A stretch of 32,000 nucleotides of DNA, from positions 390,001 through 422,000 of the forward strand of contig NZ_CP013011.1 in assembly GCF_001412615.1 (NCBI RefSeq), given 5' to 3'. This stretch comes from Pyrodictium delaneyi (GTDB lineage Archaea; Thermoproteota; Thermoprotei_A; Sulfolobales; Pyrodictiaceae). Below, piece after piece: positions 1-32,000 of this stretch (position 1 is its first letter; every line of letters starts with the position of its first letter). The notes under the pieces were generated by a model. The model saw nothing but the letters and a program-made list of their open reading frames with translations, had not been told where the DNA came from and searched no databases. The translations under genes and the position numbers were made by a program.

Positions 1-175
1 GTAGGCGTCGAGGCGGCGATAAACGAGGGTCCCTAGTGGCTCGATATGATGTGCATCCTGCTAGACATACTAGGCACCGACTACAAGTTGCCAGTGCTTC
101 TCGTGCAATCTCCTCTGCCTCAGAGAGCATTGCTTGTAGGCCGCTTTGCCTAACCCCGGGCATCTTTAACGCCAT
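1..175 (-). CDS. Fe-S cluster-binding oxidoreductase (GlcF/HdrD/DsrK-like), N-terminal part only; the gene runs off the window start
   Basis: My own translation of the reverse strand from ATG at 175 (alternative ATG at 163) gives MALKMPGVRQSGLQAMLSEAEEIAREALATCSRCLVCLAGCTSYRATRDPRLSPPRRL. This contains a CX2CX2CX3C 4Fe-4S ferredoxin motif. The ORF is not in the supplied track because the window edge truncates it. Confidence 0.45.
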   Translation of the reverse strand, partial: MALKMPGVRQSGLQAMLSEAEEIAREALATCSRCLVCLAGCTSYRATRDPRLSPPRRL

Positions 176-294
176 GCTAATAACCCTGGAGGTTGCAGCC
201 TAAAACTAATCTATAGAGTGTATATCGCAAATTTTCAAAATAACACCTATAAAGCCGTTAACTATCACGGCCTCTCGGGAGGGATTAAATAAGG

Positions 295-936
295 ATGGTA
301 ATCGATGAGGCCGCATTACGCGCCGCTATAACCGACGCGCTGCTACGCTCTGCCGGCCTTCCAACTCTAGCCGATGTGAAGAAGATGCTCTCGGAAGCGG
401 AATCAAAAACCACAGTAACTATTGTTACCGACGATTCTAAGTACGGGAAGCACGGAGTCGATGTAGTTAGGAATCTCCTAACAGATTATGACTTTGTGGA
501 AATTAAGGTGCTCGAAAAGTCTAGTTGGCCAGAGGATTTACCTCCACCACTCATAGTTATTGGCGGCAAGCTTGAAGGTAGGCTACTATTCTACGGGGCA
601 CCGGTCGATATACTTTCACCTATGTTCATGCTTGCTGTCGCAGCGTCATGCGGAGCATGGAAGCCTAAGACCTGCAAGGATATTAGTGAAGCAAGAGGCC
701 GAGCAAGACTTTACGTTGTACCGGGTCTACCCTGTGCACGCGCGATATACAACTCTCTGCCCATCGTGTACTGCAGTAATGAGGCCGAGCTGGAAATAGT
801 AAACGTAGAGGCATTCTATACACTCAATAAACCGCTACCAGTAAAGCAAGTCCCCACCTTTGTATCACCAAGCGGCAAGAAGCATTCCTCGACACCTAGA
901 AGCGAGTTTGAGGTGCTCAAGTGGTGGCACAGCTAA
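295..936 (+). CDS. Protein-disulfide-oxidoreductase (PDO)/glutaredoxin-like protein with two thioredoxin-fold units, both CXXC sites lost
   Basis: 213-aa ORF with a TATA-like CCTATAAAG about 45 nt upstream and GGGAGGGA before the ATG. GRLLFYGAPVDILSPMFMLAV resembles the central GIRF-G-P-G-EF segment of archaeal PDOs, and RLYVVPGLPCARAIYNSL resembles the second-unit V-TPTCPYCPRAV segment. Only one Cys is retained (PCAR), and there is no CXXC in unit 1. Confidence 0.45.
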   Translation: MVIDEAALRAAITDALLRSAGLPTLADVKKMLSEAESKTTVTIVTDDSKYGKHGVDVVRNLLTDYDFVEIKVLEKSSWPEDLPPPLIVIGGKLEGRLLFYGAPVDILSPMFMLAVAASCGAWKPKTCKDISEARGRARLYVVPGLPCARAIYNSLPIVYCSNEAELEIVNVEAFYTLNKPLPVKQVPTFVSPSGKKHSSTPRSEFEVLKWWHS

Positions 937-1056
937 GCCTACGTAGATTATCTCTTTTAAATGTCTTATTTCGAATTGCTTGCAATAAACAGTTATAGGT
1001 AGAAGTAAACACCCGTAACATAAACTCACGGGGACCCCGAAAGTACGGCCCTACTG

Positions 1057-1064
1057 GAGGTGAA
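1057..1064 (+). promoter_or_regulatory. Shine-Dalgarno site (GGAGGTGA) for the TusA-like gene
   Basis: Exact GGAGGTGA lies 6 nt upstream of ATG 1071. A similar GAGGTG lies 10 nt upstream of TTG 1953. Confidence 0.55.
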
Positions 1065-1070
1065 CAGTTA

Positions 1071-1316
1071 ATGGCACGTGTAGAAGAGTTAGACCTTACA
1101 AAGCTGACTGCTCTCTGTGGCGACTTTAGTGTCCATGTACTCAGCAAGCTTGAGGGTCTTAAGTCGGGCGAGAGACTCGTGGTAAAGGTTAGGAAAGACG
1201 ACAAAGACCTACTAGAAGCTGCGGTCTCGGCTGTTAGGGATGCAGGTATCGCTAAGCCTGTAGGAGAAGGCGAGGAAGGAGAGATATTCTACGTGATACT
1301 AGAGAAGCAGAGGTGA
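1071..1316 (+). CDS. TusA/SirA-like small sulfur-carrier-fold protein (CPxP replaced by CGDF)
   Basis: 81 aa. LDLTKLTALCGDFSVHVLSKLEGLKSGERLVVKVRKDD matches the TusA pattern LD..GL.CP.P......L..L..GE.L.V..DD. The conserved Cys is present but the flanking prolines are absent. The stop overlaps the next start (GTGA at 1313-1316). Confidence 0.6.
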   Translation: MARVEELDLTKLTALCGDFSVHVLSKLEGLKSGERLVVKVRKDDKDLLEAAVSAVRDAGIAKPVGEGEEGEIFYVILEKQR

Positions 1317-1945
1317 CAGTCTCAATGATTTCTAACACCAGTTTACTTTCTTTCACAACTAATTATGGATTCATTGTACTTCTGATTGCTGCTCTAGCAC
1401 CCTTAGTATATGTCGGTATCTATGGCTCAGCTGGCTACCGGTTTGTCTACAGCACCATTGCCCGGCTTCTAAAGGTGATACCACAAGCATCAATGCTTGA
1501 TCACCCTTCGCCCCTAGTAGGGCTAGCTGCTGCTATACTTCACACGGGCGTCATACTAGCAGTCATCGCTCATCTAGTCCTCTTCGCTGCACAATGGAAT
1601 GGAGGCCTCTACCAGCTAACACCCTCTATAGTGCAGACTGTACTCTACGCGAAGAAGACTGCAGCCATCATGATAGTCTCTTCGGCGTCCATATTAGCTG
1701 CTACCAGGCTCTACACTGGCGTACGCTTCGGTCTATTCAGCTGGAAGCACGCATGCCTCCTCGCTGGAGACTTGCTTCTAATAGCACTCGCTGCTTCCGG
1801 TCTCCTCATAAAGGCTGGCATTAACTACGTGATAGCACACGTAATCCTTGGGTATGTTGCTATAGCGTATTTCCTGATAGCGTTCTTCACCGAACATCGG
1901 CTTTACTCCCGGGTCCTCGCCGAGAAGCGTATACTAGAGGTGTAA
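1313..1945 (+). CDS. NarI/DsrM/HdrE-like polytopic membrane protein, putative di-haem cytochrome b
   Basis: 210 aa with about 5 hydrophobic helices. His77 and His87 are 10 residues apart in one helix, and His176 and His195 are 19 apart. This resembles the NarI haem-ligand pattern (H56/H66 and H187/H205). The gene is translationally coupled to the TusA-like gene. Confidence 0.5.
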   Translation: MTVSMISNTSLLSFTTNYGFIVLLIAALAPLVYVGIYGSAGYRFVYSTIARLLKVIPQASMLDHPSPLVGLAAAILHTGVILAVIAHLVLFAAQWNGGLYQLTPSIVQTVLYAKKTAAIMIVSSASILAATRLYTGVRFGLFSWKHACLLAGDLLLIALAASGLLIKAGINYVIAHVILGYVAIAYFLIAFFTEHRLYSRVLAEKRILEV

Positions 1946-1952
1946 AGCCCCA

Positions 1953-2564
1953 TTGAAACCCAAGACATTAACTATCGCAGCGATAGGTCTTATTGCCGTA
2001 GCTCTGGCTACCTCAGCTCTACTGCTAGAGCACGAGTACATCGGCGGCAGCAGTGTAGAGGCGCCAGTATCTATAAGTGTCGAGAAAGGTAAGCCCGTAG
2101 AGGCGTCCACTATGACTAGTAGCGGGAATGGCCCCGGAGACCGAATCGTTATGATACTAGGCACAGAAAGTTGCCCACATTGCCGCGCCATGATAAGCTT
2201 CTTCAAGGAGAATTTCCCGGGCCGAGCATTCTTCTGCGAGATAGCTAACACTAACTCCACCTGCAGAGCTGCCTTCAGCTTCCTAGTGCGTGGCGGAGTA
2301 ACTATGGGCGTGCCAACTATGGTTGTCTGCGATAAGAGTAGGAGCATTGTTGAAGGGATAATCATCGGCGAGCTAAAGAACGTTACCTGGTGGCAAAAGG
2401 TCTTCGAGAACGGCGTCTCTGGCAGTAACGAAACAGTCATACCTGTATATGCAGGCGAGAAACCTATAGGCACTGTTAAGATAACACAAGGCAACATGAC
2501 TAATCTTTACGACTTACTCTGCAGTGCCACACTAGCCGACGCCCAAAAGTTAGGAAGCCAATAG
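1953..2564 (+). CDS. Membrane-anchored extracytoplasmic thioredoxin/DsbA-like thiol:disulfide oxidoreductase (CPHC active site)
   Basis: TTG start with GAGGTG SD. N-terminal signal-anchor KTLTIAAIGLIAVALATSALLL. Thioredoxin-fold core IVMILGTESCPHCRAMISFF ... GVPTMVV. Confidence 0.75.
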   Translation: MKPKTLTIAAIGLIAVALATSALLLEHEYIGGSSVEAPVSISVEKGKPVEASTMTSSGNGPGDRIVMILGTESCPHCRAMISFFKENFPGRAFFCEIANTNSTCRAAFSFLVRGGVTMGVPTMVVCDKSRSIVEGIIIGELKNVTWWQKVFENGVSGSNETVIPVYAGEKPIGTVKITQGNMTNLYDLLCSATLADAQKLGSQ

Positions 2565-2592
2565 ACATAGACTCTTAGAATGGTGAAAGATC

Positions 2593-3255
2593 TTGACGGG
2601 GATTTTGGCCAAGCTTTTTGGACTAGCTGCATTGGATAGTATAAACCCTTGTACGTTCTACATCTACACAGTCCTGCTTCTCTCAGTCTCAATACGGGAG
2701 AAGAGTAGCCGGGCGGTACTAGCCACGGGTCTAGCATTCATAGCGGGCGTCTACCTTGGCTACTTGGCGCTGGGCCTCGGCATAGCAAGCGCTGTAGCAG
2801 TGCTCCCCACATGGCTTCTCGCACTAGCAGCCGCAGTCTACGGCGTCTACATCATAGTGGCTGGGCTCTACGAGTTACGGGGCAGGAGGCGTCCCGGCCC
2901 CCAGAGGCCTGGTGGGAGACTCGCGCCGAGGGCTCTGCGCACAGCTAGCCGGGTAGGCGCGTTCGGGTTAGGCTTGTTGCTCTCATTTACACTATTGCCA
3001 TGCAGCGGCGGCCCTCTCGTAGCATTCATAGCACTAGCGAGTGCCGAGGGCTATAGTGGCCTTCTAGTACTCCCCTTGTTGCTACTCTACAATCTAGTCT
3101 TCGTGGCCCCACTTATAGCAATAGGACTAGCAGCAGCTGCGGCCTACCGTGTCGAAAGAGTACAGCAAGCCATAGCTCGCGCCGCACCATACGCCTCCAT
3201 AGCAGCTGGACTAGCGCTCATAGCAGTAGCAGTATACATATACATCGCTTACTAA
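2593..3255 (+). CDS. ccdA: CcdA/DsbD-family transmembrane thiol-disulfide electron transporter
   Basis: 220 aa, polytopic. Both family-defining membrane cysteines are present (LDSINPCTFYIY in TM1 and LLPCSGGPLVAF in TM4). TTG start. Confidence 0.8.
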   Translation: MTGILAKLFGLAALDSINPCTFYIYTVLLLSVSIREKSSRAVLATGLAFIAGVYLGYLALGLGIASAVAVLPTWLLALAAAVYGVYIIVAGLYELRGRRRPGPQRPGGRLAPRALRTASRVGAFGLGLLLSFTLLPCSGGPLVAFIALASAEGYSGLLVLPLLLLYNLVFVAPLIAIGLAAAAAYRVERVQQAIARAAPYASIAAGLALIAVAVYIYIAY

Positions 3256-3313
3256 TACATCAATGTATACAAATAGAAGATGCGGCTTTTGTGATTAGGG
3301 TAAAATGGGACAA

Positions 3314-3601
3314 CTAGTATACGACCTTATAGCGGCGGCCTTGTAGCCGCCCTACAAGCGCTTCATACTCCTGCCGACGCAGTACGGTCACTATCTCTAC
3401 AACTCTGCCGCGTGCAGCATACACTACAGCTATTTCATTCGAACCGAGGGCAAGATAGACATCATTCTCCTCGTCATAGACTATCTGCACAGGGTCCTCT
3501 AGAGCCTCTATAACTTCATCTAGGCTGACCCTTCTCTCTTCCATTCTTTCCCGTGCATGTTTCGATACATGTAGACTGTAAAGCGGCGATAGCACCACCA
3601 T
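3314..3601 (-). CDS. DUF4258-family toxin-like protein
   Basis: HVSKHARERMEERRVSLDEVIEAL ... VVEIVTVL matches the DUF4258 signature (H...R..eR.i....v). I place the start at the internal ATG (3601). The track ORF, which runs to 3697, would overlap the SDR gene and adds a non-protein-like N-terminus. Confidence 0.6.
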   Translation of the reverse strand: MVVLSPLYSLHVSKHARERMEERRVSLDEVIEALEDPVQIVYDEENDVYLALGSNEIAVVYAARGRVVEIVTVLRRQEYEALVGRLQGRRYKVVY

Positions 3602-3686
3602 TGTTACCCCTCTACTAGACCTAATATAACCGTAGTAGCAGTTATTGATGGTAAGAGGGAGTCCATAGAGAACAGTACGCTTGCAA

Positions 3687-4547
3687 TTATGCTGCAAAGC
3701 GGCCGGCGTTTATGCTGAGTACGTGGCCAGTTATAGCACGGGAGGCGGGAGTTGCCAGGAAGTAGACCGCCTCTGCAACATCCTCAGGCTGTATTATCAT
3801 GCGGAGAGGGTGTAGCTCTTCTATCTTCTTTCTTTTCTCAGGAGTATCCAGGAACATTTGTACCATATCAGTCTCAACGAAGCTAGGCGCTACTGCGTTG
3901 ACACGTATCCCGTACTTAGCTAGCTCTACTGCGAGGCGACGGGTGAGTCCTATTACGCCAGCCTTTGAGGCCGCATAGACAGCTGAGGCCGCTACATTTC
4001 CTGTTTGCCCCGCTATGCTGGCAAGGTTTACTATGCTGGCCCAGGGCGCCCTCTTAAGCATCGGGAGAAATGTCTTTGTGACCAGGAAGACTCCGGTAAG
4101 ATTGACCCGTATCACGTGTTCCCAGTCCTCAAGGGTTGTCTCCTCGATACCTCCCACGTGGAATACGCCAGCGTTATTGACTAGTACATTGAGGTAGGGC
4201 CACTCTGCCTCAAGGCGGTGGTAGGCTTTTTCCACGCTATCCGGGCTAGACACGTCTAGCTGGAGCACGATAGTCTCTGGGGCGCCTAGACGGCGAGCCC
4301 TTTCCGCAACCTCGAGGGCCTGGTCACGTTTACTATGGTAGGTGATTGCCACCGCGTAGCCTTCAGCAGCGAAGCGGAGCACTATCGCCCTGCCTATGCC
4401 GCGGCTTGCCCCAGTGACGAGCACGTAGCCTGCCGGCTTCCCCTCGCGTTCAGCTTCTACACCAGCTGCGAGTCTAGCATGATTTAGTATCGGTGTCTGG
4501 ACAGCCATACCCTTCCACCAGCCCTTCGTCTCTACAGCTGGCTCCAT
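3687..4547 (-). CDS. Short-chain dehydrogenase/reductase (FabG-like 3-oxoacyl reductase family)
   Basis: VLVTGASRGIGRAI (TGxxxGxG), NNAG, and the catalytic YAASKAG (YxxxK). The true start may be the internal ATG at 4508 (MAVQTP...). Confidence 0.9.
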   Translation of the reverse strand: MEPAVETKGWWKGMAVQTPILNHARLAAGVEAEREGKPAGYVLVTGASRGIGRAIVLRFAAEGYAVAITYHSKRDQALEVAERARRLGAPETIVLQLDVSSPDSVEKAYHRLEAEWPYLNVLVNNAGVFHVGGIEETTLEDWEHVIRVNLTGVFLVTKTFLPMLKRAPWASIVNLASIAGQTGNVAASAVYAASKAGVIGLTRRLAVELAKYGIRVNAVAPSFVETDMVQMFLDTPEKRKKIEELHPLRMIIQPEDVAEAVYFLATPASRAITGHVLSINAGRFAA

Positions 4548-4684
4548 GATGACTGTAGGAGATTCCTCCCGGGACTACTGGGCGTGAAGGTAGAGATAGA
4601 TAAGGGACTATCCATCTCCACAAAGCGTTGGTGCTTCTTTACCGCTAGCCAGGCCCCAGCCCGCAGCTGCGGGGATTAGGAGCA

Positions 4685-5158
4685 TTGAACCGGTCTACCC
4701 ATGTAGCGTTCACGATTGGCTTCACTACTGCTATGCTCTGGGGCCTCAGGGCCAACGTTAGTTCACTCTTAGTAGTAGTTCCGATAGCTGTCGCTGCCAC
4801 ACTTATACCGGACATGGATCTCCGTAAAGCGCATAGGTTGCTCCTCCACAATATATCCGCTGCCGCAATGTTCACTATCCTAGTCTACCTGGCAGCTTCC
4901 AAAAACCTTCCCAACTGGCTAGCCGAGCTAGCAGCCCTAGGCTTCTTGCTAGGCTATGTCAGCCATCTACTGCTGGACATGTTCACTATACGCGGCGTTG
5001 CATTACTCTATCCTCTAAGCCGCCGTTTCTACAGGCTAGCAAGGCTACGGAGCAACGATCCCAGAGCCAACACAGTTCTCAAGATGGCATCAGCGCTCCT
5101 AACAGCATACAGTGTAGCAGCGATGAGCGGCATAATACGAGTCGGTTCTCTGCCCTAA
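4685..5158 (+). CDS. DUF457/YdjM-like membrane-bound metal-dependent hydrolase
   Basis: TTG start. N-terminal STHVAFT, IPDMD, HRLLLHN and SHLLLDMFTIRGVALLYPLS are typical of the YdjM family. 3-4 hydrophobic helices. Confidence 0.7.
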   Translation: MNRSTHVAFTIGFTTAMLWGLRANVSSLLVVVPIAVAATLIPDMDLRKAHRLLLHNISAAAMFTILVYLAASKNLPNWLAELAALGFLLGYVSHLLLDMFTIRGVALLYPLSRRFYRLARLRSNDPRANTVLKMASALLTAYSVAAMSGIIRVGSLP

Positions 5159-5377
5159 AGGGACGCAAGTATGGCGCCTTTATCCTTACTTCAACCTTTC
5201 ATTAGCCCTAGGTTGCCAGCAGACACGGTGCTCCAAACATCGGGGCGCCCAGAGCTATAGGGCGTGGAGAGACCTGAAGGTTCTAACGGAGCCATGTAGG
5301 GATATGAGATGAGTATATGAGAAGTAGGAGCCGAGGAGCAGAACTAGGGCCACATTTTGGACACAAGGAGGTGCTCT

Positions 5378-5382
5378 AAAAA
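5378..5382 (-). terminator. T5 tract about 16 nt downstream of the isp2 stop (archaeal oligo-T terminator candidate)
   Basis: The plus strand reads CTAAAAACG, i.e. TTTTT on the coding (minus) strand immediately after the TAG at 5398-5400. Confidence 0.4.
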
Positions 5383-5397
5383 CGCCTAAAGGACTGG

Positions 5398-6828
5398 CTA
5401 CTCTATGTGTTCGCCAATGTAGGCGGCGATATGCCTTACCTGTATCTTGAGGCCGTATAGCTGCGAGCCTCCAGCGATGGAGTGCATACACACCGGACAC
5501 GCCGTTACTACGATTTCCGCTCCGCTCTTCTTGACGTCGTCTATCTTCCTCTTTACTGCTATCGACCAGTGCTCTGCAGTCTTCTTTATGAACTCAAGCT
5601 CCTTGTCGCTTGCTACTAGGTCCTTGCTCGAGACACCTAGCAGCTTACCCATCTGCTCTAGCATCTCCATGTTCATACAGCCTATACCGCCTCCGCCGCC
5701 ACAACAGTAGCTCTCAGCACCGTGGTGTGGTAGTTTGCGGAAGCCCTTGCTCGCCGCGCTCAGCACGAAGTTTGGCTCCTCGGTTACACCACCACGGCGT
5801 GCTAGCTGGCATGGGTCGTGCCAGGTGACCTTATCGTCGGTCTGGCGCAGCTTTAGCTTGCCCTCTTTGATTAGCTTCTCAAACAGCTCTACTATGTGTA
5901 GCACCCGGTAGCTGGGCCGGCGGCCTAGCGCCTTGGGCATCTGGAACCGTAGCCAGGGGTAGACGAAGCCACCATCAAGGAGTACCACATTCTTAGGTTC
6001 GTACTTGGATATGTCCTCGTCGAGTATCTTTATCATCTCCTTGGCTTGCTTTTGGAGACCTATTACCGCTGCTATTGGCGGACGGAAAGCTAGTGGCTTG
6101 CTTGGCAGTGTCCAGTCCAGCCCAGCCCGGTCTAGCGCCCTCATAGCACCTATTACCGCGTCTGGATAGAACATTGCATCCGCCATGTTTACTAGTAGGA
6201 AGTACTCGGCGCCCTTCTTGTCGAAAGGCAGCGGTTTACCTAGCGCCTGTTCTGCCTTCTTCATTACCTCGTTCCAGATGTACATGAAGCTTGGTATCTC
6301 TAGGAAGAGCTTCTTGCGCTCAATTACATCGAAGACAGCTATTAGTGTAGGCGCACGACCAGTCTTGGTGGCAATACTGCCTAGTATGCCTTTTATTATG
6401 AGGCCGCTGTCTATGCCGAAGGGGCAGGATACATAGCAGGCGCCACAGTTTGTACAGCGATAGACTGCTTCGACAATCTCGTCGAGGTCCTTCTCGCTTT
6501 GAGGCTTCTTGGCGTTGAGCAGTGGGCCTAGTAGCTTACCGAGTATAGTGCCCTCCTTTCTATACATGTAGCGTGCCAGCTCAGCCTTCTCTACAGGCCC
6601 ATACTTCTCGGAGACGTAGTAGTAGGGGCAGGCGGGTGCACATGCTGCACAGCCTACACAGTTCTCAAGGAAGTGTAACTTCACGGAGTCTAGTGCTGAT
6701 AGTGCCTCGGCAAGAGCCTTTTCGAGTTTGTCTGCCGGGAACCCTTCCCATGATATGTTACGTTTGACCTCTTCAAGTAGCTGCTTTACTGCGGGACTTG
6801 GAGCCATCTGTTCCATCTCATCCACCAC
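5398..6828 (-). CDS. isp2: Isp2: HdrD/DsrK/GlpC-like Fe-S protein with CCG domains (hydrogenase-associated)
   Basis: Two 4Fe-4S motifs (CVGCAACAPACP, CTNCGACYVSCP) and cysteine-rich CCG-type motifs (HDPCQLARRGG; ESYCCGGGGGIGC; ACPVCMHS). Its position after hynS-isp1 matches the Thiocapsa-type hynS-isp1-isp2 order. Confidence 0.85.
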   Translation of the reverse strand: MVDEMEQMAPSPAVKQLLEEVKRNISWEGFPADKLEKALAEALSALDSVKLHFLENCVGCAACAPACPYYYVSEKYGPVEKAELARYMYRKEGTILGKLLGPLLNAKKPQSEKDLDEIVEAVYRCTNCGACYVSCPFGIDSGLIIKGILGSIATKTGRAPTLIAVFDVIERKKLFLEIPSFMYIWNEVMKKAEQALGKPLPFDKKGAEYFLLVNMADAMFYPDAVIGAMRALDRAGLDWTLPSKPLAFRPPIAAVIGLQKQAKEMIKILDEDISKYEPKNVVLLDGGFVYPWLRFQMPKALGRRPSYRVLHIVELFEKLIKEGKLKLRQTDDKVTWHDPCQLARRGGVTEEPNFVLSAASKGFRKLPHHGAESYCCGGGGGIGCMNMEMLEQMGKLLGVSSKDLVASDKELEFIKKTAEHWSIAVKRKIDDVKKSGAEIVVTACPVCMHSIAGGSQLYGLKIQVRHIAAYIGEHIE

Positions 6829-6871
6829 CCCTAGTCAAGCGTGACGGGAAGTACCTTGTGAAACTCGGGGG

Positions 6872-7684
6872 TTAGACAAGACCTTTCTGTACACGTAGAT
6901 CGTACCATTCGTGGAGCTTGCCGTACCAGTAGCCAAAGACTATGTGCCAATACTTGCTGAATGGTAGCAGCATTAGTAGTACCTCGGCGCCGAGTATGTG
7001 TAAACCTAGTACTGTTCTATAGGTGCCAACATCCATTGTTACAGTACCAGTAGAGTGGCGAGCAGCCATGTAGCCGGTCAGCAGTATGAATAGTAGCAAG
7101 CCTAGAGAGAAGTAATCACTCCATCTCACATGGCGCAGGCCATGTATTTGCTCCATTACCTTAGTACCTATCTTAAACGCTGTACCGAGTATTGCTAGTA
7201 TAGCTAGTACATCACCATTCAGTACTACTGTTAGCGGCCCCCAGATACTGTCGACAAACTTTACCTCTATTGGTGATGTTATCGTGAGTGTTGATGTTGT
7301 AACACTTAACGGTATCCATAGCCCAGTTTCAGCTATTATCTTGTATGGGCTGAACCAGTAAGCGAAGAACGCCACGTGGTGGGCTAGCAGGAATATTAGC
7401 GGTATCACGCCTACAAGGTGCAGTGCCACCATACCCGCTAGGAAGTCGTGGGGCTTCGTCTTAATGCTGAATATTATCGGGTCTACAAATGTCCTTATCA
7501 ACCCTATAATCCATGCTCCTACGCCACGGTTACGCGGCTCGGCCTTTACCACACGGCGCCAGAAGAGCACCATCTTAGCTATCCTGTAGACTGCGCCGAA
7601 TGCAAATACAGCTATTGCTACCCAGAAGAAGTAGTATACTGCAAAGCTGTAGACATCCGTGACACTACCGCCTAAATATCCCAT
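6872..7684 (-). CDS. isp1: Isp1: NarI/HdrE-like integral membrane b-type cytochrome subunit
   Basis: 270 aa, polytopic, with intramembrane His residues (LHLVGVIPLIFLLAHH; LGLHILG; YWHIVFG). Lies between hynS and the HdrD-like gene. SD GGTGAGGTGAC at 7691-7701. Confidence 0.7.
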   Translation of the reverse strand: MGYLGGSVTDVYSFAVYYFFWVAIAVFAFGAVYRIAKMVLFWRRVVKAEPRNRGVGAWIIGLIRTFVDPIIFSIKTKPHDFLAGMVALHLVGVIPLIFLLAHHVAFFAYWFSPYKIIAETGLWIPLSVTTSTLTITSPIEVKFVDSIWGPLTVVLNGDVLAILAILGTAFKIGTKVMEQIHGLRHVRWSDYFSLGLLLFILLTGYMAARHSTGTVTMDVGTYRTVLGLHILGAEVLLMLLPFSKYWHIVFGYWYGKLHEWYDLRVQKGLV

Positions 7685-7690
7685 TAATTC

Positions 7691-7701
7691 GTCACCTCAC
7701 C
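7691..7701 (-). promoter_or_regulatory. Shine-Dalgarno site for isp1
   Basis: The reverse complement reads GGTGAGGTGAC and ends 6 nt before ATG 7684. Confidence 0.5.
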
Positions 7702-7822
7702 TTCTACTTTTACGTTTCCGGCTAACAGACTACAATGATCGTATACCCTTAGTGTATCAGACCCTTACTATCCCATATTTAGTTACAAAAATTAAGTGTT
7801 CTTAATACGTAATTAATCGTGG

Positions 7823-9253
7823 TTAGGCGCGTGTCTGCTCCTCCTTAGCCTTTTCAGCCTTTTTCTCAACCATCTTGGATACTCCGTAAGCTACAGCTGC
7901 GCCAGCAACGGCAGCGACAGCAGCACTGGCTGCAGTAGATGCTGTGCTAGGCGTCGTTGGAGCTTGTAGAGGCTTATAGAAGCCTTCAAAGCTGTCGCTG
8001 AAGCCGGGCATCGTACAGCCTATACACACGCCACCCGCTCTTGTCGGGCCACCCACACCCTCGACCCATCCAACCTTGTTCCATGGACAGTTGCTGATTG
8101 GACCCTTACAACCTACAGCGAACAGACACTTATAGTCCGGATCGCCAGGCTCCTTCCTAAAGTCGCCAGCAGCGTAGCTTCCCGCCCTGGGGCATTGTTC
8201 ATGTACCGTTGGACCAAAGATGTACTTTGGCCTCCAATACTGGTCTAGTTCAGGCAATGGTAGTAGACCCTTGGCCCATAGTATGAGATTTGCTATGACG
8301 CGAAGCTGACCATTACCGTTGGCAGGGCATCCTGGCACGGATACCGCAGGACGACAATCGGGCCTAATTTCGCCAGGCTTTAAGGAGCAACGACCGTAGA
8401 CGAAGTTACGGAATGGTTCTGCTTCTTCGAGAAGGTCTACTAGGCCTTTGAAGCCCCTAACGGGATCAGGGAAGAAGCCAACTGCGCCGGTAGGGCTAGC
8501 ACTCCAGCCCTTACCAGTCCAAGTCTGGAATAGGTCGTATCCTAGTTTCTTCATGAAATCTACTTCTACAACCTTGTTTGCCGGTATACCGCCATAGCAT
8601 GCACAGTTACCAACAGATATTACTGCTACGGCTCGTGGTAGGAGGCGGCGCATCCACTCTGTACATGTTATTGGTTTGCCGTTCTCCTCGCCTATATAAC
8701 AGAAGTAGTCGCTATGCGGCGGTCCACCCGCCTTTTCATCTATGGGGAAACTACCTTCAAGTACAAGCACGAATGGGTCGAGTTTACCCTGTTCGGCGAG
8801 CTTTAGTATATCAATTGGGCTTGTGAGGAGGAGACCTGGGTTATAACCTAGGTCTAGGAATGCTTTCAATGTCTTCTTGAGTGGATCGTCATCAGGGAGT
8901 TTCTCTACGAGAGCGGCCAGCTCCTCCGGGCTCATTTCGACGAGCTTCTTGACGTACTCGGGTGTCTCTTCGCCCCAGCTAAGCATCACAGTCTCGTGGA
9001 ATAGGAGCTTAACTGTACCAGGACCAGCTATATGGCTATAACCACCAAGTACCTCAACTAGGTCAGGCTTAGTAGCCTGGATTAATGCCGTAGTATTGCC
9101 AGCACAATCTTGTGCCTCAAACCATACAATGTTTATACCACCCGACTTAACCTCAGCTATTGCTTTCTTTATCAGCTCGTCCCAGTTGAGGCTGGCAAAG
9201 AATGCTGCCGTTCCTGTGAGCTTTAGGAAGTCTCTACGGGAGAGCTGGACCAT
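7823..9253 (-). CDS. hynS: Membrane-bound group-1 [NiFe]-hydrogenase small subunit with Tat signal and C-terminal membrane anchor
   Basis: Twin-arginine signal MVQLSRRDFLKLTG. Small-subunit motifs VGNCACYGG, PGCPANG, HEQCPR, CLFAVGCKGPISNCPWN and GGVCIGCTMPGF. C-terminal hydrophobic AAVAAVAGAAVAYGV followed by a Lys/Glu tail. Confidence 0.95.
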   Translation of the reverse strand: MVQLSRRDFLKLTGTAAFFASLNWDELIKKAIAEVKSGGINIVWFEAQDCAGNTTALIQATKPDLVEVLGGYSHIAGPGTVKLLFHETVMLSWGEETPEYVKKLVEMSPEELAALVEKLPDDDPLKKTLKAFLDLGYNPGLLLTSPIDILKLAEQGKLDPFVLVLEGSFPIDEKAGGPPHSDYFCYIGEENGKPITCTEWMRRLLPRAVAVISVGNCACYGGIPANKVVEVDFMKKLGYDLFQTWTGKGWSASPTGAVGFFPDPVRGFKGLVDLLEEAEPFRNFVYGRCSLKPGEIRPDCRPAVSVPGCPANGNGQLRVIANLILWAKGLLPLPELDQYWRPKYIFGPTVHEQCPRAGSYAAGDFRKEPGDPDYKCLFAVGCKGPISNCPWNKVGWVEGVGGPTRAGGVCIGCTMPGFSDSFEGFYKPLQAPTTPSTASTAASAAVAAVAGAAVAYGVSKMVEKKAEKAKEEQTRA

Positions 9254-9295
9254 GAATGTATCCCCCTACTTATTTTTCCCGACACTGAAACTCTC

Positions 9296-9325
9296 CAAGG
9301 ATAAATGTTAATAAATATATTCGAA
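9296..9325 (-). promoter_or_regulatory. Candidate TATA box/promoter for hynS
   Basis: The reverse strand reads ATATATTTATTAACATTTAT, 45-70 nt upstream of ATG 9253, inside a 426-bp A/T-rich divergent intergenic region. Confidence 0.35.
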
Positions 9326-9679
9326 GGCGGGAAACCAGGGAATCTTTAACACCCAGAAATGCTAACTTAATACTTGTCGTGGAGTCGTATAAAGTAGCTT
9401 ATCCGAACAAGTATCAAAAAGCAACATTAATCTACTTGGCAATAGCTTGATGTATACCAACCACGTAATTAATCTACGTTTGCATTCGGTAAACCCCGCC
9501 TTACCTCACGGCCCTTATAGCTGGAGGGCTCGGACCCCGTAGGCGCGTAACACTCCACATCCAGACACAGATTTACACTCCAACACCTCCTACCTATTTA
9601 CTACTTTAGCCATTCTTTTTACGACTTATCCGGGGCAGGACTGCGTAGCGTTCCTTACTCTACTCGCGACAAGTAGTTA

Positions 9680-10123
9680 ATGTATATGATAGACGAGCAT
9701 AGACAGGGAGGAACGATTCCCTTGTCAAGCCCCAAGGAAAGGAGACGCGCATTAGTAGAGGGGCTAAGGAGCTTCCTTCGGGCTAGTAATCAAGTGGCAG
9801 AAGCAGTAGACAATATACGTCGTGAGTTCCTCGAAACTCTTGAAGAAGCTCTAGGTATTGACTTAACTCCAGAAAAACGGATGCTCCGAAGCCTCTACAG
9901 CTTTAACCCACCAGCACAGCCCAGTTTGGAGGAGTTACGTGAACTCATAGCACGAAGCATGGGGCTGAGTAATGGAGTACAACTCGAAGAGTACCTCCGT
10001 AGCCTCGGCAAGACCGGAAAAACTAGTAGCATTAGTCCCGAATCCCCTGGTGAAAGGCGGCAGCGGCATCCTAGAACTAAGCCTAGAACTCATAGGGAAG
10101 AATCCGGAAGCCAGGATGGGTAA
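9680..10123 (+). CDS. Hypothetical helical protein, first gene of the hydrogenase accessory operon (3' end uncertain)
   Basis: Protein-like up to about ...GVQLEEYLRSLGK (near nt 10015). It then becomes an Arg/Pro/Ser-rich tail typical of out-of-frame reading. It overlaps the next ORF by 152 nt. Confidence 0.4.
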   Translation: MYMIDEHRQGGTIPLSSPKERRRALVEGLRSFLRASNQVAEAVDNIRREFLETLEEALGIDLTPEKRMLRSLYSFNPPAQPSLEELRELIARSMGLSNGVQLEEYLRSLGKTGKTSSISPESPGERRQRHPRTKPRTHREESGSQDG

Positions 10124-10481
10124 ATGCTTAATTATCGACGGGTCAATGGATGCATTGTCGCTCATCGATGAAGCGACTAGTCGCAACGTAGATCTAGTAA
10201 TAATTCTAGGTGCCGTTCATACCGAAGGCCGCGCCCCCGGCATATATATGCGCATAATCGAACCACGTGACGCTAGGAAAATGAATCCATTACAGCTCAC
10301 CAGGGAATTATGGATGAATCTAACAGGTAGCCTTGGGTTAGACGACTATGCAGCAGCATTGAGCCTGCTCTGGAACCGAGCCTTTATCCTGGCTGAATGT
10401 GAGCCCGGAGATACGGATGATCCAGAGGGGGCGTGCAAGAAACTTGCAAGAGAGTGGATCCAGCAAGAATGTGAAACATAG
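9972..10481 (+). CDS. HybD/HyaD-like hydrogenase maturation protease paralogue lacking all three metal-binding residues (pseudo-protease)
   Basis: Core aligns with E. coli HybD: KLVALVPNPLVKGGSG / ILVLGVGNILLTDEAIG; CLIIDGS / VEILDGG; DLVIILGAVHTEGRAPG / HLIIADAIVSKKNAPG; MNPLQL / ISPHQL. The E16, D62 and H93 equivalents are Gly, Gly and Leu. Confidence 0.6.
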   Translation: MEYNSKSTSVASARPEKLVALVPNPLVKGGSGILELSLELIGKNPEARMGKCLIIDGSMDALSLIDEATSRNVDLVIILGAVHTEGRAPGIYMRIIEPRDARKMNPLQLTRELWMNLTGSLGLDDYAAALSLLWNRAFILAECEPGDTDDPEGACKKLAREWIQQECET

Positions 10482-11028
10482 GATACTCCTACTAGGTATA
10501 GGTAATACACTCCATGGAGATGATGGTGTTGGTTATTGTCTAGCGTATGGGATCAAATATTGTGGCGGTATAGAAGGTGCAGACATAGCTACTATTCAAG
10601 AGCTAAACCCAGGTCACATAACTATGCTAGATGGATATGAAACAGTAGTATTCATAGACGCATACATATCCGATGATATGCCCGAATCAGCACGAATAGC
10701 CGTCCTTGAACTGGATCCATCACGGCTCCGCGAGGACGAGGTCGTGGCCCTAGTGCAGGAAATGGATCCACATAGTCTTAACCCTATCCGGCTAATGATA
10801 CTGTCCTACGCTGCACAATTGTTTAAGGGACGAGCTTATCTGATCGGTATAAAGCCCTACCGTATAGAGTTTTCTGGAGGACTTAGCAAAGATATCAAAA
10901 AGGCACTTCCACAAGCACTGGAAGAATTACGCCGCATACTGGCTAAGCTTGGTGCAAACATGAAGGCTGACATAAACTGTGTTATAAACTGGGTTGATAG
11001 GAACTGCGATAAACCGCTTCTAGATTAG
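10471..11028 (+). CDS. hybD: [NiFe]-hydrogenase maturation endopeptidase (HybD/HyaD/HoxM family)
   Basis: RILLLGIGNTLHGDDGVG, VVFIDAY and DPHSLNP retain the canonical Asp/Asp/His triad. I prefer GTG 10471 as the start (VKHRILLLGIGN), which overlaps the upstream stop by 11 nt. The track ORF start at 10399 adds a non-conserved leader. Confidence 0.85.
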   Translation: MKHRILLLGIGNTLHGDDGVGYCLAYGIKYCGGIEGADIATIQELNPGHITMLDGYETVVFIDAYISDDMPESARIAVLELDPSRLREDEVVALVQEMDPHSLNPIRLMILSYAAQLFKGRAYLIGIKPYRIEFSGGLSKDIKKALPQALEELRRILAKLGANMKADINCVINWVDRNCDKPLLD

Positions 11029-11149
11029 CTTAAGGCATTTGTCTTAAATTGACGCACCAGATACCACATACATCATGTTAAGCATAATAGTGTCACTAAT
11101 GCACAAGATTTAGAAGTTGGAGAGATGATTCAGCAACGGGGAGCCATAT

Positions 11150-11563
11150 ATGTCAAGTAACAATTGTACGAAAAAGTCTGAAGAAATAATAAATTTCGTA
11201 ACATGGCGTATGGACAATATGCCCGACTATAAAGATTGGGTCATGTCTATGCTCCGCGCCTGGGGTGCTATGCTTAACGAAGCCAACAATCAGCGTTCGC
11301 TTCTACCCTTTGCATCGTTGGCACTCGCTCATCTAGGCGTTGGCCTCACCGCTACCTATGTGATAGAGGGTGCTAGTCCAGAGGAGGCAATTAAAAAAGC
11401 CAAGGAGGAGTTATGTGCTGTTTACATGGCTAGTCTCGAGTTACTTGACCGAGCATTTCAGCAAGGCAAAATAATGGAGATAATAGAAGAGTCAATGAAG
11501 GAGGCCGAGGATGCAGTTCAGAGTGAAGGCATAGACTCCATAAAAGAGGGAGGAGAGAGCTAG
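11150..11563 (+). CDS. Hypothetical protein, last gene of the accessory operon
   Basis: 137-aa ORF preceded by GGGGAG 7 nt upstream of the ATG. Coding-like composition. I recognised no motif. Confidence 0.45.
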   Translation: MSSNNCTKKSEEIINFVTWRMDNMPDYKDWVMSMLRAWGAMLNEANNQRSLLPFASLALAHLGVGLTATYVIEGASPEEAIKKAKEELCAVYMASLELLDRAFQQGKIMEIIEESMKEAEDAVQSEGIDSIKEGGES

Positions 11564-11595
11564 CTTCCATCTATCGTCTTGAGTGTTGTTATCTC

Positions 11596-13920
11596 TCATA
11601 TTTCTCCAAGCTTCGCTGCCGCCACTAGGAGCTGGCCTACTGCCACCCCGCCATCCCCAGGCGGGAGGCGTCGCGGTATACGAACCTCTAGCCCATAGTC
11701 ACTTAACACCTGCCTAGCCCCCTGGACTATGAATGTGTTTACCGCCGCTCCACCAGAGATGTAGACAGGACCGTCTAGTCCCCGGGCTGCTCTAGCTGCC
11801 GCTTCTCCTAGAGCCCTGCCTAGGCCACGCTGAATCGTGACAGCGATATCCCTAGCAGGGAGTCTGTCAATATTCTCGAGCACCCATCGTAGCAGCCCGG
11901 GAGTATCCACTACAAGACGACCATCTAGACTGAGCAACCCTGGGGTGTAGCCGTGGTCACGGCCTCCCCGCGCCGCAGCTTCTAGCTTCATCGCTGGCTC
12001 GCCCTCGTAATCACGGCGCCAAGCTATTCTTAGGAGCGCTGCTAACGCGTCAAGTGTACGGCCCATACTTGTGGTTAGGGGTGCCTTCCCGAAAGCTGCT
12101 AGCCGGTAGCTTACCCGGGCCTCGGTCTCGCCGTGGGGTAGCTTGTCTCTCGATAATAGGCCGTAGCGCCGCAGCACATCCAGCGCCTCCTCCTCGTCGA
12201 GACCGGAAGCCTGCATGAGACCTATGAGGGCCCGGACCGGCCACTTTGCTGCAGCGTCACCACCGGGGAGTCTGAAGGGGTAGAGACTGGCCACGCGGGT
12301 GAAGCTGCTGTAGCTTGCTACGAGTACCTCGCCTCCCCAGATCGTGGAGTCTACACCGTACCCTGTACCGTCGATTGTTATCGCCACCTTCTCCTCGCCG
12401 GGAGGTACGCGGTCCTCGAGCATAGCTGCTGCTGCGTGGGCGTGATGGTGCTGCACCTCCACCAACTCGGCGCCATATTCTTCTGCTAGCCTCGCTGCTA
12501 GACCGCGGTTATGGTACCCTGGATGCATGTCCATGGCTACTATTCTGGGTTTTAGGGAGTAGACTTCTACAAACCAGCGTAACTCGCGTTCCAGCTCTTC
12601 CACTTGGCCCGGTTCATCCATGTCGCCTATGTACTGGGTGGGCACTACTTTGTCCTCGAAGGCTACTGCACCTGCCGTTTGAAGCTCTGCGCCTACCGCA
12701 ACCATCTCGGGCAGCTCCGCGGGAGCGTATAGCCACATGGGGGCATAGCCGCGGGCGCGGCGAAGGAAGACCAGCTCCCCATCGGTGTAGCGTAACACGC
12801 TATCATCGACGCGGTGTACTATCTCCCGGTCATGGGCCACCACATAGTCTGCTATGCCGCATAGGTGGGTGAAGACGCACTTCAGGGTGGTGCACATGGG
12901 GTAGCCTGTCTCGTTCCCACTCGTCATGATGAGGAAGCCATCGCGGACCTGCTCGAGGAGGAGCGCCTGGAACCCCGTGTAGGGCAGCATCACCCCTATG
13001 GTGTCTAGGCCGGGGGCTACGAGCTCAGAGACAGGTGAGCCAGGGCGCTTGGGGAGGAGGAGTATCGGCCTTTCTGCCGACTGTAGTACCTCGCAGGCGC
13101 CGGGCGGCGGCTCAGCGATCATCTCGACTACGCTGCAGTCCCGGGCCATTAGGGCGAATGGTTTCGAGGGGCGGCGTTTGCGGCGCCTCAGTTCCTCGAC
13201 CACGTCGTCACGGGTGGCGAGGGCTGCTAGGTGGAAGCCCCCGACACCCTTTATCGCCAGTATGTAGCCCTCCTCAATCTTCTCGGCCGCCCACTCCACG
13301 GGGTCCGGCACGTCGAGCCGTTTGCCGTCCATCGTGTAGACGTACGTCCTTGGACCACACTTGGGGCAACTTATCCCCTGGGCGTGGAACCGGCGGAGGT
13401 TCGCGGGATCCTCGTAGTCGCGGCGACACTCCGTGCAGAGAGGATACTTCTTCATGGCTGTGTTCTCGCGGTCGTAGGGTACCGTGTACATCATAGAGAA
13501 CCTCGGACCGCACCAGGCGCAGCTATTCCAGTAGTACCGGTAGAACCTGGTAGAGGGGTCGTGTATCTCGTGGAGGCAATCACTGCATATACCGAAGTCG
13601 GGGGGTATCATGCTGCGCTTGCTTTTCCGCCGCTCGCTCTTCCTTATAGTGAAGCTGCCCAGCCCCTGGGGCTCAGCCTCCTCTATCTCTAGCTCCTCTA
13701 TGCGGGCTGGCGGCGGCCTCTCCCGGTAGAGGCCCTTGATGAAGCTCGCGAGCTGGTCAGGTGGACCTTCGACGTAGATCTCTACCTCGCTACCACCAAG
13801 GTTCAGGACGTAGCCTGCGAGGCCGCGGGAGACAGCAAGCCGGTATATGAATGGGCGGAAGCCCACTCCCTGCACTATGCCGGTTACGCGGAGCCGCAGA
13901 GCCCTCCTAGCTGTTGCCAA
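11596..13920 (-). CDS. hypF: Carbamoyltransferase HypF
   Basis: Acylphosphatase domain (VTGIVQGVGFRPF). Two zinc-finger pairs (CSDCLHEI...CAWCGPRF; CTECRRDY...CPKCGPR). YrdC-like domain (ILAIKGVGGFHLA; KRRPSKPFALM). Kae1-like C-terminal domain. TTG start. Confidence 0.97.
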   Translation of the reverse strand: MATARRALRLRVTGIVQGVGFRPFIYRLAVSRGLAGYVLNLGGSEVEIYVEGPPDQLASFIKGLYRERPPPARIEELEIEEAEPQGLGSFTIRKSERRKSKRSMIPPDFGICSDCLHEIHDPSTRFYRYYWNSCAWCGPRFSMMYTVPYDRENTAMKKYPLCTECRRDYEDPANLRRFHAQGISCPKCGPRTYVYTMDGKRLDVPDPVEWAAEKIEEGYILAIKGVGGFHLAALATRDDVVEELRRRKRRPSKPFALMARDCSVVEMIAEPPPGACEVLQSAERPILLLPKRPGSPVSELVAPGLDTIGVMLPYTGFQALLLEQVRDGFLIMTSGNETGYPMCTTLKCVFTHLCGIADYVVAHDREIVHRVDDSVLRYTDGELVFLRRARGYAPMWLYAPAELPEMVAVGAELQTAGAVAFEDKVVPTQYIGDMDEPGQVEELERELRWFVEVYSLKPRIVAMDMHPGYHNRGLAARLAEEYGAELVEVQHHHAHAAAAMLEDRVPPGEEKVAITIDGTGYGVDSTIWGGEVLVASYSSFTRVASLYPFRLPGGDAAAKWPVRALIGLMQASGLDEEEALDVLRRYGLLSRDKLPHGETEARVSYRLAAFGKAPLTTSMGRTLDALAALLRIAWRRDYEGEPAMKLEAAARGGRDHGYTPGLLSLDGRLVVDTPGLLRWVLENIDRLPARDIAVTIQRGLGRALGEAAARAARGLDGPVYISGGAAVNTFIVQGARQVLSDYGLEVRIPRRLPPGDGGVAVGQLLVAAAKLGEI

Positions 13921-13994
13921 CGCGAACTACACCCTAGAGGCGGAAAGGATGGTAGAAAACGCGGAAATAGAACAACTCCTTAGATATGGTGATG

Positions 13995-15056
13995 CTAGCA
14001 TATACGTGGGACTATTTCGCCGCTGGGAGGCTCTAGTATGCGGACTCCGCCAGCCACACTCTTGAGGAGTACTCTACCGGCATGCCTGGGGTCCTTGGGC
14101 TCGTAGACTTCGCCTATTATCGTTGCCTCTTTGAAGCCTAGGCTATGCATGTACTCAATTATCTCCTCGGCCCTGGATGGCTCCACAGCTAGTACTGCTG
14201 CGCCCTCGCTCGCTAGGCTGAAGGGGTCTACGCCTAGCATCTCGGCGTACTCGCGTACCTGGGGCCGGACTGGCGTCTTTACCTCATCTATCACTATAAC
14301 GGTCTTAGTCTTCTCAGCCCAGTTATTGAGCAACATTGCGAGGCCGCCGCGGGTTGGGTCGCCCGCCCCGTGTATGCTGTCCCGATACTTCTCTAGAAGC
14401 GGGAGCATCAGCCTTGTGAGCGGCTTGACGTCGCTTTCTACTCCGAGGTCTACACCGAGAGACTGCTGCGCGGCTAGTATGGCTGCACCGTGATCGCCTA
14501 AGTAGCCGGAGACTATTATCTTGTCGCCGGGCCGTATCTCTGTGTCCACTATGGGCTTACCCTCGACTATACCTATGCCCATCGATGCTATTACTATGCC
14601 GTCCAGTTGGCCCTTAGGCATGACCTTGAAGTCGCCACCTACTAGAGCTACCTTCTCCTCGGCCAATGTACGTATGAAGCTCCCCATTATCTTTTTGAAG
14701 TCCTCTATCGGGAAACCCTCCTCTACAACGACCCCGTCAAGCACTGCCAGAGGCTTGGCACCCACCATCAAGAGGTCGTTTATAGTACCGGAGGCGGCTA
14801 GTTTGCCGAGATCGCCACCCGGGAAGAATATTGGCTTTACCGTGTAGGTGTCAACTGTTACCGCTATGTAGCGGTTTTCGCCAGCAGGTATAAGCGCTGC
14901 ATCGTCTAGAATATCTAGCCCTGTACCTCCCTCAACCCTCCAAAGCTCCGGAGGCACGCTCTGAACTATTAGGTTCTTTACTAGCTCCTCGGTCTCCTTG
15001 CCTCCGGAGCCGTGAGCCAGAGTTATGAACTTCCAAAGACGAACATACCATGTCAT
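13995..15056 (-). CDS. hypE: Hydrogenase maturation protein HypE
   Basis: PurM-like ATP-binding fold (LAHGSGGKET) and the invariant C-terminal PRIC motif. Confidence 0.97.
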   Translation of the reverse strand: MTWYVRLWKFITLAHGSGGKETEELVKNLIVQSVPPELWRVEGGTGLDILDDAALIPAGENRYIAVTVDTYTVKPIFFPGGDLGKLAASGTINDLLMVGAKPLAVLDGVVVEEGFPIEDFKKIMGSFIRTLAEEKVALVGGDFKVMPKGQLDGIVIASMGIGIVEGKPIVDTEIRPGDKIIVSGYLGDHGAAILAAQQSLGVDLGVESDVKPLTRLMLPLLEKYRDSIHGAGDPTRGGLAMLLNNWAEKTKTVIVIDEVKTPVRPQVREYAEMLGVDPFSLASEGAAVLAVEPSRAEEIIEYMHSLGFKEATIIGEVYEPKDPRHAGRVLLKSVAGGVRILEPPSGEIVPRIC

Positions 15057-15089
15057 CAGTGTACACCTCTAAGATGCACTCCGGATTTA

Positions 15090-15362
15090 TTAGAGGAGCT
15101 TCTCTATCCCTAGGAGTTTCTCGATTTCTTCAGCTCTTTTCTCAAGCTCAGATATGAGTTCGTCAAACACCTGTATCATCTCTTTGGCACGTTCTTCGTT
15201 AATCTTTTCTATTATCACGCCGGCATGCACTATGACCAAGTCACCAGGCTTCAAATCCTCTATTGCACCGGCATCTACCTCCCGCAGAACGCCGTCTCCA
15301 AAATCTACTACAGCTATATTACCCTTTACATCTTTTACTTCAGCTGGTATGCCCAGACACAT
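15090..15362 (-). CDS. hypC: Hydrogenase assembly chaperone HypC
   Basis: N-terminal MCLGIPAEV motif. 90 aa. Confidence 0.95.
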   Translation of the reverse strand: MCLGIPAEVKDVKGNIAVVDFGDGVLREVDAGAIEDLKPGDLVIVHAGVIIEKINEERAKEMIQVFDELISELEKRAEEIEKLLGIEKLL

Positions 15363-15416
15363 AATTTATACACCTCGCGAAGACACATGCGTGGGATTTA
15401 GAAAAACGGTACGATC

Positions 15417-16628
15417 TCAAATTATGTTAAGGCTACGAGCTATCTCTTCGGCTAGGCCGCCACCACCGAACCGAGCCCAGACAGCGCATGCTCCTTCACT
15501 GCTTACCATACATGGCCCATAGGGTGTACCAGGTGTACATGTTTTCATGAAATGGGGACAGTCAGTAGGCTTAACTATACCAAGCGTTACCTCAGCGCAA
15601 CGACAGCCCGGCGGAAGGTCATACTTCCACTCATCAGGTGTAAGCTCCTTTATGCCGTACTGTTTAAACGCATCCACATGACTGTACTTATCGCGGAACG
15701 CTAGGCCACTGCGAGGAACAAAGCCTATACCACGCCATGCTGCATCAATTTCTTCGCAGCATTCTGACATTATCCTCTGCGCACGTATATTACCCTCCCA
15801 TGTCGCTACGCGTTTATACTCGTTCACTATCCTAGGTCTGCCCTCTATATGCTGGCGCAGTATTTCGAGTATTGCTAAGAGCACATCAATGGGTTCAAAG
15901 CCTGCTACTACTGTCGGTATCCCGTACTCGTCTACAACGAACTTCCACGACTTAACACCTATTACTGTCGATACGTGCCCTGGCGCGATTACACCCCTTA
16001 TCGGATTGTCCTTATGAGTCTCAAAAGCGAACCTCATTATAGGCGGTGTTAGACGATGGATATTCATTATCTTGAGGTTATTGGGTACTAGCCCGGCTAC
16101 TACGGGGCTCGCTGTCGCCGGAACAGTAGTCTCAAAGCCTACTGCAAGGAATAAGCTGGGCTTCTTGTCGCGGCGCGCCATCCGGATGGCATCGAGAATG
16201 CTGTATACTACGATGACGTCACCGCCTGCAGCCCTAGCCTCCTCTAGGCTTCTAATGTCTCGACCGCGTTTGCCCGAGCCAGGTAAACGGTATGCATCAC
16301 CATAAGTGTAAACACGGATACCTTCCATGCTTAGCTTTATAGCAATGTCTATGTAGTAGGCTGGCGTTATACAAACAGGACATCCAGGGCCAGCTACGAT
16401 CTCAACCTCTGGCGGCATGAGACTACGTATACCATAATGTGTAACTGTATACTCGTGAGTACCACAGAAATCCATTATCTTTATAGGTGTCTGGCCTATA
16501 CGCTGAACGGCTACTGGTGCCAGTTTATGAATCTTTTCTACAATTCTGCGAGCAAGCTTCTGATTTCGAAGCCTCTCTTCAAGCGCCTTAAGGAGGTGTG
16601 ACCTTGCTGATTGCCGCTCCACCGCCAA
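15417..16628 (-). CDS. hypD: Hydrogenase maturation protein HypD
   Basis: FCGTHE, GPGCPVC, GFETT and PGHVS motifs, plus a C-terminal Cys cluster (CPHFMKTC...CMVSSEGAC). TTG start. Confidence 0.97.
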   Translation of the reverse strand: MAVERQSARSHLLKALEERLRNQKLARRIVEKIHKLAPVAVQRIGQTPIKIMDFCGTHEYTVTHYGIRSLMPPEVEIVAGPGCPVCITPAYYIDIAIKLSMEGIRVYTYGDAYRLPGSGKRGRDIRSLEEARAAGGDVIVVYSILDAIRMARRDKKPSLFLAVGFETTVPATASPVVAGLVPNNLKIMNIHRLTPPIMRFAFETHKDNPIRGVIAPGHVSTVIGVKSWKFVVDEYGIPTVVAGFEPIDVLLAILEILRQHIEGRPRIVNEYKRVATWEGNIRAQRIMSECCEEIDAAWRGIGFVPRSGLAFRDKYSHVDAFKQYGIKELTPDEWKYDLPPGCRCAEVTLGIVKPTDCPHFMKTCTPGTPYGPCMVSSEGACAVWARFGGGGLAEEIARSLNII

Positions 16629-16861
16629 GGCTCATGAAACACCGTTGGACAGTATCCAACTACAAGGGCTTAATTTATGTTCGCCCGGCTGAGCCAAAAG
16701 TTGTAGTTAGTCTCTATAGAAAGCATTACTGTCTCAAGGATGTCAATAGCGGTGGTTTTTATCTCTCTCGGCAGGAGGCGTGGACTTAACATCGACGCGC
16801 TCCAATATAGATTAAAAACCTTTCTCCAATGTTAGTTGTGTGCTCCGCGAGGTTGTCACCA

Positions 16862-17746
16862 ATGGGGAGCTGGGACTGCATAAGCTATAGTGGTGCTGTG
16901 AGAATTTGCAGAGGAGACTTTGCAGTAAACACGTTAATCTACAGCGACAAGCTAGTCGTTGATCCCTCTCGTGTACTTGACCGAGTCAATACTGTACTAC
17001 TTACTCATGGCCATGTTGACCATTTTCGCTATGCTGGTCCTCTACGGGAGAAAGGCGCAACTATCTATGCCCCACGTTACTGCGTTCCGCTAGTAGAGGA
17101 ACCTAAGATAAACTACATGGCTACTATGGGCTGGACTGCCGGGTTCGATGAACGATACATAACACCCTACTTTGTTGGAAATGGTGTTAGAGTAGATGTG
17201 CTAGTAGAGCCAGGCAACATAGAGGTTGGTGGTACGCTAGTAAAAGCCATAGCTGCTCCTGGACATACACCTGGTCATACAGTATACCTCGTTGAGGCTA
17301 GTGGCACTATATTCCTCGTAGCCGGTGACGCCATTTACGGTGAAGAGTATCTTGAAGGAAATCCTATATTATATCACACCGATACGATTTCATGGCTCGA
17401 GACGTTGAACAGGTTGGAAAAATTTGATTACGACGTCTTGGTACCGGGACACGGCTTTCCGGTTGAAGCTAAAGAAGCTCGCCGCGTCATAAGACGCAAT
17501 AGAGAGAAGATCCACGAGATGCTCTCACTTGTGGAATCCGTTCTTCAGGAAGAACCACTCTCTGCAGACGAAGTCATAGAGTTACTTTTGGTCGCTACAG
17601 GTTTGGCAAGAAGCAGGAGAGCGTATTCGATATATATGCCCAGCGTAAGGGCTCTCCTTAACGCTCTCACATCGCTCGGCAGAGCCCAGAGAGAAGTTGT
17701 AAACGGTGTTCCTAAGTGGGCGAAAAGCATAGCTGTCCACCGTTAG
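16862..17746 (+). CDS. Metallo-beta-lactamase-fold hydrolase
   Basis: THGHVDHF (HxHxDH) and downstream His/Asp ligands (APGHTPGH, GDAIY, PGHG). I prefer ATG 16862, which has GAGGT 8 nt upstream and a TATA-like ATATAGATTAAAAA at 16805-16818. The track start is 16829. Confidence 0.85.
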   Translation: MGSWDCISYSGAVRICRGDFAVNTLIYSDKLVVDPSRVLDRVNTVLLTHGHVDHFRYAGPLREKGATIYAPRYCVPLVEEPKINYMATMGWTAGFDERYITPYFVGNGVRVDVLVEPGNIEVGGTLVKAIAAPGHTPGHTVYLVEASGTIFLVAGDAIYGEEYLEGNPILYHTDTISWLETLNRLEKFDYDVLVPGHGFPVEAKEARRVIRRNREKIHEMLSLVESVLQEEPLSADEVIELLLVATGLARSRRAYSIYMPSVRALLNALTSLGRAQREVVNGVPKWAKSIAVHR

Positions 17747-17864
17747 AAATATCTACTAGTTAGTAGAGTCTCCATAGCCTAGCCCCTTGCATCCTATCTG
17801 CATCAAGACACGATACATACCACAACGAGATCTGTCATAATCACACAATTCGGGGTGTACACAC

Positions 17865-18533
17865 TTGGGGAGTAGACAGGAACTCAAGAGTCTAGTAGCA
17901 AAAACCCTAGCAATAACTCCCAGCGGTGCACTTAGTCCTGGGCCCCTTTCAGCTAGCGCAGTAGCCGTCGGTGCCTTCCTTGGCCCTCTTGGAGGCTTCT
18001 TGGTAGCATTAGGACATATGCTATTTGAGCTGCCATATGTAGCTCTTCTCGTCAAATGGGCTGAAAGGTTCAATCGAGCACTAGCTAGGATCGAGAAGCC
18101 ACTAAACATCCTAGTAGCTGGTTTCATAGTGTTCTTCGCCTATGGGCTATTTCGCGACGCTACTGCAGCAGCCTCTGGTGTAATACAATCAAATTCCGCA
18201 TTTACCATCGGTGGAGGTGCTCTAGGGGCTCTCCTTACTGGCATAGTTCTCACAGGATTCAATCCCTACTTTCTAGCTTGGTGGATAACCGTTGGCCTTC
18301 CCCTAGTACGCGACGCCGCCGAACGCGGAACACAAGGCTTCACAACCATGTACGTTAGCCACGTATGGATGGACTATGCATGGTTGGTATTATTAGCTGC
18401 TGCTGGAGCCGGACTCTCTAGAATTGCAGGATTGTATGCAGCATTACTCGCAGGGCTGGGAGTAATATTGCTGCTTTTCGCTGCAGATATACTAGCGCGG
18501 AGTTTTGTAGGAAAACGTATTCTCCCCTTCTAG
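17865..18533 (+). CDS. LysE/RhtB-type membrane translocator-like protein
   Basis: 222 aa, about 6 hydrophobic helices, N-terminal ITPSGALSPGPLSASAV resembling the LysE-family PGP motif. TTG start. Confidence 0.5.
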   Translation: MGSRQELKSLVAKTLAITPSGALSPGPLSASAVAVGAFLGPLGGFLVALGHMLFELPYVALLVKWAERFNRALARIEKPLNILVAGFIVFFAYGLFRDATAAASGVIQSNSAFTIGGGALGALLTGIVLTGFNPYFLAWWITVGLPLVRDAAERGTQGFTTMYVSHVWMDYAWLVLLAAAGAGLSRIAGLYAALLAGLGVILLLFAADILARSFVGKRILPF

Positions 18534-18613
18534 GCCTTCTCTATTTAACGCCTGTCCCAAGACTCTATTCCCTCTGGGATAAATCCAGGATCTTTTCTGG
18601 GGCTAGAGCTGCC

Positions 18614-19021
18614 ATGGCATCACAGCTCTACACATTACAAGGCATAATATTGCAGCTCGAGCGTAGCATCCGAGTGGTAAGGAGGCTTCCCAAGCTACCC
18701 CGTTTAGATTCAAAACTGCTACGTGGAGTCATAGCAGACTTTCTCAAGGATCTGAGCCATTTGGCTGTATTTTCGCAACAGGAAGGACTCGGTAGCGAAC
18801 ACCTTTACAACACCATAATGCGATGTAGCCGAGTTTTCACCGAGGTCGGGAGAGCTGTGAGCACCCTGGAGGCGCTCGCTGAGCTTCAGAAAGTAGATCT
18901 GTTTACTGCTGTCAAGAAATTCGCGGAAGTATTAGCCGAGGACTCGTGCCTGGAAGACCTAGAGAAAGCCTTATCGGAACTAAAAAGCGGGCTTAACTCA
19001 CAGAGAAAAATTAGCGCTTAA
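18614..19021 (+). CDS. Hypothetical alpha-helical protein
   Basis: 135-aa ORF with coding-like composition and no recognised motif. Its 3' end overlaps the pdxT 3' end by 11 nt (convergent). Confidence 0.45.
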   Translation: MASQLYTLQGIILQLERSIRVVRRLPKLPRLDSKLLRGVIADFLKDLSHLAVFSQQEGLGSEHLYNTIMRCSRVFTEVGRAVSTLEALAELQKVDLFTAVKKFAEVLAEDSCLEDLEKALSELKSGLNSQRKISA

Positions 19022-19613
19022 TGTTTTCTATGAAGTAGCGATGTATCCTCGTGTCTCCTGTCAATTCGGGATGGAAAGCTAGCGCTAGCTTACCGTCCTC
19101 CTCGGCTGCAACCGTGACGCCATCCAGTTCTGCTATGCCCTTGGCGCGGCCCCATAGCCTGGTTATCGCGGGAGCGCGGATGAAGACTCCACGGAAGGGT
19201 TTCTCACCCAACACTGGTATCTTTAGGTCTACCTCGAAGCTCTCCCTCTGCCTACCATAATAGTTCCTCACCACCTCGATGTTCATTACTGCTAGTAGCG
19301 GCTGCCGAGTCTCGCCCACGACGCGGTCCCGGACGCTCTTCGCCAACAGTGTAGCACCCGCGCATGTGCCCATAGCTGGGAGCCCGGACTCGAGTAGATC
19401 GCGTAGTTCGTCGAGAAGGCCTATGCGACGGGCAACTACACCTATGGTTGTGCTCTCGCCGCCAGGGATTATTACCGCGTCTAGACCGCGGAGGTTGCTG
19501 GGTTTCTTCACCAGCACGGGTTCTATGCTCCAGCCGGTCTCCTCAGCTAGCTTGCGGAGCATGTAGACGTGCTCGCAGAAGCCTCCCTGGAGAGCTACGA
19601 TACCTACCTTCAC
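19011..19613 (-). CDS. pdxT: Pyridoxal 5'-phosphate synthase glutaminase subunit PdxT
   Basis: VKVGIVALQGG, GGESTT, GTCAG (catalytic Cys) and FHPE motifs. GTG start at 19613, 2 nt after the pdxS stop. The longer track ORF start at 19736 lies inside pdxS. Confidence 0.92.
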   Translation of the reverse strand: MKVGIVALQGGFCEHVYMLRKLAEETGWSIEPVLVKKPSNLRGLDAVIIPGGESTTIGVVARRIGLLDELRDLLESGLPAMGTCAGATLLAKSVRDRVVGETRQPLLAVMNIEVVRNYYGRQRESFEVDLKIPVLGEKPFRGVFIRAPAITRLWGRAKGIAELDGVTVAAEEDGKLALAFHPELTGDTRIHRYFIENIKR

Positions 19614-19615
19614 GG

Positions 19616-20644
19616 TTAGTCGCCTCTCACCTGTAGCAGCTCCTCGGGCTTGAGTTTGCGTATGTCGATACCCATCATGCTTTTCTGCTCGCTTATCATC
19701 GCTTGTGCCTCTGCTACGGTCTCCGGATCGTCCCACATACTCGTGGCAAGGACTATTGCTGCCGCTCGCTCCCTGGGATCGCTACTCTTGAATATACCGG
19801 AGCCGACGAACACGCCGTCAGCACCGAGCCACATCATTAGCGCCGCGTCCGCAGGCGTGGCTATGCCGCCGGCAGCGAAGTTTACTACGGGTAGGCGGCC
19901 TAGCCGTGCTGTGAGCTCTACTAGCTGGTGTGGTACGCCGTACTCGCGGGCTATCCGCATCCTCTCCTCCGGTGTCATGCCGCGTAGGCTCCATATTTCC
20001 TTCACGATTATCTTCATATGGCGAACCGCCTCGGCGACGTTTCCTGTACCCGCCTCGCCTTTTGTACGGATCATTGCTGCGCCCTCTGTTATGCGGCGGA
20101 GAGCTTCGCCGAGGTTCCTGGCACCGTTTACGAATGGTACTTTGAATAGCCACTTGTTGATGTGGTGTTTCTCGTCTACAGGGGTGAGTACCTCACTCTC
20201 GTCTATCATATCCACACCTATGCTCTCGAGGATGGCTGCCTCATAGTAGTGGCCTATACGCACCTTAGCCATAACTGGTATAGTGACAGTATCCATGACC
20301 TGCTGTATCACCTTCACGTCAGCCATGCGGGCTACTCCGCCCTGGCGACGAACATCGTAGGGCAACTTATCGAGAACCATTACCGAGGCTGCGCCGGCCT
20401 CCTCCGCTATCCCGGCCTGCTCGGTGTTTGTCACATCCATGCAGACACCGCCTTTCTGGAACACGGGGAACCCGTACTTGACGCGGAGGGTGCCGCGGGC
20501 GGGTATCTCGATGTACTCTGGGAGCTTCTCTGGGCCGTACTGGAACCAGCCGTCCTCGCGGAGCCTATCAGCAGCCTCGGCTAGGCGGTAGAAGAAGTCC
20601 ACTATACGGTCAAACCCGACTTCGTATAGGCGGGCTCTCTCCAC
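19616..20644 (-). CDS. pdxS: Pyridoxal 5'-phosphate synthase lyase subunit PdxS
   Basis: [44 protein letters not shown] and [17 protein letters not shown] place the start at GTG 20644 ([11 protein letters not shown]...). This reproduces the about 340-aa crenarchaeal PdxS N-terminus as I recall it. Confidence 0.93.
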
Positions 20645-20839
20645 GCCTACGTGGTAGGGGGGTAGTGTCACAGCCTGGTGCACCGAGATGGTGGGTGTGC
20701 TGTGTACCCGGGGGAGTGATAAACCTGTATCCCCAGGGATAGACAGATCAATAACCGGGTTATGTCTAGCGCGGCTGAAGCAAGCCGGCTCGGCCCGCGT
20801 CACTGGAGAAAAGCGCTGTGCGCCCTAGCGCCTGGCTGC

Positions 20840-21886
20840 CTAGGCTCTGGCTTTCCGGAAGTATGGTATCGCTACCAGTGTTAGAGTGTCACGTATCTCT
20901 CTCATGCCGCGTATCCTCCGCGTCACTATCTCCGCCACCGTGTCTACGTCGCTCGCCTCTACCCTGGCTACTAGGTCGTATATGCCCGGTACACTGAGCA
21001 CCTCTTTGACCTCGTCTATCTCGGCAAGCTTGGCTGCTACGTCCTGCTCGCGGCCAGGCTCAACGTTTATCAGTATTAGCGCCACCGTCCTGAGGCCTAC
21101 CTTCTCTATATGGCTTAGCGCCGCGAAGGCTAGGTCCGTCGCCGTCACAACCCTGTCTGCGTTTGCCTCCTTATCGTGGACTACCAGCCGTAGTACATCG
21201 TTCTCCTCCATCAGCTCTACTGCAGCGCGTGCATCGAAGTCCGCTGGCACCCTTATCGCTTCTCCACGGGCGTAGTCGCCGACCCTAGCCTCGGCCGGGT
21301 TTACGCCCTCCACGAGCGCGGCTAGGAAGTCCCATTCGCGGAGTATTTTGAGCTCGTCTCCGCTGCGCACGAATACCTCTGTCACGCCGTTACTGTCCAT
21401 GGCCTTGGCCGCGGCCTGGAGGCTCGCATCAGGGTCAATCACCACCATGTTTCTGGACTTTGCCTCCACGGTAGCCGTGCCGTAGGGTATGAGCCTCCAT
21501 AGGTGGAAGGCTATGTGGCGTGGCTCCACGTGGCCGCGTATCCTGTTGCGGTGGTCTACTACTGGCAGGAAGCGCACCATCTCCTTCTTCATTATCCTTA
21601 GCGCCTCGTCGATCGGATCGTCTAGCCTGACTACTACCGGGTCTGTGACAGCGTATTCGGCTACACGCGCCTTGTCGAGGTCGGTGCCCTCGGCTACCGC
21701 CTTGACTAGACGGCGTAAGCTGAGGACGAGGCTTGGCCTCTTCTCCGCGTCTAGCGTCACCGTTGCTGTTGCGCGGTTGGCTAGCATGACCTCGGCTGCT
21801 TTTCTTAGCGTTAGGTCCGCGGCGGCTATGGAGAGCCTCTTAGCCTCCATGACATCCTTGACGAGGGGGAGTATCTGCCCCGTCAT
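20840..21886 (-). CDS. Four-CBS-domain protein with C-terminal Lrp/AsnC-type RAM (ligand-binding) domain
   Basis: Four successive CBS-like repeats, followed by VALILINVEPGREQDVAAKLAEIDEVKEVLSVPGIYDLVARVEA, which is typical of AsnC-family effector domains. Confidence 0.75.
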   Translation of the reverse strand: MTGQILPLVKDVMEAKRLSIAAADLTLRKAAEVMLANRATATVTLDAEKRPSLVLSLRRLVKAVAEGTDLDKARVAEYAVTDPVVVRLDDPIDEALRIMKKEMVRFLPVVDHRNRIRGHVEPRHIAFHLWRLIPYGTATVEAKSRNMVVIDPDASLQAAAKAMDSNGVTEVFVRSGDELKILREWDFLAALVEGVNPAEARVGDYARGEAIRVPADFDARAAVELMEENDVLRLVVHDKEANADRVVTATDLAFAALSHIEKVGLRTVALILINVEPGREQDVAAKLAEIDEVKEVLSVPGIYDLVARVEASDVDTVAEIVTRRIRGMREIRDTLTLVAIPYFRKARA

Positions 21887-21917
21887 GTTTCCTCACCCGG
21901 GGCGCCCAGGTAGGGAG

Positions 21918-21926
21918 ATTTATAAT
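21918..21926 (-). promoter_or_regulatory. TATA box candidate for the CBS/RAM gene
   Basis: ATTTATAAT lies 32-40 nt upstream of ATG 21886, consistent with a short-leader archaeal transcript. Confidence 0.4.
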
Positions 21927-21944
21927 GTAGAATCGGGCTACCGC

Positions 21945-21956
21945 TTCTATAAAAAC
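21945..21956 (+). promoter_or_regulatory. TATA box candidate for the 22004/22031 membrane-protein gene
   Basis: TTCTATAAAAAC lies 48-59 nt upstream of ATG 22004. GAGGTGGG at 22016-22023 precedes the alternative ATG at 22031. Confidence 0.4.
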
Positions 21957-22003
21957 GTTTCTATGGGCGGCGGCGCTCCGCCAACCCTTATTTAAGCCCG
22001 GCG

Positions 22004-22375
22004 ATGGGGCTACGCGAGGTGGGAGCCGAAATGGTTACTGATAAGCTGCTTAGAGCCCTCGTAGCCCTGCTGGCCCTATCCTACCTCGGGATCAACCTAG
22101 CAGCGCCGCTGTCCAGGTTCCTCGTAGCGGAGAACCTTGTACTAGCAACAGCCTACACCGCCGCGCTAATAGGGCTACTGAAGGGGATGAGGAAGACTAG
22201 TGCCTACCTCGTTCTCCTCGCGGGCTTCAACGCGGGCAGAGTCTCCCGCAGCATAGTCTCGCCGACCGGCGAGCTAGGCAGACTGGCAGCCGAGCACGTG
22301 CCGCTGCTGGCCCTCATCCTGCTAGTGGCGCTGCTAGCGCTACGCGAAACCCTCCGCGCCATGGAGCAGGGGTAG
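22004..22375 (+). CDS. Small hydrophobic membrane protein, unknown function
   Basis: 123 aa with 3-4 predicted helices. The alternative start at ATG 22031 has a better SD. Confidence 0.5.
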   Translation: MGLREVGAEMVTDKLLRALVALLALSYLGINLAAPLSRFLVAENLVLATAYTAALIGLLKGMRKTSAYLVLLAGFNAGRVSRSIVSPTGELGRLAAEHVPLLALILLVALLALRETLRAMEQG

Positions 22376-22428
22376 CGGGCGCGCTCCGCGCCGGCTCCCG
22401 GGGAAGCACCACTCACGGTGTCCCTGCC

Positions 22429-23406
22429 GTGCTCGTAGCAGGGGTGGATGCAGGGGCCTCGCACACGCGGGCCCTGGTCTACGATACTGGTAGCGGCGGC
22501 GTATGGGCGGGCGCTGCTGGGCCGGGTAACCCGGTTAACGTCGGCGCGGCTGCCGCCGGGGCTGCTGTACGCGAAGCCATCGAGGATGCGCTGCGGGGCA
22601 CCGGGCATAGGGCCAGGCGCGTGTCCGTGGTAGTGGCTGGGTTCGCGGGGCTTGACAGTAGGATTCTCGCCAGGCAGCTAGCCGGCCTTATAGCCTCGGC
22701 TAGCGGCTACGGGGATAGGCTAGTAGTCGAGCACGACGCGTACATAGCCCTAGTGCACGCTACTGGCGGCGCACCCGGCGTCCTGGTTATAGCTGGGACA
22801 GGGAGCATAGCCTACGCACTATCGCCGAGCGGCGAGAGGATAATCGTTGGGGACCATGGCTGGCTCCTGGGGGACGAGGGGAGCGGCTTCTGGGTCTCCC
22901 GGGCCGCTCTACGCAGGCTGCTCCGCGTGCTCGACGGCCGTGAGCAGCGTGGCTGCCTAACAGACGCAGTGGCCCGCGCCCTGGGCGTTACTAGCGGCGA
23001 TGAGCTGGCGTACTGGTTCTACCTTACGCGAGGCCGCGTAGACCGCATCGCCGCCCTCGCCCTCCACGTTGCCCGCGCCGCCGAGGAGGGCTGCGGGGAG
23101 GCCCGCGAGCTGCTAGAGCAGGGCGCCGAGGAGCTAGCCTGGGCCGCCGTCGTGGCTGCCCGGAGGGCCGGCCTAGACACCGTCTACGTGACGGGCTCCA
23201 TGTTCCGGAGCCGGGTCTTCCGGGACAGGTTCAGAGCGGGGCTGGAGGAGCACGGGCTGAGGATGAGCAGTAGGGAGGTCTACCCTGCTCTGGGCGCGTT
23301 GATGCTAGCCCTGGAGAAGGCAGGGCTGAGAGAGGAGGCAGAAGCCGTGGCTGAGAACCCCGTGGTCCTGGAGGCCGCGCAGGGCCTCTACGAGGAGGGG
23401 GGCTAG
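22429..23406 (+). CDS. BadF/BadG/BcrA/BcrD-type ATPase (N-acetylglucosamine-kinase-like sugar kinase)
   Basis: GVDAGASHTR (phosphate-1), VIAGTGSIAYA (phosphate-2) and GDHGWLLGDEGSGFWVSRAALR are characteristic of this ASKHA subfamily. GTG start. Confidence 0.8.
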   Translation: MLVAGVDAGASHTRALVYDTGSGGVWAGAAGPGNPVNVGAAAAGAAVREAIEDALRGTGHRARRVSVVVAGFAGLDSRILARQLAGLIASASGYGDRLVVEHDAYIALVHATGGAPGVLVIAGTGSIAYALSPSGERIIVGDHGWLLGDEGSGFWVSRAALRRLLRVLDGREQRGCLTDAVARALGVTSGDELAYWFYLTRGRVDRIAALALHVARAAEEGCGEARELLEQGAEELAWAAVVAARRAGLDTVYVTGSMFRSRVFRDRFRAGLEEHGLRMSSREVYPALGALMLALEKAGLREEAEAVAENPVVLEAAQGLYEEGG

Positions 23407-24251
23407 CGCATCTGCTGGGTCAGCAGGGCTGTGAAGCCGCCGAGGTACACCATGGCCTCCATCGCCCGGTAGGCCTCCTCCACGCTCGCCGCCCGGTAGC
23501 ATACCCGGCGCCCCGTGTCCCGCGCTGTGCCCGGCATGAGGGCCGCAGTCTCCGCGTAGGCTGGGCTCATGAACTCTATGCATACCTCTACCGCGTCCCA
23601 GGCCATCCGGAGCGGCTTCAGCTCGCCGGCGCGGCTCCTCCGGATGGACTCCTTAACGGCTTCCCGCAGGTCTTCCTCAACCTCCTCGATGGAGGGCGAC
23701 ACGGACGATAGGTAGCCAGTGCTCCTCGACAGGGGGAGCCACACCGCCCAGGGGGTGTACTGCTCTACCTCCTTGCCCAGCTCGCCGCTCCCCGCGACGA
23801 GGCCTACCGGTATACCCCATTCTCCTAGCAGCAGGGCGTTGAACAGGTACTCGGACGCCTCTAGCCCGTTGACCGTGAGCCTGTACACCACTCTACTCGA
23901 GAAGCTATGGGCGGGCACAGAGTCCACGCCAGCCCGGGCATGGTAGCCGAGGAACACCGCGTAGCTCGAGCCACGGGCGCCAGCCACCATGGATAGGCTG
24001 CGCAGGAACCCTCGCACCACCTCCACGCCGCGCGGCATCTGCTGCGGCTCGATGTTGACCATGAGCCCGTGGCTATCAGCTACCACCACGCTGTAGCCCT
24101 GCTCGACCAGCAGCGCCGCTGCTAGGCGCGTAAGCCTAGTGGCGACCGAGCGGAGCTCGCTGAAGAGGCTACGCCCCGGCATGAGCTGGAGCGGCGAGAC
24201 TATGTAGGGCAGGCCCTCCGCGTCGACAGAGACAAACACTTTTCCAGCCAC
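23403..24251 (-). CDS. Peptidase M55 (DppA-type D-aminopeptidase) family protein
   Basis: VFVSVDAEG, ADSHG, FLGYHARAG and LMPGT correspond to conserved DppA blocks. GTG start. The stop overlaps the stop of the convergent kinase gene (CTAG). Confidence 0.8.
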   Translation of the reverse strand: MAGKVFVSVDAEGLPYIVSPLQLMPGRSLFSELRSVATRLTRLAAALLVEQGYSVVVADSHGLMVNIEPQQMPRGVEVVRGFLRSLSMVAGARGSSYAVFLGYHARAGVDSVPAHSFSSRVVYRLTVNGLEASEYLFNALLLGEWGIPVGLVAGSGELGKEVEQYTPWAVWLPLSRSTGYLSSVSPSIEEVEEDLREAVKESIRRSRAGELKPLRMAWDAVEVCIEFMSPAYAETAALMPGTARDTGRRVCYRAASVEEAYRAMEAMVYLGGFTALLTQQMR

Positions 24252-24303
24252 TGTGCCGGCACCCTGTGGGCTAGCGCCGCTGAAGGTAATAATGCTGGGG
24301 CCG

Positions 24304-25092
24304 TTACTGCCGCTGCGGGCCGGCGGCCGCCGCTTTCGCTTTCGAGGCCTCTACGTGGTCTAGGTATAGCTTGTAGAGGCGGAGTAGCTCCTCCTCCGCC
24401 TCCCCGGGGTCCCCGTAGACGAGCACCGCCTCGTCTACCAGGGTTTTCGCGAGCGCCGGGCTAACCCCCAGGTCCAGTACCACGAGGTCTACGGGCACGC
24501 CTAGCTCGTCCTCGAGCACAGCTTGGAGCCTGCCCACCTCGAGCATGCTCCGTGGCCTACGCCCAAGCCTAACCGCCAGATCCACGTCCCTGCCGCAGCC
24601 GCTGCGCGCTAGCGAGCCGAACAGGAGGACCAAGCGTAGTCCGAGGCGCTCCGCTGCCCTGCGTATCCGCTGCTTCACCTCGCCGATACAGGGGTCGTCC
24701 CGGGCTAGCTCCGCGAGCCGCGCGACCACATGGGGCGTCTTCTCGGCTATCTCCCTGAACGCCTCCATCTCGAGCTCCCTGTCTATCTCGGCGTACATGT
24801 GGACGAGTATATTACGGAACCCCGCGAGCCCTTCAAGGAACTCCGCCAGGTCGCTGCCGAGCCCAGCGCGTCTGGCTAGCCACCTCGCCAGCTCGCGGTA
24901 GCTACCCGGCTTCACCCCTCTCTCCCTAGAGGCGAGCACTGCAGCGAAGTCGAGGATGCACTGCGCTATGAGCTGGGCTAGCCTCTCTACCGCGTATACC
25001 CTCTCCTCGCCGCGCTCATACTCCCTTAGCGCGTCTACGAACTCCTCGTAGTAGCCCCTAATCATGCTGAGAAGCTCCTGGAGCCTCGACAC
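24304..25092 (-). CDS. Fused HepT(DUF86, HEPN)-MNT(minimal nucleotidyltransferase) protein
   Basis: The N-terminal half has the HEPN Rx4HxY motif (GFRNILVHMY, nt 24793-24816). The C-terminal half has an MNT-type GS...DxD motif (LLFGSLARSGCGRDVDLAV, nt 24580-24618) and VPVDLVVLD. It is one uninterrupted 262-aa ORF. Confidence 0.8.
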   Translation of the reverse strand: MSRLQELLSMIRGYYEEFVDALREYERGEERVYAVERLAQLIAQCILDFAAVLASRERGVKPGSYRELARWLARRAGLGSDLAEFLEGLAGFRNILVHMYAEIDRELEMEAFREIAEKTPHVVARLAELARDDPCIGEVKQRIRRAAERLGLRLVLLFGSLARSGCGRDVDLAVRLGRRPRSMLEVGRLQAVLEDELGVPVDLVVLDLGVSPALAKTLVDEAVLVYGDPGEAEEELLRLYKLYLDHVEASKAKAAAAGPQRQ

Positions 25093-25196
25093 ACCGCGCC
25101 CCTATGCTCTACGCGTCCACCACGCCAGGTAATAACACCGCCACGGCACGCACCACGGATAGCGGGGGAGGGGCCACCCCGCTGCGCGGCGCCGGG

Positions 25197-26231
25197 CTAT
25201 ACTCTAGCCAAGAGTAACAGGCTGCTCACGCTGAGCAGGATTATCAGCACAGCCTCGTTCTTGTCCAGCTCGCCGCCGCTCGCTATACTGTGCTGCACCA
25301 GCCATAGACCTGCCGCGAGCACGCCGAGCGTGTAGACGATGTAGCGGTCCAGGGGCAGGGGGAGCAGTATAGCCAGGACAGCGTATACTAGGAGTAGCGT
25401 AGCGCTAGTAGCGGCTATTAGCCCGAAGCCTGCCTCCTCGCGCCGCCCCCGCGCCGCTGCTAGGAGGTTCAGCACAGCCTCCGGCGCCACGCCCACCAGG
25501 CCTATGAGGAGCCCCGCTGCGCCAAGACCCATGCCGTGAACCATGCCCTCGACCCCAGCGCTCATAGCCTCAGCCGCCGCCACGAGGCCGCCCAGGCCAC
25601 CGAGCAGCCATGGGGCCCACCCGAGCCCGCCAGCTCCCGCGCCGGGCTCGCGGCCGGCCCTCACGACCCAGAGTATGTAGACGAGGAAGAACACGAGGAG
25701 CGTCAGAGACGCCTCCAAGGGGTCCCTAGGCACCACTCCGAGGTAGGCAGCCTCCACCAACGCGTAGAGCACGATAACCGAGACAGCGGCTACCACCGCA
25801 CGGAGCAAAGGCAGCTCTATAGCCGAGGCCTCCGGGGGCGTCCTTAGCCCGCCACGGCCCATGAGCACCACGATGCCAAGCACAGCCAAGTTGAACCCAG
25901 CACTCACCATCACAGACAGCACTGCTAGCTCGACTAGCTCCGGGTTGCCCTCCGCCACCCCCCTCGAGCCGATACTATAGGCCAGGAGCAGCTCCGGAGC
26001 AACAGCAAGACTATTCACCAGGACACTCGCCGCGTAGCGACGAAGCCCATAGGCGTGCGCGGCTTCCTCAAGCCCGTGCACAGTGACCTCGCCGAACCCG
26101 AGGATACCCAGTAGCCCGCCAACAACAGCCAGCACGACAGAGCCTCCATGGGCTCCGTAGAGTCCTACAATGAGGCCGACAACGCCGAGCGCAAGGTAGA
26201 GTGCTAGCCCACGGCCAGCCATACACCGCAC
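25197..26231 (-). CDS. Polytopic membrane protein, CaCA (Na+/Ca2+ or cation/H+ exchanger)-like
   Basis: About 10 hydrophobic helices. Two alpha-repeat-like segments (NSLAVAPELLLAYS and GVAPEAVLNLLAAARG...IAATSATLLLV) resemble the GTSxPEL repeats. Confidence 0.5.
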   Translation of the reverse strand: MRCMAGRGLALYLALGVVGLIVGLYGAHGGSVVLAVVGGLLGILGFGEVTVHGLEEAAHAYGLRRYAASVLVNSLAVAPELLLAYSIGSRGVAEGNPELVELAVLSVMVSAGFNLAVLGIVVLMGRGGLRTPPEASAIELPLLRAVVAAVSVIVLYALVEAAYLGVVPRDPLEASLTLLVFFLVYILWVVRAGREPGAGAGGLGWAPWLLGGLGGLVAAAEAMSAGVEGMVHGMGLGAAGLLIGLVGVAPEAVLNLLAAARGRREEAGFGLIAATSATLLLVYAVLAILLPLPLDRYIVYTLGVLAAGLWLVQHSIASGGELDKNEAVLIILLSVSSLLLLARV

Positions 26232-26318
26232 CAGGGCAGGCAGCAGGCCCCAGGGATGCTAAAACCATCTAGCCCCGTCCCGACTGGGCTACGCTAGAGC
26301 GCCTAGGGCTGCACTGAG

Positions 26319-26379
26319 CCTATAAGTAGCGCTACTCACAGTATCATACTGGTGGTATCATACTGTGGGTATCATTATC
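26319..26379 (+). promoter_or_regulatory. Promoter/operator region: TATA-like box, two perfect palindromes and three 14-bp-phased GTATCAT(A/T) repeats
   Basis: CCTATAAGTAGC (26319-26330). Palindrome GTAGCGCTAC (26326-26335). Palindrome CAGTATcATACTG (26339-26351). GTATCATACTG at 26341 and at 26355, and GTATCATTATC at 26369, with 14-bp spacing. The last two copies flank the GTG start at 26365. Confidence 0.5.
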
Positions 26380-27567
26380 AAGAGGCCGTGGCTAGAAGAG
26401 TTCCTAAAGCAAGGCGGTAGGAGGCTCCTCTACGGGAGGAGAAAGACCGGCAAAACCTTCTACACACGGCTAGTACTCCCTGACTACCAGTACTTCATAG
26501 TGAGGAAAGGCGGCACCATATACGACCCGCTAGAAGACCAGGAGATAGACACCAGGGTCTTCCTCAGGCTCTGCAGGTCCGAGGACAATATCGTCCTCGA
26601 CGAGTTCCACCGCGCCGACCCAAGACTCTTCGACGCCCTACAGGCAGGAGTATGCCAAGAGAACATGGTGCTCATAACATCGACAATGCACTACCACCGG
26701 AGGTTCACCGAGGGCCCCGAAGCACCCCTCAAGGGGCTCTTCTCGATACGACAGGTAGGCCTCATATCGCCGGTAGAACTCCTCGCCACAGACTGGAGCC
26801 TCGAAGGAAAGATTCTCGTCGAGCACCTCGTCTTCTACCAGGAACCAGTACTCATAGGCCGAAGCATCAAGGACATAGTCCTCTCCGGCAGAGAATTCGC
26901 GAAATCACTCGTAGGGGAGGTCCTCGACGAGGAGGACTACACCTACACCCGACGGTTCGACGCAATACTCGAAGCCATAGCTGCCGGCAGGAACAAGCTC
27001 ACAGAGATAGCAGCGTACCTGCACGCACGCGGGCTGCTAGAGAAGCCCTCAACATCACACATAACAAAGTACATTGACGTGATGCTGAGGACCGGGCTAC
27101 TAGAGAGGATAGAGGTATGGGGGAAACGGAGGAGAAGCCTCTACCGCCACGTCTCGCCGCTGACCGAGCTAGTATACTACCTCGACGCCAGATACGGCTT
27201 CTACGACCTACCCCTCCCATGGAGCTACATAGAGAAGGCCGTCAAGACCCGTATACCGCTCCTCGTCGAGCGCTTCATGGAGCGGCTACTAGCCGGGCTA
27301 TTCGGCTACAAGCCCGTAAAGATACTAGAACCCGAGATAGACATCGCGCTCGCCGAGTTCCAGCGGATAAGACTCGTCGCTGAAGTCAAATGGGTAGAAA
27401 AGCTGACAAGAAGAGAGCTAAGACACATCGAGGAGAAGCTAGCCCGGTTCCCCGACGCCCAGGCGCTACTCATAGTACCAGACAAGACCATAGTCCCCGA
27501 GACATGGCTAGAAGTATGGGACACCAAGGACCTAGCAGCCAAGGCGAGACAGCAAACCAACACATGA
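26365..27567 (+). CDS. Archaeal ATPase (PF01637-like P-loop NTPase) with C-terminal DUF234 domain
   Basis: Walker A YGRRKTGKTF and Walker B NIVLDEFH. Winged-helix-like middle region (LTEIAAYL...ITKYIDVMLRTGLLERI). DUF234-type C-terminus (EIDIALAEFQRIRLVAEVKWVEKLTRREL). GTG start. Confidence 0.85.
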   Translation: MGIIIKRPWLEEFLKQGGRRLLYGRRKTGKTFYTRLVLPDYQYFIVRKGGTIYDPLEDQEIDTRVFLRLCRSEDNIVLDEFHRADPRLFDALQAGVCQENMVLITSTMHYHRRFTEGPEAPLKGLFSIRQVGLISPVELLATDWSLEGKILVEHLVFYQEPVLIGRSIKDIVLSGREFAKSLVGEVLDEEDYTYTRRFDAILEAIAAGRNKLTEIAAYLHARGLLEKPSTSHITKYIDVMLRTGLLERIEVWGKRRRSLYRHVSPLTELVYYLDARYGFYDLPLPWSYIEKAVKTRIPLLVERFMERLLAGLFGYKPVKILEPEIDIALAEFQRIRLVAEVKWVEKLTRRELRHIEEKLARFPDAQALLIVPDKTIVPETWLEVWDTKDLAAKARQQTNT

Positions 27568-27660
27568 CGGGTCCATAAGCTATACCAGGCCAGCCACAAT
27601 CAATAAGCCTAAATTCCTACACAGCGATTCTGTCCCCGAAAACCAGAGCCAGCCCCTACC

Positions 27661-28502
27661 GTGGTGTACAGCGTGGGCAGGGGTCTCTGGTACTGGGAGC
27701 CCCGCGTCGGAGAAGCATTCCACAGAGCAGTAGAGAAGAGCGTCACCGTACCAGAGCTAGCCAAAGCCATAGTAGAACTGTTCACGAGACTATGGAGCAC
27801 CGGAGCCAAGGCCTCCAGAGCCTCCTTAGCACTACGAGTCTACCCAGATCTGGCGAACGAAGAATTAGAGGAAATAACCGTGGTAGACGCGCTAGTTAAC
27901 CTCCTCGACGATCTCCTCGACCTAGAGGACGTGACATCAACTCGGGGCAAAGAGGCGAAAGCCATCTACATCCGTACAGCAATAGCAGCCTTCGGCATAC
28001 TGAAAAGTAGAGAAGCCTATACGTACATGGCAGAGCATATAGGACGCCGTGTCTTTGACTCCGAGTACCAAATTAAGCTAATGCTGTCCAAGAGTTCGCT
28101 TCCACACACACACAAGAGCTTCTGGAGTGGCTCGAAGAGCTGTACCTTAACGACGCGCATGACGCCTGGTACTTCTTCGCCTATCCCGCCCACCGTAGGC
28201 TCCCACAAAGAGAGGCCGGACAACTCGTAGAGGCCGGGCTAGTGTACCGCGCACTGTGGCTCGTACTAGACCACCTAGTGGACCTCGAAGAGGACCGAAG
28301 GAACAATGTGGTCACAGGGGTCCGGCTGGCACTAGACATTGCCAGGGAGCCAATGACTCTCCGGAGCCTCGTAGAACGGCTCCATCAACGCTTCAACACA
28401 GCCATAGAAGGGCTAAGACACATAGCCTATGCAGAGAACTTGGAAAGAGAGTATGAGAGGCTTATGGAGCTGCTCAATAGGGAGCTAGGGAGGCTAGTCT
28501 AG
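27661..28502 (+). pseudogene. Split gene for an all-helical protein with two Asp-rich motifs (squalene/phytoene-synthase-like, tentative); the frame breaks at a (CA)6 tract
   Basis: Track ORFs 27661-28230 and 28242-28502 are one gene. Frame 0 is open and protein-like from 28077 (…QELLEWLEELYLNDAHDAWYFFAYPAHRR…VYRALWLVLDHLVDLEEDRRNN…). The tail of the upstream ORF after the repeat (KSFWSGSKSCTLTTRMTPGTSS…) looks non-coding. Removing one CA unit joins both parts into a 279-codon ORF. Confidence 0.6.
28103..28114. repeat. (CA)6 dinucleotide microsatellite at the frame junction of the split gene
   Basis: CACACACACACA read directly at 28103-28114. Confidence 0.95.
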
Positions 28503-28681
28503 CCTAATACATCTTCTTGGCCCTCTCTAGCCTCTCCCGGAGGAACGGTACAAGCCCCGACGGCCCTCTGGTAGCCCTCTGGGTCGTCGTAATGTGTTGC
28601 CGTTAGCTCTCCAGAGGCAAGCATAGGGTAGTCTACTTTCTCCACGTACCTATCCAAGACCTTGACGATGCTTTGGCTCAC
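28499..28681 (-). CDS. Small hypothetical ORF (60 aa), paralogue of 28827-29045
   Basis: GTG start. Shares ATHYDDPEG / AATYYDPEG and GEAREG / KEAREF in the same order with the neighbouring small ORF. Family not recognised. Confidence 0.3.
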   Translation of the reverse strand: MSQSIVKVLDRYVEKVDYPMLASGELTATHYDDPEGYQRAVGACTVPPGEAREGQEDVLG

Positions 28682-28826
28682 ACTTTGGCTCGTCTACAAG
28701 TCATCTTTAGGGGACACGTAGTCTTCACAACCACAATTTCCCCTAGAGAAGCATCACCCTAAAGAACCCATGGAGCCGGAGACATGAAACCTCATTAACC
28801 ACATAATTATATAAGCTACCCACTTG

Positions 28827-29045
28827 TTAGCCAGGGGGACTTCCTCTAAAGATATCTAGGCCGTGGATACGGCGATAGAACTCCCTGGCCTCCTTTATCT
28901 TCGGCAGCAACCCGGCTTCACAATGTTCTCGTAAAAAAGACTCAGCAACACCCTCAGGATCATAATACGTGGCAGCATGGCTGCTGTACACAGAGCATGG
29001 GGGTCTCTCCTCACCGTGCATCGTTATAAAGCCCCAGCCCCTCAT
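28827..29045 (-). CDS. Small hypothetical ORF (72 aa), paralogue of 28499-28681
   Basis: ATG start, protein-like sequence (…FLREHCEAGLLPKIKEAREFYRRIHG…). Shares motifs with the 60-aa ORF. Confidence 0.35.
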   Translation of the reverse strand: MRGWGFITMHGEERPPCSVYSSHAATYYDPEGVAESFLREHCEAGLLPKIKEAREFYRRIHGLDIFRGSPPG

Positions 29046-29132
29046 CCACTAGAACATGGCCCGGTAGCCCATTAGCACGTAGGTAGGATTGTCGAAACCA
29101 GTAGTGTCTCTAGCTCTGCTTGCGCTCGGTTG

Positions 29133-30499
29133 CTAGGCTTCTTCTATCCTCGGCAGGTTTGCTGCGAAGTCTTTCTCGACGCTGTCGAGGGTGTATACTT
29201 GTATGTTTTCGTCCTCTGGTAGGCCTTCTGTGCTCCTCGCGTATATGATGTATGTTTCTCAGCGTTCTCCTCTCCGCCAGGGGAACTGCTCGGCTTTTGC
29301 TACTAGCTGGCGGAGTGTTCGTCTGTCTGCTCTACCCCACTTGCACTCGGCGAATACGGCTGTGTTGTTTTCCCCGTCTATTGCCACGATGTCTATCTCT
29401 GTGCCGTGCCACCACAATTTCCCTATCTTTGTGAAGCTTAGTCTGCCCTTTCTGCGGAGTAGTAGCATGTGCTCTAGGGCTATCTGCTCCCAGGCTCTGG
29501 AGGCGTGTATGTCTAGCCTCTGGTTGATCCTCTTGGCTGTCTCCTCGGGGTCTAGCTCTAGTAGATGGCGCGGGGGGTAGACCTCTGAGAACCACCAGGC
29601 GAAGAAGCTGTCGGCTATGGTGTACCTGGCGTAGCGTGGCCGTCCCTCCATCCCGAGGGGATAGACGCGCTCTACTATGCCTAGGGCCTCCTCGAGTACT
29701 CTCAGGTACTTGCCTATGGAGTCGCGTGGTACGCCGACGTAGTTGGCTATCTCGGTTGGCCGGGTGTTGCCTCTGGCTATCGCCTCTAGTACTGCTATGT
29801 ACTTGTCTGGCTCGCGGGTCTCTGCGTACAGTATGGATAGGGGCTCCTCGTGGAGGGGTGCGCCCGGCTCTAGTACTAGCTTTGCTATGTTTTCTTGGAG
29901 GCTGCGTGAGGGGTCTAGCAGGGAGAGGTAGTAGGGTGTGCCTCCGAAGACGCTGTAGCCTCTTACCCGGTCTTCGGGGCTCCACCCTCCATGAAGACTC
30001 GTGCTTCTCGGTACCTGAACCCTGTTATGCGGAGTACGCGGGTTACGCGCCCGTGTATGGGGGAGTTGTAGCTGAGTGCTAGCTTCTCTACGACGCCTAC
30101 GCCGCTCCCGACGAGGACCACCATGGGGTTGTACTCGTGCGCCTCGGTGTCCCAGAAGCTCTGTAGCTCGCTGAGCAGCCCCGTGCCTGCTAGGCGCTGG
30201 AACTCGTCGATCACTATTACCGGCCTCTCGCCGAGGAGCCGGGCCGCGAAGCGTAGGAGATCGCGCAGCCACTGGAAGGAGGCCTCGAACCCCGTTGCCA
30301 CGGAGAGCTGGCGGGAGAGGTCGCGCAGCGCTAGCTCCCGCTCGGCGTAGTTGACTACAAGGCATAGGCCGCGGCGGCCGCGAAGGAAGCGCCGTACGAG
30401 GAATGTCCCCAGCCTCCTCTGCCCATAGACTACCACCAGCTCTGGCCGGCCGGAGGCATATACTTCTTCCAGGACTGCTAGCTCCCTCTCACGGTCCAC
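29133..30499 (-). pseudogene. Decayed archaeal ATPase (PF01637-like + DUF234) pseudogene
   Basis: The N-terminal ATPase part is in track ORF 29963-30499 and the C-terminal part in the frame of ORF 29259-30365 (…GYSVFGGTPYYLSLL…IDIVAIDGENNTAVFAECKW…). Three lesions are visible. Walker A lacks its Lys (YGQRRLG-TFLV). There is a frameshift near the C4/G4 run at about 29976-29979. An in-frame TGA at 29259-29261 is followed by 41 more protein-like codons (ETYIIYARSTEGLPEDENIQVYTLDSVEKDFAANLPRIEEA) to TAG 29133-29135. Confidence 0.8.
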
Positions 30500-30650
30500 G
30501 AAACGCGTACCCAGGATACCCGGACCCTAGAGCCCCGTACTCCATAGTACGTATCCCGTAGGCAAGCTAGGTAAGTGGCTATCCCCACAGCGCTAGTATC
30601 GTCCAGCCCCGTCCTCGGCTAGACTGTGTTGGAGCCCTGCGAGCAGGGAG

Positions 30651-31064
30651 TTAGGATGGGTGTGGATCAACGGCTCGGGGTACGGAGGGATCGTCGATCC
30701 CTGGGCATCGGGCTAGGGAGTCGGGCTCTCCGGCTACTGGGCCTTGGGGTTGGCGGTGTCCTTGCTGTGTGCCGGGTATATGCGTACTGGGTAGACGCCA
30801 TTTGTTATCGTTAGATGGCTTCTGCCCCCTGTAGACTCTTAGCCCCCTTCTCTTAGCCTCCTCAGCGAGCTTCTCGACATCGCTGCATACAAACTCGAGG
30901 TAGCCCGGCAAGTAGTCCACTAGGAGTGCGTCACCAGCGTCGATCGCCTTCTTTGTATAGCCGGTGGGCCTGCAGCGCTCTATTATGAAGCCCATGTATT
31001 CGGGGAGTACTAGCCCCGGTACAAGCTGTATTACTCGTGCCCCTAGCGGCCTGGGTTTCCTCAA
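30651..31064 (-). CDS. Hypothetical protein (possibly degraded); start overlaps the stop of the upstream NTase pseudogene
   Basis: TTG start in an ATTTGA overlap. The first about 80 residues are protein-like (…YLPGYLEFVCSDVEKLAEEAKRRGLRVYRG). The remainder (…PSTHIPGTQQGHRQPQGPVAGEPDS…) looks out of frame. Confidence 0.3.
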   Translation of the reverse strand: MRKPRPLGARVIQLVPGLVLPEYMGFIIERCRPTGYTKKAIDAGDALLVDYLPGYLEFVCSDVEKLAEEAKRRGLRVYRGQKPSNDNKWRLPSTHIPGTQQGHRQPQGPVAGEPDSLARCPGIDDPSVPRAVDPHPS

Positions 31065-31639
31065 ATCTTCACCCCGATCCTCCGGAGCAGCCTAGCGAGT
31101 TCCTTCTCTATGCCTGCTTCTCTCGCACGTCTGAGCATATAGGCTAGGTCGAGTTCTTCTATCTTCTGTGTGACTGCCTTCTTGACGTTGCTAATGTCTT
31201 TTCTCTCCCCCGACATCAGCTTAAGGATCACCAGGTCCTCTATGCTCGGCAGGTAGACGTTTCCTGTAATGTGTAGTGCTCTGGCCTCCCATTCTTCGTC
31301 GAGTATGAGTGGTGCGTAGTTTATATCGACGTGGATATCGTCCTCGACTAGGAGCCCCCATTTTTCCACTGCACCTTAAACCCCTTGCTACGGAGCATCC
31401 CGGTAATACAGTCTCGTAGCTCCTTAGTGAATGACGCTGTTATTGTAACATCCCAGTCTCTTGTCTCCCTCTGTAACCCGACACCATGAAGCATTAAGGC
31501 ACGCGCACCAATTATGTATACACGGAGCCCAAGATTTTCAGCAGTTCAGCTATCTGAGGCACTGTTCTAGTCTAGAAATCCTCTCAACGGTTGTGTACTC
31601 GCTTGAGCCGCCATACTGCTGGTCGTGGACCTCAGCCAT
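31061..31639 (-). pseudogene. Multiply frameshifted minimal nucleotidyltransferase-fold gene (archaeal DUF2204-like, tentative)
   Basis: My translation of the minus strand finds successive pieces in different frames. They are MAEVHDQQYGGSSEYTTVERISRLEQCLR*, PQIAELLKILGSVYT*, RVYIIGARALMLHGVGLQRETRDWDVTITASFTKELRDCITGMLRSKGFKVQWKNGGS*, and then track ORF 31061-31369 (VEKWGLLVEDDIHVDINY…PSIEDLVILKLMSGERKDISNVKK…). The GxxAL..HG..R.T.D.D pattern and the S.EDL...KL..GR.KD pattern are NTase-fold hallmarks. Confidence 0.55.
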
Positions 31640-31832
31640 CTAGCACCGCCCACCCGAGACGACAAAAACCCGTAGTAGTAGATTATGGCTTGATTACACT
31701 CGGCTCTACAATGTAGCTCTTAGACGTTTAGACGCCGGAAGCTTGGCCTAGTCATAGCTGGTGCATCTACATCTCCTTACGTTCGCCATAGCTGTATAGC
31801 CGGGAGTCGTGTACTAGAGAGGTGTCTAGGGA

Positions 31833-32000
31833 TTGGGTGTGGGCCAGTTATTGCTGCTCGTGGCTGTCTTGGTGGCTTCGCTGCTGCAGGCGAGTTCCGG
31901 GGTTCTGGCGTGCTATGGGCCCCGTGTTGATGGGCTGCGTGGCTTCCTGGAGGCGCAGTACGTGCCGGAGGCTGGCCTGCTGCGGGCAGCTGTGGCTGCC
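31833..32000 (+). CDS. 5' part of a gene for a secreted/membrane protein (signal-peptide-like N-terminus); continues beyond the window end
   Basis: Frame opens after TAG 31827-31829. TTG 31833 (or GTG 31839) gives MGVGQLLLLVAVLVASLLQASSGVLACYGPRVDGLRGFLEAQYVPEAGLLRAAVAA. Not in the track because the window truncates it. Confidence 0.35.
   Translation, partial: MGVGQLLLLVAVLVASLLQASSGVLACYGPRVDGLRGFLEAQYVPEAGLLRAAVAA

What the first reader, a model, noticed from the sequence alone, without database searches (positions are those of the whole stretch)
1..3255. Compact thiol/sulfur-redox gene cluster 2 kb from the hydrogenase Isp module
A co-directional, tightly packed set (gaps of -4, 7 and 28 nt) encodes four proteins. 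They are a TusA-like carrier, a NarI-like membrane protein, an extracytoplasmic CPHC thioredoxin with a signal anchor, and CcdA/DsbD. A CXXC-less PDO-like gene precedes the set, and a divergently transcribed Fe-S (CX2CX2CX3C) protein lies further upstream. Together with Isp1/Isp2 (homologues of DsrM/DsrK) the window therefore contains two NarI-like plus HdrD-like type modules. This combination would suit a route from H2/quinol to cytoplasmic persulfide/disulfide carriers and, via CcdA, to an extracytoplasmic thiol oxidoreductase. That link is a hypothesis, not something shown by the sequence.
Basis: inference. Interest (0 to 1): 0.6.

Follow-up and report, generated by a model that had tools for sequence, protein, structure and literature searches.

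The report
Membrane thiol-redox relay in Pyrodictium
Two conserved gene modules sit side by side here: an iron-sulfur enzyme with a new four-histidine membrane partner and two small cysteine carriers, and an exported thioredoxin with its membrane electron shuttle; together they probably carry thiol/disulfide redox power across the membrane of these hyperthermophilic archaea, which lack the usual disulfide-forming enzymes.

Summary
The five co-directional ORFs and the divergent Fe-S gene are real and conserved. The genome length equals that published for Pyrodictium delaneyi Su06.

Gene calls:
- TusA-like: supported (hhalign 95.8%; motif CGD, not CPxP).
- PDO-like: supported (AF2 pLDDT 95; Foldseek hits AhpF-NTD and archaeal PDOs); only Cys147 is invariant.
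- Trx: has CPHC, a cis-Pro block and a signal anchor.
- CcdA-like: DsbD-superfamily lead, but it fails Pfam DsbD_TM.
- Fe-S gene: DsrK/HmcF/HdrD-type with one complete CCG domain, not GlcF.
- "NarI-like": architecture only (5 TM, four invariant His). No homology to Isp1/DsrM was detectable. It is a tiny family specific to Pyrodictiaceae.

Synteny splits the cluster into two modules:
- Module A is HdrD-like <> (PDO-like) TusA-like + 4-His protein, found in at least 8 genera.
- Module B is Trx + CcdA-like, adjacent or fused, found in 87 of 151 genomes of the order.

Module B is nearly exclusive with VKOR and uncorrelated with Ccm. The two modules are merged only in Pyrodictium and one related genome.

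Adjacency to hynS-isp1-isp2 holds only within Pyrodictium.

Best reading is a quinone-linked thiol:disulfide relay, probably oxidative and replacing VKOR/DsbB. Its direction is unproven.

The parts
2..175 (-). N-terminal 58 codons of the HdrD/DsrK-like Fe-S protein. The complete gene is 402 aa and runs upstream of the window to G000:388967. By gene order it is Pyrde_0384.
   Evidence: Pfam Fer4_8 5.7e-10 and CCG 2e-6 on the full protein. NCBIfam best hits are HmcF 7.6e-18 and DsrK 1.2e-13, all below cut-off. Orthologues occur in 14 or more genomes of the family.
176..294 (.). Divergent intergenic region (119 nt) between the HdrD-like and PDO-like genes. It has A+T-rich TATA-like boxes and a GGAGGG motif before the ATG at 295.
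   Evidence: Read directly from the sequence. Promoter function is inferred, not tested.
295..936 (+). PDO-like / AhpF-N-terminal-domain-like protein made of two thioredoxin-fold units. Unit 1 has no Cys. Unit 2 has C147-x-x-A. C127 and C160 are conserved only in some genera. By gene order it is Pyrde_0385.
   Evidence: AF2 pLDDT 95.2. Foldseek: 6il7 7e-9, 1a8l 4.7e-8, 1j08, 2ayt, 2hls. Invariant residues are C147 and V186-P187. The family has 17 clusters, two of them with PF13192.
1071..1316 (+). TusA-like 81-aa protein with a single invariant Cys16 in a CGD[FYP] motif. It is preceded by a 134-nt spacer with TATA-like and GGAGGTGA motifs.
   Evidence: hhalign against genuine TusA proteins of relatives: 95.8%, E 7e-9, with Cys16 aligned on the TusA CPxP Cys. 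Pfam TusA does not match it. The spacer was read.
1313..1945 (+). Membrane protein of 206-210 aa (likely start ATG 1325). It has 5 TM helices, N-terminus out and C-terminus in, with four invariant His: HX9H in TM2 and HX16-18H in TM5. It is a candidate di-haem b anchor and belongs to a new small family.
   Evidence: Invariant His in alignments. Only 8 clusters in 5.8e9 proteins and 12 representatives in 1.84e9. Only Pyrodictiaceae genomes among 301 of the class have it, nine of the ten matches next to the HdrD-like gene (the tenth starts its contig). No homology to Isp1 or DsrM-like domains was found.
1953..2564 (+). Signal-anchored extracytoplasmic thioredoxin-fold protein. The active site is CPHC, with a cis-Pro block GVPT and four further invariant Cys (95, 104, 126, 190).
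   Evidence: Alignment. PDB profile hits to thioredoxin (3hz4, 0.0025) and weakly to DsbA. N-terminal hydrophobic segment 1-19. In other genera it is fused to the CcdA-like protein.
2593..3255 (+). CcdA/DsbD-superfamily membrane protein with one Cys in each of two PC motifs (NPC, LPCSGGP).
   Evidence: Alignment. ESM Atlas scores 0.96-0.91 to clusters that carry DsbD_TM, DsbD_2 or SfLAP. NCBIfam ArsG-family match 1.9e-6 over the full length. No Pfam DsbD_TM match. Present in 87 of 151 genomes of the order.

Best explanation
The locus joins two conserved modules.

Module A is cytoplasmic and membrane-bound. It comprises an HdrD/DsrK-like CCG iron-sulfur protein, a 4-His five-helix membrane protein (inferred to bind two haems b and to talk to the quinone pool, as HdrE, DsrM and NarI do), a TusA-like one-Cys carrier and a PDO-like one-Cys double-thioredoxin protein.

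Module B is a CcdA-like transmembrane thiol/disulfide shuttle with a signal-anchored CPHC thioredoxin on the outside.

Inferred mechanism: the outer thioredoxin exchanges disulfides with exported proteins. The CcdA-like protein carries the two electrons across the membrane to the PDO-like and TusA-like cysteines. The HdrD-like enzyme interconverts their (hetero)disulfide and thiols, with the 4-His protein linking it to quinone. I think the net direction is most likely oxidative, with electrons flowing inward to quinone. That would be a split functional substitute for VKOR/DsbB in organisms that lack both.

Shown: gene identities, synteny, fusion and phyletic patterns. Inferred: haem binding, the quinone link, which proteins touch each other, and the direction.
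For: Module A is conserved. HdrD-like orthologues have a divergent TusA-like (CGD) gene beside them, with or without a PDO-like gene; a 4-His protein lies next to it in six (G046, G014, G112, G132, G493, and a 135-aa fragment in G075) but was not found in G084. This holds in G046, G014, G075, G132, G084, G112 and G493, as well as in Pyrodictium and G098. The 4-His family occurs only there.

Module B is conserved. Trx and the CcdA-like protein are adjacent or fused in one ORF.

The modules are linked in three different arrangements: merged in Pyrodictium and G098, PDO-like-TusA-like-Trx-CcdA in genus g5, and a PDO-like copy at each module in G046.

Evidence on direction:
- CPHC (the DsbA dipeptide) occurs in 7 of 11 fusions outside the family and in Pyrodictium, Hyperthermus, g5 and Pyrolobus.
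- No VKOR, DsbB or DsbD_TM was found in G000.
- The CcdA-like protein and VKOR were found in 87 and 38 of 151 genomes, with both in only 2.
- Within genus g3, the three VKOR genomes lack the HdrD-like gene, and the three HdrD-like genomes lack VKOR.
- The outer Trx has four extra invariant Cys.

From established redox potentials (my own knowledge), electron flow from a dithiol to menaquinone is downhill, whereas quinol to a thioredoxin-type disulfide is uphill.

The PDO-like and HdrD-like proteins are both made in vivo (PMC8105010 Tables S1 and S3).
Against: Every characterised DsbD/CcdA/ScsB protein moves electrons outward, not inward. The exclusivity with VKOR follows a few deep lineage splits and could reflect aerobic versus anaerobic lifestyle rather than equal function. 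The 4-His protein shows no detectable homology to any haem protein, and its AF2 model is only middling (pLDDT 69). Most CcdA-like + Trx systems outside Pyrodictiaceae have no module A or PDO-like neighbour, so module A is not generally required. A 134-nt spacer with promoter-like motifs separates the PDO-like gene from the rest. In proteomics the PDO-like protein rises on ferrihydrite but the HdrD-like protein does not. No physical interaction has been shown.
Confidence: 0.4

Rival explanations
1. Reductive relay. Quinol, ultimately from H2 through HynS-Isp1-Isp2, reduces the 4-His protein and the HdrD-like enzyme. That enzyme reduces disulfides or persulfides on the TusA-like and PDO-like proteins. 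The CcdA-like protein then passes the reducing power to the outer thioredoxin.
For: All studied CcdA/DsbD systems work outward (established knowledge). HdrDE and DsrMK reduce their substrates with membrane-derived electrons. The locus lies 2 kb from isp2 in three Pyrodictium species. The PDO-like protein (Pyrde_0385) rises together with HynL and HynS on ferrihydrite compared with nitrate.
Against: Adjacency to the hydrogenase is confined to one genus. The active site is CPHC, not a reductase-type dipeptide. Quinol is a weak reductant for thioredoxin-type disulfides (my own knowledge). The system excludes VKOR rather than co-occurring with an oxidase. It is not tied to cytochrome c maturation, the classic client. 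HdrD-like, Isp1 and Isp2 abundances do not follow the PDO-like protein.
Confidence: 0.2
2. Module A is a sulfane-sulfur system analogous to DsrC with DsrMK. The TusA-like Cys carries a persulfide or trisulfide, and the HdrD-like/4-His complex reduces or forms it with the quinone pool. The Trx-CcdA pair next door is a separate housekeeping system.
For: The TusA superfamily comprises sulfur carriers, and the invariant Cys aligns with the TusA active Cys. The best family matches of the Fe-S protein are HmcF, DsrK and TmcB. Module A and module B lie apart in the genomes matching Hyperthermus and Pyrolobus. Several hosts respire sulfur compounds (my own knowledge).
Against: The CPxP motif is replaced by CGD in all members. 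No DsrE, rhodanese or other sulfurtransferase was seen in the ORFs read at any of the loci. The module is present in P. delaneyi, whose genome paper (PMC5556600) calls it an iron and nitrate reducer. The TusA-like and PDO-like genes sit directly in front of Trx-CcdA in g5, which has no module A there. That is hard to explain if the carriers have nothing to do with module B.
Confidence: 0.2
3. The thiol-reduction arm of cytochrome c maturation: the CcdA-like protein with a ResA/CcmG-like Trx keeps apocytochrome CXXCH motifs reduced for the many multihaem cytochromes of this organism.
For: G000 encodes cytochromes with 13, 8 (five proteins) and other numbers of haem motifs, as well as CcmF and CcmC homologues. 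In the genome matching Pyrolobus, a TusA-like + PDO-like pair lies next to a CcmF-like gene. This is the textbook role of CcdA.
Against: The phyletic patterns do not match. Families f2, f4, f7 and f10 carry the CcdA-like gene in 61 of 62 genomes and Ccm in none. Ignicoccus-type f9 has Ccm in 6 of 6 and the CcdA-like gene in none. The ccm genes of G000 are about 95 kb or more away. CPHC is not a ResA/CcmG-type site.
Confidence: 0.05

Closest known systems
HdrDE of Methanosarcina; DsrMK(JOP) with DsrC; HmcEF/TmcBC of sulfate reducers
   Same: A cytoplasmic CCG-domain Fe-S subunit (two ferredoxin-type CX2CX2CX3C motifs plus a CCG site) is encoded beside a small membrane protein of five or so helices. 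That membrane protein has two His on an early helix and two on the last helix. A small Cys-bearing carrier or substrate is also encoded nearby.
   Different: The membrane subunit shows no detectable sequence relationship to DsrM, HmcE or Isp1, whereas Isp1 from the same window does in the same test. The Fe-S protein scores far below every family cut-off. The presumed substrates are a TusA-like and a PDO-like protein, not CoM-S-S-CoB or DsrC. In some genomes the module is merged with a CcdA-like/Trx export arm.
CcdA/DsbD with ResA/CcmG/TlpA-type outer thioredoxins (bacterial reductive pathways)
   Same: A membrane protein with one essential-looking Cys in each of two PC motifs is paired or fused with a membrane-anchored extracytoplasmic thioredoxin fold.
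   Different: It fails Pfam DsbD_TM. The outer site is CPHC. It is not correlated with Ccm. In Pyrodictiaceae the cytoplasmic neighbour is a one-Cys PDO-like protein instead of a CXXC thioredoxin.
DsbA-DsbB and DsbA/VKOR oxidative folding
   Same: A CPHC outer thioredoxin fold. A proposed link to quinone. A nearly complementary distribution with VKOR in this order.
   Different: There is no DsbB or VKOR homologue. The quinone link would run through four separate proteins, including a cytoplasmic Fe-S enzyme. Nothing here has been shown biochemically.
Archaeal PDO (P. furiosus 1a8l, A. pernix 2hls) and the AhpF N-terminal domain
   Same: Two tandem thioredoxin-fold units (Foldseek E 7e-9 to 4e-6, TM about 0.7). 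As in AhpF-NTD, only the second unit is redox-active.
   Different: There is no CXXC anywhere: the second unit has C-x-x-A. It is not matched by TIGR02187, which finds the genuine PDO elsewhere in the genome. The family is restricted to Pyrodictiaceae and Ignicoccus.
TusA (PF01206)
   Same: Length and profile similarity over 70 columns, with the Cys at the active-site position.
   Different: CGD[FYP] replaces CPxP. It falls below Pfam detection. A canonical TusA exists elsewhere in the genome.

Membership tests
TusA (PF01206) | Match to the family profile at Pfam's gathering score | tested here: not met
   There was no Pfam hit at E<=0.1. A whole-genome PF01206 scan finds other loci (750955) but not this gene.
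TusA (PF01206) | Profile-profile similarity over the whole domain, with Cys at the active-site position | tested here: met
   hhalign of A14 against A8: probability 95.8%, E 7e-9, 70 columns, with Cys16 aligned on the CPxP Cys.
TusA (PF01206) | CPxP active-site motif | tested here: not met
   The motif is CGD[FYPIL] in 11 of 12 members and CAN in one.
NarI / DsrM / HdrE / Isp1 membrane cytochrome b (PF02665 and relatives) | Detectable sequence homology | tested here: not met
   Pfam and NCBIfam gave no hit. The PF02665 genome scan misses it. hhalign against Isp1 and against 12 DsrM-like domains gave probability below 1%, while the Isp1 control gave 91.6%.
NarI / DsrM / HdrE / Isp1 membrane cytochrome b (PF02665 and relatives) | Five TM helices, N-terminus out and C-terminus in, with two His 10 residues apart on TM2 and two His about 18 apart on TM5 | tested here: met
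   H73, H83, H172 and H191 are conserved in every full-length member read (in two rows, P0027 and P0028, the TM5 His are misaligned in A17, so this rests on reading the sequences). The spacings are 10 and 17-19. Lys+Arg counts per loop of 0/4/1/3/1/3 fit N-out, C-in. Isp1 in this window has spacings of 10 and 18 (read).
NarI / DsrM / HdrE / Isp1 membrane cytochrome b (PF02665 and relatives) | Shared fold | tested here: inconclusive
   The AF2 model has pLDDT 69. The best Foldseek hits are STEAP at E 0.3. VIA-align gives Z up to 10.9 for generic helical bundles, STEAP1, CcmC and CcmF.
NarI / DsrM / HdrE / Isp1 membrane cytochrome b (PF02665 and relatives) | Binds two haems b and reacts with quinol | not testable with these tools
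   This needs purification and spectroscopy.
CcdA / DsbD (PF02683 DsbD_TM) | Match to the Pfam profile | tested here: not met
   There was no match in the whole genome at E<=1, while 11 of 14 control genomes matched. The protein itself also has no DsbD_2 hit.
CcdA / DsbD (PF02683 DsbD_TM) | One conserved Cys in each of two membrane-embedded PC motifs | tested here: met
   NPC (Cys20) and LPCSGGP (Cys137) are invariant and are kept across the order.
CcdA / DsbD (PF02683 DsbD_TM) | Works with an extracytoplasmic thioredoxin-fold partner | tested here: met
   The Trx gene is adjacent in Pyrodictium, g3, g4 and g5. It is fused in one ORF in the genome matching Pyrolobus, in G112 and in 11 of 16 loci of other families. 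This shows genomic association only.
CcdA / DsbD (PF02683 DsbD_TM) | Superfamily relationship by other means | tested here: inconclusive
   ESM Atlas scores of 0.96-0.91 to clusters with DsbD_TM, DsbD_2 or SfLAP. NCBIfam ArsG-family match 1.9e-6 over the full length but below cut-off. The PDB profile search did not find CcdA.
Thioredoxin fold / DsbA-like oxidase | CXXC plus a cis-Pro loop, and an export or anchor signal | tested here: met
   CPHC and GVPT are invariant. There is an N-terminal hydrophobic segment at 1-19. The PDB profile hits thioredoxin 3hz4 at 0.0025.
Thioredoxin fold / DsbA-like oxidase | DsbA helical insertion domain and an oxidising redox potential | not tested
DsbA hits were weak (E 0.12-0.31).
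Archaeal PDO (TIGR02187) / AhpF N-terminal domain | Two tandem thioredoxin-fold units | tested here: met
   AF2 pLDDT 95.2, pTM 0.91. Foldseek: 6il7 7e-9, 1zyn, 1a8l 4.7e-8, 1j08, 2ayt, 2hls, 4mnn.
Archaeal PDO (TIGR02187) / AhpF N-terminal domain | CXXC active site(s) and a family profile match | tested here: not met
   There is no CXXC. Only C147-x-x-A is invariant. TIGR02187 finds G000:1662144 (216.6 bits) but not this gene.
HdrD / DsrK / HmcF CCG-domain Fe-S proteins | Two CX2CX2CX3C ferredoxin motifs plus a CCG domain | tested here: met
   Fer4_8 5.7e-10 and CCG 2e-6 at residues 286-372. Read from the sequence: C31/34/37/41, C81/84/87/91, and C292...C324-C325-G...C366-x-x-C369. The first CCG repeat is degenerate.
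HdrD / DsrK / HmcF CCG-domain Fe-S proteins | Reaches the curated cut-off of a named equivalog (DsrK, HmcF, TmcB, GlcF) | tested here: not met
   HmcF scored 64.5 bits against a cut-off of 750. DsrK scored 50.5 against 400. GlcF scored 36 against 333 and matched the N-terminal ferredoxin part only.

The most novel reading that the evidence does not exclude
Anaerobic hyperthermophilic Crenarchaeota that lack VKOR and DsbB make extracytoplasmic disulfides by running a CcdA-like shuttle 'backwards': a CPHC thioredoxin outside passes electrons inward. In Pyrodictiaceae a previously unrecognised complex dumps these electrons into the quinone pool. That complex comprises a DsrK-like CCG enzyme, a new four-His membrane protein family, and a heterodisulfide formed between a TusA-like and a one-Cys PDO-like protein.
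Probability: 0.3. Interest if true: 0.8.

Novelty: new variant of a known kind. Interest (0 to 1): 0.6.

Why it matters
How hyperthermophilic archaea without VKOR or DsbB handle disulfides in exported proteins is an open question. This work yields a concrete candidate system that can be tested gene by gene. It also defines a new membrane partner family for HdrD/DsrK-type enzymes, which would extend that enzyme class from small-molecule and DsrC substrates to protein-cysteine carriers of the TusA and PDO folds. Finally, it corrects the tempting idea that this cluster belongs to the hydrogenase Isp system.

Tried and rejected
1. Cytochrome c maturation role. This was suggested by the CcmF neighbour in the Pyrolobus-size genome and by the many cytochromes of G000. 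I rejected it on phyletic grounds.

2. Homology of the 4-His protein to NarI, Isp1 or DsrM. It was not found with Pfam, NCBIfam or three hhalign runs that included a positive control.

3. Fold searches of the 4-His model (Foldseek pdb, VIA-align wide). They returned only generic helical bundles and weak STEAP, CcmC and CcmF rows, which is inconclusive.

4. Sequence-profile searches of the PDB. They gave nothing for the TusA-like, 4-His, PDO-like and CcdA-like proteins.

5. The first single-sequence genome search for the 4-His protein understated its range. It missed Hyperthermus- and Pyrolobus-type copies that were later found by reading loci and with a profile.

7. RNA evidence. No RNA holder was listed.

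8. GlcF reading of the Fe-S gene. Only the ferredoxin part matches GlcF, and the neighbours are a YbjQ-like gene and an RNA ligase, not glcD/E.

Full report
**Source of the window.** The window is G000:C1:390001-422000 of a single 2,023,836-bp contig. That length equals the published size of the complete genome of Pyrodictium delaneyi Su06 (PMC5556600). Database names of close relatives point the same way: Pyrodictium occultum, P. abyssi, Pyrolobus fumarii 1A and Ignicoccus hospitalis. The gene order RNA ligase / Fe-S oxidoreductase / ... / Fe-S oxidoreductase (Isp2) / HynS matches locus tags Pyrde_0382, 0384, 0393 and 0395 in a proteomics paper (PMC8105010). The locus-tag numbers I give to the genes in between are inferred from gene order.

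**The observation.** The Fe-S gene cut by the window edge is complete in the genome: 402 aa, with two CX2CX2CX3C motifs and a CCG domain. The whole arrangement is RNA ligase-YbjQ-like-HdrD-like <> PDO-like-TusA-like-membrane protein-Trx-CcdA-like. It is kept in two other Pyrodictium species and in a genome of another genus, G098. Identities to the window proteins are:
- CcdA-like: 86/74/53%
- HdrD-like: 80/59/52%
- PDO-like: 76/55/46%
- TusA-like: 73/55/55%
- Trx: 52/48/36%
- membrane protein: 54/39/29%

These are real genes under selection. One detail needs correcting: the -4 overlap depends on a GTG start. Database copies begin at the ATG 12 nt later (206 aa), and the overlap is not conserved.

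**What each protein is.** Pfam and NCBIfam are silent on four of the six.
- *TusA-like.* A profile of 12 family members matches a profile of genuine TusA proteins from relatives at 95.8% probability (E 7e-9). The one invariant Cys falls on the TusA active-site Cys, but the motif is CGD, not CPxP. A canonical TusA lies elsewhere in the genome.
- *PDO-like.* AlphaFold2 gives a confident model (pLDDT 95.2). Foldseek finds the AhpF N-terminal domain and the archaeal and Aquifex PDOs (E 7e-9 to 4e-6, TM about 0.7). The genuine PDO is a different gene.
- *Trx.* CPHC, a GVPT cis-Pro block, four more invariant Cys and an N-terminal anchor are present.
- *CcdA-like.* It has two PC-motif cysteines and language-model similarity of 0.96-0.91 to DsbD-clan clusters. 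There is no Pfam DsbD_TM match anywhere in the genome. I file it in the superfamily, not the Pfam family.
- *Fe-S protein.* The best partial matches are HmcF, DsrK and TmcB. The GlcF match covers the ferredoxin part only. One CCG repeat is complete and the first is degenerate, as I recall for DsrK.
- *Membrane protein.* It is not detectably related to NarI, DsrM or Isp1. Three hhalign comparisons gave probabilities below 1%, whereas Isp1 of this window scored 91.6% against the same DsrM-like target. Fold searches were inconclusive. What it does share is architecture. It has five helices with N-terminus out and C-terminus in. It also has four invariant His, HX9H on TM2 and HX16-18H on TM5. Isp1 shows the same pattern, with spacings of 10 and 18. 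The family is tiny: 8 clusters in 5.8 billion proteins and about 10 credible representatives in 1.84 billion.

**Synteny splits the cluster into two modules.**
- *Module A.* Orthologues of the HdrD-like gene exist in most Pyrodictiaceae genera. A TusA-like CGD gene lies divergently beside them, often with a PDO-like gene and a 4-His membrane gene. This is seen in G046 (size of Hyperthermus butylicus), G014 (Pyrolobus fumarii), G075, G132, G084, G112 and G493. A profile search of 301 genomes of the class found the 4-His protein in 10 genomes, all Pyrodictiaceae. Nine of the ten are within about 1.2 kb of the HdrD-like gene; the tenth starts at a contig end.
- *Module B.* The CcdA-like gene is present in 87 of 151 genomes of the order. 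The Trx gene always lies next to it in Pyrodictiaceae. It is fused to it in one ORF in the Pyrolobus-size genome, in G112 and in 11 of 16 loci sampled from other families. Three more of those loci have a Trx gene adjacent.
- *Links between A and B.* They are merged in Pyrodictium and G098. In genus g5 the order is PDO-like-TusA-like-Trx-CcdA, without the HdrD-like or 4-His genes. G046 has a PDO-like copy at each module. In G112 the two modules are 1.6 kb apart. I take the repeated but differently arranged linkage as the best evidence that the PDO-like and TusA-like carriers connect the two modules. It remains an inference.

**Hydrogenase link.** The cluster is near hynS-isp1-isp2 only in the three Pyrodictium genomes. 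In G098 the contig ends before this can be judged. In the Hyperthermus-, Pyrolobus- and g5-type genomes no Isp or HynS homologue lies near either module. In the window, a DUF4258 toxin-like gene, an SDR and a YdjM-like gene on mixed strands lie in between. Published proteomics show that Pyrde_0385 (the PDO-like protein by gene order) is more abundant on ferrihydrite than on nitrate (padj 8e-9). HynL and HynS behave the same way. The HdrD-like protein, Isp2 and Isp1 do not change significantly. That is weak, partial co-variation, not evidence for a pathway.

**Function.** I first suspected cytochrome c maturation, given the many multihaem cytochromes and Ccm genes in G000 and a CcmF neighbour in the Pyrolobus-size genome. 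The phyletic test rejects this. Four families carry the CcdA-like gene in 61 of 62 genomes with no Ccm at all. Ignicoccus-type genomes have Ccm in 6 of 6 and no CcdA-like gene.

In contrast, the CcdA-like gene and VKOR are almost mutually exclusive: 87 and 38 of 151 genomes, with both in only two. G000 has no VKOR, DsbB or DsbD_TM. Within genus g3, the three VKOR genomes lack the HdrD-like gene. The three genomes with the HdrD-like gene lack VKOR, although two of those three are incomplete.

The outer active site is CPHC, the DsbA dipeptide, in most members. From known midpoint potentials (my own knowledge), dithiol to menaquinone is downhill and the reverse is not. Together these points favour an oxidative, inward electron flow that replaces VKOR/DsbB.

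Several cautions apply:
- Kinship inflates the exclusivity, which rests on only a handful of independent transitions.
- Aerobic versus anaerobic lifestyle is a confounder.
- Every characterised CcdA/DsbD works in the other direction.

I therefore put the oxidative relay at about 0.4, the reductive relay at 0.2, a DsrC-like sulfane-sulfur role for module A alone at 0.2, and cytochrome c maturation at 0.05.

**Novelty.** The parts belong to known superfamilies and the logic resembles HdrDE and DsrMK-DsrC. Three things are new:
- a lineage-specific 4-His membrane family as the partner of a DsrK-like enzyme;
- a CGD-type TusA-like protein and a one-Cys PDO-like protein as its probable substrates;
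- the coupling of these to a CcdA-like/Trx export arm.

Four full-text literature searches found no description of this system.

Noticed in passing
G000:C1:433862-435991 (-), about 12 kb beyond the window end; locus L057: A 709-aa protein fuses a DsrM/NarI-like membrane domain (PF02665, 20.7 bits) to an HdrD-like domain. It also has an N-terminal CXXCH motif. Similar proteins of about 700 aa occur in several families of the order. It is probably Pyrde_0431, the 'monoheme Fe-S oxidoreductase' reported as more abundant in nitrate-grown cells (PMC8105010).
   Followed up: partly
window 5398-9253 (-): hynS-isp1-isp2 has no large-subunit gene beside it. The proteomics paper places HynL at Pyrde_0647, far away. 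Isp1 does match DsrM-like domains (hhalign 91.6%).
   Followed up: partly
L082:6237-7634 (+) (G014), L094:7457-9103 (-) (G112), and L109-L124: Single ORFs of 386-548 aa fuse a signal-anchored thioredoxin domain to the CcdA-like domain. The active site is mostly CPHC, with CPAC, CPYC, CGSC, CHSC and CEFC also seen. This fusion family is common in VKOR-lacking families of the order and appears to be uncharacterised.
   Followed up: partly
L019:8069-12195 (G014): A second TusA-like (motif CAN) + PDO-like pair lies directly upstream of a 1031-aa CcmF-like gene (WGGYWAWDPVE).
   Followed up: partly
L095:7252-7893 (+) (G046): The PDO-like copy beside the HdrD-like gene is listed as an open frame of only 131 aa, although the tblastn match continues to 7893. 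This suggests a possible frameshift, an in-frame stop or a sequencing error.
   Followed up: no
L094:5854-7194 (-) (G112): A 446-aa polytopic membrane protein with a C-terminal CXXCH motif lies between the TusA-like gene and the Trx-CcdA fusion.
   Followed up: no
window 3314-3697 (-): A DUF4258 / BrnT-like toxin-fold ORF (Pfam 2.6e-8) lies immediately after the CcdA-like gene. It is conserved in the three Pyrodictium genomes.
   Followed up: no
L020:9060-10844 (G020, size of Ignicoccus hospitalis): The PDO-like gene is divergent from the Pab1020-type RNA ligase gene. This looks like a remnant of the Pyrodictium arrangement, without the HdrD-like, TusA-like, Trx or CcdA-like genes.
   Followed up: partly

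Follow-up and report, generated by a model that had tools for sequence, protein, structure and literature searches.

A HybD/HycI-type maturation endopeptidase homologue without metal ligands in Pyrodictium delaneyi, probably one half of a two-part hydrogenase accessory factor

Introduction

How [NiFe] hydrogenases mature is known in detail from E. coli and Thermococcus, but barely for the crenarchaeal membrane-bound enzymes, which power H2/sulfur respiration at about 100 °C. A stretch of 32,000 nucleotides from the genome of Pyrodictium delaneyi, hereafter the window, raises the question of what an apparent maturation protease lacking its metal ligands (ORF1) is doing directly upstream of an intact one (ORF2). 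The initial annotation regarded ORF1 as a catalytically dead HybD-type paralogue that is co-expressed with the active protease in fixed stoichiometry. No pseudo-protease taking part in hydrogenase maturation was found in the literature searched.

Results and Discussion

Organization of the locus and the true protease

Both ORFs were found at the coordinates given in the initial annotation (Table 1). The gene designated UP (9680–10123) is absent from that annotation; it overlaps ORF1 over the latter's initial 152 nt, in a different frame, and is transcribed divergently from hynS. DN gave no match in Pfam or NCBIfam. A search for a large-subunit gene hidden in the window found none there.

Table 1. 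Features of the hydrogenase maturation locus in the window
Feature	Position	Strand	Basis or remark
isp2, HdrD-like Fe-S/CCG protein	5398–6828	-	Pfam Fer4_8 and CCG
isp1-like membrane protein, 270 aa	6872–7684	-	no Pfam match; named by its position between hynS and isp2
hynS, [NiFe] hydrogenase small subunit with Tat signal	7823–9253	-	PF14720 (E=8.7e-24), PF01058; RRDFLK motif in translation
UP, HypY-like helical protein	9680–10123	+	conserved coding part 9680 to ~10015
ORF1, HypZ-like, HybD/HycI fold, without metal ligands	9972–10481	+	constrained coding part from ~10017 (EKLVALVPN)
UP/ORF1 junction, containing ccGGAAAAActa	10009–10022	+	selection changes from frame A (UP) to frame A+1 (ORF1)
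ORF2, canonical [NiFe]-hydrogenase maturation endopeptidase of HoxM/HybD type	10444 (TTG) or 10471 (GTG)–11028	+	TIGR00072, PF01750, PDB 5ttx
DN, conserved protein, 137 aa	11150–11563	+	tblastn: syntenic with the UP-ORF1-ORF2 triad in L001–L006
hypF	11596–13920	-	Pfam match
hypE	13995–15056	-	Pfam match
hypC	15090–15362	-	Pfam match
hypD	15417–16628	-	Pfam match

ORF2 scored 68.2 bits against NCBIfam TIGR00072 (cut-off 47.45) and also matched PF01750 (E=1.2e-4) and PDB 5ttx (E=1.9e-6). It aligns over its full length to E. coli HybD and PDB 5ttx, with Asp18, Asp63 and His101 in the columns of Glu16, Asp62 and His93 of E. coli HybD, so that the metal ligands are kept as originally described. Judged from a family profile above its curated cut-off and from the intact ligand triad, ORF2 is a genuine hydrogenase maturation endopeptidase. 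Its overlap with ORF1 is real; the 11-nt length once given for it is uncertain, the GTG start at 10471 being found in this window only. An alternative TTG at 10444, which would extend the overlap to 38 nt, occurs at the same position in the window and in the related loci L001, L002 and L003, and is the called start in L001 and L002.

ORF1 is under purifying selection

In its non-overlapping part, ORF1 has a dN/dS of 0.14–0.21 at a dS near or above 1. Its reading frame is intact in at least 15 loci across families, at 22–74% identity, and the search for its family returned 31 clusters at 50% identity. Since this pattern reflects purifying selection, comparison of the coding sequences shows ORF1 to be a live gene and not an untranslated remnant, a possibility that had been raised for it. 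The idea of a decaying duplicate of the protease gene, to which the loss of all catalytic ligands and the lack of any matching Pfam model would lend themselves, is effectively refuted by these values and by the confident AF2 model of the protein (pLDDT 88, pTM 0.83).

Relationship of ORF1 to the HybD/HycI endopeptidases

The search against PF01750 that the initial annotation had proposed for ORF1 failed, as no Pfam model matched at E≤10. The case for homology has to be built on the alignment of profiles, on a bridging sequence and on a comparison of folds. The sole NCBIfam match at E≤1 was TIGR00140 hupD (E=0.05, 13.6 bits, cut-off 151.8), at a collinear position. Searches of PDB sequences by phmmer and hmmsearch with ORF1 and its family profiles A1 and A3 found no HybD and gave chance matches only (enoyl-CoA hydratase, annexin, EF-hand proteins). 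The shallow alignments A1 and A2, compared by hhalign, yielded a probability of 0.7% at a Neff of 1.8, and an informative comparison was obtained after the ORF1 family had been widened by a representative search of 1.8 billion proteins. The widened family aligned to the protease set with a score of 28.3 (P=8.6e-4) over 125 collinear columns, as compared with a maximum of 17.4 among 20 column shuffles and with 12.9 when the profile was reversed; the similarity is beyond chance because the real score far exceeds those of both controls. The same search supplied a bridging homologue, P0043, which is matched by the ORF1-family profile at E=4.8e-6 and itself scores 47.9 bits against TIGR00072 (cut-off 47.45, E=1.3e-12). 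Of the five segments that had been aligned to HybD/HyaD by eye, four (KLVALVPNPLV, CLIIDGS, DLVIILGAVHTEGRAPG and AFILAECEP) were reproduced by the profile-profile alignment; the fifth, MNPLQL with ISPHQL, was not, and SLGLDDY of ORF1 is aligned with QLGLADV instead.

The predicted fold points in the same direction. Foldseek matched the ORF1 model to 5ija, 5zby, 5ttx, 2e85 and 2i8l at probabilities of 0.97–1.0, the HybD/HycI matches having E-values of about 1e-4 and target-normalised TM-scores of 0.50–0.54. TM-scores are modest overall (0.37–0.54), and a PAC2-like protein, Pth and pyrrolidone carboxyl peptidase, which share the general fold, score similarly. The top match of the ORF1 model is in fact 3gaa (E=3.3e-5), a Thermoplasma protein that we take to be PAC2-like. 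Together with the lack of a direct Pfam match, these results could mean that the resemblance to HybD is fold-level convergence and that ORF1 belongs to another phosphorylase/hydrolase-like family, for example the PAC2-type assembly chaperones. We regard this as very unlikely: 3gaa reaches a target-normalised TM-score of 0.36 as compared with 0.50–0.54 for HybD/HycI, the independent model of the homologue P0044 has HybD/HycI structures at all of its first four ranks (1cfz, 2kml and 2e85 leading), the profile link and the P0043 bridge lead specifically to maturation proteases, and the one NCBIfam match, to hupD, is collinear. Profile-profile alignment, bridging sequence and fold thus support the assignment of ORF1 to a divergent, ligand-less branch of the HybD/HycI maturation endopeptidase superfamily.

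Loss of the metal ligands

No equivalent of Glu16, Asp62 or His93 survives in ORF1, in agreement with the initial annotation; the residues named there (Gly, Gly and Leu) are to be replaced by a deletion, Gly80 and Asn116. A three-residue deletion spans Thr14-Asp15-Glu16 of HybD, and Asn116, in the column of His93, is followed by a three-residue insert. Across 37 members of the ORF1 family, the two tabulated ligand columns contain G/S/F/T/I/A and N/S/G, respectively; the loop that corresponds to Glu16 has acidic residues sporadically, none of them conserved. With the metal ligands lost, we infer that ORF1 does not cleave the C-terminal extension of the large subunit in a nickel-dependent manner. 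The conserved NLTGSLxLDDY stretch was considered as an EF-hand calcium site and rejected, loop position 1 being Trp or Pro and the likeness being limited to that single motif.

The upstream helical protein and the proposed two-part unit

In 14 loci a conserved UP precedes ORF1. Residues 1–97 of UP have a dN/dS of 0.07–0.23 and its tail a value above 1; constraint is lacking in the ~36 final codons, where UP overlaps ORF1, as it is in the leader of ORF1, and the change of the selected frame at the junction, from A to A+1, is clean and takes place within ~10 nt. The split form, two genes overlapping in +1 register, is found in Pyrodictiaceae, Acidilobaceae, Hyperthermus and other lineages, with ORF1 in the +1 frame in all 14 split loci; a frameshift by sequencing error in the window was rejected, as the arrangement is identical in the 13 other loci. 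Pyrobaculum- and Thermofilum-type relatives have fused UP-ORF1 forms. To the N-terminal domain of the fused P0044, P0047, P0048 and P0050, UP is homologous by hhalign (P=1.6e-5, 79%). That helical domain, in the P0044 model, gave no informative fold match with Foldseek.

A start codon in the ORF1 frame is present in 14/14 split loci and is ATG in 10. In the split lineages, ORF1 would be translated from its own codon, embedded in the end of the UP gene. The alternative is that a programmed +1 ribosomal frameshift, located at the junction (GGA-AAA-A at ~10009–10022), joins UP and ORF1 in a single protein, recreating the Pyrobaculum/Thermofilum fusion. Several features would fit such a mechanism: the offset is exactly +1 without a spacer in every split locus, the switch of selection is clean between an unconstrained UP tail and an unconstrained ORF1 leader, the fairly closely related P0044 and P0045 (43% identity) are fused and split, respectively, and an A5–A6 run lies at the junction in the window, L011, L014 and L015. 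However, the offset would likewise be fixed at +1 with an ORF1 start situated within the constrained coding region of UP. The slippery motif is not conserved, moreover, the A-run being absent from L001–L009 and L012 and the junction sequences differing, whereas every locus has an ORF1-frame start codon just upstream of strand 1. In eight loci it is an ATG formed by GAT-G or AAT-G, conserved in the frame of UP, and looks selected, and in Stetteria ORF1 stands alone with its own ATG. Across the 14 split loci, neither a conserved shift-prone site nor a downstream frame without a start codon of its own was found, and programmed frameshifting is considered unlikely. If it did take place, it would be a rare case of archaeal +1 recoding within hydrogenase maturation, by which Pyrodictiaceae and their relatives make a two-domain HypY-HypZ of the Pyrobaculum type, and it might set the ratio of short to fused product. 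Separate initiation of ORF1 is preferred. In either event, the unusually stable +1 overlapping pair, alternating with a fused form, lends itself well to the study of how archaeal genes split, fuse or are possibly recoded.

Genomic context and likely identity with HypY/HypZ

A locus search with the narrower alignment A5 gave six loci. The UP-ORF1 pair always lies within hyp/hydrogenase clusters, and a protease gene is usually, not always, beside it. In Hyperthermus butylicus (L012), Stetteria (L013), L014 and L015 the ORF1 homologue does not adjoin a protease gene; its neighbours there are hypF, hypA/hypB or hypE/hypD. ORF1 is directly upstream of, and overlaps, a canonical protease gene in the window, as first reported, but the fixed-stoichiometry partnership proposed from that arrangement is not general. 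The constant partner of ORF1 is the upstream helical protein, fused to it in some lineages, rather than the protease, and ORF1 is best explained as one half of a two-part unit whose other half is the ~110-aa helical product of UP.

The hydrogenase operon of Acidianus ambivalens has the order hypDCE-hypYZ-hoxM, with HypY (CAC86893) of 70 aa, HypZ (CAC86894) of 143 aa and HoxM of 163 aa, the function of HypY and HypZ being listed as unknown (PMC8551704, PMC5461723). UP-ORF1-ORF2 shows the same succession of an ORF of ~70–110 aa and one of ~140–170 aa next to hypE and/or hoxM, and the triad of L011 (74, 161 and 179 aa) is close in size to the 70, 143 and 163 aa published for Acidianus (PMC5461723). 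As judged from gene order and size only, UP and ORF1 are probably the HypY/HypZ pair of that operon. A gene labelled hypZ in Thermoproteus tenax, apparently TTX_0029, has been counted among 'two maturation proteases' (PMC3189178). Among the named homologue matches no named Acidianus or Thermoproteus protein was present, many matches carrying no name; in the hypY/hypZ literature consulted no description of ligand loss, of a HypY fusion or of the +1 overlap was found. Metallosphaera has hoxM and lacks hypY and hypZ (PMC7325606), and the pair is therefore dispensable for some group 1g enzymes.

Proposed function

Taken as a whole, our best explanation, to which we give a probability of roughly 0.6, is that ORF1 is a non-catalytic member of the HybD/HycI/HoxM superfamily that has lost its ligands and makes up the second part of a bipartite accessory factor, most likely HypY/HypZ, with a putative docking or holdase role. 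Its protease-like domain would dock on the precursor of the large subunit, or on the Hyp machinery by which that precursor is handled, without sensing nickel or cutting, and would serve as holdase or adaptor while the cofactor is inserted; the ORF2 protease next door would then remove the C-terminal tail. The large subunits (HynL) of L010 and L011 have a cleavable tail of 15–24 aa. In Salmonella, the complex of protease and large subunit requires the metallocofactor (PMC5299533); docking of a copy without ligands may accordingly differ.

ORF1 might alternatively be a metal-handling protein, such as a nickel chaperone, with a new site formed from C52, C143, C155 and C167 that compensates for a missing HypB in Pyrodictium. 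HypB has been reported as absent from P. delaneyi (PMC5556600). Among the 37 family members C155 is nearly invariant and the other three cysteines are conserved in most, and homologues adjoin hypA and a ParA/CbiA-type hypB in L013 and L014, in the latter together with a CbiMQO transporter. Yet C52 and C167 are co-present or co-absent in all full-length members, which is the pattern of a structural disulfide, and such disulfides are common in hyperthermophilic Crenarchaeota. The pair is missing from the fused branch (P0046–P0050), ORF1 has no His-rich or CxxC motif, and L013 and L014 possess a HypB-type ATPase besides the ORF1 homologue. Metal handling is accordingly held to be improbable, and a non-catalytic docking factor is preferred. 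The present comparison provides two 'unknown' cluster genes with a structural identity, namely a ligand-less copy of a maturation protease and a helical module fused to it in some lineages, and with a testable hypothesis, in which a protein of protease fold serves as an assembly factor without catalysis, as pseudoenzymes do elsewhere.

Comparison with known systems

The closest counterpart by gene order is hypY-hypZ-hoxM of A. ambivalens, where a small ORF, an ORF of ~143 aa and the protease gene lie downstream of hypE; this matches UP-ORF1-ORF2 in the window and hypE-UP-ORF1 in L015, in which the full order is hypC-hypE-UP-ORF1-hypD.

The PAC2-type proteasome assembly chaperones (2p90, 2wam, 5un0) are non-enzymatic assembly helpers with the same broad three-layer fold as ORF1, and their Foldseek E-values for the ORF1 model are comparable. 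They are much larger, however (about 240–290 aa), with target-normalised TM-scores of 0.27–0.38, rank 17th or lower for the P0044 model, and have neither a sequence-profile link to ORF1 nor a hydrogenase context.

With the maturation endopeptidases HybD, HyaD, HycI and HoxM (PF01750, TIGR00072; 1cfz, 2e85, 5ija, 5zby, 5ttx), ORF1 shares the alpha/beta/alpha fold, the order of secondary-structure elements and the location in clusters for hydrogenase maturation; in the window, ORF2, a true member, follows it directly. Unlike them, it falls below every curated family threshold, carries a new invariant motif, W-x-N-L-T-G-S-L-x-x-D-D-Y, with an invariant Gly119, bears conserved cysteines, and is obligatorily accompanied by a helical N-terminal partner or domain.

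Organization of the locus

UP (a helical HypY-like ORF), ORF1 (a HypZ-like ORF without the metal ligands) and ORF2 (a maturation protease of the HoxM/HybD type) are three overlapping ORFs of the forward strand, flanked on both sides by blocks of hydrogenase genes. The initial annotation, which described ORF1 and ORF2 as a dead HybD paralogue overlapping an active protease, placed both correctly and was essentially right, with its details corrected here. The closest homologues of both occur in Pyrodictium and related metagenomes. No large-subunit gene was found anywhere in the 32-kb window, in agreement with the wide separation of hynS and hynL (~270 locus tags away) in the P. delaneyi genome paper (PMC5556600); the hynS-isp1-isp2 operon of P. 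occultum (L003) likewise lacks one. The same paper describes a small subunit without FeS domains, to be compared with the match of the window HynS to PF14720, the small-subunit C-terminal domain (E=8.7e-24). Elsewhere in the window, the 262-aa ORF resembles a fused toxin-antitoxin pair, and the run of four ORFs has a comparable unannotated counterpart in the corresponding position of P. occultum (L003 762-3550).

Features of the window
Feature	Position	Strand	Description
Four ORFs in a row	295-3255	+	~200-220 aa each; only a weak holin-like Pfam match, for 2593-3255
hynS, isp1-like membrane protein gene, HdrD-like isp2	5398-9253	-	operon upstream of the ORF trio, divergent; no large-subunit gene
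UP	9680-10123	+	147 aa
ORF1	9972-10481	+	169 aa; +1 frame relative to UP, 152-nt overlap
ORF1 residues 113-126	10308-10349	+	invariant motif LW-x-NLTGSL-x-LDDY
ORF2	10363-11028	+	extent of open reading frame
ORF2 C-terminal extension	10930-11028	+	~30 aa
137-aa ORF	11150-11563	+	no family match
hypF, hypE, hypC, hypD			downstream of the ORF trio, convergent
262-aa ORF	24304-25092	-	single ORF, HepT-like RNase plus nucleotidyltransferase (MNT-like) domain

ORF2, the maturation protease

Judged from its sequence, ORF2 is a normal maturation protease. Alignments with PDB 5ttx (E=1.9e-6) and E. coli HybD cover the whole of ORF2. It passes the cut-off of NCBIfam TIGR00072 (68.2 bits against 47.45), and has Asp18, Asp63 and His101 at the columns of HybD Glu16, Asp62 and His93, so that all three nickel-binding positions are retained as first proposed. 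It is uncertain where translation starts: GTG 10471, the original choice, giving an 11-nt overlap with ORF1, is present in the window only, whereas TTG 10444, giving 38 nt, occupies the same position in the window and in the related loci L001, L002 and L003, and its equivalent is the called start in L001 and L002. The extension of the crenarchaeal ORF2 family (alignment A2), missing in E. coli HybD, ends in a near-invariant KPLLD and includes two conserved cysteines, Cys170 and Cys179; Cys23 and Cys31, close to the ligand loop, are invariant.

ORF1, a relative without the nickel ligands

In the comparison with PF01750 proposed in the initial annotation, ORF1 gave no Pfam match at E<=10 and ORF2 scored 22.4 bits, slightly below the gathering score of 23. 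PDB sequence searches with ORF1 or its family profiles as query returned no HybD, and the sole NCBIfam match of ORF1 was hupD (E=0.05), at the collinear position. An exhaustive profile search for the ORF1 family gave 31 cluster representatives and led to a 37-sequence alignment (A3), which hhalign aligned with a 17-sequence protease set over 125 collinear columns (score 28.3, P=8.6e-4); the reversed profile scored 12.9 and 20 column-shuffled profiles <=17.4 over <=38 columns. P0043, which belongs to the family, is hit by three profiles: that of ORF1 (E=4.8e-6), PF01750 (E=5.7e-3) and, over its full length, TIGR00072 (47.9 bits, E=1.3e-12), passing the cut-off of the latter. The AlphaFold model of ORF1 (pLDDT 88, pTM 0.83) matches five different HybD/HycI structures (E ~1e-4, TM 0.45-0.54), with comparable scores from other families sharing the same general fold, and a second model, obtained independently for the fused homologue P0044 (pLDDT 86), has E. 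coli HybD (1cfz, 2kml) and HycI (2e85) at ranks 1-4.

With E. coli HybD as the master sequence, Thr14-Asp15-Glu16 correspond to a three-residue gap between Val27 and Lys28 of ORF1, Asp62 to Gly80, and His93 to Asn116, which is followed by an inserted Leu-Thr-Gly; SLGLDDY then pairs with HybD QLGLADV. The loss of the triad noted earlier thus stands, but not the residues Gly, Gly and Leu then assigned to it, and because of this alignment four of the five segments matched by eye are right and MNPLQL~ISPHQL is wrong. No acidic residue or histidine is conserved at the ligand columns across the 37 sequences. The profile-profile alignment, the P0043 bridge, the two models and the missing ligands support the view of ORF1 as a ligand-less protease relative, visible only to sensitive methods, and on this evidence from sequences and models we regard its fold, ancestry and loss of the nickel-recognition triad as established.

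Gly119 is the sole residue invariant in 37/37 members. The motif at residues 113-126 has weak PDB matches to EF-hand calcium-binding loops (E 0.008-0.02); unlike in the canonical loop, position 1 is not acidic. C52 and C167 are both present or both absent in every full-length member and C155 is nearly invariant; these cysteines are read as structural disulfides, the rival being a new metal site, which would accord with the reported lack of HypB in P. delaneyi (PMC5556600).

ORF1 is under purifying selection, with dN/dS of 0.14-0.21 in its non-overlapping part, close to the values for ORF2 (0.12-0.18), and the possibility of an untranslated remnant, raised at the outset, is not borne out.

Overlap of UP and ORF1

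UP was overlooked in the initial annotation. In Pyrobaculum and Thermofilum MAGs, distantly related homologues (P0044, P0047, P0048, P0050 and P0187) carry a helical N-terminal extension of 70-110 aa on the ORF1-type domain. UP, itself conserved and selected (dN/dS 0.07-0.23), is homologous to this extension (hhalign P=1.6e-5, probability 79%), the alignment terminating near the start of strand 1, the first strand of the ORF1 domain. In all 14 loci having two separate genes, UP lies upstream, ORF1 is in the +1 frame, the UP frame continues 6-50 unconserved codons into ORF1, and a start codon in the ORF1 frame (ATG in 10) lies 0-18 codons before strand 1. The frame switch of selection spans ~10 nt: dN/dS is 0.06-0.34 for the last conserved UP residues (…LEEYLRSLG) and 0.2-5.6 for the ORF1 leader from the same DNA (>0.6 in 5/6 pairs), while from EKLVALVPN on the ORF1 frame is constrained (0.08-0.27) and the UP tail is not (>1). 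In eight loci the ORF1 ATG is made by GAT-G or AAT-G within the conserved L-x-D/N-G motif of UP, which suggests selection favouring an internal start, and in Stetteria ORF1 occurs without UP, with its own ATG, immediately after hypF. Because of this ATG pattern and the lone Stetteria gene, we favour two overlapping genes, with a programmed +1 frameshift between UP and ORF1 as a minority alternative. An A5-A6 run lies at the junction in the window, L011, L014 and L015, but the junctions share no conserved slippery site. As two genes, UP and ORF1 display a strictly conserved +1 overlap, an unusual side result.

Genomic neighbourhoods

UP-ORF1, or their fusion, is followed by the protease in the window and in L001-L011, but does not adjoin it in the other loci; the fixed partnership first suggested has only partial support. 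The UP-ORF1 pair lies beside hypF-hypC-hypD with no adjacent protease in Hyperthermus butylicus (L012), and after hypA-hypB, adjoining CbiMQO, with the protease 2.5 kb off in L014; ORF1 stands inside hypD-C-F-ORF1-hypA-hypB in Stetteria (L013), and L015 has hypC-hypE-UP-ORF1-hypD. The constant companions of ORF1 are the Hyp machinery and UP, not strictly the protease; UP and ORF1 together make up the real unit, and we regard its linkage to hyp genes, like the purifying selection, as established. The large subunits in L010 and L011 have a 15-24-aa tail past DPCxxCxxH, and therefore the protease step exists there.

In L014 a CbiM/CbiQ/CbiO-type (Ni/Co) transporter operon (6439-8913) converges on the pair, which comes after hypA and a ParA-type hypB; these neighbours hint at a tie to nickel supply. 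The 137-aa ORF accompanies the triad, 3' of the protease in the window and L001-L003 and directly upstream of UP in L004-L006, and could belong to the module as its fourth component. A hemerythrin-domain gene separates it from the protease in L001 (3480-4433), L002 (7364-7639) and L003 (10896-11906); this gene is missing from the window, where the gap is only 121 nt.

Proposed role and relation to known systems

HybD is described as recognising the nickel-loaded precursor, in the passage of PMC12134894 citing Theodoratou et al. 2000. Lacking the triad, ORF1 would neither recognise such a precursor in the manner of HybD nor cleave it, and probably retains docking on the large-subunit precursor or a Hyp complex; with helical UP it could form a holdase or adaptor acting ahead of the real protease. 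Its docking may differ from that of the protease, because the Salmonella protease-large-subunit complex requires the metallocofactor (PMC5299533).

Our literature search found no hydrogenase maturation system described as having a ligand-less paralogue of the protease, and the named ORF1 family members found are all annotated 'hypothetical protein'. Within its known superfamily, ORF1 is a new form that lacks the ligands, and it comes from a family glimpsed before and never characterised. In Thermoproteus tenax a gene labelled hypZ is a 'maturation factor', and two genes, TTX_0029 and TTX_0034, are listed in the text as maturation proteases (PMC3189178). In the Acidianus ambivalens accounts, HypY (70 aa) and HypZ (143 aa) are both 'unknown' and HoxM has 163 aa (PMC8551704, PMC5461723). 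By gene order and size, UP and ORF1 are probably HypY and HypZ, the hypY-hypZ-hoxM of A. ambivalens having the order and sizes of UP-ORF1-ORF2.
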